This document shows, piece after piece, positions 1 through 64,000 of a stretch of 64,000 bases of DNA (the first letter of the stretch is position 1; every line of letters begins with the position of its first letter). This DNA comes from Callorhinchus milii (taxonomy: Eukaryota), in the NCBI RefSeq assembly GCF_018977255.1, contig NW_024704742.1, positions 46,440,001-46,504,000 on the forward strand, written 5' to 3'. Below the pieces are notes generated by a model. That model searched no databases, was not told the DNA's origin, and saw only the letters and a list, made by a program, of their open reading frames with translations. A program made the translations under genes and the position numbers.

Positions 1-510
1 TGGTGTGTCTGATCATGAAGATGGATTGGAAGAGACTAAGGAAAAGAAATCACAGCCCTGAAAAATATAAAGGCAGAGTTCATGGAGTAGAGCCTTCACA
101 GTATAGAAAATAGGCTGTCATAATAATCTTACATTTATAGGATTACTTGAAGGTTTTGAGAGGTCACAGAATCAGGTTTCTGGAAAGATTTCCACAGAAA
201 AGCATAATGCTTGTCTCCATCAATAGATGTGTTTGTTGAAATTGAAATACTGTATTTTTATTTAGGCCTATCTGTTCAATATTTTGTAAGAACTCATGAT
301 TTTTTATGTACTTATGGAGTTTGTAGGAGAAAATAATTGGAAATTCCTGACATCCATTGCAAACTGAGTGAAATACAGTTATTTCATATTGGCCAGACAA
401 TACAAATTACCATTGATGGATCGAGAGGGATTTCTACATTGAATGGGAACATTGATACCTCACCAGATTTGAGCAAGGAAATAGCAAACTTTGCTAAAAG
501 ACTAGGCAAT
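1..510 (+). mobile_element. Degenerate L1/Tx1-clade LINE ORF1 relic (runs off the window start)
   Basis: Broken translation gives IENRLS*-NNLTFIGLLEGFE, resembling the ORF1p LENRSRRNNLRIxGLPEGxE motif. Further on, NGNIDTSPDLSKEIA resembles the ORF1p C-terminal xFPDLSxE motif. Multiple stops and frameshifts. Confidence 0.6.
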
Positions 511-549
511 TGAAATATGATTTATATGTTTGCCCACAGATACACAATG

Positions 550-835
550 CAATACAATTTACATTTATGTACTGTCTTTTATGTCAGGAGGACATCTCAA
601 AATGCTTGTCAAAGCTGGATGCGCACTGATCTGGGAGCTAATAGGGTTGGGAATGGGAAAAGAGATCAAAAATGATGTCATAGGGGAAGTTTTTGAGAAA
701 TGGAGGGAGGGAGGGAGTTAGAAGGACTCTGGAATGGAGTTCTGGAGAGGGGAGGCAGATGGCTGAAAGCCCACCTGCTGATGGTGAGACATGAAGCAGG
801 CCAGCGTTCACTTAGCGAAGCGACTGGCTGATCGG
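550..835 (-). mobile_element. Degenerate L2 LINE 3' end
   Basis: ttacatttatgtactgtcttttatgtcaggaggacatctcaaa and tggaatggagttctggagagggg match the reverse complement of the L2 3' ends elsewhere in the window. Confidence 0.7.
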
Positions 836-1099
836 TGTGTGGTTACGACACTTCACAATAATATCATGTAAAACACTTTTGAGACATCACAACGACATGA
901 AAAGACGCTATATGAAATGCAACGATTGCTACGACTGTCAAATGTGAATTATCTGGATCTGAATGGTGGGGTGGGGGGATGGTGGTGGTGGGGGTGGCTG
1001 TCCACACACCCAGGTAATTCACAATGGACACTTAAGGAAGCCCTTAAATCAGACCCTACTTAAATCGTTTAGAATATTGTGTGGGAGTCTGTAATGGAA

Positions 1100-1540
1100 A
1101 TCAAGCCTTCTCCCTGACCTGCAATGTCCTTTTCATCCCCAGTTTTCTCTCTGCCAACAGCAGCTGTCTATGAGAAACTGATTGCAAAGTATATCTTTGA
1201 CTCTCAAGCTAAACTATCTGGAGACAGGCACCATCCTTTTCGAGGAAAATCTTTCCAACAACCTGATTGCCTGACCCCTTCAAAACCTTCAAGTAATCCT
1301 ATAAAAGTAAGATTATGACAGCTTATTTTTCACTACTCCGATGCCTGCATGCCAGGGAATCTGCCTTTATTTTTAAGACGTGGGAATTATTTTTCTTGCT
1401 TCCTCCAGCACGTTCTGATAATGATACCATGTGTTCTGCCACGTCAACCGCCTGAGCCGATGCAGAAGTCTTAGAAAATAGCCTCTTAATATCTGTACAA
1501 TTCTCTTTCCAAAATTGGTGTATGTTTGTCACCACTGAAA
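1100..1540 (-). mobile_element. Second L1/Tx1-type ORF1 relic, inverted relative to 1-510
   Basis: The minus strand reads aaaaataaaggcagattc...gctgtcataatcttacttttataggattacttgaaggttttga...aatcaggttgttggaaagattt, clearly homologous to + 61-190. ORF 1323-1535 looks like the coiled-coil region upstream of the ENR..NNL motif. Confidence 0.6.
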
Positions 1541-2642
1541 GGAATGTAGCATAATTTAGGCCAAAATATTATTCCCTTCGTTTTGACAGTAGAGTTCAGG
1601 ATTTGCAATTCAGAAAAGCGAGTTGAGATGTTACAGCAGCTTACTGTATTGATGCTTCAAGTCTGCAGTTTTGCAAAGGGCAGGAAGAAGGCAGTACCTC
1701 TTTGTAAAGTTTTAAACTGAAATGGCCATTCAGCTGGAATTGTAACATGATCCTTCTCAGAGCTCAGGATCACTTCAAATAAAATGACTGCTGGTCTGGA
1801 ACCAAATTCTGGTCTCATTACAAAGATTGTTTGCAGCTCAAATCCAGGACAAAGTTTTGCAGTCTAGGATTCACAGATTCACACATTTTCTTTGCAAATG
1901 CATACTAACCAGGATCACTTGTCATCCAATAGCCAGCAGCACTTAGCAATCCAAATTGATATACTTTGCCTGAGTACCAGCCAATGTATATTGTTTCTAT
2001 TGAACACATTTGAATTATTCAGTATCTGAGTTAAGAAAACTATAGGATAACATGTGCAATGGTCTTTAATGGGTTCTTTGTGCTAATTAAAACTACGTAT
2101 TATGTACCAATTTAAAAAAACCATAACACTATTCAAAACAATAAGGTAGTTTTTCCTGGTGACCTGACCAACCTCCCACAGTTAAAACTGGTCATTCACT
2201 TGATGGATAATTGCAGTACATTCCTGTGTGCAAATAGGCTATGGCATTCACCTACAATTGCACAGTTATTACACTTTACAGTAAATCCTGTGAAGTGCTC
2301 TGAGACATTCTCCCAATATGAAAACCTCTATTTAAAATGCAAAGGATGATGATTATTATAGCATGCGTTCAGCAACACTGCAGTTTTCACCACTTTATAT
2401 TTCTGAATGAATCAAAATAGAATGAAGCTTAGCCTTTACACGTATCTGGATTTTGGCAGATAATTTGAGTACACTGCATGAAATGCACATTTATATATTT
2501 CAGTTTATAGTCAGTGTTTCTGTTCATTTATAAGATGTGCACTTTTGATTGACAAAATTGGAATTTATCAATATTACACATATGTGACACTATTAAGTAG
2601 CTATGGTGCCTCTAACTTCTGAATGCTTTTTATTATAAAATT

Positions 2643-3410
2643 ATAGAATACATTAGAATACATTAGAATATACAGCATAGAAACAGGCCATTTGGCCCAA
2701 CTGGTCTATGCCAGTGTTTATGCTCCACATGAGCCTCCTGCCCTTTCCCTAACTGAGCCTTCAAGCATAACCTTCTATTCCTTTCTCCCTCATGTACCTA
2801 TCTATCTTTCCCTTCAATATATATATGCTATTTGCCTCAACAACTCCTTGTGGTAGCAAGTTCCTGATTCCCACTATTCTCTGTGTGAAGAAATTTCCTC
2901 TAACTTCTCTATTTGATCTAGTTGTCACTATTTTATATTGATGGCCCCTGGTTTTGGTCTTCCCCACAAGTGGAAACATCTTCCCTATGTCTGTCTAACC
3001 TATTAAAAGCTTGCATAATTTTAAAGACCTCTATCAGGTCACCCCTTACCCACCTCTTTTTCAGAGAAAAGAGTCCAAGCTTTTTCAGCCTTTCCTGATA
3101 GGTATAACCTCTCAGTTCTGGGATCACACTTGTGAATCTCTTTTGCACCCTCTCCGGTGCCTCAACATCTCTTCTATAATGTGGGGACCAGAACTGCCCA
3201 CAGTAATCTAAGTGTGGCTTAACCAACGTTCTATAGAAGTTTACCATAACTTCCCGGCTTTTCATTTCTATCCCTCTAGAAATGAACCCCAATGCCCGGT
3301 TTGCTTTTTTTTATTAATCTGGGTTGCTACTTTTAGTGAATTGTGTATGCATACTGCTAGGTCCCTTTGCTCCTCTACCCCATTTAGGTTTTTATTTTCC
3401 AGGATGTATG
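2643..3410 (-). mobile_element. CR1 LINE 3' fragment (RT C-terminus, 3' UTR and microsatellite tail)
   Basis: ORFs 2933-3292 (YRTLVKPHLDYCGQFWSPHYRRDVEAPERVQKRFT...RGDLIEVFKI) and 2761-2979 (TRGHQYK...FFTQRIV) are typical CR1 RT C-terminus. Tail is a short tandem repeat (tagaatacattagaatacattagaata on +). Confidence 0.95.
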
Positions 3411-4082
3411 TAATCTTTCGCAAACTGTGACCTTTAGAATGTCAATGTTAGATACAATGCAAAAGTTTAGTTAACTCTGAGATCATATTTTTCCCAGATG
3501 TTGAGATTATTTGCAGCTACAGGCACTTTATGTACATTATTCACTTGGTAGAATGCATTCAGTGGTGAAAAAACAATAATTTGTACAAATATGTTGATGA
3601 AATGTATTTGAAAGTGGAAGCAACGATATCTTGTATTACTTTAGGAAAATATGCATTAATGTTACTAATGATATCAAATCATTAGCACTGGAAAGTAAAA
3701 ACAGCATTTGCAATGTGTTTGCTTGGAGATTGTACTTGTATTTGGCAATGAAGCTTAAGTAATTATCAGTTTGAAGTATTTATTTTATCAGTGAATCTGT
3801 GTAGTTATTTATACAACATTTACAGCATAGAACAGCATGTGATGCATCCTTGTTATTTTCCATTCACAGGGTATGCAATCTTTTCCCACAGCTTTAAGTG
3901 TGACAACTTCATTGTCGTGACTGCCACTAAGTATTCTGGAATATCAACAACATTTCCCAAACTATAGCTCACTGCCAGTGCACAGCTGGTCCACAAAAAT
4001 GTATGCCTTAGTTCCACTACACTTTTAGCGTTGATTCACTGCAGTTTTCTATCAAAGTAACACTAAAAACTCTAGAATGGCA

Positions 4083-4445
4083 GGACAGCCCCGATGGTGT
4101 AGTGGATAAAGCTGCAGTTTACGGACCATAATCTTGCTGTTTCCAATCGTGGTCCATGCTGAGCTAGGTGGTCTCTGCTGGAGCTACGTACGAGGCTAAA
4201 TTAGCTCTGGGGTTAGGGAGCGAAAATCCCCTACCATGGTTCATGCTCCTGGTCCTTGTACTCTCTGCACGTGTGTGGCAGGTGAGTGGGGAGAGGTTAG
4301 ACTTGTCTGTGACGTTTTTTACCTTTGAGTAACCTGCTGACACTCACTGCCAAGATTCCCACAAGAACATTAGCCACTTGATCAGATTATCAGAGGGCAA
4401 CCTTGCTCTTGCAGTATAATTGGGGCATTTTATTCAGCAAAGGTG
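4083..4445 (+). mobile_element. Old SINE-like repeat of a third family (tentatively AmnSINE2-like)
   Basis: A-box-like head (gatggtgtagtgg), then ggtccatgctgagctaggtggtctctgctgg...ggggttagggagcgaaaat...cctgctgacactcactgcc, which I recall as a shark SINE body. A possible minus-strand fragment lies near 62505-62580. Family assignment is from memory. Confidence 0.45.
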
Positions 4446-4483
4446 CAAACAAAAGAAAGCTTAATTCAAGTGCTGCCTTTTGT

Positions 4484-4670
4484 TTTGGTCAGCTGAATGT
4501 CTGAAACATATGGAAATCCATTACCACACTTATGAGTATCCAAACTAGACTGAGTTCCAAATATGAATCCCACCTCCACATGGAAATTTCCGTGTGTCTG
4601 GAATGGCATGTATACTCTCTCCTTTGAGAGGGTGTCCTCCATAATTCCAGAGAGTCCCAGATTAACAAGA
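4484..4670 (-). repeat. Dispersed repeat family X, copy 1 (putative RTE-like LINE 3' UTR)
   Basis: ggtcagctgaatgtctgaaacatatggaaatccattaccacactta...gtctggaatgg is homologous to 30980-31215, 33440-33725, 36905-37062 and 38922-39140. Confidence 0.8.
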
Positions 4671-5539
4671 GCCATATAAATATAGCAAAGAGAATGATTA
4701 GTTGCAATATACTTTTTTAACTGTTTGTGATTGGAAAATTGGCTGCCGTGCTCATCCAAAAAAAAAACACACAGTGACTCCAATTTATAATAGACCCTGT
4801 GAAGTATTTTGGGATGTCCTCCAAATGTGAATGACCTGTACCAAATGCTAGGATCATGATTAGTATTATTTGGTTTTAAAATATAAAATTTGCTGAGCTG
4901 GGTAATACTGAAAGATAAAGTAACTAGGAGGGCTTCCTAAATCTCCCAGTGCCAGGGATCCAGATTAATCTACTGCCCTTAAGCACAGTGCTTTGACATT
5001 TTAACCTTTAGCCTGCTTTTATTATTCACACACATGACATTGTCAGCTGCATTTAAATTAAATTGTAATGTTGCTTTAATTTAATGAAGTCTTGTTATAT
5101 TGTTATGTCACCACATTAAGGTTTCTTCAGATGAATGTGGTTTATAAATACATCTTTTTGTTTTTGTTTCCAAATTGTGAACTTCGCTTATTATCGATCT
5201 TTTAATCACATATATTGAGTGTCAGTGCAGATAGACAAGTTTCAGAAAACTGACTTCCAATCATCCTTTCCCCTTCCCATCACTTCTATTGGTCAGCTTC
5301 ATATTTGTACCAACAACAAATTACATTTGTATAGCGCCTTTCATGTCAGGAGGACATCCCAAGGTTAAAATCTTCCAGTAAGCACATCTGAGCTGGTGCT
5401 ATCTTGAGGTAGGAGAGCATTATATTTTGTGCTCTTGTGTGCAGTAATATGGGGTTTGGCACTGGGCTCACCTTGTCCTGCGAAGACAGCAGTAATGAGA
5501 AAAAAAATTGCACCCTCTCAGCAATCCATCTTCAGGATT

Positions 5540-6180
5540 GTTAGCACTTAAGGAAACTCCCTTCTCAAATAGCGACACCAGGTCTTTAATGGCCAGTTGA
5601 GCACAGAGGAACCTTGGTTTAATACGTCATCTACAACAACAACAACAAGATTTCATTTATAGAGCGCCATTCACGTCGGGAGGACGTCCCAAGGCGCTGG
5701 ACAGTTGGGACAGGACCTGAGCAGGGGGGAAATGGTCAGAGTGAGGGGAGGGAAGGGAAGGAGCGAGGAGGGGGTAGAGAGTCGAGAGGGGAGTTGAAGG
5801 CATGGTCAAAGAGAAAGGTCTTGAGACCGGCCTTGAAGGAGGAAAGGGAGGAGGCGGCGAAGGCACTGGGGGCTGGAGTTCCAGAGCCTAGGGGCTGAGA
5901 GGCTGAAGGCCCGGCCACCGATGGTAGGGCGGTCTGGGCAGGGTATGTGGAGCAGACCGGAGCCAGAGGAACGGAGGATACGGGCAGGTAGGTAGGGGGA
6001 TAGTAGGTCGGAGAGGTAGGAGGGAGCAAGGCCATGAATGGCCTTGTAGGTGAGGATGAGGATCTAAAAAGCAGCATCTCAGAATAATGTAGCATACAGA
6101 ATAATAATGCTAGCCTACCTTATCAGGTCAAATCCCAACATAGATCTGACACAAAGGTGAAACTGAGCCAAGCTGATACT
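5540..6180 (-). mobile_element. DeuSINE interrupted by an L2 insertion (5634-6065)
   Basis: Deu-domain sequence (ggtctttaatggccagttga...accttggtttaatacgtcatct) stops at the L2 tail. It resumes after 6065 and ends in the SINE head (actgagccaagctgatac). Confidence 0.7.
5634..6065 (-). mobile_element. Young 5'-truncated L2 LINE
   Basis: (CAA)n tail, 3' end atttatagagcgccattcacgtcgggaggacgtcccaaggcgc, and RT C-terminal FKAGLKTFLFDHAF in ORF 5736-6095. CpGs are retained. Confidence 0.93.
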
Positions 6181-6552
6181 TATGTTAGTACTAATGCACA
6201 CATTTAGTTACTGCTTGCAATGCTATACTGCTCTGAGACAACTGAAGTAGTTTTGTTACACGTACTGTGGGGTGCTTGTGCACATTGTTTGTTCATAGAT
6301 ATATTCTTGCAACACGTTGTAACAGAGGCGACATCATCCGCAGGGCTCCACTCTATTTCCTTAGAATGTTAAGTGCACTAGTGATTGAGACATGGAGGTT
6401 GGGTGTTTGCTAACTCCACCACCAATTCCTCTATTTCACAATATGATCATGGGATACTCATAGTATCTTATTACCATTGCTTTGAAATGTTGTTCAATAG
6501 GATTTACTTCCAATCGTATCAGGAAGAGAAATCTCAAGTCCTTCAAGTATTT

Positions 6553-6928
6553 AATAATAATAATCCTTGCATTTGCTATAGTGCCTTATCACGTCTTCGA
6601 GACGTCTCAAAGCCCTTCACGGAATATACTGTAAAGTGAATTGGCTGTATGTTTTGTGAATGAAATGCTGCAACCAATTGCGCACAACAGTGTCCCACAA
6701 ACAGTCGTGGATTGAAGTGACCAATTCATTATTATTATTTTTTGAAGCAATTATAATCCTCAGAAAAGTGATCCACCAATCGACTAACAACTGGGTTCCT
6801 ACTTATTGCTAGGTAAACAGAGGCGTGTGGAGTAAGGAAACTTGCCCAACATTTCTCACTGCCAGAAATCGAACCCAGGTCTCTCATTTGCAAGAAGAGT
6901 GCTCTAACCACTGAGCTCCAGGACTACA
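6553..6928 (-). mobile_element. tRNA-derived SINE family B, full-length form (tRNA head, Meta-like core, Deu-SINE/L2-type tail)
   Basis: Minus strand: gtagtcctggagctcagtggttagagcac...gggttcgatt (A and B boxes), then gggcaagtttccttactccacacgcctctgtttacctagcaataagtaggaacc, the shared 3' region and a (TTA)n tail. Confidence 0.88.
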
Positions 6929-6959
6929 GGACATGTAGTATGCATGGAAATATAAACTT

Positions 6960-7230
6960 GAAGGTGGTAAAAGTTTTAAAAGCATTCAATCATTTGCCTA
7001 GAGGATGGTGCAAATGTGGAAATCACTGTCAGAAGCAATGGTTGAAGCAGAAAGAAACAATGCATTCAAGACAAAACTCGCTGAATACACAAGGGAAGAT
7101 GGAAATGAGGAGTATCAGAAGGGGTTAGGAAGAGGGGAATAGGAGGTGTGAAGGCTCATGTAGAGTATAAACAGTAGACTAGTTGGGCAAAATTACCATT
7201 TTTTTACATTTTACGTAATTATATGTGAGT
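6960..7230 (+). mobile_element. Degenerate CR1 3' end
   Basis: atgtggaaatcactgtcagaagcaatggttgaagcagaaa...gcattcaagacaaaactc and the 3' UTR gactagttgggcaaaatt match CR1. Confidence 0.75.
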
Positions 7231-8379
7231 GATATTTCTGGCGGACCAAGGGTTAATAAGCTCATGATCTAGAGATTAATGTGTTTTGTCTCGCTCATGA
7301 GTTGGTTTAGCTGCGGGTACCTGAGTGCAGGTAATTAATGGCAACAGGAAAGCTCCCAGGAGGACACTGAATGAACCTCCCCTAATGAGTTTTAATTGCT
7401 TTAGGGCAACGTGCTTCAATGTTCATGGAAATGGTTCTGCGTCTGATGGTAGCCATGGTAATGGAACTTTTACAAAACTAACAGTGAAGGATGTAACTTG
7501 CGGTGATGCTGTCTCTGGCATTTCCTGATTGACAGATGAGACCGAAGGGAAACAATCTCCATCTTCTAACCCAACCTTCTGGGATAGAGAGCAGCAATGG
7601 TATAATTGCATATGAATTTAAAAATCTCTTTTGCCAAGTATTTCATCAGGGTACGAAGTTTGGTGCGGGTGAGAATGCAGGCAGCGGAGTTTTGAATGAG
7701 CTGAATTTTGTGAGTAGTAGAGGAGGGAGACTGGTGAGCAGGGCGTTAGTGTAGTCCAGCCGAGAGGTGACAATTATAATGTTATGTCAGACATAGTCGT
7801 GTCTCTACTACAACACCATTTACATAGCGCCTCTCATTTTTAGGAGGACATCCCAAGGTGTGATGAACATCTTTACAAACAGAATCCTACACTTTGTAAT
7901 TTGTGTGAAAAAAATGGTTTTCTTATATTTGAAACAGTTTTTATTTATATTTTCATGCATGTCTTGGACTGCATTTAAATCTGATAGTGAAGGGGAGATA
8001 AGGGTAATACAATGTGAAAGTTCAGCCATTTGATAGAAGCTTCTCTTGTGCTGGACTGGTCAGAGAGAGTGGGAGAGAGAGAGATATCTATAAATATAGA
8101 TATATATAGGTCAATATACACAAATTGATAAAAAATTATTTTAAGAAATGGTCATTCACTTCTCCGCTGTTTGTGTGACATTGTGCACAAATTGGTTGCC
8201 ATGTTCACCTACAAATACAATCACTACACTTTACAGTAACTACCTCCATATTCTTTGAAAAGTCTCCATGCACAATACAGAGCTATATCAAAATCCGGCA
8301 GTGTAGGGTAAATATAGTGTATATTCTGCTATCCTTCAGCTAACTTGTCCTATCTTCCCTCCCAGCCTCTGGCACCTAA

Positions 8380-9011
8380 GCCATGACCACAAAGCCCCCG
8401 CCCCGCGCTGTCTCCTGTAACCCGCAGGCTGATGCTGCCCTGCTGATCGCTTGCTCCCGCTCTCTTTGAGCGTGTTTTGGCTGCTGCCCCGACTCAAGCC
8501 TCTCCCTCTGAAAATGTTCCTGCTCCCATCCCACGCATTCCACTACTCCCACTCTATCCTTCTCTCTCACCACCCTTTTGCCTTCTCTCTCTCTCCTGGA
8601 CCCCACCATTCCTCCCTCTGCTCTAGTTTGGGCATCCTCCGCCAGGCCCATCATGGCTCCCAGCGTTGGTTGTCCCAGAGCAGCTACCCCAACTGTCCCA
8701 TAGCTCACTCTCTCCGCACCAACCACCTCTGAAAGGCAAACACCCCTGGCCTCCTACTCGTCCCTCACATCCTCTGCCTGACCGTTGGAGGATCTGCTTT
8801 CAGCCACTGTGCCCCAAAACTCTGGAATACTCTCCTTCAATCCCTCTGTCTTGCCCCCTCTCCCCTCTTTCAAGTCTCGCCTGAAAACTTTCCTGTTCGA
8901 TCGTGCTTACAGGGCACCTCCCCACTCCCTCTGTCAGGCTCTGAGCTCTGTCAAGTGCTCTGAGATGCTGCCTTGCATGGAGGACGCTATATAAGTGCAA
9001 GTTGTTGTTGT
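8380..9011 (+). mobile_element. L2 derivative: putative 5' region fused directly to the 3' end
   Basis: 8700-9011 is the L2 3' end (LLLVP...FKSRLKTFLFDRAY, gttgttgtt tail). 8451-8700 encodes HYSHSILLS...LGILRQAHHGSQR, resembling the N-terminal segment of fish L2 ORFs. Confidence 0.65.
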
Positions 9012-9934
9012 ATATCAAATGCAACGTTTTTATTAAACAAAAATGCACTTTTTGAACAAGTTCTCATTCAGTACAAAGTTTATTTGGTGGGTAACTTTTT
9101 TTAAAAAATTATATACAGTATATATATTATCAATTAAAGTAATTTGAAACCACAAACTTTTAGAAAATAGATTAAAATAGATTTATTGTACTTTTGAATA
9201 CTCTGTTGGTAAACTCACTGCCTTGTGTAAAACTAAACCCCACAGAGCATTAAGAAGGTTTTAGGTTCAAAATCTAACTTAAGCTGAATCAACTAGATGA
9301 TACCAATTAGAGCAGCAGTGGGACATTTCAGCGGTCCAGATAAAGGATGGAAAATTAGTCAGCATTGGCCTCCTCCTGATCACTGTCACTGAACAGTGAT
9401 CTGACTGGAAAATGTAGCTATGAGATGAGAATAAGTGCAGGCTTGTGACCATGATTCTCTTGCGCTCCTCCACCTGCCTACAATGGAACCACAGTTGTTT
9501 GTATTGAGAAAATCTGTGTTATACAGTATGTAGTAACAATAAAGGCACCAAAGTTGCACAGCTTTTTTAGATGTTTCATTAATGGTATTTCTGATACTCT
9601 CCTTTTTTTGAGAGAATTATAGATTAGAATTGTATTCCCTATTAAATCATAAATGAATGTTATGATTAATTTCTGGTGATCAAAAAAAATTATGCATTTA
9701 CCATCTAGATACATTAATATAATGTAGAAAATTATGTTCAACTCAAATGGGATTGAAAAGACAGAAATTTTTAGATAATTAGGACTCAATGTGAAAACGA
9801 AGGACCTCTAAAGGGGTAAAACTATTCCTGTGGCTAAATATAGCATCTTAACAATGTGCTTCTAATGATAATAATATTAATCTTTTCATTTGATAGAGCG
9901 TCTTATCACATCAAACCGTCTCAAAGCACTTCAC

Positions 9935-10290
9935 AAGGAATAATGATAATAATAATGCTTTGATAGAATATCTTTTATGTCATGAGGACATCTCAAACCA
10001 CTCACAGCATTTACTGTAAGTTAGTGACTCTACAGTTCTGAGACCAATGTGACAGCCAATTTTGTGCACATCAAAGTCCTACAAACAGCCATGAAGCAAA
10101 TCAGTATTTTTTTGTCTGAGGGATTGTTAGGCAGGACACCAAGAGAAACTTCCTTCGCTTTTCGATTATGATCCTGAGTTCTTTAGCATCCACCTGAATA
10201 GACAGAAGGACTTTGGGTGAAGGTGGCACATCTGACAATGCAGTGCTGCCCTCAGTCCAGACTTTGTGAGTTCAAAGTCCTGAAGTGTAA
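9935..10290 (-). mobile_element. DeuSINE (SacSINE1-like), partial
   Basis: (AAT)n tail, gacatctcaaaccac, cagccaattttgtgcaca, catccacctgaatagacag, tctgacaatgcagt. Confidence 0.8.
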
Positions 10291-10384
10291 AATTCCATTA
10301 CAAATCATTATATTGTAGCAGGATTCGGCGTAGTCGAAAGATAGTGATAATGCCCACCAGCCATTATTAAGTTCAACAATAACA

Positions 10385-10682
10385 GGAGTTGGGAAGGCCG
10401 ACAAGCAGGGCATTTGCATAGTCGAGCCTGGAGGTGATGAAGGCATGAACAAGAGTTTCAGCGGCCTGAGGGGTGAGGTAGTTGGGTGATATTACGGAGG
10501 TGAGTGAAGACAGAATGGGTCATGGCTTGAATGTGGGGAAGAAAAGACAGTTGAGGGTCGAACAAGACACTTAGGTTCCTGACTGGCTTGGTGAGATGTA
10601 GTGTGCAACCATGGAGGTTGATGCTGCCAGAGCCTGAGGTGCTGAGGCGCTCACGCGAGCCAATCAGGAGGGCCTCAGCCTC
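10385..10682 (-). mobile_element. L2 internal RT fragment
   Basis: Near-identical to the reverse complement of 56195-56495 (ggagttgggaaggccgacaagcagg...gagccaatcaggagggcctc). Confidence 0.92.
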
Positions 10683-12974
10683 AATAAAAACATAAATAAA
10701 ACGATAAACTGAACATGTGGTGCAACTCTCGCTAAGGATGTCAGTCAGTCTCCTAACAGAAGCTCAGGTTAGGCCTGAAACCGTGCCCATTTCATGAAGT
10801 GGCAAATTTTTGCACCCCAGAATCAAACAAATCCTCTTCAGCCTGAAGGTTCCGCAGACTTAATCCAGGCTAGAGAGAGAAGCCTCCAAGTCCCCGAAGG
10901 TGAACAACAACAAAAAGTTAAATATACAGTCAATTCACTTTACATTATGTTCTGTGAAGTGCTTTAAGACGTCTAGAAGATATGAAAAGCGCAATATCAA
11001 ATGCAAGGATTATTATTTATTATTAAGTTGCATTTATATAGCACCCTCACAGCCTTGGGGCCAGCTCTGTAGTTGTTATGATCAAGCATTTGAAGGTCAT
11101 CCTGACTATAGGTGCTGTCACAGTTGATTCCCACCCTCTCTCCCCCTTTGCAGCCATACTCGCTGCTGCATTGTAGTATTGTCAAAGTCACCCTATTTAA
11201 TGGCAAGATGAATTTCATCCCCTGTATGTCACACATTTGTTCATTAGAAATAGGCAGACAAAACTAATTATATGATACAGTCTTGAACACAATTAGACAT
11301 AAATGTGCATATTACAAATGATGTATCCATCTTTCAAGTGAACTAATAAACTGATGTCCTTTCCACATAGCAGTTAATTTTATATGACTGATGATCTCTT
11401 TGTTAGAGTCAGTGGCTCCGCGTGAGCAAAAGAAATTGCTGATATTCATACAAGATATTTATTCAAAATTGCTATTAATTTCAACCTCTTTAAAATGCTG
11501 CATCAAGTTTTGTATTTTTGTAATTTGGAACAATGCAAACGTGTCATGAAACTTTACCCCCGAATATTATTACTTTCTTTTGCACTATTAACAAATTGGC
11601 CTTCTACAAGACCACTGTAGCTTGCTCTATATCACCAGCCAACCTCTTACCTTCATCGTTAGCACTCTTATGCAAATATTTATCACAATATTTATTCAGC
11701 TTTGTACTTTTTTCTTGGTGGATGAAATGGAATGGACAAAGCTGTAAATTGGGCCATTTTTTATGCTATACCGTCACCAAATTGGTCCCAGCATGAAACC
11801 TATCCTGATGATGAATTTACTTTATGCAGAGAATGAATCACAGTACAGAAATTGCATCAATTCTACAAGCAGTCAGAGAATAGCAATTGGGTCCATTCCA
11901 AACTCCAATTGCCAGTATAAACGGATAATTGAGAAATTTGTCAGTAAACTGAATGATATTAATGATTGACTTTCAAGAAAAGGATTACTGTCCTGTTTTT
12001 TCTTGCCATTACCTCTTCTTGAGCTCCACATTGATTTTTCATTCTTGAGGTTTCAAAGGTCCATAATGAGGAATATATTCTCTGGAAGGCAAGTAATCTT
12101 GGTGGCAAACTCAATCTCAGTTAAACTATTTGCAGAAGTTTTTAACTTCAGTAGGTTTGATTGGGACTGAGGAAACTGGAGACATATTTTTTCTGAACAG
12201 AAGGGAGCCTTTTGGGCCATTGTGTCTGAGTCACTGTTATCTGTTTTTCTAAATCATTAATCCCACTTTCCAGTCTCTCCCCATATCTATCGATGTGTTT
12301 GCTGTAAAGATTCTTTTATAGTCCCCTTTGAAAGATTCTGTTTAACCAACCACAGTAGATACTGTGGTGAATAAATTCCAAGCCCTAACAAGCCCTTTGA
12401 GTGAAGAAATGTCTTCCAACCTCTCCCCTATTATTTCTGCAAACATTTCTGCAACTATGCCTTCCTGCAATGTATTCCCTAACTGAAAGAAATTGTTAGA
12501 TATTATCTGATCCACGTACTATAGATATATATATCAGAATATCTATATGGCTTTCCTTATACTGGCCTTGCTAAAATCACATTGCCTTTGATTTTACAAA
12601 GAAAGGAAACTATTGTGGCTACTTGTATTCCTCTGGGGGCAATAGAACAGAGCTCAACAAAAACAAACTCAAATACACACAAAATCATGCATGGACTATG
12701 ATTTATGATGTTTCCAGCATCTCCCCTATATATATAACTGAGTGATAGGAGCCGACAGCTCTTTTCAATCAGAGGAAAATGGAATGGTAGGACGACAATC
12801 AGTGTGGATTTTGAAGTCTCTTAGCCAGTAAATATATAGCCCTGTATTAGCAATTGCAGCACAAAAAACAGCACAAAACAATCCAGAAATGCTGGATTGC
12901 TGAAAGTTCCATCCATTGGATGAGATGCCAAACCAAAGTCTTGTCTGCATGTTCAGGTGGATGTTAGAGAACAA

Positions 12975-14245
12975 TAATAATCACATTTAATATAACCACT
13001 TATGTCACAAAGAACTTTATAACATTTTCTATAAAGTGTAGGCGACTTGTGTGTTTGTCAATGAATGTGGCAGCCAATTTGCGTACAGTAATATTCAACA
13101 AACAACAACAAAATTACATTTGTATAGCGCCTTTCATGTCAGGAGGATGTCCCAAGCTGCTGGACAGACAGAGTTATGGACCCGAGCTGAGGGTTGGGCG
13201 GGAGAGGGAGGAGGGCAGGAGGGAAGCAGGGAGATCGAAAGCACGGTCGAAGAGAAGGGTCTTGAGGTGAATCTTGAAGGTGGCAAGGGAGGGGGTGAGA
13301 TGGAGGGACTGTGGGATGGAGTTCCAGAGGATGGGTGCAGAGTGGTGGAAGGCCCGCATGCCGATAGTGGGGCGAGCAAGGTGGGGGACTAGAAGCAGGC
13401 CGGAGCCCGCTGAGCGGAGGGAGCGAACAGGATGGTAGGAGTTAGGAGGTCGGAGAGGTAGGGGAGAGCAAGACTGTGGAGAGCTTTGAAGGTGAGGACC
13501 AGGATCTTGAACTGTATCCCTGTGTGATGGGAAGCCAGTGGAGTTGGGCAAAGATGGGGGTGAAAGGGTCACGGAGCCTGGCGCGGGAGAGGACATGGGC
13601 TGCAGAGTTCTGGATGATCTGCAACCTGTGGAGGGAGGAGTTAGAGAGGCCGACAAGTGGTGAGTTTGCATAGTTGAGCCTCGATGTAATAAAAGTGTGT
13701 ATGAGGGTTTCGGTGGCCTGCGATGTGAGACAGTGGCTGGCGGAGCCGGGCAATGTTGCGAAGGTGGGGGAAGGCAGAGCAAGTCATGGTGTAGATGTGG
13801 GGTAGAAAGGATAGTTGAGGGTCAAACAAAACCCCAAGGTTCCAGACTTGCTCAGTGAGGTGGAGTGTGCAATCATGGATGGTGATGCTGTCAGCGCCTG
13901 AGTTAAGTAAGCGCTGACGAGAGCCAATCATGGAGAGCCTCGGTCTTGTTGACTTTCAACTGAAAAAAGTTAGCTCTCATCCAGGACTTGATGTCTGACA
14001 GACATCAATCTGTTTATTGATCATGATATTGTGAAAAACTGCCTTCTCTTTTCACATAGAGCCCCGGGATCTTTAATGTCAAACTGAATAGGCTTCCATT
14101 TAATGTCTCATCCAAAGGACAGCACCTTTGACAATGCAGCATCACTCACTGCACTGGAGTGTCAGCCTGGACCATGAGCTCAAAGTCTTGAAATGGAAGT
14201 ACAGTCCCATATTGACCTGAGACGAGTTGTGCTTACTGACACCGT
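12975..14245 (-). mobile_element. DeuSINE split by L2 13096-14004
   Basis: The SINE 3' part (12975-13095) and the Deu domain and head (14005-14245) flank the L2 in colinear order. Confidence 0.75.
13096..14004 (-). mobile_element. L2 LINE, ~0.9 kb, 5'-truncated
   Basis: ORFs 13174-13782, 13442-13753 and 13641-13931 give frameshifted L2 RT ([51 protein letters not shown]). (CAA)n tail. Confidence 0.96.
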
Positions 14246-14249
14246 GTAG

Positions 14250-14590
14250 CTCCACCACATTGCCCATCTCCATCCGTACCTCACACCCACAGCAGCTGAA
14301 ACCCTCATCCACTCCTTTGTTATTTCGGCTGGATGATTCAAATGCCCTCCTCACTGATCTCCCCAGCTCCACCATACACAAAATCCAATTAATTCAAAAC
14401 TCCACAGATGCTAACATGTATTCCCATCATACCATTCCTTGCCAGGCTGCACTGGCTCCCAATTATCAAACAGATCAACTTCAAGATCCTCTCACTCGTT
14501 TTCAAATCCCTTCGTGCCCTCACACCTCTCTATCTGTCCGATTTGCTGACCTACCACTCCACCACTGCCTCCATTCGGCCAGCTATTGGT
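14250..14590 (+). mobile_element. Older L2 RT fragment
   Basis: RLDDSNALL, IQLIQNS, LARLHWLPIIKQINFKILSLVFKSL. Confidence 0.9.
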
Positions 14591-15559
14591 GAAGTATGAC
14601 TGTTTGGAGCTGTAACAAAAGAAAAATCTTGAATTCCCCAGTACTGTAACTCCTCAGCCTATTGCATATAAAATACAAAACAAATAAAAAAAACAGCATC
14701 TATGTACCAATTAAGCCATGAATTTCTGTGCCTTGTGAATGAGCGTCTATTCTGTGCCTCTACAGGGCAATATTATAGCATAAGGAATAAATGCAGAGTC
14801 AGCAAAATCCTCCAAACTTGAGGACTTTGTCTCCAGCAGCTCGGCAGAAAAGATTTACTGCAACTAGTATTGCCAGTTCCTCGGAAGAAAGATTGGATTC
14901 TTTTTATATCTTGAATGCCATACTTTCTCCAGCCTTAGTGCTCCTTTAACATCTTGAGGCTATGCTAAAGTAATAAATGCTGTCCCCAAATCATATTTCT
15001 GGTTTTAGGTTTAACTTATTATAAAATATAGGTTGGTTGAGGAAAGTTCAAGTATTCTTCTGCACCTTCATCGTCAATGCAACAGAGTGCCTCAGGAGAA
15101 TGAGAATTGAGTAAATAGCTCCAGTGGGAGAGCTACAATCAGCACATATGCAAAGGGCTGAATAGCCTTCTTCTGTGCTGTAAACTTTTTATGATTCATG
15201 GTCTCAGAGGGGAATAATGGTCTCCGAGGAAACAGTATAGCGTGAGGGAGATGTAGGAACAAAGTATGTTAGGGAGCAGATCCATGGGTTTACAGTCAGT
15301 AAAGAAGAAGCAATGTCTCATAAGTATTCTCCACAGAGACAAAAGAGTAAAGAGTAAAGCACTGGTACATCAGCATCAGTGCTCCTCATTGCCTCTGGTA
15401 CTACAAGTCCCAGAGCATATTGAAGAGGGGCTAGATACATTTATAGATATTATGCATAATGAATTTAAATTCTTGTATAGGAATCTGAGTACAGCTCACT
15501 GCACATACATTTGGATTGAAGAAGTAAACTCAGAACAACACTTAACAATGAGCCAGTAC

Positions 15560-15810
15560 AGTAGCACATGAGGACATAGATTTAGAGTTGTAAAGGGAAA
15601 TTTCAGGACAAATACCAGGAAGATTTTCTTTATTCAGAGGAAAGCTAATGGCTGGAACAGGTGGTCAGGAAGAGTGCTTGAGGCCAGGACACTGGACTCG
15701 ATTAAGAAGTAGTTGATGCGGTGATGGGAGATCTGTAGGGTGGGTTTCTGAAGAATTAAGACCAGATGGACTGAACGGCCTTTTTCATCCAAACCAATCT
15801 TGTGGTCATG
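15560..15810 (+). mobile_element. CR1 3' fragment
   Basis: gcacatgaggacatagatttagagttgtaaagggaaatttcagg...ttttctttattcagagg...tggaacagg, followed by a 3' UTR with gatggactgaacggcctt. Confidence 0.75.
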
Positions 15811-16039
15811 GCTGTTGGCTCTTCCAGCATTTCTCCAGTTGATGGAATGCAGTTTGTTTTATATCTTGATGGGATATTACTATAAAGTTATGCATAGTCA
15901 GATAAGGCCATGATGCTGGAGATGTTGGAACATTATGCAGTGAAAGCTTGTCACATATATCACTTCATTTTGGGGTTAATCCTATGAAGAATAGAATAAC
16001 CTAAGTACTCACCCTACCATCTTCCTATCACAGTATCAA

Positions 16040-16382
16040 GCTGTTTTTTTATTAAATGAGCCCAGTGTCTCAACCATCCTTCCTTGCAACTGTTCCAGTA
16101 TTTAGTTACCTCCAGGTAAAGAAACACTTCCTGACATCTGTCCTGAAATTACCCTTTGTAACTGTAAACCTACATCTTCATGTTCTACTACTACTAATTT
16201 CTTGATGCATCCTAAAGTATTGCTCCTGGTTTACTTTGTCAATCTCAATTAAAATTTTTATACACCATTATAATGTCCCCTCTGAGCCATCTTCTCTCAA
16301 GACTGAAGAGCCTTAGCTTGTCTAATCATTGCTCATAGCTCATTCCTCTAACACTCGGGCTCAACCTCGTTGCTCTCCTCAA
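16040..16382 (-). mobile_element. CR1 RT C-terminal fragment
   Basis: Reverse complement of the same CR1 subfamily (cttcctgacatctgtcctgaaattaccctttgtaactgtaaacc; tcccctctgagccatcttctctcaagactgaagagcc). Confidence 0.8.
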
Positions 16383-19300
16383 CACATTTAAATAAGCTAT
16401 TCCATGTGGGTGTTCATATGTCTTTTCAGATTTCCAATTATGCAATAAATGCAGCTTTGCTTAACGCACAAAATTTACAATCCAAAAATTTTTCCATCTG
16501 CCAAAAGGGTTCTTCCAAGTTTAGAATAAAGATTTTGTTTGACAATTTTTGGGGGCATTTATTTTAAATTTATTACAGTGCTTCCTTCTCGTGTCATCTA
16601 AATATTATACTGGAGCCAAAGCTTGACAATGCAACACAAGGTGTCCATCGTTGAAGATTGTTTGGAATCATTTCTCTCAATCGACCCTTTTTTTATCCTT
16701 TCGGTTCTTCCTTCATTTACATAATAATGTAGCGTCTGATTTGCATTGCACCATTTCACAAGCACAGCACATAAATATCAATTATCACCAGTGCATTTTG
16801 CAAAAAATGCTCATTCCACAGACTGCCGTGATTTAATAATATTGATATAGTTTTGTGTTGCAAAATCTTAGCAGTCAGCAGTTACCAGATTTATTGATTA
16901 GTTGCTATACATACAATGCATTACACTGTATGGTGAATAACACTGGGAACACATATGTTTTCTTATTACTAAGATAATTTGTTTTTCTTTTCCTCTGCTT
17001 TGGAGTGGAGATATTGTAAAGCAATTCTGGGCTGATCTAAATTCTGTATAGAGAGAAAACAATTAATCACAGTGCTTTGAATAGATCAACCCCTGATCAT
17101 TTGCTAAATTGGCAGAGTTCAAACCTGAGCCAAGGCAGAAATTCAGACAAAATGTAGATTTCGGGTCAAAATTAAAGTGGTTGTGCATTGGAAAAGAAGC
17201 TCTGCATATATGGACGATTCCTCTTTTCATGCTGCAGTTTAATCTGCTGGGAGTTGGTTTCCTACAAAGTCTATCGCGCTCAATGTTACTTTGTTAGCAC
17301 ACCTATAATCTGTAATGTGTTATATGTCATTACATTTCCCCAGGCTCACACAACCCTTGACATCTCTGGCAAAATACTCAGGGGTCATGTCCTTTCATTA
17401 AAGAAAACAGCCTTTGCAAAACTTTTTTCATTTTGCTCTCTTCAAGTGCTATGTATGTGTGATTGGGGTCATCTGTTTATGGCTAGGGTCTCTTATAACT
17501 CGATTCTAATGCAAATAGATTGGTATTTCTTTTTGGGTTTCATGACATTAACCAGGAGTGGTGATGTACCTTTGAAAGGATAAAAACAAATGTAACATTG
17601 CGCTCAAATACCATTAAATAACAGACTCAGGAGAGAAAAGTGTTACTGAAAACACCATAATCGCTATACTATCAAACAGTGACCTATCAATAACTTGGCA
17701 TCAGAGCCACTGGTTAATTTTTCATTTCCCCTTCCCCATTAATACATATTATTACAGCTGACTGAACACTTAAGATATTCCAATGAATGAAGTTCAACAT
17801 AAACTGTACGAATGTTTGCTTGCTAATAATGATGCTCTACCAGAAGACTCAGCATTTTTCAATTGATAGTGCATGCCATAAAGCACCGTACGAGGGCACA
17901 GCATGTTTGTCTGATATGTTTTAAGACAGCTGGAAAATGTTAATCCTGTTGCATTTAGAAAATGATGGGCAGATTTGATATTCACAGAAGGTAAACACCT
18001 CCTCCTTAAAGTTGTTTATATTCATTTACCTTGATTGTTCCAGTGCTGTTTACCCTGAGTCAACTGATGCATCATCAGCCATTGTGGTGTATTAAGAAGC
18101 TTTACCCTTGACAGCACATCAACCAGCAAATGCTGCAAGTGACAAACTGTAATGACCAAACTACCCATTTTGATTTCTTCACTATCTCAGCAGTTATTCA
18201 GACTCAATATTGGACTTTTCTCTTATTTAATTCTGCAGAGTTTACCCTGTCTTCTGCTGTCTCCTCTTATCAATCAAATGCAAAGTATGTTTCAGTCACT
18301 CAACAAATGCTGGCATAGAGATGAGAGTGAGGTCAGCAAAATGTTTTATTAACTTTTAGAAACCAGTTCAGAGCTTCTAGCCATTACCATAACATATAGC
18401 AATGAGTAACTGCATGCACCTCTGTAGTGATCACCAAATTCTTGAAACCTAGGGTAAACTAGTAACAAATATATTTAATCAGTAAATCTCAGTCTTGCTG
18501 GTCATTGTACATTGGAGCCAAACAGAAGAGCTTGTCAGGGCAGGGTTTGGTTGTCAAATAAATCTCAAGCCGAAACTGTATTCATGGAGGGACTTATATG
18601 CACTGCATACCGATTAACAAGACCTTGGCTCCAACTTGAGACTTTTGAGTTGAGGTCCAGCGCACTGGGACATGTTTGTGACGTGAAAAGCGCTATACAA
18701 CTGTAATTTGTCGTCATTGTCTGCAAGAGGTTGTGAACTACACAGGAGGCTCAAAATTCTACCCAGTTAAGACCTATTTCCATTAATATAGTTTGTGGAA
18801 AATTCTTCATTTGGTAACTGGTTCTTTGTAAGAACTATAGAAAACTGACTTCCAAATTAAGATTGAATTTAAGAATCCTTGCCTATACTTAATAGTGAAG
18901 ATTCTTGGTGTGAAAATCTGTGTTTTCTTATTGTCATTCACCGTCAGTTTTTAGAAAAATGCCTATTTCTTAGAATGTAAGAAAATATAAGAGGTGAAAT
19001 TTGTGTGACGAGTTAAGATTTTGAATTTACCTCTGAAACATGAAGATTGTGTTCTGTCTTTAATGATGTGTCTGAATCTCCTCTGTTTCATACCTTTAAC
19101 TTGTTATTATTCAAGAGGAGAGAATTGCTGGAAAAATGCCAATATACAATATGTTATTTGTATAATCTGGACCTCTACACCAATTTAATACTCTAGCATT
19201 TGAGGCTCATTGTTATCAAGACTTACTTAACCAACGGGCTGAGTCAGCTTGTGATGAGATCAATGCAATCTAACTGATTAAAAGGAGAAGATTATGGTGC

Positions 19301-20091
19301 TTCAAAGCCCCAGTCAATCGATCCAAGACCTTAAACAAGAAAGTGTTTCCTTCTGCGCTGATGGATTTATGGACATGAGAGGTAAAGAGTTCAAAGAAAA
19401 TCAATTCTAACTGTACACATTTGCTTATAACCTTTAAAAGCCCATTGAGTGAGTATAATCCGGGATGGGGAGGGAAGACAATTACACTTCCTGCAAGAGC
19501 TAACATCAATGTTGTAGGGTGGGTAGAACTGTGTGGAATGTTTGATTTTCTCACTAAATGGTAAAGAAAAATACTACAAGCCAAAGCCCCAACAGGTAGG
19601 ATAGTTTTAGCTGGGCAAGCAGTGGGAAGGTTGCAAAGGTAATGCTTCCAATGACAAACTGCAGCAGTACAACCAAACATATGTAGGGGTCCCCAACCAT
19701 TGGCTTTTGCCAGAATTAGGTAAGTAGGGTCCATCCATCCAAGGAGAAAGGGTAGATTCTATTCTAGACCCAGGGTAATTTCAATGTGTAAGCAGCATAA
19801 ATAAGTGGAACTCTCAGTCCAGTTGGGATACTCTGTGTGATGTGTCTGACACCCGATTAATACACTCACAAGCCCTTTACCAGACCTCATCAAACTGCAG
19901 CAGAAATGTGTGTTAGTTTTCAACTCACCTGAGTATAAAAGCTATAAATTGGTAGTGAGCTATTTCAATAATCCTAAATATTATCATTATATTGTTTTAG
20001 AAATTCAGCAATCGGTGTTTTATAAAGGTATCTGTTAAGAATTCTCACAACTTAAAACACAACATCAACCATTTTTATCTGTGCAGCAATA

Positions 20092-20345
20092 AACAACAAC
20101 AAAATTACATTTATAGAGCACCTTTCATGTTGGGAGGACATCCCCAAGCGCTGAACAGTCAGGTGTCGGGCCTCCGAGCATGGGGGAGGGGTGGTGTAGT
20201 GGTGAGGGAATGCAGAGAGGTGGGAGGGAGACCAAAGGCATGGTCAAAGAGAAAGGTCATAAGTCCGACCTTGAAGGAGGCAAGGGAGGAAGCGATGCGA
20301 AGGGACCATGGAATGAAGTTCCAGAGTGTGGGACAGAGAGGCTGA
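20092..20345 (-). mobile_element. L2 3' end
   Basis: (CAA)n tail; LWNFIPWSLRIASSLASFKVGLMTFLFDHAF. Confidence 0.92.
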
Positions 20346-20821
20346 AATAAGTGGCTTTCAGTGTAATTCAGATTGTTTTCTTTGTGTGTAGACATAGCAA
20401 ATAAATAGTCATGCAATACAATACAAATTTATATTTATATGGTGTATTTCATGTCGGGCAGATGCCCAAGGTACTTATCAATATTGTCTGGGCATCCAAA
20501 CTGGGGGTGGGAGCCTAGGGGCATGGGAAAGGGAAAGAGGACTGCAAGCATGGTCAAAGAAATGGTTTGGACCTTGAATGAGGTCTATTACTGCATAAGC
20601 ACCGTTTAATAATAATATTACAACTAATATGATCCACTGCAAATAGACACCCTAAGTAGCTGGTGCATCAATTGTTATATGCACATTTCAAGCAGTATAA
20701 GCAGACTTGAACTCACTACAGTCAGTTAATTCTGTACCATCAGAACTATCATCAACTGAACATCAGTTCTGTATCATCACATAATCCTGCCCAACATAGA
20801 GTCTATGATCATAGAGCACTG

Positions 20822-21122
20822 TGGCCTCCGCTCAGCAGGCTCCAGCGTTTTCCATGTGCCCCGTCCAGCCCACCATCAGCGGTCAGGCCTTCAACTTCTC
20901 TGCCCCCACCCTTTGGAGCTCCATCCCACAGTCACTTTGTCTTGCTCCCTCCTTTGTCTCCTTCAAAACACATCTCAAGACCCTCCTCTTCGACCTGCGT
21001 ATTCGGCCACTCTCCTACCCCTACCCTCTCTGCTGTCCATCCCCACCCAATCCCAACGCCCTGCTCAGCTCCAAATCCCTGACTGTCCGGCGCCTGGAGA
21101 TGTCCTCCTGAAAGGCGCTATC
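20822..21122 (+). mobile_element. L2 3' end
   Basis: FNFSAPTLWSSIPQSLCLAPSFVSFKTHLKTLLFD, ending in tgaaaggcgctat. Confidence 0.9.
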
Positions 21123-21400
21123 ACTATTACAGCAGCAGAGATCTCTTTCATTAAGTCTATTGGAGAAAGTTACAGATTAAGCTGTTGGCCTTCCATATTA
21201 CCAGTATTGCCACAGTTTGCTGTGTGGCCATTAACTTGTTGCTAGAGGAGCATTTAATATAGTATTTAGTAGGATTCGTGATTTTCGTTGTAATGTATCT
21301 CTAGTAAACTAATGCTCAGAGGCAAAAATCTCCTCTATGCTATTCATTTCCGTTACTTACTTGCAAATCTTGGAAATCTTTCCCTTCAATAAACGAACCA

Positions 21401-22505
21401 AAACAAACAAAATTATATTTGTATAGCGCCTTTCACATTAGGAGGATGTCCCAAGGTGCTGGACAATCAGTGTTTTGGACCAAGCTGGGGGTTAGGGTAG
21501 GGCGGTGGGCAGGGGGCAAGGAGTTGGGGGGTCCGACAAGCAGGGAATTTGCATAGTTAAGCCTGGATTTTATGAACGCGTATATGAGGGTTTCGGCTCC
21601 CTGTGGAATGAGACAGTGGCAGAGCCGGGCGATGTTGCGGAGGTGGGGGAAGGCAGAGCGGGTCATGGCACGCATGTGGGGTAGAAAGGATAGTTGAGCA
21701 TCAAGCAAGATGGCAAGGTTCTGGACCGGCTCAGTGAGGTGGAGTGTGCAACCATGGATGGTGATGCTGTCAGTGCCTGAGGTGTGGAGGCGCTGACGAG
21801 AGCCAATCAGGAGAGCCTCAGTCTTGTTGACATTCAACTGAAGAAAGTTAGTTCTCATCCAGGACTTGATGTGTGATAGACATTCTGTCAGGACAGCAGT
21901 GATCCTGGAGTTGAGGGTGAAGGTAGAGAGATAGAGTTGGGTGTCATCCGCATACATGTGGACGTTGATCCCACGTTTGCGGATGATGTCACATAGAGGG
22001 AGCATATGGATATTAAAGAGGAGGGGACCAAGGACAGAGCCCTGAGGAACGACGCACGAGACAGTGCGGGGGCTGGAGGAGAAACCATTTGCAGAGATGA
22101 AGTAGAGACGGTGTGAGAGGTACAATCTGAACCAGTCAAGGACAGAGCCGTTGAGGTGAGAAGAGAGGCAGCGGATGAGGATAGAGTGGTCGACGGTGTC
22201 GAAGGCAGCAGAGAGGGGAAGCAACGACTTGTTCCAGGACCTTGGAAAGGAAAGGGAGGTTGGAGATGCTGCCTTAATTTAAGACAGCGATGGGTCCATG
22301 GAGGGATTTTTAAGGATAGGGGTGATACCAGGCCTTTTTAAAGGGATGGGAACAGTCCCAGTGGACAGGGAGAGGTTTATGATGTCTGTGAGTAAAGGGA
22401 CAAGAAGGTGGAGCTGGGAAGTAAGGAGAGGGGTAGGGAAGGTGTCGAGGGAGTAGGTGCTTGGTATCATGCAGGTTATAGTGGTGGTGAGACAGGAGTG
22501 GAGTT
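21401..22505 (-). mobile_element. L2 LINE RT core with internal deletions
   Basis: ORF 21433-22224 contains [22 protein letters not shown] and MYADDTQLY (RT YADD motif), then jumps directly to the 3' UTR near 21515. Confidence 0.96.
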
Positions 22506-23730
22506 AAGGTTACTAAATTCAGGCCGAACAGAAAATGTAATTCTCATTTTTAAACTTACCTTGGCGACAGTGCAGTGTTGCAAGACTTCCTTCTTAATGG
22601 TCTTGAACAAAGTAACTTAGACATTTTCTTTTCCTTTCACTGAACATGTTAATTCTTGTTTCTGAGGACCAGGAATACTGCTGGTCACACTAGGCATGAT
22701 TGCCTTTTCCATTGACTCTGGGGTCTAATTTATGAAAGTTACAAATGGGTTTGTCCCTACTGAATCCTATATTTACTTAGATGTGTCAGAGGCCACCAAA
22801 TGGATCTTACTCTGATCTGAACACAAATTCAACTTTCGTGAAGTCAGATTGTGGCTAAAAGAAATGGCAGACACCCAGGATATAATGGCCACGGATCAGC
22901 ATCCTAGTACAGCTGCAGTGGGTTGGCTTCATGCACACACAGCATTCACGAGCTACAAATCCGTTTGCAGCGCTGGTACTTTTGACCACATTATCTCATG
23001 AATTTCTGGCCTCTTTCCTCAGATTGTTGCTAAAATTAGCAAACAGGGGCCCCCAGATCTCAGACAACATGTCCATTCATATGTACCTGTGAAAAGAAAT
23101 CCCATTTAAAATATGAGTTCATGTTCTTAACGAGCAGAGCTTCACTTTCTTGTTCATTTTCAAATGACAGCTCATAATTGTATGCGGAAAATAATTACAA
23201 CTAAAGGCCACTTTTCCTTCAAGGTACTTGATACTCTGATAGGATTTGAAAAGCAAAAAAATAATTGTACTTAAAAAAAAAGTTTGTCACTGGGGATAGT
23301 CAGGAAAACTTTGCCATCATTAAACCTCAGTGTTTTAAAGCTGTAGGCACTATCGTTAATGGAGTCTCAAAGTAATTAAGTATGTTGTTCCAATGCCATG
23401 CATGAATGTAACAGCTCTTCCCTGGCTTTGACTGTTGTGTTCTGAATATGAGCTATGAATGTTGGATTCATACTGCTGGGAGCAAAAACGATATTGTTTC
23501 CAGCAATATAGCCATGTCGAGCAAGGTTTTATACATACTGCTTCACTTCGTATTGAGCTGTTAAAAAACAAACAACCGATTTCAAAGCACTACCAGTGCT
23601 CAGTGCAATGCATTCACAGAAGACGAAATCGACTGCCGGGAAATTTTCATGTTATTCAGCGATGTGGACATACCACCACATGTGGAGGAAAAATGCAGCA
23701 TTAAAATATAGAGAAAATATTGAATTTTGT

Positions 23731-24130
23731 TGTCAGTCTGGCTCAGTTGATAGAAATTTCGCCTCTAGGTAAAAAATGTTGTGGGTTCAAGTCCCATGTC
23801 AGGGATTTGAGCTCATAATCTATGATGACATCCAACGCAATGCTGTGGGGGGTATTGCATTGTCGGAGGTGTCATTCCTTCCTAGGAGACATTAAACCTG
23901 TTCAAGTGGACATTAAATATCCCATGGCTTTGTTGAAAAATAGAAGAGAGTATCTCCCAGGGTCCTGGCCAACAATCCCAAACTTAAAATTGTTTATTCA
24001 CCTCATGGCTATTGGTGGGACATTGCTAAATTTGCTGCTGCATTTGCCTACAAATACACAGTCACTAATTATACAGTAAATCCTGTGAAGCATTTAAACC
24101 ACTATGTCAAATGTGAGCATTATTGTTGTT
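23731..24130 (+). mobile_element. Near full-length DeuSINE (SacSINE1-like)
   Basis: tgtcagtctggctcagttgatag (A box), gggttcaagtccc (B box), Deu domain tgtcggaggtg...gtggacattaaatatcccatggc, and L2-type tail. Confidence 0.88.
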
Positions 24131-25504
24131 CTATTCTTTTACATTATAAATGTGTGGGAATTATCTGGTCAGCAGTAAATTGACGGACTTGAGGGGTGTG
24201 CGTTTTCAGTGCAATTTAATCAATACACCTATCTTGCAGAAACAGCACTCATCCTTCACGCCATGTCTTCCTGATCTCACCTGGTCTATCTGCTAGATGC
24301 TGTACAGTAAATAATAATACTTAATAATTCATAAATAATAAGATATGAATATTAATAATAAGTTGGTCAATCAATCCACAACTGTTTGTAGGACATTGTT
24401 ATGTGCCATTGGCTGCCACGTTTCGCCCTGAAAATATAGTCAACTAACTTTACAGTATATCCTATGAGGCCATTTGAGATGCCTCAAGGTTATGATAAAG
24501 TGCTATATTAAATGCAAGGATTATTATTATTATAGGATTATTATTATAGTACTTTCTGATGGAGGAAGAGAATATTATGAGGCCAAGTCACCCAGGTCAA
24601 ACCTATGTTTCTGCCAGCATCCAGTCACTACGCTGCGTCAACAGAGGCTTCAGGAACAGCCTATGCTGTCATGGGAAAATAATAAATGCCACATTTTTTG
24701 TTTTATTGCAGCGATTTACACAAAGCAAGAGTGAAGGAAGCAAAGCAAAAACTAGTTATAATCTTAAAGTGCTATTGTACTAAAAGCTACCAAGTAGAAA
24801 TAACCATGCCACAGTCAAAATCTATCTTTTTCTAAATCATTCTTAGCGACGTTCCACAACCGCCTAAAACAGTTATAATGGTTATGCGCCTGAGGCAAGG
24901 CTGGAAAATAGACAAGACAACATGTTTAGAAGCTGTGTATTGGGCAGTGCATGTATTCTCTGGGGTTAACAACATGGCCTGAAGCTGGAAGGCACTCTGA
25001 ATACTGGCTGGTAGATTTGCTATCCTGAGGCCTCAGACTCCACTTACTTCATAGTATACTGAAAGCAATCATTCTCATCTAATCAAAACACATCAATATT
25101 AATTTCTTGCAAATCATGGATGGTCCCGCCACATCATCAATTTTTTTCCCGCAGGGTACAGGTATAATGAGGCAGATAAAAACGCACATTCAGTTGAAAG
25201 TATTTGGGAGGTATTGTTTAATAATCTCAGTTGACAGGGGCATTGCAGTGCTGGAAAAGTAGTACAATGTCAGAGACATTGGATGAAATATTAAAGCTGA
25301 GGTCCATCTGCTTGTCCAGGTGCACAGTAAAGATCTCATGACATAAGGTAGGAAAAAGCACTGCTGATCAAAGATGCCTGGTGTCAGGTGTCTGGCTGCC
25401 AGAAAATCATCTCCCGACAGAAACTCCGATTTCAGCAGTCCACATCACTCTGAGTCAAGCGACTTTGGCTGCCATAAGATCCTGAGTCAGAATCAAGATC
25501 TTGT

Positions 25505-25946
25505 GACTAAAAGTCTGGCTCAGGTGGTAGTACTCTCCCCTCTGAATCTGAAGGTTGTCAGTTCAAGGCCAACATTGGGATTTTGACCACACAGTCTAGC
25601 CTGACACCCCAGTGAAGTGCTGGGGATGTGCTGCAATGTCGGTGCTGCTGTGCTTTGAATGAAACCAAGTTCCTGTCTGTCTGTTCAGGTGGCATTAAAG
25701 ATCACATAGGACGACAGGTGTTTGAAAATAGAAGGGAGTTTCTCCGGGTATCCTTGTCAACATTCTCCCAAATAAAAGTTGTCATTCACTTCCTAGCTAT
25801 TTGTGGGACACTGCTGTGCACAAATTGGCTGCCACACTTCCTCTGCAAATACACAGCCGCCACATTTCAAAGTGAAATCCTGTGAAGCAGTTTGAGATGT
25901 ATTGATGACATAATAAGGCATTATATCAAATGCAAAGATTATTATA
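25505..25946 (+). mobile_element. Near full-length DeuSINE
   Basis: agtctggctcaggtggtagtactctcccctctgaatctgaaggttgtcagttcaag head, Deu domain, and tail aaggcattatatcaaatgcaaagattatt. Confidence 0.88.
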
Positions 25947-28854
25947 AGGCAAAACTTGAATTAGGAGGTGCTTTATCAGCTGCATGGCTCCAGTAATCCC
26001 ACTGGTTCATCAGCAGCAAACCAAATATCAAACCAAATATTCAGAAAGAGAAGGAAGTTTCACCCAGTGTCCTGATCAACTAACCCTCCAGATTAATAGG
26101 TCATGTCATGGCTGGTTGTGGGACTTTGTGGTGTGAAAATGTGGTGTTTCTGCTGCATTTATCTACCAAAAACGTCACTATACTTGGCAGTAATTATTCT
26201 ATGGCACTTTGAGATGTTTTGGTACCTAATAAGGTGTTCTAAAACTGTGAGTACTTTGTTTGATTGCTATTCTGCTTAAAATAGATCGACTGGGAATGTT
26301 AAAGTGTCTGCCTCTATTATGGATTGTGTCACTCTATTCTTAGTGGTTCCCTCATAAACATATATCAACAGGAGCACTGATATATGTTTTATTTTGATCA
26401 AAAATGGGATATTGAAAAGAGTTTCTCCCGGAGTTCTGGCCAACAATCCCCTGCATAAAATTGGTCATTCACTACATGGTTGTTTGTGGGACATTGCTAC
26501 ACATAAAATTGGCTACAACTCCCCTACAAATACTGTCATGACTTTACACTAGTCTCAAAGAAGTTTACTGTAATACATCCTGTGAAGCTCTTTGAAACAT
26601 TTTGCCAAGGTGATAACACACTATATCAATTGCAAAGATTATTATTATCTTCAGTATACATTTAATAAACGAACAATAATGGACGACTTTTATATCCTTC
26701 TCACTGAGGATTTTGAAATAAAGACATTCTGATAGAAATCCACCACCAATTTACAGCTATTTGAATTTTTCTCTCAGAGGTTGGTTTCTGGCAGCCAGTT
26801 TCTGATTAAATTCCCATGTATTCATTAACTGTTGCAATATGTGTTTCCTAAGTTAAATATATACAATATATACAAGACTAATAACATTAATAAGCCCATA
26901 TTTGGTTGACATGGATTATTAAATCAGATTCTAGAAATACATTAAATATAAAAAATAATAAACATTGAACCCCAGCAATGGCAATATCTTGTGCCTTAAT
27001 ATTCCCTTTATAAAGATTATGAAGAATCCTTACGCCTTTGTTGCCAAGGAAATATAAGTGAACTAATAGAGAGTTAATTATAAACTATAATCGTATTCAG
27101 AAAGCTGAGGTTCATTCACGATCTCTACATGTTGTGAGCTTCTGTTATTTCCATATTCAGGGTGTGGGACTGACTATTCTTGGGAGTTTTCAGAGTAACC
27201 GACGTGAAGATGGCTCCTGAGTTTTTTTGAATATTCAGGTGGCTGGGGCTAGAGTGGGCTCAGCCCTACCAATGTGCCTGCAGAGTGAGTAGTAGGAGAC
27301 TTTAAGCTGCTTCCAGCAACAGCCACAACATCCCCAGGTCCCCAGGAATCGAATGACATACACTTACCCTTTGCTTAGCCACACATTGGTCTTATAGGCA
27401 GTTACGTGCAAGCGCACACATGGGTTCTTCTGCCCTGCACAAATGCAGACGCAGCTACTTTGCTCCTTGCACAGACCACTCCGCGCCTGGACTTGGTGCA
27501 TGGTGAGATAGCCGGGAGCCTGTAAATCCACCCGTGAATGTGCTCACAATCTGCTGCCATCCATCCTCACCCTAGCTCAGAGGGGCAGAGGCGGTGGTGG
27601 TGTGCTTAGAGTTTCAGAGGTGGTGCGAGGTTTCGGACGATACTGATATGGGAGAGTGGGGCCCTGCCTTTGTGCATTGTTTTATACTTTTTGTAGGTAG
27701 CGCCCCCCCACCCACGAATCGTTGCACCCACTATTTCATGAAAATCCTGAGCCCTTTTAGAGAGCCAGTCCATCACTGTCCATATTGTTCCTGATCAGGG
27801 AGTTTGTGAACATTAAAGATTCCATGGCACTACTCAAAAGGAGTTGGTTCCAGGTTCATGGCCAACAATTGCCCAAATAAAATTGATCTTTCACTTTAAG
27901 GTTGTCTGTGAGACTTTGCATTCTCCTATAAAATATACAGTCACTGCACATTACAGTAAATCCTGTGAAACTCTTTGAGGCATCCTCTTGACATGAAATG
28001 TGCTGCAGCAAATGCAAGGATTATTAAATGATTATTTACAATTGCATTTCACATTTATGCAGCACCCTTCACATCGGGAGGAATTCTACAGGAGTGGAAA
28101 TTCCAATAATTATGGTATGGAATGCCACATTTTTCACCCCATATCTAGCAAATATAAAGTAAAAGTAATGGATAATGGGAACTTACTGTGGAATAAGCAT
28201 GCCATTGTATTTTTGCTCTCAAGCTCAGTGGATTCAGTTATAATGTTGGCTGGTGTCCTTCATGTTTCTTTATGAAATGCACTGAAATAAATGTATTTCA
28301 GGATTACAAACAGCCTCCTTGCAAAAAAATTATTTCATTTTGTCACAGAAAGTGTGCTATTATTTCGCTCTATAACCCATGAGCTGCTGAATGGTTGTGA
28401 CAGGCAAATGGTGCTTAAAAAAGTAACAACTCCATTGATTTATTGTTCGAGGTGGCTGTTACAATTTTCATTTTTTTTGCTTAAAATTCCCAAAAGTCAA
28501 AATTCTTATTCTATTTTTCGAAGACTATATTTATTCTGATCAGCTCTTTCTGTGTGTGTGCCCAAGGGAATTAGCAACTCCATTGTATTAGTTGTTTTCG
28601 ACACTTAAATTTATATGGCCACATGTGATTCCACCAAGCTCAGAATGGAAGCTTATGCCACGAAAGACACAGCTTTTTGCAGATTAAAAAAAATGAATTG
28701 TGCTTATAATTGTAAGAACAAAGAATGCTATTGGTACAATATTTTTACAGTATAGTGTTTAGATTTGAACAAAGGCCTATTGATCTTGTAAACCGGTAAA
28801 ATTAAAAAATACAAATAAATCACCTTGTTTTTAAGAAACAAAAACATGCATTTT

Positions 28855-29292
28855 TAATAATACTACTAATCCTCACATTTGACAAAATGCCTTATCACAT
28901 CATTGAGATGTCTCAAAGCAATTCGCAAGATATACTGTAAAGTGGATTGACTGTGTATTTTGGGGGCAAATGCGGCCGCCAGTTGCGTATAGCAGTGTCC
29001 CACACACAGCCATGGAATATCTGACCAATTTTATTTGTGGGATTGTTACCTGGATCTCCAGGAGAAACTGCCTTCTCTTTTCAAATACTGCCATGGGATT
29101 TTTAATGTCTACCTGAAAAGGCAGATGGGACCTCAGTTTAACATCTCACCCAAAGGACAACACCTCCAACATTGCAACATATCCCCAGCACTGCAATTGA
29201 GTGTCAACTTAGACTGTGCTTCCAAGTCCTGACGTGGGGCTTGAACTCAAAACTTGCTGACTCGAGTGCTGCCACTGAGCCAGGCTGACACA
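28855..29292 (-). mobile_element. Near full-length DeuSINE
   Basis: Ends in gccactgagccaggctgacac (head); Deu domain ccatgggatttttaatgtctacctgaa; (AAT)n tail at left. Confidence 0.88.
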
Positions 29293-30979
29293 AATTATTG
29301 TTTGCTGTTTAAACAGAGAATAATCATATATTGTTAAAAAAAATCTTATAACTGATGTGCTGAAGCCACAGTGTGCAATGGAGTTACATACTTACTTACA
29401 TTTTGAAAGGCAAAATGATATCTCAGAAAAGCAAAGGATAAAAATCTTAATGTAATCTTAGAAAAATACTGATACCAAAAGGTAAAAACAATTGTAGTTC
29501 TTGAATTATCCTGACACTGAGATTTCACGCTACTCTTCGATTTATTGCTGAGCCTTTTATTCTTGAGCCTTCACTGGGTTATTTGTAAAACAGAGACAGG
29601 GAAAGACCAAAAAATAGCACAAGAGCTGATAAAGAATTTCAGATAAAAAGCTAGAAAATGGTTAGTTTATCATTCCTCCAATCGTAGAAACAGGAGCACT
29701 GTAGCCATTTATTTCCTCCTGAATCTGCTGTTGATCAGCTACATTTTAACCTCTGCATTTTTCAAAGGAATCAGCTTCCCAGAGGACCAGAAAGTGCAGT
29801 AATAAAGCAGCCTTGCTTCTAACTATTTTTCATTTAGTAAATGTCATTATTTATCACCCACGTTTTGTGTTGCTCTTTCTAAAGTGGATCTTATCTCTCC
29901 CTCCCCACCCACTTTGTACCCAGTTCTTTCCTCGATTTCAAAATTCAGCTGTAAGAGATTCAAACCCTTTTCTCTCATGTCTCAACCTTTATATTAGCAT
30001 TTGGGGATTTTGTATCTCATGGTTTTGCCCTTCAAGGTGTTAGGGAAATGTTCTGATTGATGCTGTGGAACCTGATGCCAGCTGGAAATGAGCTCTCAGC
30101 ATTACCACATGTGCCTTCTTCCTACCAGTATGTCTCAATCGGCTCAGTATTAAAATGTTTCCCATTAATTTTCAAATGCACACACACATACACGCAGTGT
30201 TGTTTCAGTTTTCACAAATCAGCCCCCAGACCACTTACAAAATAAGATTAAAACTATTGACATCCTGCAGTACCTGGGTTTCCAATAAGTGCACTGATTC
30301 CCATGAAAACACACGGCAAATGCAGTCAAGTCTTTTGATTTGTGGTTTCTTTGTGGCTTGATGACATTGCTATTACACTGCAAGCACAAAAGTCACAGCC
30401 TGTTACAACAGCCACCTTATACTGTGCTCTGTTAATATTAAAAGTAAATCCTCAGTAAAAAAAAAAGCACTTCTGGATTTCATTCCAATTTGATGCCAAT
30501 TTCACTGTGGATTCTGCTTATAAAAATGGATCGTTCCAACTAATACATGTTTGCCAGCAGCACAGCTCCTCACACTGCTCGAGTATAACGCTGCACACCT
30601 GCTGATGGATATAGCATGTAATGTGGAAGTAATATGCTGATCAAGACAGCTCTTTATCTGAAACAGCTGCTCACTCCATGTAGTCATTGACCTGCTGTCT
30701 AAATCGGGGGCGGGGGGGCGAAACATTTTGAAATTAATCCAGTTTAACTCACATTGAATTGATGTGAATTGGATATAAGTCTCAAAGCAACTGTGTTATA
30801 ACCTCCCTTTTCTGCCTGTTTTCTCTGTCTCTTTCAAGAGATACGCTTGACTCAACTGCTTCTCTCTGATTGCTTTCTTCTCTGGCTTGCTTAGCAAGCG
30901 AGTAGAAGAAAACATCTTCTGATATCCTTCATTCTGTAAAACATTATTGCATTAATAATCATCTACATAGTAGTGTTCA

Positions 30980-31215
30980 CAACGATTGTAGTTGGTTAAA
31001 TTTTAGCAGTATCCCAATGGACATTCTGAGATATCCATGTTCTGGCAGATCTCTCAGTGATTAGGCAAGCAGGATATGTCCTTCTGGGGAGAGATTGTAC
31101 ACTCTATATCAGACAGACAGAAACCATACAAAAGTATGTGTCACCCTCAGGTTTGGATTTTGGATTGGAACTCTTAAACATAGTAATGGGTTTCTACATT
31201 TATCAGATACCCAGT
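30980..31215 (+). repeat. Dispersed repeat family X, copy 2
   Basis: tagcagtatcccaatg...attaggcaagcaggatatgtcc...ctcttaaacatagtaatgggtttc...tcagatacccag aligns with 33470-33715. Confidence 0.7.
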
Positions 31216-31737
31216 TTACTCATTTTCCCACTAAATAAAAATAATAGTAATAATACTTGCATTTAGTATAGCACCTTTCACATTGGGAGGCCATCCCAAA
31301 GCGCTACATTAAATTTACTGTTAAATAGAATGGCTGTGTATTTGCAGGTGAAAGCAGAAGCCCAATTGCACACAGCAGTGTCTCACAAACAGCCATGCAG
31401 ATACAGAAGGGGTTGCAGCAGCAAAAGTTAACAGTATTAACTGTTTCTTTTGAAACTGATCTTCATTATTTAGGTTGTTAGACCTTGCACCAGTAATAGA
31501 GTGAATTTTAATGAATAAACCAACTGCGCAGTATTTCACTGCCAGCCATTAGATTATTAGCCCAATACAATAAGATAGTTATTTTATATGAAACTACATA
31601 AGTAAATTTACATTTTAAATGTTTTTTTTGTCTCGTGAAGCCATGAAGCAAGCTGTTCAGATGACCTAACCACAGAGCTCTCGCCATGTGATGCATTCTT
31701 CTTTCCACCAATCATTAAAAAAAAGTGTTTGCAGCAA

Positions 31738-31757
31738 AGCACACCATCTAGTGGCCT
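31738..31757 (-). promoter_or_regulatory. Candidate CTCF binding site
   Basis: Minus strand AGGCCACTAGATGGTGTGC matches the CTCF core CCASYAGRKGGYR and lies outside recognisable repeats. Motif match only. Confidence 0.4.
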
Positions 31758-32149
31758 TCCTGAGAACATCAGGACACAACCATACAAATGTCAATCTAGG
31801 GTTGGACTCAAATTGCAATAAAAGAAAGAACTTTCCTTTTTATGGTGTGTTATCCTATTGAATTGTCACAAAAGCTTCATATGTAATTTCTGTTGGTACA
31901 CTGGCTATTTTTTAAACAACATTGCACCCATTTGCACCAGCAATATCCCACAAAGTGTAATGAGATGAACCACTAAGAAGGTTTGTTGGCCAGGATTCTG
32001 GAGAAATTCCCAGTTGTTTTGTTTAGTTTTGTGGGATTGTTAATATCCACCTGAACAGGTAGACAGAACATTGGTTTAATATTGCATCCATAGATAACTC
32101 CTCAAACAGTGCAGTGCCCCCCGCCCCAAAGTACTGCATTGGGGTATTA

Positions 32150-32482
32150 CAAAGCACTTCCTATCCTCCTCCCATCTCTCTAATCTGCTCCAACCCCTCT
32201 ACCCGCCCCCTTCACTCAGCTGGCTCCAGACTCCTGCACATCCCTTGTCGCCTCCGCTTCACCATCGCCCCAAAACTGTGGAACTCTTTACCTCAATATC
32301 TCCACCTCGCCTTCTCCGTGCCCAACTTCAGATCACACTTGAAGACGTTTCTCTTCAACCGAGCCTACAGTCACCTCTTTTCTCTCCCCGGCTTGGTGTG
32401 AAGTTCAACCACTGTTAAACACTCCAAGATGTTACCCTGCATGAAGGGTGCTATCTAAATGCAAGATGTTGTATTTTGTTGT
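32150..32482 (+). mobile_element. L2 3' end
   Basis: PKLWNSLPQYLHLA...FRSHLKTFLFNRAY, with terminal tgaagggtgctatctaaatgcaag. Confidence 0.88.
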
Positions 32483-32714
32483 TAACCAATTCTTTGTGCT
32501 CAAGCTTATAATGGTGCCTTAATCATTACCCAGTGATTTACTGACACAAACCCACATGAGGTATCCAGACTACTGCTATATAACAGGAGTAAACTGCTAA
32601 ATAAATTGTATTGCTAGAGATCTTTTAGCAATAAAGTAAAAGGTAATATGCTACGAAGGAGTAACATATTATGAAACATACTTAGGAACAGAAGAAGGCC
32701 ATTCAGCCCATTGA

Positions 32715-33725
32715 GTGAGGTGGATTTGTGGCAATCATGGGAGGTGGCTACAGGGAGGGAAGGCTCCAGCCTACTCTGACCTGTCACTGAGCACACTGGA
32801 GGGTAAGGTAGCTTCACGTGGGCATGTCTATTTGCCAGAGCCCCTCACACAAAGATCTGGTCAAGCAGCTGGTGATGAGTAAGCCTTGTAAGCGGCATTG
32901 GACTTGGACCTCAAGAAAATTAAGGTGGCTGACACTGCCCTATCAAGGTCCTCCCACCTCTCTGAAGGCAGATGTCCATCAGATAACTGATGAGGAAACT
33001 CTAAGGCTTGGGAAATAGCTGCTACTTGGAGTCCAACTTTGGGAATGTGCATTTGTACATCCAGTGCTTGGATTCCACCCTGATTGGTTTGCAGAGAGAT
33101 AAGCTGCTGCTGCTCAAGCACTGCACCCCCATCGCTAAATCAGAAGGAAGATGCCAACATGCATTGGCCAATGCTCTCATGCATTTCATGCTGAACTTTG
33201 TTGCCCACAAGGAAGCCCGCAGAGTGCTCAAACCCCGCTTATCTCATGTCATATTACCAGCTGTTGATGATCCTCGTGAGGGGGGAGGTAAATGGGGTTT
33301 CCATGGAGCTGAACTGGCTCCAAGGTGATATGTTTGGCAACAGAATGGGATTCTTTCCACTCAGCTCCTGTTTACCCTGTAAGGCAAAGCCCTAACTGGT
33401 AGGGTGGTCCTAGTTGGACAAGTAGCGGGAAAGCTTGTCAGGTAGTGCTTTCATTGGCAAACTCAGGTAGTTAGACTCTAGCAGTACCCCAATGACAGTC
33501 TGGGTCCCCAAGCTTTGGCTCTTGCCAAAGGTCACTAATACATTCTGAAATTAGGTAAGCAGGATGTGTCCCTCCAGAAAGAGAGTGCACATTCCATTCC
33601 AATAAGCATCTCTGGAATTCCCATGTATAGGTGAGTTGCATTGAACTCTCAATTTGGTTTGAATGCTCTTAAGCATGGTAATGGATTTCCGCATGTGTCA
33701 GACACCCAGCTGACCAATGAAAACA
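32715..33725 (+). mobile_element. Highly decayed RTE-like LINE (RT C-terminal region plus putative 3' UTR, family X copy 3)
   Basis: Frame-hopping peptides LDLDLKKIKV, ITDEETL, CYLES and FHGAELA echo RTE motifs (LxISLKKTKV, ITIDGETL, FxYLGS, LFYGEL) in the correct order. Contiguous with repeat X at 33440-33725. Confidence 0.5.
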
Positions 33726-35084
33726 AGTCTTTGAACCTTTTTCGCCAATTTATGAGAATATTACAGATTTTTAAATCCCAGTTCACGCCATGCAAATGTG
33801 CAAATAGCTGGAATTACAATGAATATATGGTGATGGGAATTTTAATGTAATGCAAATGAGGACCTTGTTGATATATTTTGGTTAGAGGTGAAATTGAAAG
33901 AAAAGTAAAGGTATCAGCATTTGGACAAATGACTGAACCAGACACCATTAGGTGTATATTTTGGAGCACATTACACTTATTAAGACTCAGGTCCCAGAGG
34001 TAAACAACACTAAGTCTCACAGACTCAGTATACTGCATGTGTTGTGTGTGTGTGTCTGTGAAGTGATTCCATTTAGTAATCACATCAAGCAGCTCAGTAT
34101 TAATACAGTATTCCTGCTGAGTGCTTCCAGCTCCTTATGATTATTTCTAAATACTGTGTATCAGTAGTGGATGGAGTGTTTTCCAATTCAATTAATTTGA
34201 ATTCCACTCCACTAATTGATCCCATAAATACTAAAAGCCTTGAAATAAATTTGTTTGCTTTTGCAGATTTAGTTCAATCTATAGCCATATTATGCACAAA
34301 TATTTTTGTTTTGTGCTACATAAGGATGGTGGAACATTGCGTTTTTCTCAAAGCTGAAATAACATATTAAATGGAACACAAACATGATTGGATGGGGGAA
34401 TATGCAGCCATTAATCATCACAGAAGAATGAAAGAAAAAAGACTATTCCATATTTATGGTCATCTCTTAAGCAGTGGCTTTTACAAGTGACTGATTTAGG
34501 TGCATGTAAATGTTATCACTGCTCTGCAGCAGTGCTCAGTTAATACGACAGAAGTAAAAAGTACACAGTGAGGAACCGGGAGATTAGCACAAAGAAAACA
34601 CTGTTAGCTGCAGTCTAGGGAGACCCAGAATACAAGTGTTTGCAAGTTACTATCAATTATTGTTATTGGAAAGTCAAAGCAGTGCATGGCTGATAGTATC
34701 CGATATTATTTCATGAATCCACGCTTTGAATATCTTAACCCATTCTTTCTACTGCACGTTCCTCTCGCCAGGTATTACACTGCCCCCAACCGATATATGA
34801 GATTCTGCTATGTAAATAGCTCATGCATAAATATATCAGCTGAAATAATAATACATGCACTTGATTTTGTGCCTTATCTTGCCATTGAGATGTCTCAAAG
34901 CATTTCACAAGATTTTATTGTGAAATTAAGTGACAGCCAATTTGTGGACAACATCATTCCACAAACAGCCATGAACATAATTCTTTCACTAGGCTTTCGG
35001 TCATTTTTCCCCTCCCAGCCTCCCTCTATTCCCACCCCCAACTCAAATACCCATCCAATATTGTAAAGATTTGAACTTCAGAGT

Positions 35085-35370
35085 CAATAGGGAAAAAAAT
35101 TATTCCCCTGGTCAGTGCGTCAGCAACTAGAGGGCATTAATTTAAGATAATGTTTTTATGGCGAGAGTAGGTAGGATATGCAATGCCTTGCCGGGAGTGG
35201 TGGTTGAGGCTAAATCCATACTGTCCTTCAAGAGGAAATAAGACAAATATCTTAATACCTTAATACCTATAACTATGGGGAAAGGGCAGGTAAATGGTCC
35301 TGAAATGATTACTCTTGAGGCGGCCGGCACAGACACAATGGGCCGAATTTCTATTGTTCTGTGGCTCTAA
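35085..35370 (+). mobile_element. CR1 3' end
   Basis: ttattcccctggtcag...aactagagggcat (TRGH), tggttgaggctaaatcc, and 3' UTR ggccggcacagacacaatgggccgaa. Confidence 0.85.
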
Positions 35371-36208
35371 CTTCCTCTTCCCTCCCCCTATTACAGTGTT
35401 GCTGTAATTTCTATCAATCCACTGATATTTTAACAGTGATTATTAATCTGCATCTCTCTGGATGATTAATACTCAATATAGTTGCACCCATGTCTTGGAG
35501 AAGAATATCTTTGGATGTTAGGTTTTGATATTTTGATGCTATTTTCTCTGATACAAGAGAGAAAATCTAGGTGTGACTGTGACAGCAAATATATTTTGCT
35601 CTGGTAATGCGATACTTGCTCTGGTCTTCAAATCCCTCTATGGTGTCACACCATGCATCCTATGAAATCTTCTCCAGCCACATATTGCAGCTTGTACCCT
35701 TTACTCTGTTGATTCTGGTCTATCGCTGCAAAAAGGGCAAACAAAATCAAAAAAACTTGCCTGTCAGAGGATTAGGATTTGATCTGAATTTTGATAATCC
35801 AAATTTTACTTCTCTTTTAAAAAATGTTGCTATATTAATAGAGCAACACAAGTCTGTATTATGCCTCCCTTTGCGCTATACAAGATGCTGTTACCTTTTT
35901 CAAAGGGCAGTAGGGAAGGCGTCACAGTCTGATCAGTATGTTAATAGGTTGGGCCAAATCAGCAAACAGGTGGATAATTTTATCACTATTTGATGAGCAG
36001 GAATGATCATTTGACCAGGCAGCAACATGATCATTTACTCCAATGAAATAATAAATGATTATTTTCTGGTCCATTTCCATTAAGACTTTAATGCTGGAAT
36101 TATACAGTTAGAGCCATTTGTTACTGCTTCCAGCAGTAAAGTGAAAGCTGTAGGAGACAGCAATTATATTCTGCACTCTAAATTCACATAAGCCACAGCT
36201 CCACTTAC

Positions 36209-36241
36209 ACAATGTCGCGCAAGCACTACCGGGTCCGTTAA
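36209..36241 (-). CDS. Candidate 33-nt internal microexon of an unidentified minus-strand host gene (LTDPVVLARHC in phase 0, or xNGPGSACATL in phase 1)
   Basis: ctgtcttgtaccag|TTAACGGACCCGGTAGTGCTTGCGCGACATTGT|gtaagtgg. Canonical acceptor, strong donor, length divisible by 3, ~50-nt AG-free zone upstream, four CpGs in 33 nt, repeat-free flanks. Confidence 0.5.
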
Positions 36242-36904
36242 CTGGTACAAGACAGTCGGTTTTGCAATGAAGTTTAAAGAGACGGGATGTTACAGACTGT
36301 TTAATGACATTAAAAAGCTTAAGAGTGGTTCACTCTACACAAGAGGTTTTTAAACCTAATTCTTCTGTTCAAAATTTCTTGAAAAATGCTTCCTGTAGTG
36401 CAAACTTGATTTATAACACAAGCACGGATTTGTTTCAATTTCTAAAACCAAACCATTTCTGAATCAATACTTGTAGTTCAGCATAAATGAGCTGTCATAT
36501 GCCTTGACTGTATGCTGCATTCATTTCTAGTTTGCATTAAAAGCATCACTATCTATTCAGATGTATGGGACTGTGAGAATTTTCTAAAGGGTTATCAATA
36601 ATTTTCATTCACCTCTGGGTCTTAATTATAATAATTAGTAATAGTGCTTAGATGTGGTATAGGGCCTTTCACGTCAGGAGGGATCTGAAAGCAGTTTACA
36701 GGATTTTACTAGAAATTGTAATGACTACATATTTGTAGGCAAAAGCAGCAGTCCAATTGTGCACAATAATGTCCTACAAACAGACATGATGAGTAACATT
36801 TGGTGGTCACGTGGTGCTTGGTATTAGCACTTGTTGCTAGCAACAACAACAATAAATTACATTTGTTTAACGCCTTTCGCATCTTGAAGACGTCCTAAGG
36901 CCTC

Positions 36905-37062
36905 TAAGGAGAGAATGCGCATTCCATTCCTGGAATCTATCTCTGGAATTTCCATGTGTAGGTGGGATGAGATGCATGGAAATCTCAGTTTGTTCTGGAT
37001 AGACTTAATCATGGCGATGGGTTTCCGCACATCTCGGACACCGAGCTGACCCTCCCAAAAAA
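36905..37062 (+). repeat. Dispersed repeat family X, copy 4
   Basis: cattccattcc...atctctggaatttccatgtgtaggtg...catggcgatgggtttccgcacatctcggacaccgagctgacc. Confidence 0.8.
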
Positions 37063-38921
37063 GACTTGGTGTGAATGGAGGCCACATCGATGGAATGAAA
37101 TGCCTTTTTCAAATAGGTCTTTGCTCTTGGTGGGCATGGCTCAATGGCACAAGATTGCCCTAATTTGTCATTTATCTGAGAATCTCATGTTCGGAGGCAA
37201 CAGAGAATGTCGGTGCGGGACATGGAAAATGATAAACTGACCCAAGTAGGAGGTGTGCTTTTGAGACTGAACAGAAAAGAGATCAGAGAGACCTTTACTC
37301 TTTCGTTAAATTTAGGTTCTGTAACCGTTGCCTGATGATTGTGTGACTGAATTAGGAACCTTGTTTCATTCTTAGGCACAAGAAGCCCACTTCATAACCA
37401 TTAAAAGGAATTCAACTAAAAAGTAATTGTGGGTGAGTTTACACCTGAGAGCCTCCACATTGATTGTGTGTCTAATTTAATTTGGATGGATTCAGTATTA
37501 AGTATGGAGTGAACTAAGAGGAACTTATTCATGGAGTACTGAAGATGTTCTATTGATCACATAAAAATCATGAAATAGTACAACTTCACCCTGTAATTGC
37601 AATTAAGAATTTCACAACTTAACAGATGAAAGAAAATAATGCTAATAATCCTTGCATTTAAAATAGTGTCTTTCATATCAGGAGGAAATCTCAAAACACT
37701 TTACAGGATTTACTGTTGTATAGTAACTGTAGTAACTGTGCATTTTGTAGGTAATGACAATCCTACTTGGATGAGTTAAGTGTGGTCTTCTTGGAGCTGA
37801 GCTGACATGCAATGTCAGAATCGAGCCAACCCTCTGTTCCTGAGACAGGCGAGTCTGCAATATTCCAGGGAACTGCTAATAACAGACCAACCACCCTGGT
37901 TTGTTAACAGGAGAAGCAGACTGGTCACTGGGAGCAGGGATTCTTCCCACTCAACTCCTTTTAACTGTAAAAGCCAAAATCCCAACAAATCCTAGCTGGA
38001 CAAGCAGCAGGAAGCTTGCCAGAAGGCTCTGTCAATAACAAGTCTCTGCTCTTGTCTGATTACACTCCACGGTATCCAACGTACACTTTGGAGTTATGCA
38101 TAATCAAACAATGTTGCATCAAAAAGATTAAAACTTCAAAATAAGACCCATGTAAAAAAATAGATTGAATCCAAAATATCTACTTGCAAACAAAAATATG
38201 TTTATACGTTAAAAAACACAATTTCCCCCCTAAAAAATCATTCAATGAATATCACTGCGTAATCAAAAGAATAAATCCTCTGTGAGAGTCACTGTAGGAA
38301 TTAACTGATAACTTTACAAACTTTGGATAAAACAAATTCCACATCATTGAAAGGGTTATAGCTGTGAAGACTGCTTGAACAGCTCCCACCTAACTTGCAC
38401 AAGAAGCTGCTGGATTCTTTGGGACTTACCTTTCAGATAATTATAATTGAAAATGCCCTGTAGAGTCTAAATGATCTTTTTCAAATTATTCTCATTGTGT
38501 CCAGAAGTTGACCTCAATCCAACCATTATCAATGATGCCCATGTTTTAGAATAGATGAAGAGGAAAATGCTCAAGTCAATATTTAGTTTAAATTTTAATT
38601 TCTTACAGTTTACATATACTCTGCTCAGTTGAGAACTGTTGATATAGTGAGTGATGGAAACCCATGATTGTTTTGGTGTCCGCTTCATATTGCTACAGTT
38701 CCCTGGGGATGTGTCAAGATTTTGGGGCCTCTGAGTCACTATTCTGTCCTTGGTTTGTGTTACTCGAGCACATCCTTGACTAATTAGATTGATGTATTTC
38801 ACTATTATTACAGGACAAGCCAGGTGAAGTGGAGGCTGGCATACCAACCCGGCTTGTCATAATTCTATTAATCTATTGATGTGGTGACGTTTACCCTACA
38901 CAAGCTCAGCAGGATTTTTTT

Positions 38922-39140
38922 CTTTGGTCAGCTGACTGTCTGACACATGGAGAAACACATCACCACTCTTAAAAGAGTATTCAAACCAGACTGAGAGTCC
39001 CACATATGTATGCCACCTAAACATAGCAGTTTATCAGTGTCTGGAATGGAACTCACACTCTCTCCCCCGAGGGACACACTCTGCTTACTTAATTCCGAAG
39101 AGTATTACGTGCAGGTTGACAAGAGACTCCAAAACATGTG
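38922..39140 (-). repeat. Dispersed repeat family X, copy 5
   Basis: ggtcagctgactgtctgacacatg...gagtattcaaaccagactgagag...gtgtctggaatggaac...ctgcttacttaatt. Confidence 0.8.
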
Positions 39141-39584
39141 TTGGAGTGATATTACATCTTTCATATTGGGAGGACATTTGTGTAGTTTATTTTGTAGAGG
39201 AGTGCATCACCCGTAGCTGTTTGTGGCTTATTGCTGTGCGCAAATTAGCTGCTATGTTCACTTTACAGTAAACCCTGCAAAGCACTTTGAGATATCCTCC
39301 CAGCATAAAAGACACTATATCAAACATAGGGATTTTTACTATTATTGGTATAATTATAATACAATGACCCAAAAACATTTATGCAACAAGAGCAATAGGG
39401 TCCAATTTTATTGGGAATTTTTAATAAGGAATCTGAGTCATGCAAACACTTCATTTTGAGACACGATCACATGAAGCAGGAAGGAAACACAACACTCAGT
39501 AATAGTGGCAGCATGGTTCAACAGCAAATTTGGAGGCAGTCAATTATTCAAGCTAGCTTTACACCCAATTATTGTGCTGACCCC

Positions 39585-40610
39585 AGCCCAGTCACCCATG
39601 CCCACTCGGTCACCTGCGGGGTACCCCAGGGCTCCATCCTTGGTCCTCTTCTTTTCCTCATCTATATGGTCCCTCTGAGCGATGTCATTCATAGACACTG
39701 GGTAAACATCTACATGTATGCGGATGACACACAAATCTACTTTGCCTCCTCCAGCTGCAACTCCAGGTTCATCGATGTTCTATCAGCTTGTCTGGCAAAC
39801 ATCAGGGCCTGGATGAGTGCAAACTTCCTGCAGACGGAAGCCATACACCTTGGCTCCTGTCAACGTCTTCATTCCTGTGGATCAGAACTCTTCAACCTCC
39901 CTGGGCTCTCCCTGAGACTCACCGAACCAGCGTGCAATCTAAGCATCCAGTTCAACCTTCAATTGTCCTTCTTTCCCGACATCTGGTCCCTGACCAGGAC
40001 CACTTCCTCCACCTCCACCACATTGCCCGCCTCTGACCATAACCTACCAAAATGCAGCTGAAACCCTTGTGCATGCATTTGTCACCTCCCACTTGGATTA
40101 CTCAAAGACACTCCTTCCCGATCTCCCCCGCTCCACTATTTAAAAAATGTAGCTCATTCAGAACTCTGCTGCCCACATACTGACCCGGACCAAGCTCCGT
40201 ACCCCATCTGGCCAGGCTCCACTGGCTCCCCATCACCGAACAGATCGACTTCAAAATCCTCACACTCGTGTTCAAAAATCCATTTACTCCCTAGCACCTC
40301 CCTACCTCTCCAACCTCCTCACTCCCCAATCCACTACTCGGCACCTCCTCTCGACTGGCATTGGCCTCCTGCTCGTTCCTCGCACCTTCCGCTCCACCAT
40401 TGAAGGTCGCGCTTTCAGCCATTACACCTGAAATACTGTGTAAAACTTAACTTCAATCCCTCCACCTTGCCCCCTGTCTCCCCTTTTTCAAGTCCCACCT
40501 GAAAACCTTCCTTTTCGACCGTGTTTATGACTCTGAGTCAGGCTCCGCCACTGTTAAGTGATCCGAGACGCTACCCTGCATGGAGGGCGCTATATAAGTC
40601 CAAGTTATTG
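39585..40610 (+). mobile_element. L2 LINE ~1 kb, older subfamily
   Basis: ORF 39411-40061: CGVPQGSILGPLLFLIY...MYADDTQIY. Continues with frameshifts to the 3' end gagggcgctatataagtccaag. Confidence 0.95.
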
Positions 40611-41756
40611 AAGGCAAGAGTGTCACTCTTATTCCAATGGTAATTGAGAATCATTAGCTAATTTTGACTGCATGTTTTGTCCATTTGATAATTCTCACCA
40701 GTGAGAATTACTACATTATTTTTTACCCTCTTGCTGGATATAGTCAGCGAAGAGTGAAAAACAATTAGCTGGGGTTAGTCTTTAGCAACACCACTCATTG
40801 GATACATTTTTACCATAATATCCCATTTGTATAATCCCTTTCACGTTAGGAGGACGTCCCAAGCAGGTATTCAGTAATTCTACCTTCTGGTATTGTTGCT
40901 AAACGATACTGTCAGATGCACCAAGACAGCAGAAAAAGAAGGCATAGGTTTAGGGTTGCAAAGGGCAAAATAACAAAAGCTTCTGCAGAGCTGCAGTTGA
41001 AGCATTAATTGATTTGCTTCATCAATTTGTTGTCTCCTGTAGTAAGTGAAGCCCTACACTGGTGCTTATAAGCCACTCTTACTTTAAATAACACAATACG
41101 CAGTCATTCCACATTCCAAATATAATTTTCTTTTGTGTGTCCTGTGAAGTGTGATGAGGCGCCCCCCGATGTGAAAGACGCTATACCAAATGTAAGCATT
41201 ATGATTATTGTTATTATTATTACCAACATACATCATGTGGACTATTACACTTAGTTCTTTCTTAATATTTACAGAATCCTTCCCAAAACTCACATTAATG
41301 GTGCTGTAGTAGCACTTCAATAAGCCTATTTACTGGCTTCCAAACATTTCATATTTTATGTTATGCAGGTTTGAAACATGAAATCACAAACTGGAACCTG
41401 ATCAACGTAATACAAACATATCACAGCACACATGCTATTATACACGACTGCCGATATATTACATTTCAGGGATTATAATTTCTAAAACCATTAACTCTGA
41501 AAAGATGAAAATTCATTGTAGTAAAAATTAACAGGCAATCCTTAAGCCAGGCTTTCTCCTGTATCTGATTTTTAATATGTACATATTTACATAATAAAAA
41601 CAAATGTAATGTAATATGCTTTATGTGTACATGTTTGACATTAAAATACGGACATATTTTGACATCATTTGTTCTGTGATAATCATGTTCAATATCATAA
41701 CCTGTCAAATTACTTAGGTGGAAATTTCACTGCAATGTTACACTTTGCAGGAATGT

Positions 41757-41880
41757 AATATATGAATATAATATGTTATATGAATATATATGATATATAT
41801 ATATATATATATATATTATATTATATTATATATATTATATTATATATATATATATATATAATATGTTATATGAATATAAG
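41757..41880. repeat. Imperfect (AT)n / (TTATA)n microsatellite
   Basis: Direct reading; flanked by two copies of ataatatgttatatgaatata. Confidence 0.95.
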
Positions 41881-43391
41881 AAAATAAGTTTTACATAAAT
41901 ATTTCCCCATTTTCAGAGTACCTGTCAAGGCAACTATACACACAAGAAAAAACAGTTCCCTGTTCTATTCACTTGTGTCATTGTTTTGGTACAACTTCAA
42001 CATTTCTCTTCACTCTCTTCGGTAACTCCACTGGTGACTTACTTTTCAATTTGCCTTCTAAGGTCCGAAATTTTCCACATACTGTATTTCTCATTAATGC
42101 TTAATATGTCAAGTGCTCCAGGACACTATTCCATGTGAATATATACAAATACAAGCTGTTGTTGTTTGGTCACAAACCCACTTACATGTTTTGGAGGAAC
42201 CAACATTAGTGAAGTTGCGCTAAGTAATTTGATGTTCTATCAGCTTGTCTGACAGACATCAAGGCTTGGATGAGTGTGAATATGGACAAGACAGAAGCTA
42301 TACTCCTTGGTTCTGGTCAATGCTCTTCACTCCTGTGGATCTAAACTCCTCAACCTTCTTGTGCTCTCCCTCAGACTCACCGAACCAGGGTGCTATATAA
42401 GTACAAGTTGTTGTGTTGTTGATAACTGAATGCCCAATGTTCTCCACTTGATTACACCGGCCTACATTGTTTATTATTAGAAAGCAGAGGAATTTGGGGC
42501 TCAAAGTTATTCTGAAACAGGTAAACTAATAAGAAGAAGAATCTACAAATTGAATGCAGTCGTATGTGGAAGGATAAAACAATCATGGTTCTTATAATCA
42601 TTAGTAAAACTGAGACTGTAAATAAGACAATTCAGACATGGCTTTACAAGGTACCTTGTGAACAAAATATCCACCTCTTGCAGAAAGTAGCTATTTAAGG
42701 AAATTAAATCATACTAAAAAAATCCATTCATATGTAACGTGTTATTGGTCTGGCTGACCCATCATTGAAAACCATTTAGAAACTACCTCTATGGAATGAT
42801 TAAAACTGTAGTAACATGATAATAATAATGATAATAATCATCATCATCATCATGCTTACATTTGGTATAGCACCTTTCTTGTCAGGAGGATGTCTCAAAG
42901 CACATCCCAGAATATACTATTGTAAACTGTTGGTAATTTTACCCTCTGGCAAATATACCTTTGGTAATGTTACTACTGAACAATACTAATGGATTCACCA
43001 TGACAGCAGAACAAGAGAACACAGGTTTAGAATTGCAAAGGCCAATTTTGGGACAGATGCCAGGAAGTATTCTTTATTGAGAGGGAAACTAACAACAGGA
43101 CACTGGACTCACTAAAAAAAAGATGCCATAATGGGAGGATGGCAGAGTGGATATTCCAGAAGAATGAGAGCAGATTAGATCTCTTGTGATCTCGTGATCT
43201 ATACCATTACTCAATGTGTGGTAAATGACAAGTGTCAGTAAGATGTAAACTCCAACCATTTAAACCAATTATTCAAAAGGGGATTCAAATCACTTTGTTA
43301 TGTTTCCATATTGCAATATTGAAACCTTGATACCATCATTGTTTCTTAATCACAGGAAAAGAAAGCCTTGTTACTACTGACAGACTTATAA

Positions 43392-43735
43392 CCATACCTG
43401 CCCGCTCCCTCCGTTCATCAGGCTCCAGCCTACTCCATGTCTCCCGCCCGACCCGCCCTACCATCGGTGGCCGGTCTTTCAGCCTCTCTGCCCCCACTCT
43501 CTGGAACTCCATCCCACTGTCCCTTCGCCTTGCTTGCTCCCTTGCCTCCTTCAAGGCCGGTCTCAAGATCCTTCTCTTCGAGTGCCTTTGGTCTCCCCCC
43601 CACCGCTCTGCCTTCCCTCACCCCTACCCCACCCCTCCCCCATGCTCGTGCCCTGACATTTGACTGTTCAGCGCTTTGGAACGTCCTCCCGACGTGAAAA
43701 GCGCTCTATAAATGTCATTTGGTTGTTGTTGTTAT
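43392..43735 (+). mobile_element. Young L2 3' end
   Basis: Same subfamily as 5634-6065; ends cgtcctcccgacgtgaaaagcgctctataaatg followed by (GTT)n. Confidence 0.93.
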
Positions 43736-43863
43736 TAGATTTTAAACATTTGAAATGTCTCATTTTATTTTGTGAAGTCATTAGATATTTTGATTCTGTG
43801 GTGCTTGGGAAAGTATATTGGTCCATTAGGTTATGTATATGTTGAATTGTGTTGGTGCTGGAA

Positions 43864-43959
43864 TCATATCATCAGATCACTTTGTTCTGAAATACAGTAT
43901 TGCTTTCCAAAAGGCAAAACATCTGTGATAAATGATGAACATCTGAACTTTGTTTATAA
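43864..43959 (+). repeat. 96-bp perfect direct repeat, copy 1
   Basis: Identical base for base to 45006-45101. Confidence 0.95.
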
Positions 43960-45005
43960 TGCGGGTTAAGCTTGAAATAATTTGCTTGATTTAGGCCCTG
44001 AGGTTTTATTGGGCTGGGGGAAAAAAACAGCCTGTTTTACTTTATCTAATGGTCACAGTGGATAGAGTCGCTGTCCTTATTTGGCTTCATATACTCTGTT
44101 GGTCCGTAAATTTACAAACGTTGGCAGTGTGAGCATACAAAGGGATTTTCCATTATAAATTCATCCACCAAGTCTATAAATGTACAGACCAACAGAGAAT
44201 ACAATGTTCTGATCTGCCAAAGCCCATAAGTTTTTTGACAATTGAAGAATCACCCCCAGGATGGATCCTACACTAAAATGACAGAATTGATGTAGTTTCA
44301 CACAAATAAAACGAAAATGGACAGAGGCATGATTCAAACTAAATAAGTTGGCCAATATTAGATTCCTTGTTTCTGCCAAATGGAATATTCCTTCTTCATG
44401 CAGTCCATCAAGCAGGCTGGGTGCAACTGAATGACATGCTTTTTAAGTAATATGATCTGCCGCTGGCTGATCATTAAGAAAATTAGCAACATTTATTTAT
44501 TTTCTTACAGGTTCATCTTGAGTTTTGAGATCTCGTGAAAAGGCAATTGTGACTTTCTGATTCACTGAGGAAAAAAGAGATGATCATCATCTTGGACTCG
44601 ATCTAATACAGCTAATTCCAACACAACAAGATATTCAGCAGAATGACAACAGAAAGATCAGAAAAGCAAAATATTATGCCAATTGTTTGGGGTAAATTTC
44701 CGAGTGTAGAGATGATGAATTGCCATTAAAACCACCTTTCTAAACACTCTTTTGGTCAGCCCTTCACCTCCCTCTTCCGGCCTCGACTAACCAGCCAGTT
44801 ATGTAAAGTGCTTTGAGGTGTCCTCCTGATAGCAATGGTGCTATATAAATGTAAATTGTATTTTTGTGAACTTCCTGTTTATTTGCAGTGACAGGTTTAC
44901 AGGCCTCTGAGCCCCACAGTTTGCTCAACAGGTGTGATCCTATATTTCTTTCCTGGTGCCTGACCATCTGCAGCAGCCACTGCCCTTCCCAATTTAGATG
45001 TAACT

Positions 45006-45101
45006 TCATATCATCAGATCACTTTGTTCTGAAATACAGTATTGCTTTCCAAAAGGCAAAACATCTGTGATAAATGATGAACATCTGAACTTTGTTTATA
45101 A
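45006..45101 (+). repeat. 96-bp perfect direct repeat, copy 2
   Basis: Identical base for base to 43864-43959. Confidence 0.95.
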
Positions 45102-47444
45102 CCTAAACGTGCTGAGGTGGAAATTGATAGGTAGAAATCCTGTAGAAATCCAGGTTAATATTTCTTATTATTATTATAAATCCAGCTTGCTTTAGACTCC
45201 ACTGTCAAGAATGTGTACATCCAGCAGCAGATGAAAGTTAACTTTATTATATATATTTTTCAATGTAAAATGTGAGTCACATAATATTGTCATGTTTTCA
45301 TCTAAACGCATATTAATCTTTGAACCTGGCCTGGTGGGAGAATTAAACATTGTGATGTGCAACATATTGAAAAGTAGCATCTTGTTATTCTATAATACAA
45401 ACCATCAGCTTTGGAAACAAGCTGGTCAATCTCATTTTAATGACATTGTTTAAAGAATCATTTACTTGAATTTGATTTAATCGGGTAAAGCTGATACAAC
45501 GGAACGCCACTTATTTGCTTAAGTGCAGACAGAACCTTTGACTTCAGCTGGAATGATGGACCTCTGACATTAGCCTTTGAGCTTTGTGTTACCCTGAGCA
45601 ATGTTGAACATGTCTAACTCACTCAGCAGTGTATGACACTGAGAAGGCTGAAGTAATGACCCCCATAGGTGATATTAAACTGACTGGTGATTTGCATTAA
45701 TGTAATTGTTCCTGAAACATAGTCAAGAATGGTCACTTCAACTGAATGTGCATTATTCTGAGTTTGTGGCAGCATATAATTATTTCCAGATCAAAGTCAA
45801 AGAGTTTAAGTAAAGAGACTGTGGCTATCTTTGAAATGATCATAACGGGCAATGCACTGTCAGTTCAAGGCTATGTGTGGTGATTCAGATGAACTTCCGT
45901 AGATGGAAAATTACTTGTGATGTGCAATCATTTCCAAATCAAATTGCACTCAATGTAAAACCACCTCAGTTTATGCAATATGTACCTTTGTGGGATATGA
46001 ATGTACACTAAATGTGGTATGTTATTTCTCAATGTGGGAAATTTGTTGTAGTGTAAGTACTATTCTGCTACATTCGCTAAATTTAGCAAGTGTGTCACAA
46101 TACTCTCATAAGCACTCTCATTTTAATACACTTACATCATCAATATAAAATTTTACATACAAAATTGCATTATTTACTAAAGTTTTTCCTCTTTAGGTAT
46201 CAACTAGCTGATAGCACTTTCAGAATGTTGTGTGTTCAAGACCAACATCATGAATTGAAAGTAATGATCCAGGCTGACACTCCAATGCAGTACTGGGGGA
46301 ACACTACATTGTTGGTAGTGCTGTCAATAGGTTTTTTAAATTGTGGTCCCATCTGCCTATTCAGGTGGATGTTAAAGACAAAAAATTATACTTGTCAAAA
46401 ACAGAAAAACGTTTCTTCTGGAGTCTTGGTCAACAATCCCCCAGAAAGATAGTCATTCATTTAATTGCTGCTTATGAAACAATAAGCAGAGGAAAATTAA
46501 GGATTGTTTTGCTTTAAGATTTTCTGTATTCTTGTTGCTATAGACAGTTGAGTCAAACATTACATTTTTGGAATAAAAGGCTATATTTTTGAGAATATTT
46601 TACAAATAATTAATATTTTTCAACTTCAATCCAATTTTACAACAACAAGATTACATTTTTATAGCGCCTTTCATGTTGGGAGGACGTCCCAGGGCACTGT
46701 GTTTTACTATGGGATTCTATTCTAAAGGTTCTATACAATGTAATGTTGTTGTCCCTTCTCCTTATCCCATTAAGCCTGTAGTGAGGGTCTAGATGTAGGT
46801 AGTGTTCAGTTTGCAGTCTCCAAAATTGGAGTTCTGTTTGACTTCTTAGTCTCACCAGATTGCAGGCCTAGTGCTATGTCAGCAAACTCTGCTTGAAGGG
46901 CTTTTTGGTACTTTGGTTTCTGGTATTGCTTTCATCTGATGCTGATGCATTCCTTCAGTGATAGATGAGCTATTAGAAGAATAATGGTTTTCTCAGGAAA
47001 GCAATTGATCCCTGTCCCCTCCTCCCCCAAAAAAGGGATTTTGAATACTTTTTTTAAATCCTTTATTTATTTCTTACAATCTTCCATTTGCTTTGCTCCA
47101 TAAGCCATTGCATCACTACTTCCTTTAATCTTTTCCATTCTTACAAACCTCCTCAATTACAGTACCATACATTAGCATACAGTGACAGGAATACCAATGT
47201 ATCTTATCAGAAACAATATATAACTTTGAAATAACAACATGTTACCAGAAATCCCATCATGTAATGTTAGAAATGTTATATACTGCAAATAATATATAAA
47301 AAATATTTTACAGCACCAAAAGTATCATTATATGCTTCATGGATATTTTTGTGCACTATTTTGCGCAAATTGCTTGCTGCGTTTGCTTACAAAATACAGC
47401 CACTAAACTTTACCATGTATCTTGTGAAGCTGTTTGAGACATAA

Positions 47445-47840
47445 TAATATTAACAATGCTTGGATTTGATATAGCACCTTATCATATGGTCAGGAATTCT
47501 GTAAACACTTCACAAGATATATGTAAAGTGCACTGACTGTCTATTTTGTGGGCAAAACGTGGTAGTCAGTTTGCGAACAGCGATGTCCCACAAACAGCCA
47601 TGGCGTGAGTGATCAATTTTATATTGGGGATTTGTTGGCCAGGATACCGGGAGAAACTTGTTTTTTTCGAATAGTGCCATGGGATCTTTAACTTCCACCT
47701 GAACAGATAGATGGGACCTTGGTTTAATGTCTCACCTGAGGGACGACAGCACCTCTGACAATGCAACACAGCACTGGATTGTAGTGTCATTTACATAGAC
47801 TTATGTGATTCCAAGTCGCAATGTGAGGCTTGAATCCATC
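47445..47840 (-). mobile_element. DeuSINE
   Basis: gtgccatgggatctttaacttccacctgaacagatagatgggaccttggtttaatgtctc (Deu domain) with tail at left. Confidence 0.87.
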
Positions 47841-48632
47841 CTCCCATTTTGATGTCCTCCCAAAGTGAAACATGCTATATCAAATGTAAGGATTATTATC
47901 TAGATTGCTTGTCCACACTTCTTTCAGGGAACAAATTCAACAAAGAAGAAAATGAACATTTCAAATATCCTTCATTTAAAATGTTAAACAAAACAATTTT
48001 AGCTTTCTTTCTAAACATACAGAAACATATCACCCTGTTTAGGCAACTTTAAACTTTACAGAGGATTGGACAGATGTATAGTTTCCATTTGTTAGGCTTT
48101 CCTTCTCTTTAATTGTATCTTCTGCAGATGTTTACTTGATAAACTTCCATCTGGTATTGGTACTGTTTTCAGTTGAGTGCGCACTATCTTCCCAGAAAAC
48201 CCACCCTGTTTACCTAATCCCAGAGATTTTAGGTGCAGATTAGTAAAAGTCAAATCTTGCGGACCCAAGTGTGTTTTTTGTGAAACTGCCTCATCTTAAC
48301 CCATTAAATTCACACAGCTTTCCATTGCAGAGCATCGGTGAGCTCCCCACAATTTATTTCAGCGAGGATAATCCTAACTATTAAGGCGTTATCTTGCAGG
48401 TTTATCACGAGCTGAGTGAGAAGAGTTCCTGCCTCCGAGTGGCACAACTGGAGTAAAGAAAGGCAGAAAATGTTTCCATGGAAAGGGACAAAATGGAGCT
48501 CAATGTGAGAGAAGGATCACAAATCTGATAATAAAGCTTTTCTTGAGAGTTACTAGTATTAGCAATCTGGCCTGACCTCTGGTTCATGTGGACATCTACT
48601 CAAACTGCAGTAATAAAGTATGGAAAACAGGA

Positions 48633-49017
48633 GTAATAATAATAATCCTTGCATTTAATATTGCGCCTTATCATGTCTAAGAGATGTCCCAAAGCCCATC
48701 ACAGAATATACTATCAAGTGAATTGACTGTATATTTTGTGGGCAAAATGCGGCAGTAAATTGCGCACAGCAGCATCCCACAACACAGTGGTGGCTTGAGT
48801 GATCAAATTATTTATTTATTATTATTTATTTTTTAAAGGGATTATCCCCAGAAAATCGATCTGCCAACAACTAACAACCGGATTCCAACTTACTGTTGGG
48901 TAAACAGAGGCGTGTGGAGTAAGGAAACTTGCATAATGTTTCACCCTACTCAGGAATCGAACTCAGGTCCTCTGGTTTGCAAGACAAGTTTTCTAATCAC
49001 TAAGCTACAGAACTCCA
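48633..49017 (-). mobile_element. SINE family B, full-length form
   Basis: Colinear with 6553-6928, including ctaacaaccggattccaacttactgttgggtaaacagaggcgtgtggagtaaggaaac. Confidence 0.9.
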
Positions 49018-50085
49018 AAATAGAGAGAGAGTGACAGAGTCAGAAATAAATAAATAGAGAAAGTGGCAGAGAGAGGGAAACTTTAGCACAGTGTAGTAAC
49101 AAGATGACAGCATAGCTCTTAATGGATTTTTTTCTTTTAGTTAGTGTAGCCATTTTGTAGTTTGCATGATGACCAGTTATCTGCACTGTTTGCTTATATG
49201 CAATGGAGGGGTCTTAATAGGTGCAGATAATCGTATCTCTATTGAAAAGTGATTCAGTATTCGGAAAGAGATACATAGTTAGCCAGAGAAATTCCAACTT
49301 TTCCTTTGAGTTTTCCTTCCCACCAGTCAAACTGCAAGTCAGTCTGAGATGCCACAGTGATTCTGTCACCGCCATTTAAGTCCAGGACACCTGGTGCTTG
49401 TCCTTCAACAATTCCATTGAATGAAAGGGAGTGAATGTTTGTACAGCCTACATTAAACTAAAATGCCTGCTGTATTGTAGTCTAACTTCACACTTAAGTC
49501 TTTATCCAGTCTGTTTTCTGTTCTAGAGCATTTGTATAAAACACACACTGCCAGGAACATTTTACTTGTAATTAATAATTTATCTTTATAACCATTTATC
49601 TTTCTGACCCTGAGCTGAGTATAAATGTTTCATAAATACCAATGAATGCCTAGGGTAAGATGTAGGAAATGAAGGTTGGATTCTTTTTTTGGTGATAAGC
49701 CATATGGAGACAGAAAGCAGCTTAAATGTACTAACAGACTGGACAAGGTGTGCTTGTCACATATTTAATTGCAATGTTTCTGACAGGCAAACTAAGTCTC
49801 AAATGAATCAATAATCGAAAATTTGGCAACGAGATAAGGATTCGGAGATGAAAAGGAAAACCTGTCTTAATGAGCGCAGAACTTCTTTCAAATACTCCAA
49901 ACTTGATTATTGTACTTCACAGAGCACTGAAGGCTATTTCACCATACTCAGTTGTGACTTTTCCATCTTTGTAAAATTTTCAGTGTCACAGAGAAATGGC
50001 TTCTAACCATGAGAACTGAGGGCAAATCTTGTTACTGAAGGCTTTTGCTAAGGATTTTTGTTTGCCTGACATTACTTACCTTTAT

Positions 50086-50400
50086 AATAATAATAATCTT
50101 TGCATTTGATATAGTGTTTTTCACATCTTCTAGACGTCTCAAAGTGCTTCACAGAATATATTGTAAAGTGAATTGACTGTATATTTGTGGGCGAAACACG
50201 GCAGCCAATTACACACAGCGGTGTCTCACAAAAAGTCGTGGATTGAAGTGACCAATTTGTTATTGCTTTCTTTTATTGAGGGATTATTATCAGGAGTGTG
50301 GAGTAAGGAAATTTACCCAAGATTTCGCTCTGCCAGGAAATGAACCCAGGTCTCTCGCTTGCGAGGCAAGTGCTCTAACTACTGAGCTACAGGACTCCAC
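50086..50400 (-). mobile_element. SINE family B, internally deleted form
   Basis: gagggattattatcaggagtgtggagtaaggaaa junction lacks the Meta-like core; tRNA head intact. Confidence 0.9.
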
Positions 50401-50751
50401 TCCACATATGGTGAAAAATGAGGCCTGTGACAAGATGACATGCCATATTTCCCCACATATATGAATGAAAATGAGTATTCTAATAAAACTTATAATTAAG
50501 GAATGCCTATATTTTTTGTCTTCTGCATAAATATAATAATCATTGCATTTGATGCAGTGCCTTATCACTTTGTCGAAGCATCTCAAGTGCTCCATAGGAT
50601 TTACTGTAAAATGTAGTGATGATGTATTTGTAGGCAAATATGGAAGCCAATTTGCACACAGCAATGTCTCACAATCACCTATGAAGTAAATGGCAAAATT
50701 TATCTGGGCTTTTTGGCCATGAGACTGGAAGAAACTTGCTTCTCTGCATAT

Positions 50752-50972
50752 TAATAATATTCCTTGCATTTGACGTAGCTCTTTATCACATCTTTGAGAC
50801 ATCTTAAAACACTACACAGAATATACTGTAAAGTGAATTGACTATATTTTGTGGGTGAAACGCGGCAGCCAATTGCGTCAGCAGGTTCCCACAAGTAGTC
50901 GTGGATTGACTGACCAAATTATTAATTTTTTTTTGAAGGGATTATTACCCCCAGAAAAGCGACCCACCATGC
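50752..50972 (-). mobile_element. SINE family B, 5'-truncated copy
   Basis: Runs from the tail to cccagaaaagcgacccacc; faces the + copy starting at 50987. Confidence 0.85.
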
Positions 50973-50986
50973 TCTAAAAATATTTT

Positions 50987-51368
50987 GTGGAGTCCTGTAT
51001 CTTCGTGGTTAGAGCACTCGCAAGCGAGAGGACCTGGATTTGATTCTCAGGCAGGCGAAACGTTAAGTAAGTTTTCTTACTCCACACTCCTCTGTTCACC
51101 TAGCAGTAAGTAGGAACCCAGTTGTTAGTTGATTGGCAGATCGCTTTTCCGGAGGTAATAATGCCTGACAAAAAAATCTTTTTTTAAATAATAATAAGTT
51201 GGTCGCTCAATCCATGACTGTGTGTGGGACACTTCTGTGCGCAATTGGCTGCCGCGGTTTGCCCACAAAATATACAGTCAATTCATGATACACTTTCAAG
51301 TGCTTTGGGATGTCTCAAAGATGTGATAAGTCACTATATCAAAACCAATGATTATTATTATTATTATT
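50987..51368 (+). mobile_element. SINE family B, full-length form
   Basis: gtggagtcctgtatcttcgtggttagagcactcgcaagcgagagg head, ctctgttcacctagcagtaagtaggaacccag core, (TTA)n tail. Confidence 0.9.
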
Positions 51369-51497
51369 GAATCTAGACCCAGATGGAATTTCTCTCCAGT
51401 TATTCCATCTTTCAGATTGTATAGTCATTCCTTCATTATCACAAACAGTAAAGTGAACATGTTATGAACTAAATGCATTGTAAATGAAATCAAAATG

Positions 51498-51564
51498 TTA
51501 GAACTCATAGAATCATAGAATTATACAGCACAGAGGAGGCCATTTGGCCCATGGTGTTTGTGCC
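51498..51564 (-). mobile_element. CR1 extreme 3' end
   Basis: catagaatcatagaattatacagcacagaggaggccatttggccc is the reverse complement of a CR1 terminus with an (ATTCTATG)n tail. Confidence 0.85.
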
Positions 51565-51568
51565 TATA

Positions 51569-51700
51569 ATGGCGAAAGGTCAGCGACCTGAAACGTTAAC
51601 TCACTTTCCTCTCTCCATAGATGCTGCCTGACCTGCTGAGTGTTCCCAGCGACTTCTGTTTTTATTTCAGATTTCCAGCATCTGCAGTATTTTGCCTCTT
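51569..51700 (+). mobile_element. Penelope-like element terminal repeat fragment with degenerate minimal hammerhead ribozyme
   Basis: atggcga-a-aggtc-agc-gacct-gaaa-cgtt, followed by gatgctgcctgacctgctgag...tttcagatttccagcatctgcagt, which I recall as an abundant chondrichthyan repeat. Confidence 0.7.
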
Positions 51701-52614
51701 GTACATTGTAAATTAATATGCATTGTTGAAGAACTTTAAGGATTTTTGAAAAAAAAGACACTTATGCCTTCCCATTGTTAATTAACAGTTCTCCTATTGA
51801 AATTTAGTTGACTGAATCTAATTCTCTCACACAGCATTCACCATAGGTTTTTAGCATTCCCCTATCTATATATAAGAACATGTTAATTTGCATGTAACAT
51901 TGGGGTTGTTTTTGCACTTTTTATTCATTTTTGTTCATTCATTTTTGTTAACCTGTTTGTTTATTGCACCTATGAGTGTTTCAGATTATCGGGTTTCATT
52001 AATATTTTAATCCACATCTGCAAAAAACATTAGCATTTTTTCCCAAAAGGATAAACTGTTTTCTCTCATTGTTGTTCTATACGGCATTGGTTACACGTTA
52101 AACATCTGTTCATCCCTGCACAGTTTTTGTCCTGATATTATGGATTACTTTAATAGCAAGCATTCGTATAAATTTTAGGGGGCTGGATCTGCAAATATTC
52201 CAACTGACACAAGAGATTGAACGCTTGACAGAGAGATGATGATATTAATAAAAAACAGAATCCCAAAGCTAATAAACAACCTATGTTCCTAAAGGCTACA
52301 ATGTGTAAGAAAGTTGTTCTTATTTGCAACATTTTTACATCATGAATAATTTCCAGAAAGTCTCACACGTATACTTAAAATGAAATCATATCACAAATAT
52401 GACAAGCTTCCTAGGTTTCGCTACGGTTATTCTGATGGGTTATTGCTGCACTTTAATTCGATGACAATCAAACATTAAAAGTGTCTTGATGTAATATCAG
52501 TTTTCAGTGATCCTACAGGTTCTTGTTCATCGTCTACAAAGTTGTGTTTTTTTTTGTTCCTATAATCTTCAACTTGCATAAAGCATTATTTTTATAACGA
52601 AAAGGCGACAACAT

Positions 52615-52946
52615 ATTATAATAATAATCCTTGCACCTTATAGAGCGTCTTTCATTTCGGGAGTACTTCCTTCTTCACAGGATTTAATGTTAAGTGTAGT
52701 AAAAGTGTATTTGTAGGCGAATGTGGCAGCCCAATTGCAAACTGCAGTGCATCAAAAACAGCCATGAAACAAAAAAAAAACAATTTTATTTGAGGAATTG
52801 TTGGTCAAGACACTGTGAATCTCTTTTCAAGCAGTGCCATGGGATTTTTAACGTCCACCTGAACAGGCAGATGGGAGTTTGGTTTAATATGTCATGTGAC
52901 AGATGATAGCTCTGACAATGCAACACACCCAACATTTCATTGGAGT
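52615..52946 (-). mobile_element. DeuSINE, 5'-truncated
   Basis: gtgccatgggatttttaacgtccacctgaacaggcagatggg Deu domain plus tail. Confidence 0.85.
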
Positions 52947-54837
52947 GCAAAAGACTTACAGAAAACCAAGGAAAAGAGTGAAAACCAATTAAGTGTTGTT
53001 GGTTTGACCCTCATTCCCAAAAGAATGCGCTTACTTGAAATTACATGATCTATGTTAAACTACTGACATCTATACTTACTTACTTAGCCTTCAAACATGA
53101 AAGCAAACAAAGTGTTGACACAAAGTATTAAAATGATCTCACTGGTCTTATTCTGCACTGAGTTACAATGTTGCTCATGATTGACCCTAAATAAACAGAG
53201 GCAATTGGGTGAATTGATAAATGCTTTCACAAATGATTCTTGAAAAGGGAATGAGCTCCAGCCTTCATGAGTGAGTGAAGATAGAAGTAATCTTTGCATT
53301 CATATAATGCCATACATGTCAGGAGGACAGCTTAAAATGCTTCACAAAATTTATTGTAAATTGTAGTGACTGTATTTTGTAGGTGAGCATGACAGCCAAT
53401 CTGTGCACACCAATGTCCCATAAACAGCCATGAATTGAATGACTATTTCTTTTACTGGGAATTTGTTGGGTAGTCCACGATGATAATATTATCATAAAAT
53501 TTGTCATGGACTATTCTATTTTATCCTGTTTTTAAGGGAAAACATTAATTTATTGAGTACAGTATTGTGATACTATTTGCAGTCCAATATATCAGTTGAA
53601 GCTTCATTGAGTTAATTTTGTCTCCCTAATGTAACATACCCAGCATTTCATTGGAGTGGAAAAGAATTACTGAATCCCCAAGGAAAAGAGAGTCAAAACT
53701 AATGAAGTGTTGTGGTTTGACAAATGGAATAATTGGCTGCCGCATTTTGCCCACAAAATACACAGTCAATTCACTTTCCAGGATAGTTTCAAAGACATGA
53801 TAAGGTGCTATATCAAATGCAAGGATTATTATTATTATCCACACTGACATAAACATGAGGATATAAATAGTAATAATAATAATAATTGCATTTGCAACAA
53901 GACCTGAAAGGCATTTTATCAAAAGGTTTCACAGGATTTACTTTAAAATGCAGTGTATAATTGGTAGGCAAACACCAATCAAGCTAAATATTGCCTTGAA
54001 ACACTTGTCACCAGTGAGTATCCACAGCCCACATGATCATAGAAGGATTACAACACATAAGATAATTGGACAAAATTGCAAAATTGTGGTCTGTGGTGGT
54101 GTTAATTCCAATTGTTTTTTTTAAAAATTATTTTAAAATATTTAATTTTATTTTGTACCTCTACCTTTTAAGTTTATTTTTCCTCAAGTAATTATCCAGT
54201 TCCCATTTATATATTACAAACTCACCTTCAACAGCTATTTTTAGTAACCCATTCAACATGCTATCAACCCTTGGTGTAACAATATTTCTTCTAAACTCTC
54301 CTGTTTTTGCTTCTCGTGATAAACCAGAAAGAATGTGACAAATCCCATGTAAAGAAATAGTTACTCCAGCAGCTTGTTGATCGCAAATGCCTCATTAAAT
54401 GATATTTTCCTGTACTATTTTAAAGCAGCAAATATTGTGCCTAACCATGGAAAAAGGATCAAAGTAAAACACTCTGAAGTATAGCAAAATATTGAGCTGC
54501 ATGGGCTACTTGTGCACCTCTGTCATTATAGTATCTTGCTATTATTAGCATTGTCAATCATGTCAAATCTTATGAAAGCTAAAATCAATGGCAAGTTGTT
54601 GCAACATATTAGTCACAACAATCTGGACTCCAAAGCAAATTGGTCAACATTTGACACTCTCGATCTCACAGTCCATTAATTTGTAATGTGAAGGGACAAT
54701 ATTAGGCTTCAACACTTCCTGAGATTTTAATAGAGCATAGAATCTGAGCCTCATTAGGAAGCTGCTCAGTATGTCTTCTTCTATGAGGTGCTGTCCTCTC
54801 CTGTACGCATAAACAACTTCTTCAGAGGATATTTACC

Positions 54838-54988
54838 AACCTGGCTCAGTTAGAAGCACTCTCACGTTTGAGTGAGAAGGTTGTTGGTTCAAGCCCCACA
54901 TCAAAATTTTGAACTCATGGTCTAGGATGACGATTCAGTGCAGGGCTTGGTGTGTGCTGCATTGTTAAAGGTGCAGACCTTTGAATGA
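54838..54988 (+). mobile_element. DeuSINE 5' half (its 3' half lies inverted at 55730-55804 plus 57008-57098)
   Basis: cctggctcagttagaagcactctc...ggttcaagccccac head ends at ctttgaatga, just before the consensus ttaaaccgagg. Confidence 0.85.
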
Positions 54989-55117
54989 CAAAATAAAGTG
55001 GGGTCACAGCTGTTTTTCTGATGCTGCCCCACAAAACTATTCCAATAGTCAATTGATGTCCTTGTATCATGAATCAACTCTTCTTTGTTAATAATAATAC
55101 TTACATTTGATATTGGT

Positions 55118-55724
55118 GATGTTCATACCTTCATCACCTCCAGGATCGACTATGCAAACGCCCTGCTTGTCGGCCTTCCCAACTCCTCCCTCCACAGGCT
55201 GCAGATAATCCAGAAATCTGCAGCGCATGTCCTCTCCCGCATCAAACTCCGTGACCCGATCTCCCCCCACTCTCGCCCGACTCCACTGGCCACCTATCCT
55301 TCAGAGGATCCAGTTCAAGATCCTGGTCCTCACATACAAAGCCCTCCATGGCCTCGCCCCACCCTACCTCTGTGACCTCCTAAACCCCTACCAACCCGCC
55401 CGCTTCCTCCGCTCAGCCGGCTCTGGCCTGCTCCATGTTCCCCGACCATCCACCCCACCATTGGCGGGAGAGCCTTCAGATACTCTGCCCCCAATCTCTG
55501 GAATTCCATCCCCCAATCACTCCGTCTCTCCCCCTCCTTAGCCTCCTTCAAGTCCCGTCTCAAGACCCTCCTCTTTGACCATGCCATCGGCCACCTCTCT
55601 TCTCCTCCACTCCCTTCCCCCCTAACCCCAGCTCGGGTCTGAAATGCTGTGCTCTGTTCAGCACCTTGGGACGTCCTCCCGACGTGAAAGGCACTATACA
55701 AATGTAATCTTGTTGTTGTTGTTG
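55118..55724 (+). mobile_element. Young L2 3' fragment
   Basis: FITSRIDYANALLVGLPNSSLHRLQIIQKSAA; LARLHWPPILQRIQFKILVLTYKALHGLAPPYL; (GTT)n tail. Confidence 0.96.
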
Positions 55725-55804
55725 TGGTACCTTTCTTACTGGGAGGATATCTCAAGGCGCTTCACAGAATTCATTGTTAAAATTTAGTAAATGTATTTTG
55801 TAGG

Positions 55805-57007
55805 TGCCTTCAACACTGTCAACCACTCCATCCTCATACACCGCCTCTCCGCTTTACTCAACCTTCACGGACCTGCCCTTGCCTGATTCGATTCCTATCT
55901 CTCTCACCGTCTCCCCTTCGTTACCTCTAATGGTTTCTCCTCCAGCCCCCGCACTGTCACATGGTGTCCCCCAGGGCTCTGTCCTTGGCCCTCTCCTCTT
56001 TAATATCTACATGCTGCCCCTTGGTGACATCATCCGCAGACATGGGGTCAACTTCCACATGTATGCAGATGACACCCAACTCTATCTTTCTGCTCCACCC
56101 TCAACTCCAGGACCATTGCTGTCCTGACAGACTGTCTGTCAGACATCAAGTCCTGGATGAGGGCAAATTTCCTACAGTTGAATGTGAACAAAATTGAGGC
56201 CCTTCTGATTGGCTCACGCCAGCGCCTCAGCACCTCAGGCTCTGGCAGCATCAACCTCCATGGTTGCACACTTCAACTCACCAGCCAGTCAGGAACCCAG
56301 GGGTCTTGTTCGACCCTCCAATTTCTTTTCTTCCCCATATCCAAGCCATGACCCGCTCTGCCTTCCCTCACCTTGTAACGCTGCCCGATTCCACCACTAC
56401 CTCAGCCCTCAGGCCACTGAAACTCTTGTTGATGTCTTCATCACCTCCAGGCTCGACTATGCAAATGCCCTGCTTGTCGGCCTTCCCAACTCCACCCTCC
56501 ACAGGCTGCAGATAATCCAGAACTCTGCAGCCCGTGTCCTCTCTCGCACCAAACTCCGTGACCCCATCTCCCCCACTCTCGCCCGACTCCATTGGCTCTC
56601 TATCCTTCAGAGGATCCAGTTCAAGATCCTGGTCCTCACATACAAAGCTCTCCATGGCCTCGCCCCACCCTACCTCTGCGACCGCCTAACCCCCTACCAA
56701 CCCGCCCGTTCCCTCCACTCAGCCGGCTCTGGCCTGGTCCACGTCCCACCTGCCCCACCATTGGCAGGACAGCCTCCAACCTCTGGAATTCCATCCCCCA
56801 GTTACTCCGTCTTGCCCCCTCCTTAGCCTCCTTCAAGTCCTGTCTCAAGACCTTCCTCTTCGACCATGCCATCGGCCATCCCTCTTCCCCTCCCCTCCCT
56901 TCCCCCCCCAACCCCAGCTTGGGTCTATAATGCTGTACTCTGTCCAGCACCTTGGGACTTCCTCCCGACATGAATGGCGCTATACAAATGTAATCTTGTT
57001 GTTGTTG
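55805..57007 (+). mobile_element. Young L2, ~1.2 kb, inserted in a DeuSINE
   Basis: [18 protein letters not shown]...MYADDTQLY through to the 3' end and (GTT)n. The flanks tttgtaggtg and aatgtggtagcc rejoin into SINE consensus. Confidence 0.96.
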
Positions 57008-57203
57008 AATGTGGTAGCCAGTTTACGCACAGCAATGTCTCATATTGAATAGTGCCAATGGGATCTTTAACATCCACCTGAACAGTACCTTGGCTTAAAG
57101 CTGTGACCCCACTTTATTTTGTCTTCAGTGACTTAATGATTGTCAACAAAGGTAATGTTGTTTTGGCACAAGCACAGTGTTGAACTCTTCTGATGAAAGA
57201 CAA

Positions 57204-57508
57204 GTAGAGTCCTGTAGCTCAGGGTTTAGAACACTCGCCTTGCAAGTGAGAGACCTGTGTTCAATTCCTAGCAGGGCAAAATCTTGGGCAAGTTTCCTTA
57301 TTCCACACACCTGATAATAATCCCTCAGAAAAAAAAACAATAATAAATTGGTCATTTTCAATCCAGGACTGTTTGTGGGACACTGCTGTGCGCAATTGGC
57401 TGTCACATTTTGCCCATAAATATACAGTCAATTCACTTTACAGTTTATTCTGAGAAGCATTTTGAGACATCTAGAAGATGTGAAAAGCGCTATACCAAAT
57501 GCAAAAGA
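57204..57508 (+). mobile_element. SINE family B, internally deleted form
   Basis: gtagagtcctgtagctcagggtttagaacactcgccttgcaagtgagag head; junction ccacacacctgataataatccctc. Confidence 0.9.
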
Positions 57509-57720
57509 TGTGGGCAAAATGTGGCAGCCCATTGCAGTGTCCCACAAACAGTCATGGATTGAGTGACCAAATTATTATTTTATTTATTTATTGTTTTCTT
57601 GAGGGATTATTATCAGGCGTGTGGAGTAAGGAAACTTGCCCAAGGATTTGCCTGCCGGGAATCAAACCCAGGTCTCTCGCTTGCGAGGCGAGTGCTCTAA
57701 CCACTGAGCTACAGGACGCC
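57509..57720 (-). mobile_element. SINE family B, internally deleted form lacking its tail, abutting the previous copy in inverted orientation
   Basis: gagggattattatcaggcgtgtggagtaaggaaacttgccc...gctctaaccactgagctacaggac. Confidence 0.9.
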
Positions 57721-57779
57721 AAATTCAGATTCACAAGGAGGCACCTAGCTCATTTGAATTACCACCCTATCCTTATCCT

Positions 57780-58095
57780 ATCATAGCTGCAAGCTGTTTT
57801 TTAAATGGTTATAGGTTTCTCATCTCAACCATTCTTCCTGACAACCTGATAGGAACAGGAGGAGGCCATTCAGCCCTTTGAACCTGTTCCACCATTTAAT
57901 TACATCATGGCTGATCTGTACCTCAACTAATCCTTTCAATTCCAATTTCCCACTCTCTCCCCATATGCCTTAATGCCCTGACCTGCTCCGGTTGTTAATT
58001 CCGCTCTGGATAAAGGAAAACTTCCTGGTATCTGTCCTGAAATTTCTCTTTCCAATTCTTTTTCTTGGTGCATCATAGGTATTGTTCTGGGTTTA
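57780..58095 (-). mobile_element. Two nested CR1 3' fragments
   Basis: ataggaacaggaggaggccattcagccctttgaacctgttcc (CR1 3' UTR) sits within an older CR1 (cttcctggtatctgtcctgaaattt). Confidence 0.7.
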
Positions 58096-58119
58096 ATAAT
58101 AAATCTTGCCTTTAATAAT

Positions 58120-58450
58120 ATTACAATAATAATAAGCCTTGCATTTGATATAGTGCCTTATCATGTCGTTGATTTGTGTCAAAGCACTTCACAAGATATA
58201 ATGGGCATAGGTTTCTCATTTGACTGTGTGTTTGTGTATTTTGTGGGCAAAAGTGGTAGCCAGTTGCGCACAGCAATGTCCCAAGGTTTAATATCTCATC
58301 TGAAGGGTGGCACCTCCTACAATGCAACATCCCCTGGCACTCCTTTTAAGGAGTGTCATTTTTGACTGTATGAGATCAAGTCCCGATTTGGGATTTGAAT
58401 CCAAAATCTTCTAAGTCAGAGACGAGAGTGCAACCACTGAGCCAAGCTAA
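58120..58450 (-). mobile_element. DeuSINE with internal deletion
   Basis: Tail and head (caaccactgagccaagct) are present; gcaatgtccc is joined directly to aaggtttaatatctcatc. Confidence 0.82.
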
Positions 58451-59726
58451 TATAGTGCCTTATCATATTGTAAAAGCAATTCATAGGATATACTATAAAG
58501 TTATATGGATTAAGTTTTGTATGTGCCACTATAGAGGCTGAATTTGGAATGTTGCATTTAAATTTGGGAGTGCTACCTTCAAAAGGTCATTGATATTTAG
58601 GGAGAGTTCAGAAAGGAATGAAAGAAAAGTTTGAGACCTTAGCCCTTCAAGTTGTAACTGGACACACACATATATAGATTTGTGTCTGTTACAGAAAATA
58701 ATATAATTCATTTTTTTTTATTTAGAAGATGAATGGATAATGTGGATATAAAGCAGATTATTTAATTTGGACTGTAAGCAAAGAACTCAAGGAGCTGAAT
58801 ATAAAATTAGCGAGCCTCAAGCATGACTTGACATTTGAGAGATTCTGTTTTCCATCGAGTAGAGCATATGTGAAATAGATTTCCAGCTAAAACAGCTAAT
58901 GTTGTGCCAATTAGGCTGGTTGAATATCTTGTTAGGAACTGGACTTGGGGTTATTTGAAGAAGCAGAGACATAGATGATTAAATGCTGGGTGGAACATAA
59001 TAGCTCCTTAGCTGCTGGTGGCATGAAAATGTCATCTCAAGGAAAGCAAGTGATCAAGGATGAATGAAATAGAATATAAGCTTAGATACTCTGCTATTTG
59101 CTTGCTATAATTTTAGAGGGGAAAGCGAGAAACTTTGCAGTAGGTCATTTTCATTAGCTATACAGTTAGACATATTTTTTGTAAGTGTGCAGTGACATGA
59201 TGGTTTCCTTTTTGCCTTTTTTCCAATCCTCCTTTTATCCTGGTTGTTAAAATGAAGTTTGACTGTAATCTAAGGATCCTTCTGTATCACTTGTATTCCT
59301 TTACTTCACACTGGCATAACATTCCCTCAACGCAGCGGTTACAATCCCATTTCCTCGCTGTGAGAGATTCATGTTGGTATTCAGAGGAAAAGATTTTATA
59401 ATTTACTGTTTTCCAAATCAGAAATGTTTATCGGTTCCGATGTACAGGCAAACAATAAATAAAATATAGTAATTAAAAACCAACATTCAAATTTGGATAG
59501 ATAGAAAAGGTTACAGACTATGAATTTTACTGGTTTGCAATTTCTCGCCTCAAGCGCAAGCGAAACAGCACAGCTCATTTTTTATCTGGGGGATTGTCAC
59601 CAGTACATTTCAAAAGGAAACCCTTTTAAATATTCCTTCTTCATATTAGCAATGAAGAAGTCCTCTAACAAACAAAACATTTCCACCCAGTAATTAGTAG
59701 GTAGAGGTAGATCTTCACCCTTCTAT

Positions 59727-59948
59727 GGGCCTGAAATTCCACTTTGTCTTAAGACAATGAGACCATCTAGCTTTAAAAATTAAGATCACATAAGATTCTT
59801 CAATTTAGTCCTAAATTGGAAGTTGATTCTTTTTAAGAGTGGCCTCCAAATTAAGGATGAATGTAAGAATTTTCCACAATTCTGCACGATTTTGAATTTT
59901 AAGACAAGTTGTGGTCTCACAGGCTATGTCTATATGGAATTCCAGGCA
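59727..59948. mobile_element. Palindromic MITE-like element
   Basis: Terminal inverted repeats gcctgaaattcca / tggaattccaggc, with internal inverted pairs tgagacca / tggtctca and tcctaaattgga / tccaaattaagga. Confidence 0.65.
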
Positions 59949-60414
59949 TGACCTCGCTAAACTTAGCCTTTTAGAAATGAGGAAAGAAAATCTAAACAGT
60001 TATCCAGGGGCTTTTTATGTTTCTGAACCTGAGTCATTATGGACTTGAAACAGATACCTCCATCCAAAAAATCCTTAAACTTCAAGCAATTGCACAGAGG
60101 TGAAGCACAATCAATTCCTTGAAAACAAACAGGCTTTATAAATGGGTCATCTTCACAAAAACTTTAAGATCACAATGACCTTATATATATTCCCTCAACA
60201 GCACGCTAGGAGCTTGAGGTAAAATTGACTTGAAAATTTTGCTGAAAATGCGTCAATCTAAAAATTAGCTTTGGTACAAATAATGGCCTTGCCAAACCAA
60301 AGATGTATTGGCAGATTTTGCAAACAGAAGTGAATTGAGATGTTACACAATCAATTCCAGTGAAGTTCGCTCTGTTAGATGGAGGCAAGCATTCTTCCAT
60401 TTATATTAGATGTT

Positions 60415-60852
60415 ACCCTGGAGTATGTGGTAGTACTTTCTCTTCTGAGTCAGAAGATTGTAGATTGAAGCCACATTTTGGGGGTTTGAAGTCACAGTCA
60501 AGACTGACACTCCAATAGAGTGCTGGGGTTGTCCTGCATTTCTAGAAGGTACCTTCCTTCAGATGAGACGTTAAACTGAGATTCTGTCTGATTGTTCAGG
60601 TGCATGTTAAAGATCCCATTGCACTGTTGAAAAGAAAAGGGAGTTTCTCCCTGTGTCCTGGTCAACAATCCCTTCAATAAAGTAGGGCCTTCACTTCATG
60701 GCTGTTTGTGGAACATTGCTTGGTGCAAATTGTCTGCCGTGTTTGCATACAAAACACAGACACTCCATGTTACAGTAATCCTTGAAACGCATTGAGATAA
60801 CCTCCCGATGTGAAAAGCGATATATCAAACGATTATTTATTATCATTACTTA
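60415..60852 (+). mobile_element. Near full-length DeuSINE
   Basis: ggtagtactttctcttctgagtcagaagattg head; cagatgagacgttaaactgag...gttaaagatccc Deu domain; tail. Confidence 0.88.
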
Positions 60853-61004
60853 TCAAGATGGTAAACTGAGGAAGAGGGAATTTGCATTCTTTCACCCCCA
60901 TTCCCAGGAAATTTCCTTATTTTTTGTCAAAAAGGTACAAGTTGAAAAGGAAAGCAGGAATCTTAAAATATATATCTTTCAAAGCTCGGAAGAAGAAGAA
61001 TTTA

Positions 61005-61432
61005 TTTTATAATAATTATCCTTACATTTTGTATAAGGCCTTTTACGTCAGGAGGACGTGCAACTGTTTCAGAAGATATACTGTAGAGTGAAGTGACTGT
61101 GTGTTTTGTGGATGGAAGCAGCAGCCAATTTAAGCACAGCAATGTTCCAAATCTTCCAATGAAGTAAAAGACCACATTTGTTGGGGGATTGTCACCCACC
61201 GGAAGAAACTGGCTTCTCTTTTCTAAAAGTACCATTGCATCTTTAATGTCCACCTGAAAAAGTAGACGCGACATTGAATCCATCCGAAGGACGGAACCTC
61301 AGACAATGCAAAGCACTCCCAACGCTGCATTGGAGTGTCAGCTTGGGCTGTTTGAATTCCAAGTCCTGACATGGAGCTTGAATGCAAGCCTTCTGACTCA
61401 CAAGTGAGAGCGCTACCAACTGAGCCAGGCTA
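61005..61432 (-). mobile_element. Near full-length DeuSINE, tail-to-tail with the previous copy
   Basis: Ends gagcgctaccaactgagccaggct (head); Deu domain atctttaatgtccacctgaa. Confidence 0.88.
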
Positions 61433-62721
61433 GTAAAAACCATACTAAAAGCATAAGGACAATATGTTACTCTGCATGTTAGCATCTCACTATCACATTG
61501 GATTTACCTTAAAAATATTAATTTTAATTCAAAATGCCGACTAGCACTGGAGGTAGACTTCATTGAAACCGAGTTCCCACAGTTGTCATAATCCACTTCC
61601 TCGTACTGGCAGTCGATTATTTGCAATTCAGTGTCACTTTGCGAATTCAGGCAGCAAATGCCGAATCTTCAGATATGTTCAAACAATACAGTTTGTTGGA
61701 AATGGAATCATCCCCCTAGCGTGACAAGGAGTGTTCTTTCTAAAATTGGGGTTAAAGTATTTTGTTGGGGTGATGTAAAAATTCTATAGGGCTGCTAAGT
61801 TATGGTATGCATAATATGATTCTGTCACTAGATGAAAAAGAAGGAAATTGTTTAATTCTACAATACTATCATCCATCATTTGAAGAACACAAATTTCACA
61901 CAGCAATGAGAGGAAGAGGGAGCCTGCTGCAAAATAGATTTTGAGTTTGCAACCTTACGAATTTAACCTTGTGAAAGGCTTAAGTGCTTCTCTTTATAAT
62001 CTGTTATTGACACTGGTTGCATATAACCATGAGATCCATGGTTGTAAATTCTAGTGAAGCTTGAAGAGGGAAAAAAGCAACATAACCAAAAAACAATCTA
62101 CATTCGGGTGGTTTAATGACTTTTTTTCCGCTCAAAGACTATTACACTTTCAAAAAATGAATGAAAATTACTTACAGGAATAACTGAAGCAAAACCAAAG
62201 CCTAGGAAAATAAATTAAATAGATTATTCCATTATCATTAAATTATATTATGTAAATTACTCTATAACATGTTTGCCTTTTTATATATTGGTTAAGACTT
62301 ATCTGGCATTATTTGTAGCAGAAGTCAAGAGAATTATTTTTTTTCTCGAACCTGGGAATGGAAACATAGTTTTCAAATGTTCTTCCTCCCCAAGTTTCTT
62401 TTGAAGGTGGTGGTTTACACTGTGTTATTGCTCTTTGAGTATCTGTCATCCTTTAGTTCTTTACCCAATTGAGAGAGGAATCACAACTGAGTCCAATCTT
62501 CCCGTCAACCAAGCTAAATACTGTGCCAGCTGAGATCAACAAAATGACAAGGCCCATGTTTCAAGCCAGGGTCTTTGCAATTATATTGAAGTGATATTTT
62601 TGTAGAACTAAAGAATCTGTTAGAAATTGACACATTTTCGACACCAAGAATGATTTCCACTGGTGTGGCATTTAACAATAAGATTAATTGAGGCCAAATT
62701 TCCCTGTTAGCATCCTCTGAA

Positions 62722-63112
62722 ACAACAATTTGCATTTATAAAGCACGCTTCACACGGGGTAGAATTTTGGAACACTTAACAGTCTCAGAATTTTACGCCA
62801 AGCTGGGGGTAAAGGAGAAGTCAATGGTAAATACGGTCAATGAGGAAAGACTTCAGGTGCAATCTAAAGACAGGTAATGAGGGGACAAGATGAAGGATTG
62901 AGGCAGGGGAAGTTCCAAGGCTTTGTAGTAATTGAAAGTGCGGCTGCCAGTGGTGGAGCGGAGGGGACGAGAGTTGTGCAGAAGGATGGGTGGATGAGTG
63001 AAGGGGGCAGATAGAGGAGTGGAATATAAGTAGGTTGGACAGGTGTAAGGGTATGAAGTGATTTTCCCACAAATATGAGGATCTTGAAATCCATCCCTTC
63101 AATCTGTTTCTG
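62722..63112 (-). mobile_element. Older L2 3' end
   Basis: QIEGMDFKILIFV, FRLHLKSFLIDR; terminal tgcatttataaagcacgcttcac. Confidence 0.85.
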
Positions 63113-63169
63113 ATCCAAAACATTCCTGCTCTCCCCAAGAATAACTGCTGGTGCTGCGGTCGAGGTATA

Positions 63170-63342
63170 ATCCATATTGGTTTACAAGAGGGAATTAAAC
63201 AGATATCTAAAAAGGAATCCTTTGCAGAAGAATGGGGAAAAGAAAGGCAAATAGGAGTGAATGGATTGCTCTTTCAAAGAGTCAGTGCAGGTACAATGGG
63301 CTTAATGGCCTTCTTCTGTGCTGTAGATATCAATGATTCTGC
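63170..63342 (+). mobile_element. CR1 3' end
   Basis: tttacaagagggaattaaacagatatcta...ggattgctctttcaaagagtcagtgcaggtacaatgggcttaatggccttcttctgtgctgt. Confidence 0.85.
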
Positions 63343-64000
63343 AAGTACCTATAATCTCTCTGACTTGCTAGTAAAAATGTACTTGACAGCCAGTGTCACA
63401 GACGTGTCTTTATTTTCCCTGGTAGCCATGCTTCCAAAAGTACACAATTGTTGCACTTTACAATATATCCTGCAAAGCGCTTTGAGACATTTAACAGAAA
63501 TGCATATGTTCGCTGGGCAACTAGTATAAAGTCTCATCCATCATCCTAAGTGGCTAGGGATGCTCCTTGCTTTAAATTTGGCAAGACCTAAGAAATATTT
63601 TTCTTATATATATATACCAGACTGACAAAAGGAAATGGCTATTTCCCAGCATGGCTTATTACACCCATTTTTATCCTTAGTCATACTTGTTTGCTGAATG
63701 TTTACTACAACACTTTGGGCAATGTAAATTGCTAGAATCGCGCAAGTCAATATTAGCTGGTATAAGCTTTGTTTGTTGAAAACATACAGTAGGCCTGACT
63801 GAAAATTGACACAAGCTCACATTCTCTCGAAGGTCTGGTTCATTCTTATCTGATACACAGTACAATTATATGCATGGATGGTTGCAAGTTTACCTCTGGC
63901 AAAAGCTGAGTTAAGTCTTTTATATGAATAGTCCATCAACAGTCTGACTCAGCTCGTTGCCATGAAGGTCACAGATGTAAGGCTGGCTCACAATAACCTT

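What the first reader, a model, noticed from the sequence alone, without database searches (positions are those of the whole stretch)
36150..36310. Candidate conserved 33-nt microexon on the minus strand
Seen: minus strand ...tctgtaacatcccgtctctttaaacttcattgcaaaaccgactgtcttgtaccag|TTAACGGACCCGGTAGTGCTTGCGCGACATTGT|gtaagt. The exon is 33 nt and open in two phases (LTDPVVLARHC or xNGPGSACATL). It has a ~50-nt AG-free zone containing a TGC, four CpGs in a CpG-depleted window, and lies in a repeat-free block. Known: neural microexons are typically frame-preserving, have extended AG-exclusion zones, and carry upstream UGC motifs used by SRRM3/4. Inference: this may be the only coding exon in 64 kb, implying a giant-intron host gene on the minus strand. 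I could not identify the peptide.
Basis: partly seen in the sequence, partly recalled or inferred. Interest (0 to 1): 0.7.

Follow-up and report, generated by a model that had tools for sequence, protein, structure and literature searches.

The report
Unconfirmed 33-base exon look-alike
A 33-base stretch in a gene-poor part of a cartilaginous-fish genome has the signals of a small nerve-cell exon, but nothing shows that it is spliced or conserved, so it is more likely a look-alike than a real exon.

Summary
The sequence is as described: minus strand 36241-36209, cag|33 nt|GTAAGT, 53-nt AG-free zone, TGC at -25, four CpGs, two open frames. Splice signals this good arise in 188 of 1500 simulated windows. 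Only four CpGs inside such a candidate is rare (2 of 1500), and that feature was picked after the fact. 'Conserved' is unsupported: no other organism, protein or spliced contig was found, though these tests had little or no power for 33 nt. Unchecked earlier notes identify the genome as elephant shark and place the exon about 155 kb from ARAP2's RhoGAP exon. By human synteny (inferred) that is the gene-poor PCDH7-ARAP2 interval, which weakens the giant-intron host idea. It is not the only coding-derived sequence: a damaged SH3YL1-like SH3 exon ending in a stop lies 13 kb upstream on the same strand (E=3e-16). Odds: chance pseudo-exon 0.40, regulatory element with chance splice-like edges 0.20, real spliced exon 0.35 (coding 0.20, non-coding 0.15), gene relic 0.05. 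The novelty label follows the best explanation and is provisional. If real, it is a new member of a known kind.

The parts
36209..36241 (-). Candidate 33-nt exon; open in frames 0 and 2; four CpGs
36203..36208 (-). Donor-like GTAAGT. The exonic side (TGT) matches none of the consensus CAG, so 6 of 9 U1 matches; 580 of 6742 GT sites score as well on a rough matrix
   Evidence: matrix frequencies recalled, not MaxEnt
36242..36244 (-). Acceptor-like CAG with a weak proximal tract (56% pyrimidine at -34..-3); 659 of 8174 AG sites score as well on a rough matrix
36244..36296 (-). 53-nt AG-free zone
36264..36266 (-). TGC at -25 (possible SRRM3/4 UGC)
36276..36288 (-). Distal pyrimidine tract (11 of 13) containing TCTC
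36289..36292 (-). Branch-point-like TAAC at -51 (a second, yUnAy-type site lies at -30)
   Evidence: consensus recalled
36297..36298 (-). Upstream AG that would give an 88-nt, frame-shifting exon open for 29 codons
   Evidence: no protein match
49254..49447 (-). Context: SH3YL1-like SH3 exon remnant ending in a stop codon, 13,013 nt upstream of the candidate; 30 of 49 residues identical to human SH3YL1; FP of FPANY changed to SL

Best explanation
A pseudo-exon. An ordinary AG and an ordinary GTAAGT happen to bracket a 33-nt CpG-rich spot in unique, probably intergenic DNA on the 3' side of ARAP2. It is not spliced into a functional mRNA, or only as noise. Shown: the motifs and their chance rates. 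Inferred: the intergenic position and the lack of function.
For: Splice signals of this quality occur in 188 of 1500 simulated windows, and with the branch-point/tract/UGC layout plus GTAAGT in 59 of 1500. The window itself has 5 frame-preserving look-alikes among 15. A 4-CpG cluster is expected in the unique DNA. Acceptor and donor are only in the top 8-9% of their dinucleotides, whereas SRRM3/4 targets have strong donors (bioRxiv 10.1101/2024.09.17.613571). Coding selection explains the CpGs poorly: 3 of 4 (frame 0) or 4 of 4 (frame 2) could be lost by a silent change. Position near ARAP2 (unchecked note), in an interval gene-poor in human and chicken. Over the 161 annotated windows of this genome about 0.2 chance cases with 4 CpGs are expected.
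Against: A frame-preserving open candidate with 4 CpGs arose in only 2 of 1500 simulations. Jointly with the SRRM3/4-like layout the product is about 2e-5 per window if independent (thresholds were set after seeing the sequence). GTAAGT is the most strand-biased of 1302 hexamer pairs in unique DNA (17 minus, 3 plus), which may hint at minus-strand transcription. No direct test with real power was possible.
Confidence: 0.4

Rival explanations
1. A real 33-nt coding cassette exon, included in neurons when SRRM3/4 binds the UGC between the distal pyrimidine tract and the AG. It adds 11 residues to an unrecognised giant-intron gene or to a far 3' extension of ARAP2.
For: The layout matches the published branch point / tract / UCUC / UGC / AG pattern. 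It is frame-preserving with two open frames. The CpG coincidence is 2 of 1500. 82 of 136 zebrafish neural exons of 28-51 nt depend on srrm3/4 (PMC12626424). GTAAGT excess on the minus strand.
Against: No host gene known at the inferred position. A stop-ended SH3YL1-like exon lies 13 kb upstream on the same strand. The donor is weak on its exonic side. No arap2 or pcdh7 entry in the 12 supplementary files searched of the zebrafish neural-exon study. Vertebrate large introns show no general sense-strand excess of donor sites (PMC2773006). AATAAA is not depleted on the minus strand (38 against 35) and the T>A skew favours the plus strand.
Confidence: 0.2
2. A constrained or unmethylated regulatory DNA element (an enhancer of PCDH7 or ARAP2) whose CpGs survive because of factor binding, with splice-like edges by chance.
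For: The CpGs are largely at silent positions in both frames. The cluster extends beyond the exon edge (6 CpGs in 36201-36300). A head-to-head pair of MYB-type sites, unique in the window, straddles the acceptor at 36235-36244 (motif recalled, noticed after the fact). Gene-poor setting.
Against: No conservation or chromatin data. The number of CpG clusters barely exceeds chance (3 against 0.89, and by eye the other two sit at repeat remnants). Single MYB-type sites occur 95 times and the SOX-type word 62 times in the window.
Confidence: 0.2
3. A really spliced but non-coding exon of a minus-strand read-through or long non-coding transcript running on from ARAP2 or from the SH3YL1-like remnant. 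The frame is then incidental and transcripts would be decay targets.
For: Same strand as the SH3YL1-like remnant and as ARAP2 (inferred). GTAAGT strand bias. SRRM3/4-like layout. It needs no conserved peptide.
Against: No transcript seen. The other strand-asymmetry measures disagree.
Confidence: 0.15
4. A relic exon of a decayed duplicated gene segment, the same event that left the SH3YL1-like remnant.
For: A gene-derived fragment exists 13 kb away on the same strand.
Against: It lies downstream of that fragment's stop. The remnant has 2 CpGs in 194 nt while the candidate has 4 in 33. No other clear Pfam remnant among 559 frames scanned.
Confidence: 0.05

Closest known systems
SRRM3/4-dependent neural microexons (3-27 nt) and short neural exons (28-51 nt) of jawed vertebrates
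   Same: Length a multiple of three, open frame, long AG-free zone, branch-like site and pyrimidine tract far from the AG, UCUC followed by UGC before the AG, GTAAGT donor.
   Different: 33 nt is above the 3-27 nt definition; the donor has no exonic consensus match; no host gene, no inclusion data, no orthologue.
Pseudo-exons (intronic or intergenic stretches flanked by splice-like signals that are not used); concept recalled from general knowledge
   Same: Middling splice signals at a chance-level frequency, several look-alikes in the same window.
   Different: This one also holds four CpGs, which is rare among chance candidates (2 of 1500 simulations).
SH3YL1 (human SH3 domain, PDB 2D8H; yeast relatives 2A08, 1OOT), for the remnant at 49254-49447
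   Same: 30 of 49 residues identical over the C-terminal part of the SH3 domain, ending at a stop at nearly the same place.
   Different: FP of the FPANY motif reads SL; the first strand of the domain does not align in frame; no Ysc84-domain exon found upstream in the window.

Membership tests
SRRM3/4-type neural microexon | Length 3-27 nt | tested here: not met
   33 nt; definition from bioRxiv 10.1101/2024.09.17.613571 section 3. It fits the 28-51 nt class of PMC12626424.
SRRM3/4-type neural microexon | Frame-preserving and free of stops | tested here: met
   Frames 0 and 2 open
SRRM3/4-type neural microexon | Branch point and pyrimidine tract far from the AG | tested here: met
   TAAC at -51, tract -47..-35, AG-free zone 53 nt; motif match only, no SVM-BP score
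SRRM3/4-type neural microexon | UCU/CUC followed by UGC between branch point and AG | tested here: met
   TCTC at -41, TGC at -25
SRRM3/4-type neural microexon | Strong 5' splice site | tested here: inconclusive
   Perfect intronic hexamer but 0 of 3 exonic matches; 580 of 6742 GT sites score as well on a recalled matrix; MaxEnt not available
SRRM3/4-type neural microexon | Spliced into an mRNA, with neural-enriched inclusion | tested here: inconclusive
   No cover in 4 of 8 listed RNA-like runs laid; tissues not on record; contigs show presence, not absence
SRRM3/4-type neural microexon | Conserved in other vertebrates | not testable with these tools
   No vertebrate genome collection; protein searches have no power for 10-11 residues; the run search needs near-identity over about a twentieth of the words
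SRRM3/4-type neural microexon | Lies inside a host gene intron | tested here: inconclusive
   No genome held; strand-asymmetry measures disagree; position near ARAP2 rests on an unchecked note
SRRM3/4-type neural microexon | Inclusion depends on SRRM3/4 | not testable with these tools
   Needs a minigene or knock-down
Conserved non-coding (enhancer) element | Non-coding sequence conserved at a syntenic place | not testable with these tools
   No vertebrate alignments available
Known structured RNA family | Rfam match or unusual folding energy | tested here: not met
   No Rfam match over the candidate at E up to 10; z-scores -1.11 to +1.66 for 4 folds

The most novel reading that the evidence does not exclude
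The chimaera keeps an unannotated minus-strand gene with giant introns (or a far 3' extension of ARAP2) in the PCDH7-ARAP2 desert. It uses this 33-nt SRRM3/4-type exon, and possibly a co-opted SH3YL1-derived exon, and has no counterpart in bony vertebrates.
Probability: 0.08. Interest if true: 0.6.

Novelty: not a real feature. Interest (0 to 1): 0.2.

Why it matters
If it is a pseudo-exon it matters only as a calibration: signal-only microexon calls are common in 64 kb of vertebrate DNA (about 1 window in 8 by simulation). If it is a real exon, it would be one more short neural exon of a known kind, but it would mark a transcription unit in an interval that is gene-poor in human and chicken. 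That would be useful for the history of genes kept after the vertebrate genome duplications. The SH3YL1-like remnant is a sure, small addition to the annotation of this region.

Tried and rejected
RNA: no RNA holder listed for 34980-36610. The 4 holders (X1-X4, shares 0.87-0.94) are one organism and one study, of unrecorded kind; 8 RNA-like runs were added by species label. I laid 4 of those 8 (X5, X8, X9, X10): nothing over the candidate; X5 gave 18 contigs, and all its cover lies in 35090-35364, from short pieces down to 32 nt. This is no evidence either way. The query was 1631 nt, too long to reveal a relative that shares only the exon. Proteins: three word-based searches with the window's own frames (41, 73, 53 residues) gave 5, 10 and 18 candidates, none at E up to 10. 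A planted exact 10-11-residue match scored E of 700 or worse in 20 of 20 trials per peptide (assuming the whole database as search size), so these say nothing about the 33-nt exon. A planted 29-residue match scored about 1e-8 to 1e-11, so the 88-nt variant is weakly disfavoured. HMMER over 1.84 billion representatives with the plus-strand 53-residue frame: 0 hits. PDB, Pfam, ESM Atlas and exact look-up: nothing meaningful for the candidate frames. Degenerate patterns for both frames in JGI metagenomes: 0 and 0; vertebrate DNA is not expected there. Structured RNA rejected; a G-U-rich hairpin would cover the donor but is not better than shuffles (26 of 200 as good). Repeat origin: no self-match longer than 15 nt in the window. 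Earlier scan notes: nothing by sequence, near place or relatives. Papers: peptide words 0 hits; ARAP2+microexon 2 listed, 1 read, no link; ARAP2+PCDH7+gene desert 0; elephant shark+conserved noncoding elements+PCDH7 0; ARAP2 splicing 7 listed, none read. I expected large introns to be enriched for donor sites on the sense strand; PMC2773006 says they are not, so the GTAAGT bias is kept only as a hint. The other-frame start of the SH3 remnant gave no SH3 hit, so a frameshift there is suspected, not shown.

Full report
1. Observation. On the minus strand, 36241..36209 is a 33-nt stretch between ccag and GTAAGT. The AG-free zone is 53 nt and the previous AG lies at -57. TGC is at -25, TCTC at -41, a branch-like TAAC at -51, and -47..-35 is 85% pyrimidine, while -34..-3 is only 56%. 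Frames 0 and 2 are open, frame 1 has stops, and there are four CpGs. Window CpG o/e is 0.31. Self-comparison masks 33% of the window; the candidate sits in an unmasked block, 34976-36613, which still holds short multi-copy pieces about 900-1100 nt downstream.

2. Chance. The window has 15 configurations yAG..GT[AG]AGT with an AG-free zone of at least 25 nt, 5 of them frame-preserving. I ran 1500 third-order Markov simulations of the 42.6 kb of unmasked DNA. A frame-preserving open candidate with zone of at least 50, TGC and GTAAGT occurred in 188. One with the branch / tract / TGC layout and GTAAGT occurred in 59. One with four CpGs occurred in 2. A four-CpG cluster anywhere is expected (observed 3, mean 0.89, 200 simulations). 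So the case rests on the coincidence of CpGs and splice edges. Multiplying the two rates gives about 2e-5 per window, but the features and thresholds were chosen after seeing the sequence, and the CpG coincidence alone is expected about 0.2 times over the 161 annotated windows of this genome. On a rough recalled matrix the acceptor is matched or beaten by 659 of 8174 AGs and the donor by 580 of 6742 GTs. In both open frames most CpGs could be lost silently (3 of 4 and 4 of 4), so protein constraint would protect them only in part.

3. Where the window is. It is rich in reverse-transcriptase fragments and SINE-like repeats, with four tRNA-like heads (the labels L2, CR1 and Deu-type SINE are recalled). 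No whole genome was held. Earlier notes of this scan, unchecked here, call the genome elephant shark. They place CPEB2, LDB2 and slit2 5.96, 5.25 and 4.17 Mb before the window and an ARAP2 RhoGAP codon 126,954 nt beyond its end, about 155 kb from the candidate. This is the human 4p order (recalled). If orientation is also kept, ARAP2 is on the minus strand with its 3' end facing the window, and the window lies in the PCDH7-ARAP2 interval (inference). That interval is gene-poor elsewhere. A 13.4-Mb human deletion there holds 16 genes, with PCDH7, ARAP2 and DTHD1 in the paper's table (PMC10048360, passages). A 2.98-Mb chicken interval names the same three genes as candidates (PMC12810574, one passage). 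No ARAP2 exon was recognised in the window. PCDH7 would be on the other strand (recalled).

4. Is the minus strand transcribed? GTAAGT occurs 17 times on the minus and 3 times on the plus strand in unique DNA (p=0.003), the most biased of 1302 hexamer pairs, and sites with at least 7 of 9 U1 matches are 33 against 12. Removing two overlapping doubles and the candidate leaves 14 against 3. I noticed this after seeing counts, and p=0.003 is not significant over 1302 tests. GTGAGT (9 against 11) and AATAAA (38 against 35) show no bias, and T exceeds A on the plus strand (p=0.003). AATAAA is reported to be counter-selected in introns (PMC5499120, passages), and large vertebrate introns are reported to have no clear sense-strand excess of donors (PMC2773006, passages). 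The result is a hint, not a finding.

5. Direct tests. None had real power; they are listed under Tried and rejected. In short: no RNA holder was listed, 4 of 8 RNA-like runs were laid without cover at the candidate, and the protein searches cannot see a 10-11-residue match. The 88-nt variant from the upstream AG would have been seen if annotated, and was not, which is weak evidence against it. A known structured RNA is excluded.

6. At 49254-49447 on the minus strand lies an SH3YL1-like SH3 fragment: E=3.3e-16 against human SH3YL1 (PDB 2D8H), 30 of 49 residues identical by my count of the printed alignment, Pfam SH3_9 E=7.6e-6, below the curated cut-off. It follows a TAG acceptor-like site, ends in a stop, and has SL in place of FP in the FPANY motif. 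The first strand of the domain does not align in frame; a frameshift is suspected but not shown. It was the only hit below E=0.001 among 559 frames scanned, of 766 frames of at least 30 residues outside repeats. It is most likely a decayed copy (inference). It lies 13,013 nt upstream of the candidate, so 'the only coding exon in 64 kb' is wrong as to origin, and a transcript using both would meet a stop before the 33-nt piece.

7. Mechanism. Best reading (0.40): a pseudo-exon in intergenic DNA. Rivals: a regulatory element with chance edges (0.20); a coding exon switched on in neurons by SRRM3/4 binding the UGC (0.20); a spliced non-coding exon of a read-through transcript (0.15); a relic of a duplicated gene segment (0.05). 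These numbers are judgement, not computation.

8. Comparison with what is known. SRRM3/4 microexons are 3-27 nt, have strong donors, a distant branch point and tract, and a UCU_CUC..UGC enhancer; 79% and 74% of two classes carry a UGC (bioRxiv 10.1101/2024.09.17.613571; abstract, passages, sections 3 and 10; its supplements are closed and include orthologue tables that might bear on this). In zebrafish 82 of 136 neural exons of 28-51 nt depend on srrm3/4 (PMC12626424; passages, section 5), and arap2 and pcdh7 did not occur in its 12 supplementary files as held. The candidate works like such an exon on paper, but fails the length definition and has no shown splicing, host or orthologue, so it is not filed as a member. 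Two further papers were seen as passages and gave nothing (PMC6724607; bioRxiv 10.64898/2026.09.05.749416; its closed supplements cover elephant-shark exons). The paper searches found no description of this element; most subscription journals are not searched.

9. Verdict. Observation confirmed; interpretation undecided and leaning against. Interest 0.2. Raw brain RNA reads and a syntenic alignment to another cartilaginous fish would settle it.

Noticed in passing
window 49254-49447 (-): SH3YL1-like SH3 exon remnant ending in a stop; E=3.3e-16 to human SH3YL1; damaged FPANY motif and suspected frameshift; no other exon of the gene found in the window.
   Followed up: partly
whole window, unique DNA: GTAAGT is 17 on the minus and 3 on the plus strand, the most biased of 1302 hexamer pairs; other asymmetry measures do not agree.
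   Followed up: partly
window 62176-62201 (-): A second short exon look-alike, 26 nt, with a better pyrimidine tract (80%), 56-nt AG-free zone and GTAAGT; frame-shifting, all three frames open.
   Followed up: no
window 36210-36239 (+): On the plus strand the same bases read as ATG plus eight codons plus TAA, a nine-codon mini frame; probably chance.
   Followed up: no
window 36235-36244: Two head-to-head MYB-type sites across the acceptor, the only such pair in the window (motif recalled).
   Followed up: partly
window about 43898-43960 and 45037-45100 (-): About 80 nt appear twice almost identically 1.1 kb apart (seen by eye); a local duplication or an assembly echo.
   Followed up: no
window 6859-6921, 50325-50396, 57208-57279, 57651-57715: Four tRNA-like matches (three called Ala by ARAGORN) embedded in repeats; likely SINE heads, not tRNA genes.
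   Followed up: no
window 2933-3310 (-) and 16140-16400 (-): Pieces that read like the C-terminal end of a CR1-type LINE protein (label recalled), not caught by the self-repeat mask.
   Followed up: no
window 36202-36225 (-): A G-U-rich hairpin could cover the donor site; not more stable than shuffles.
   Followed up: yes
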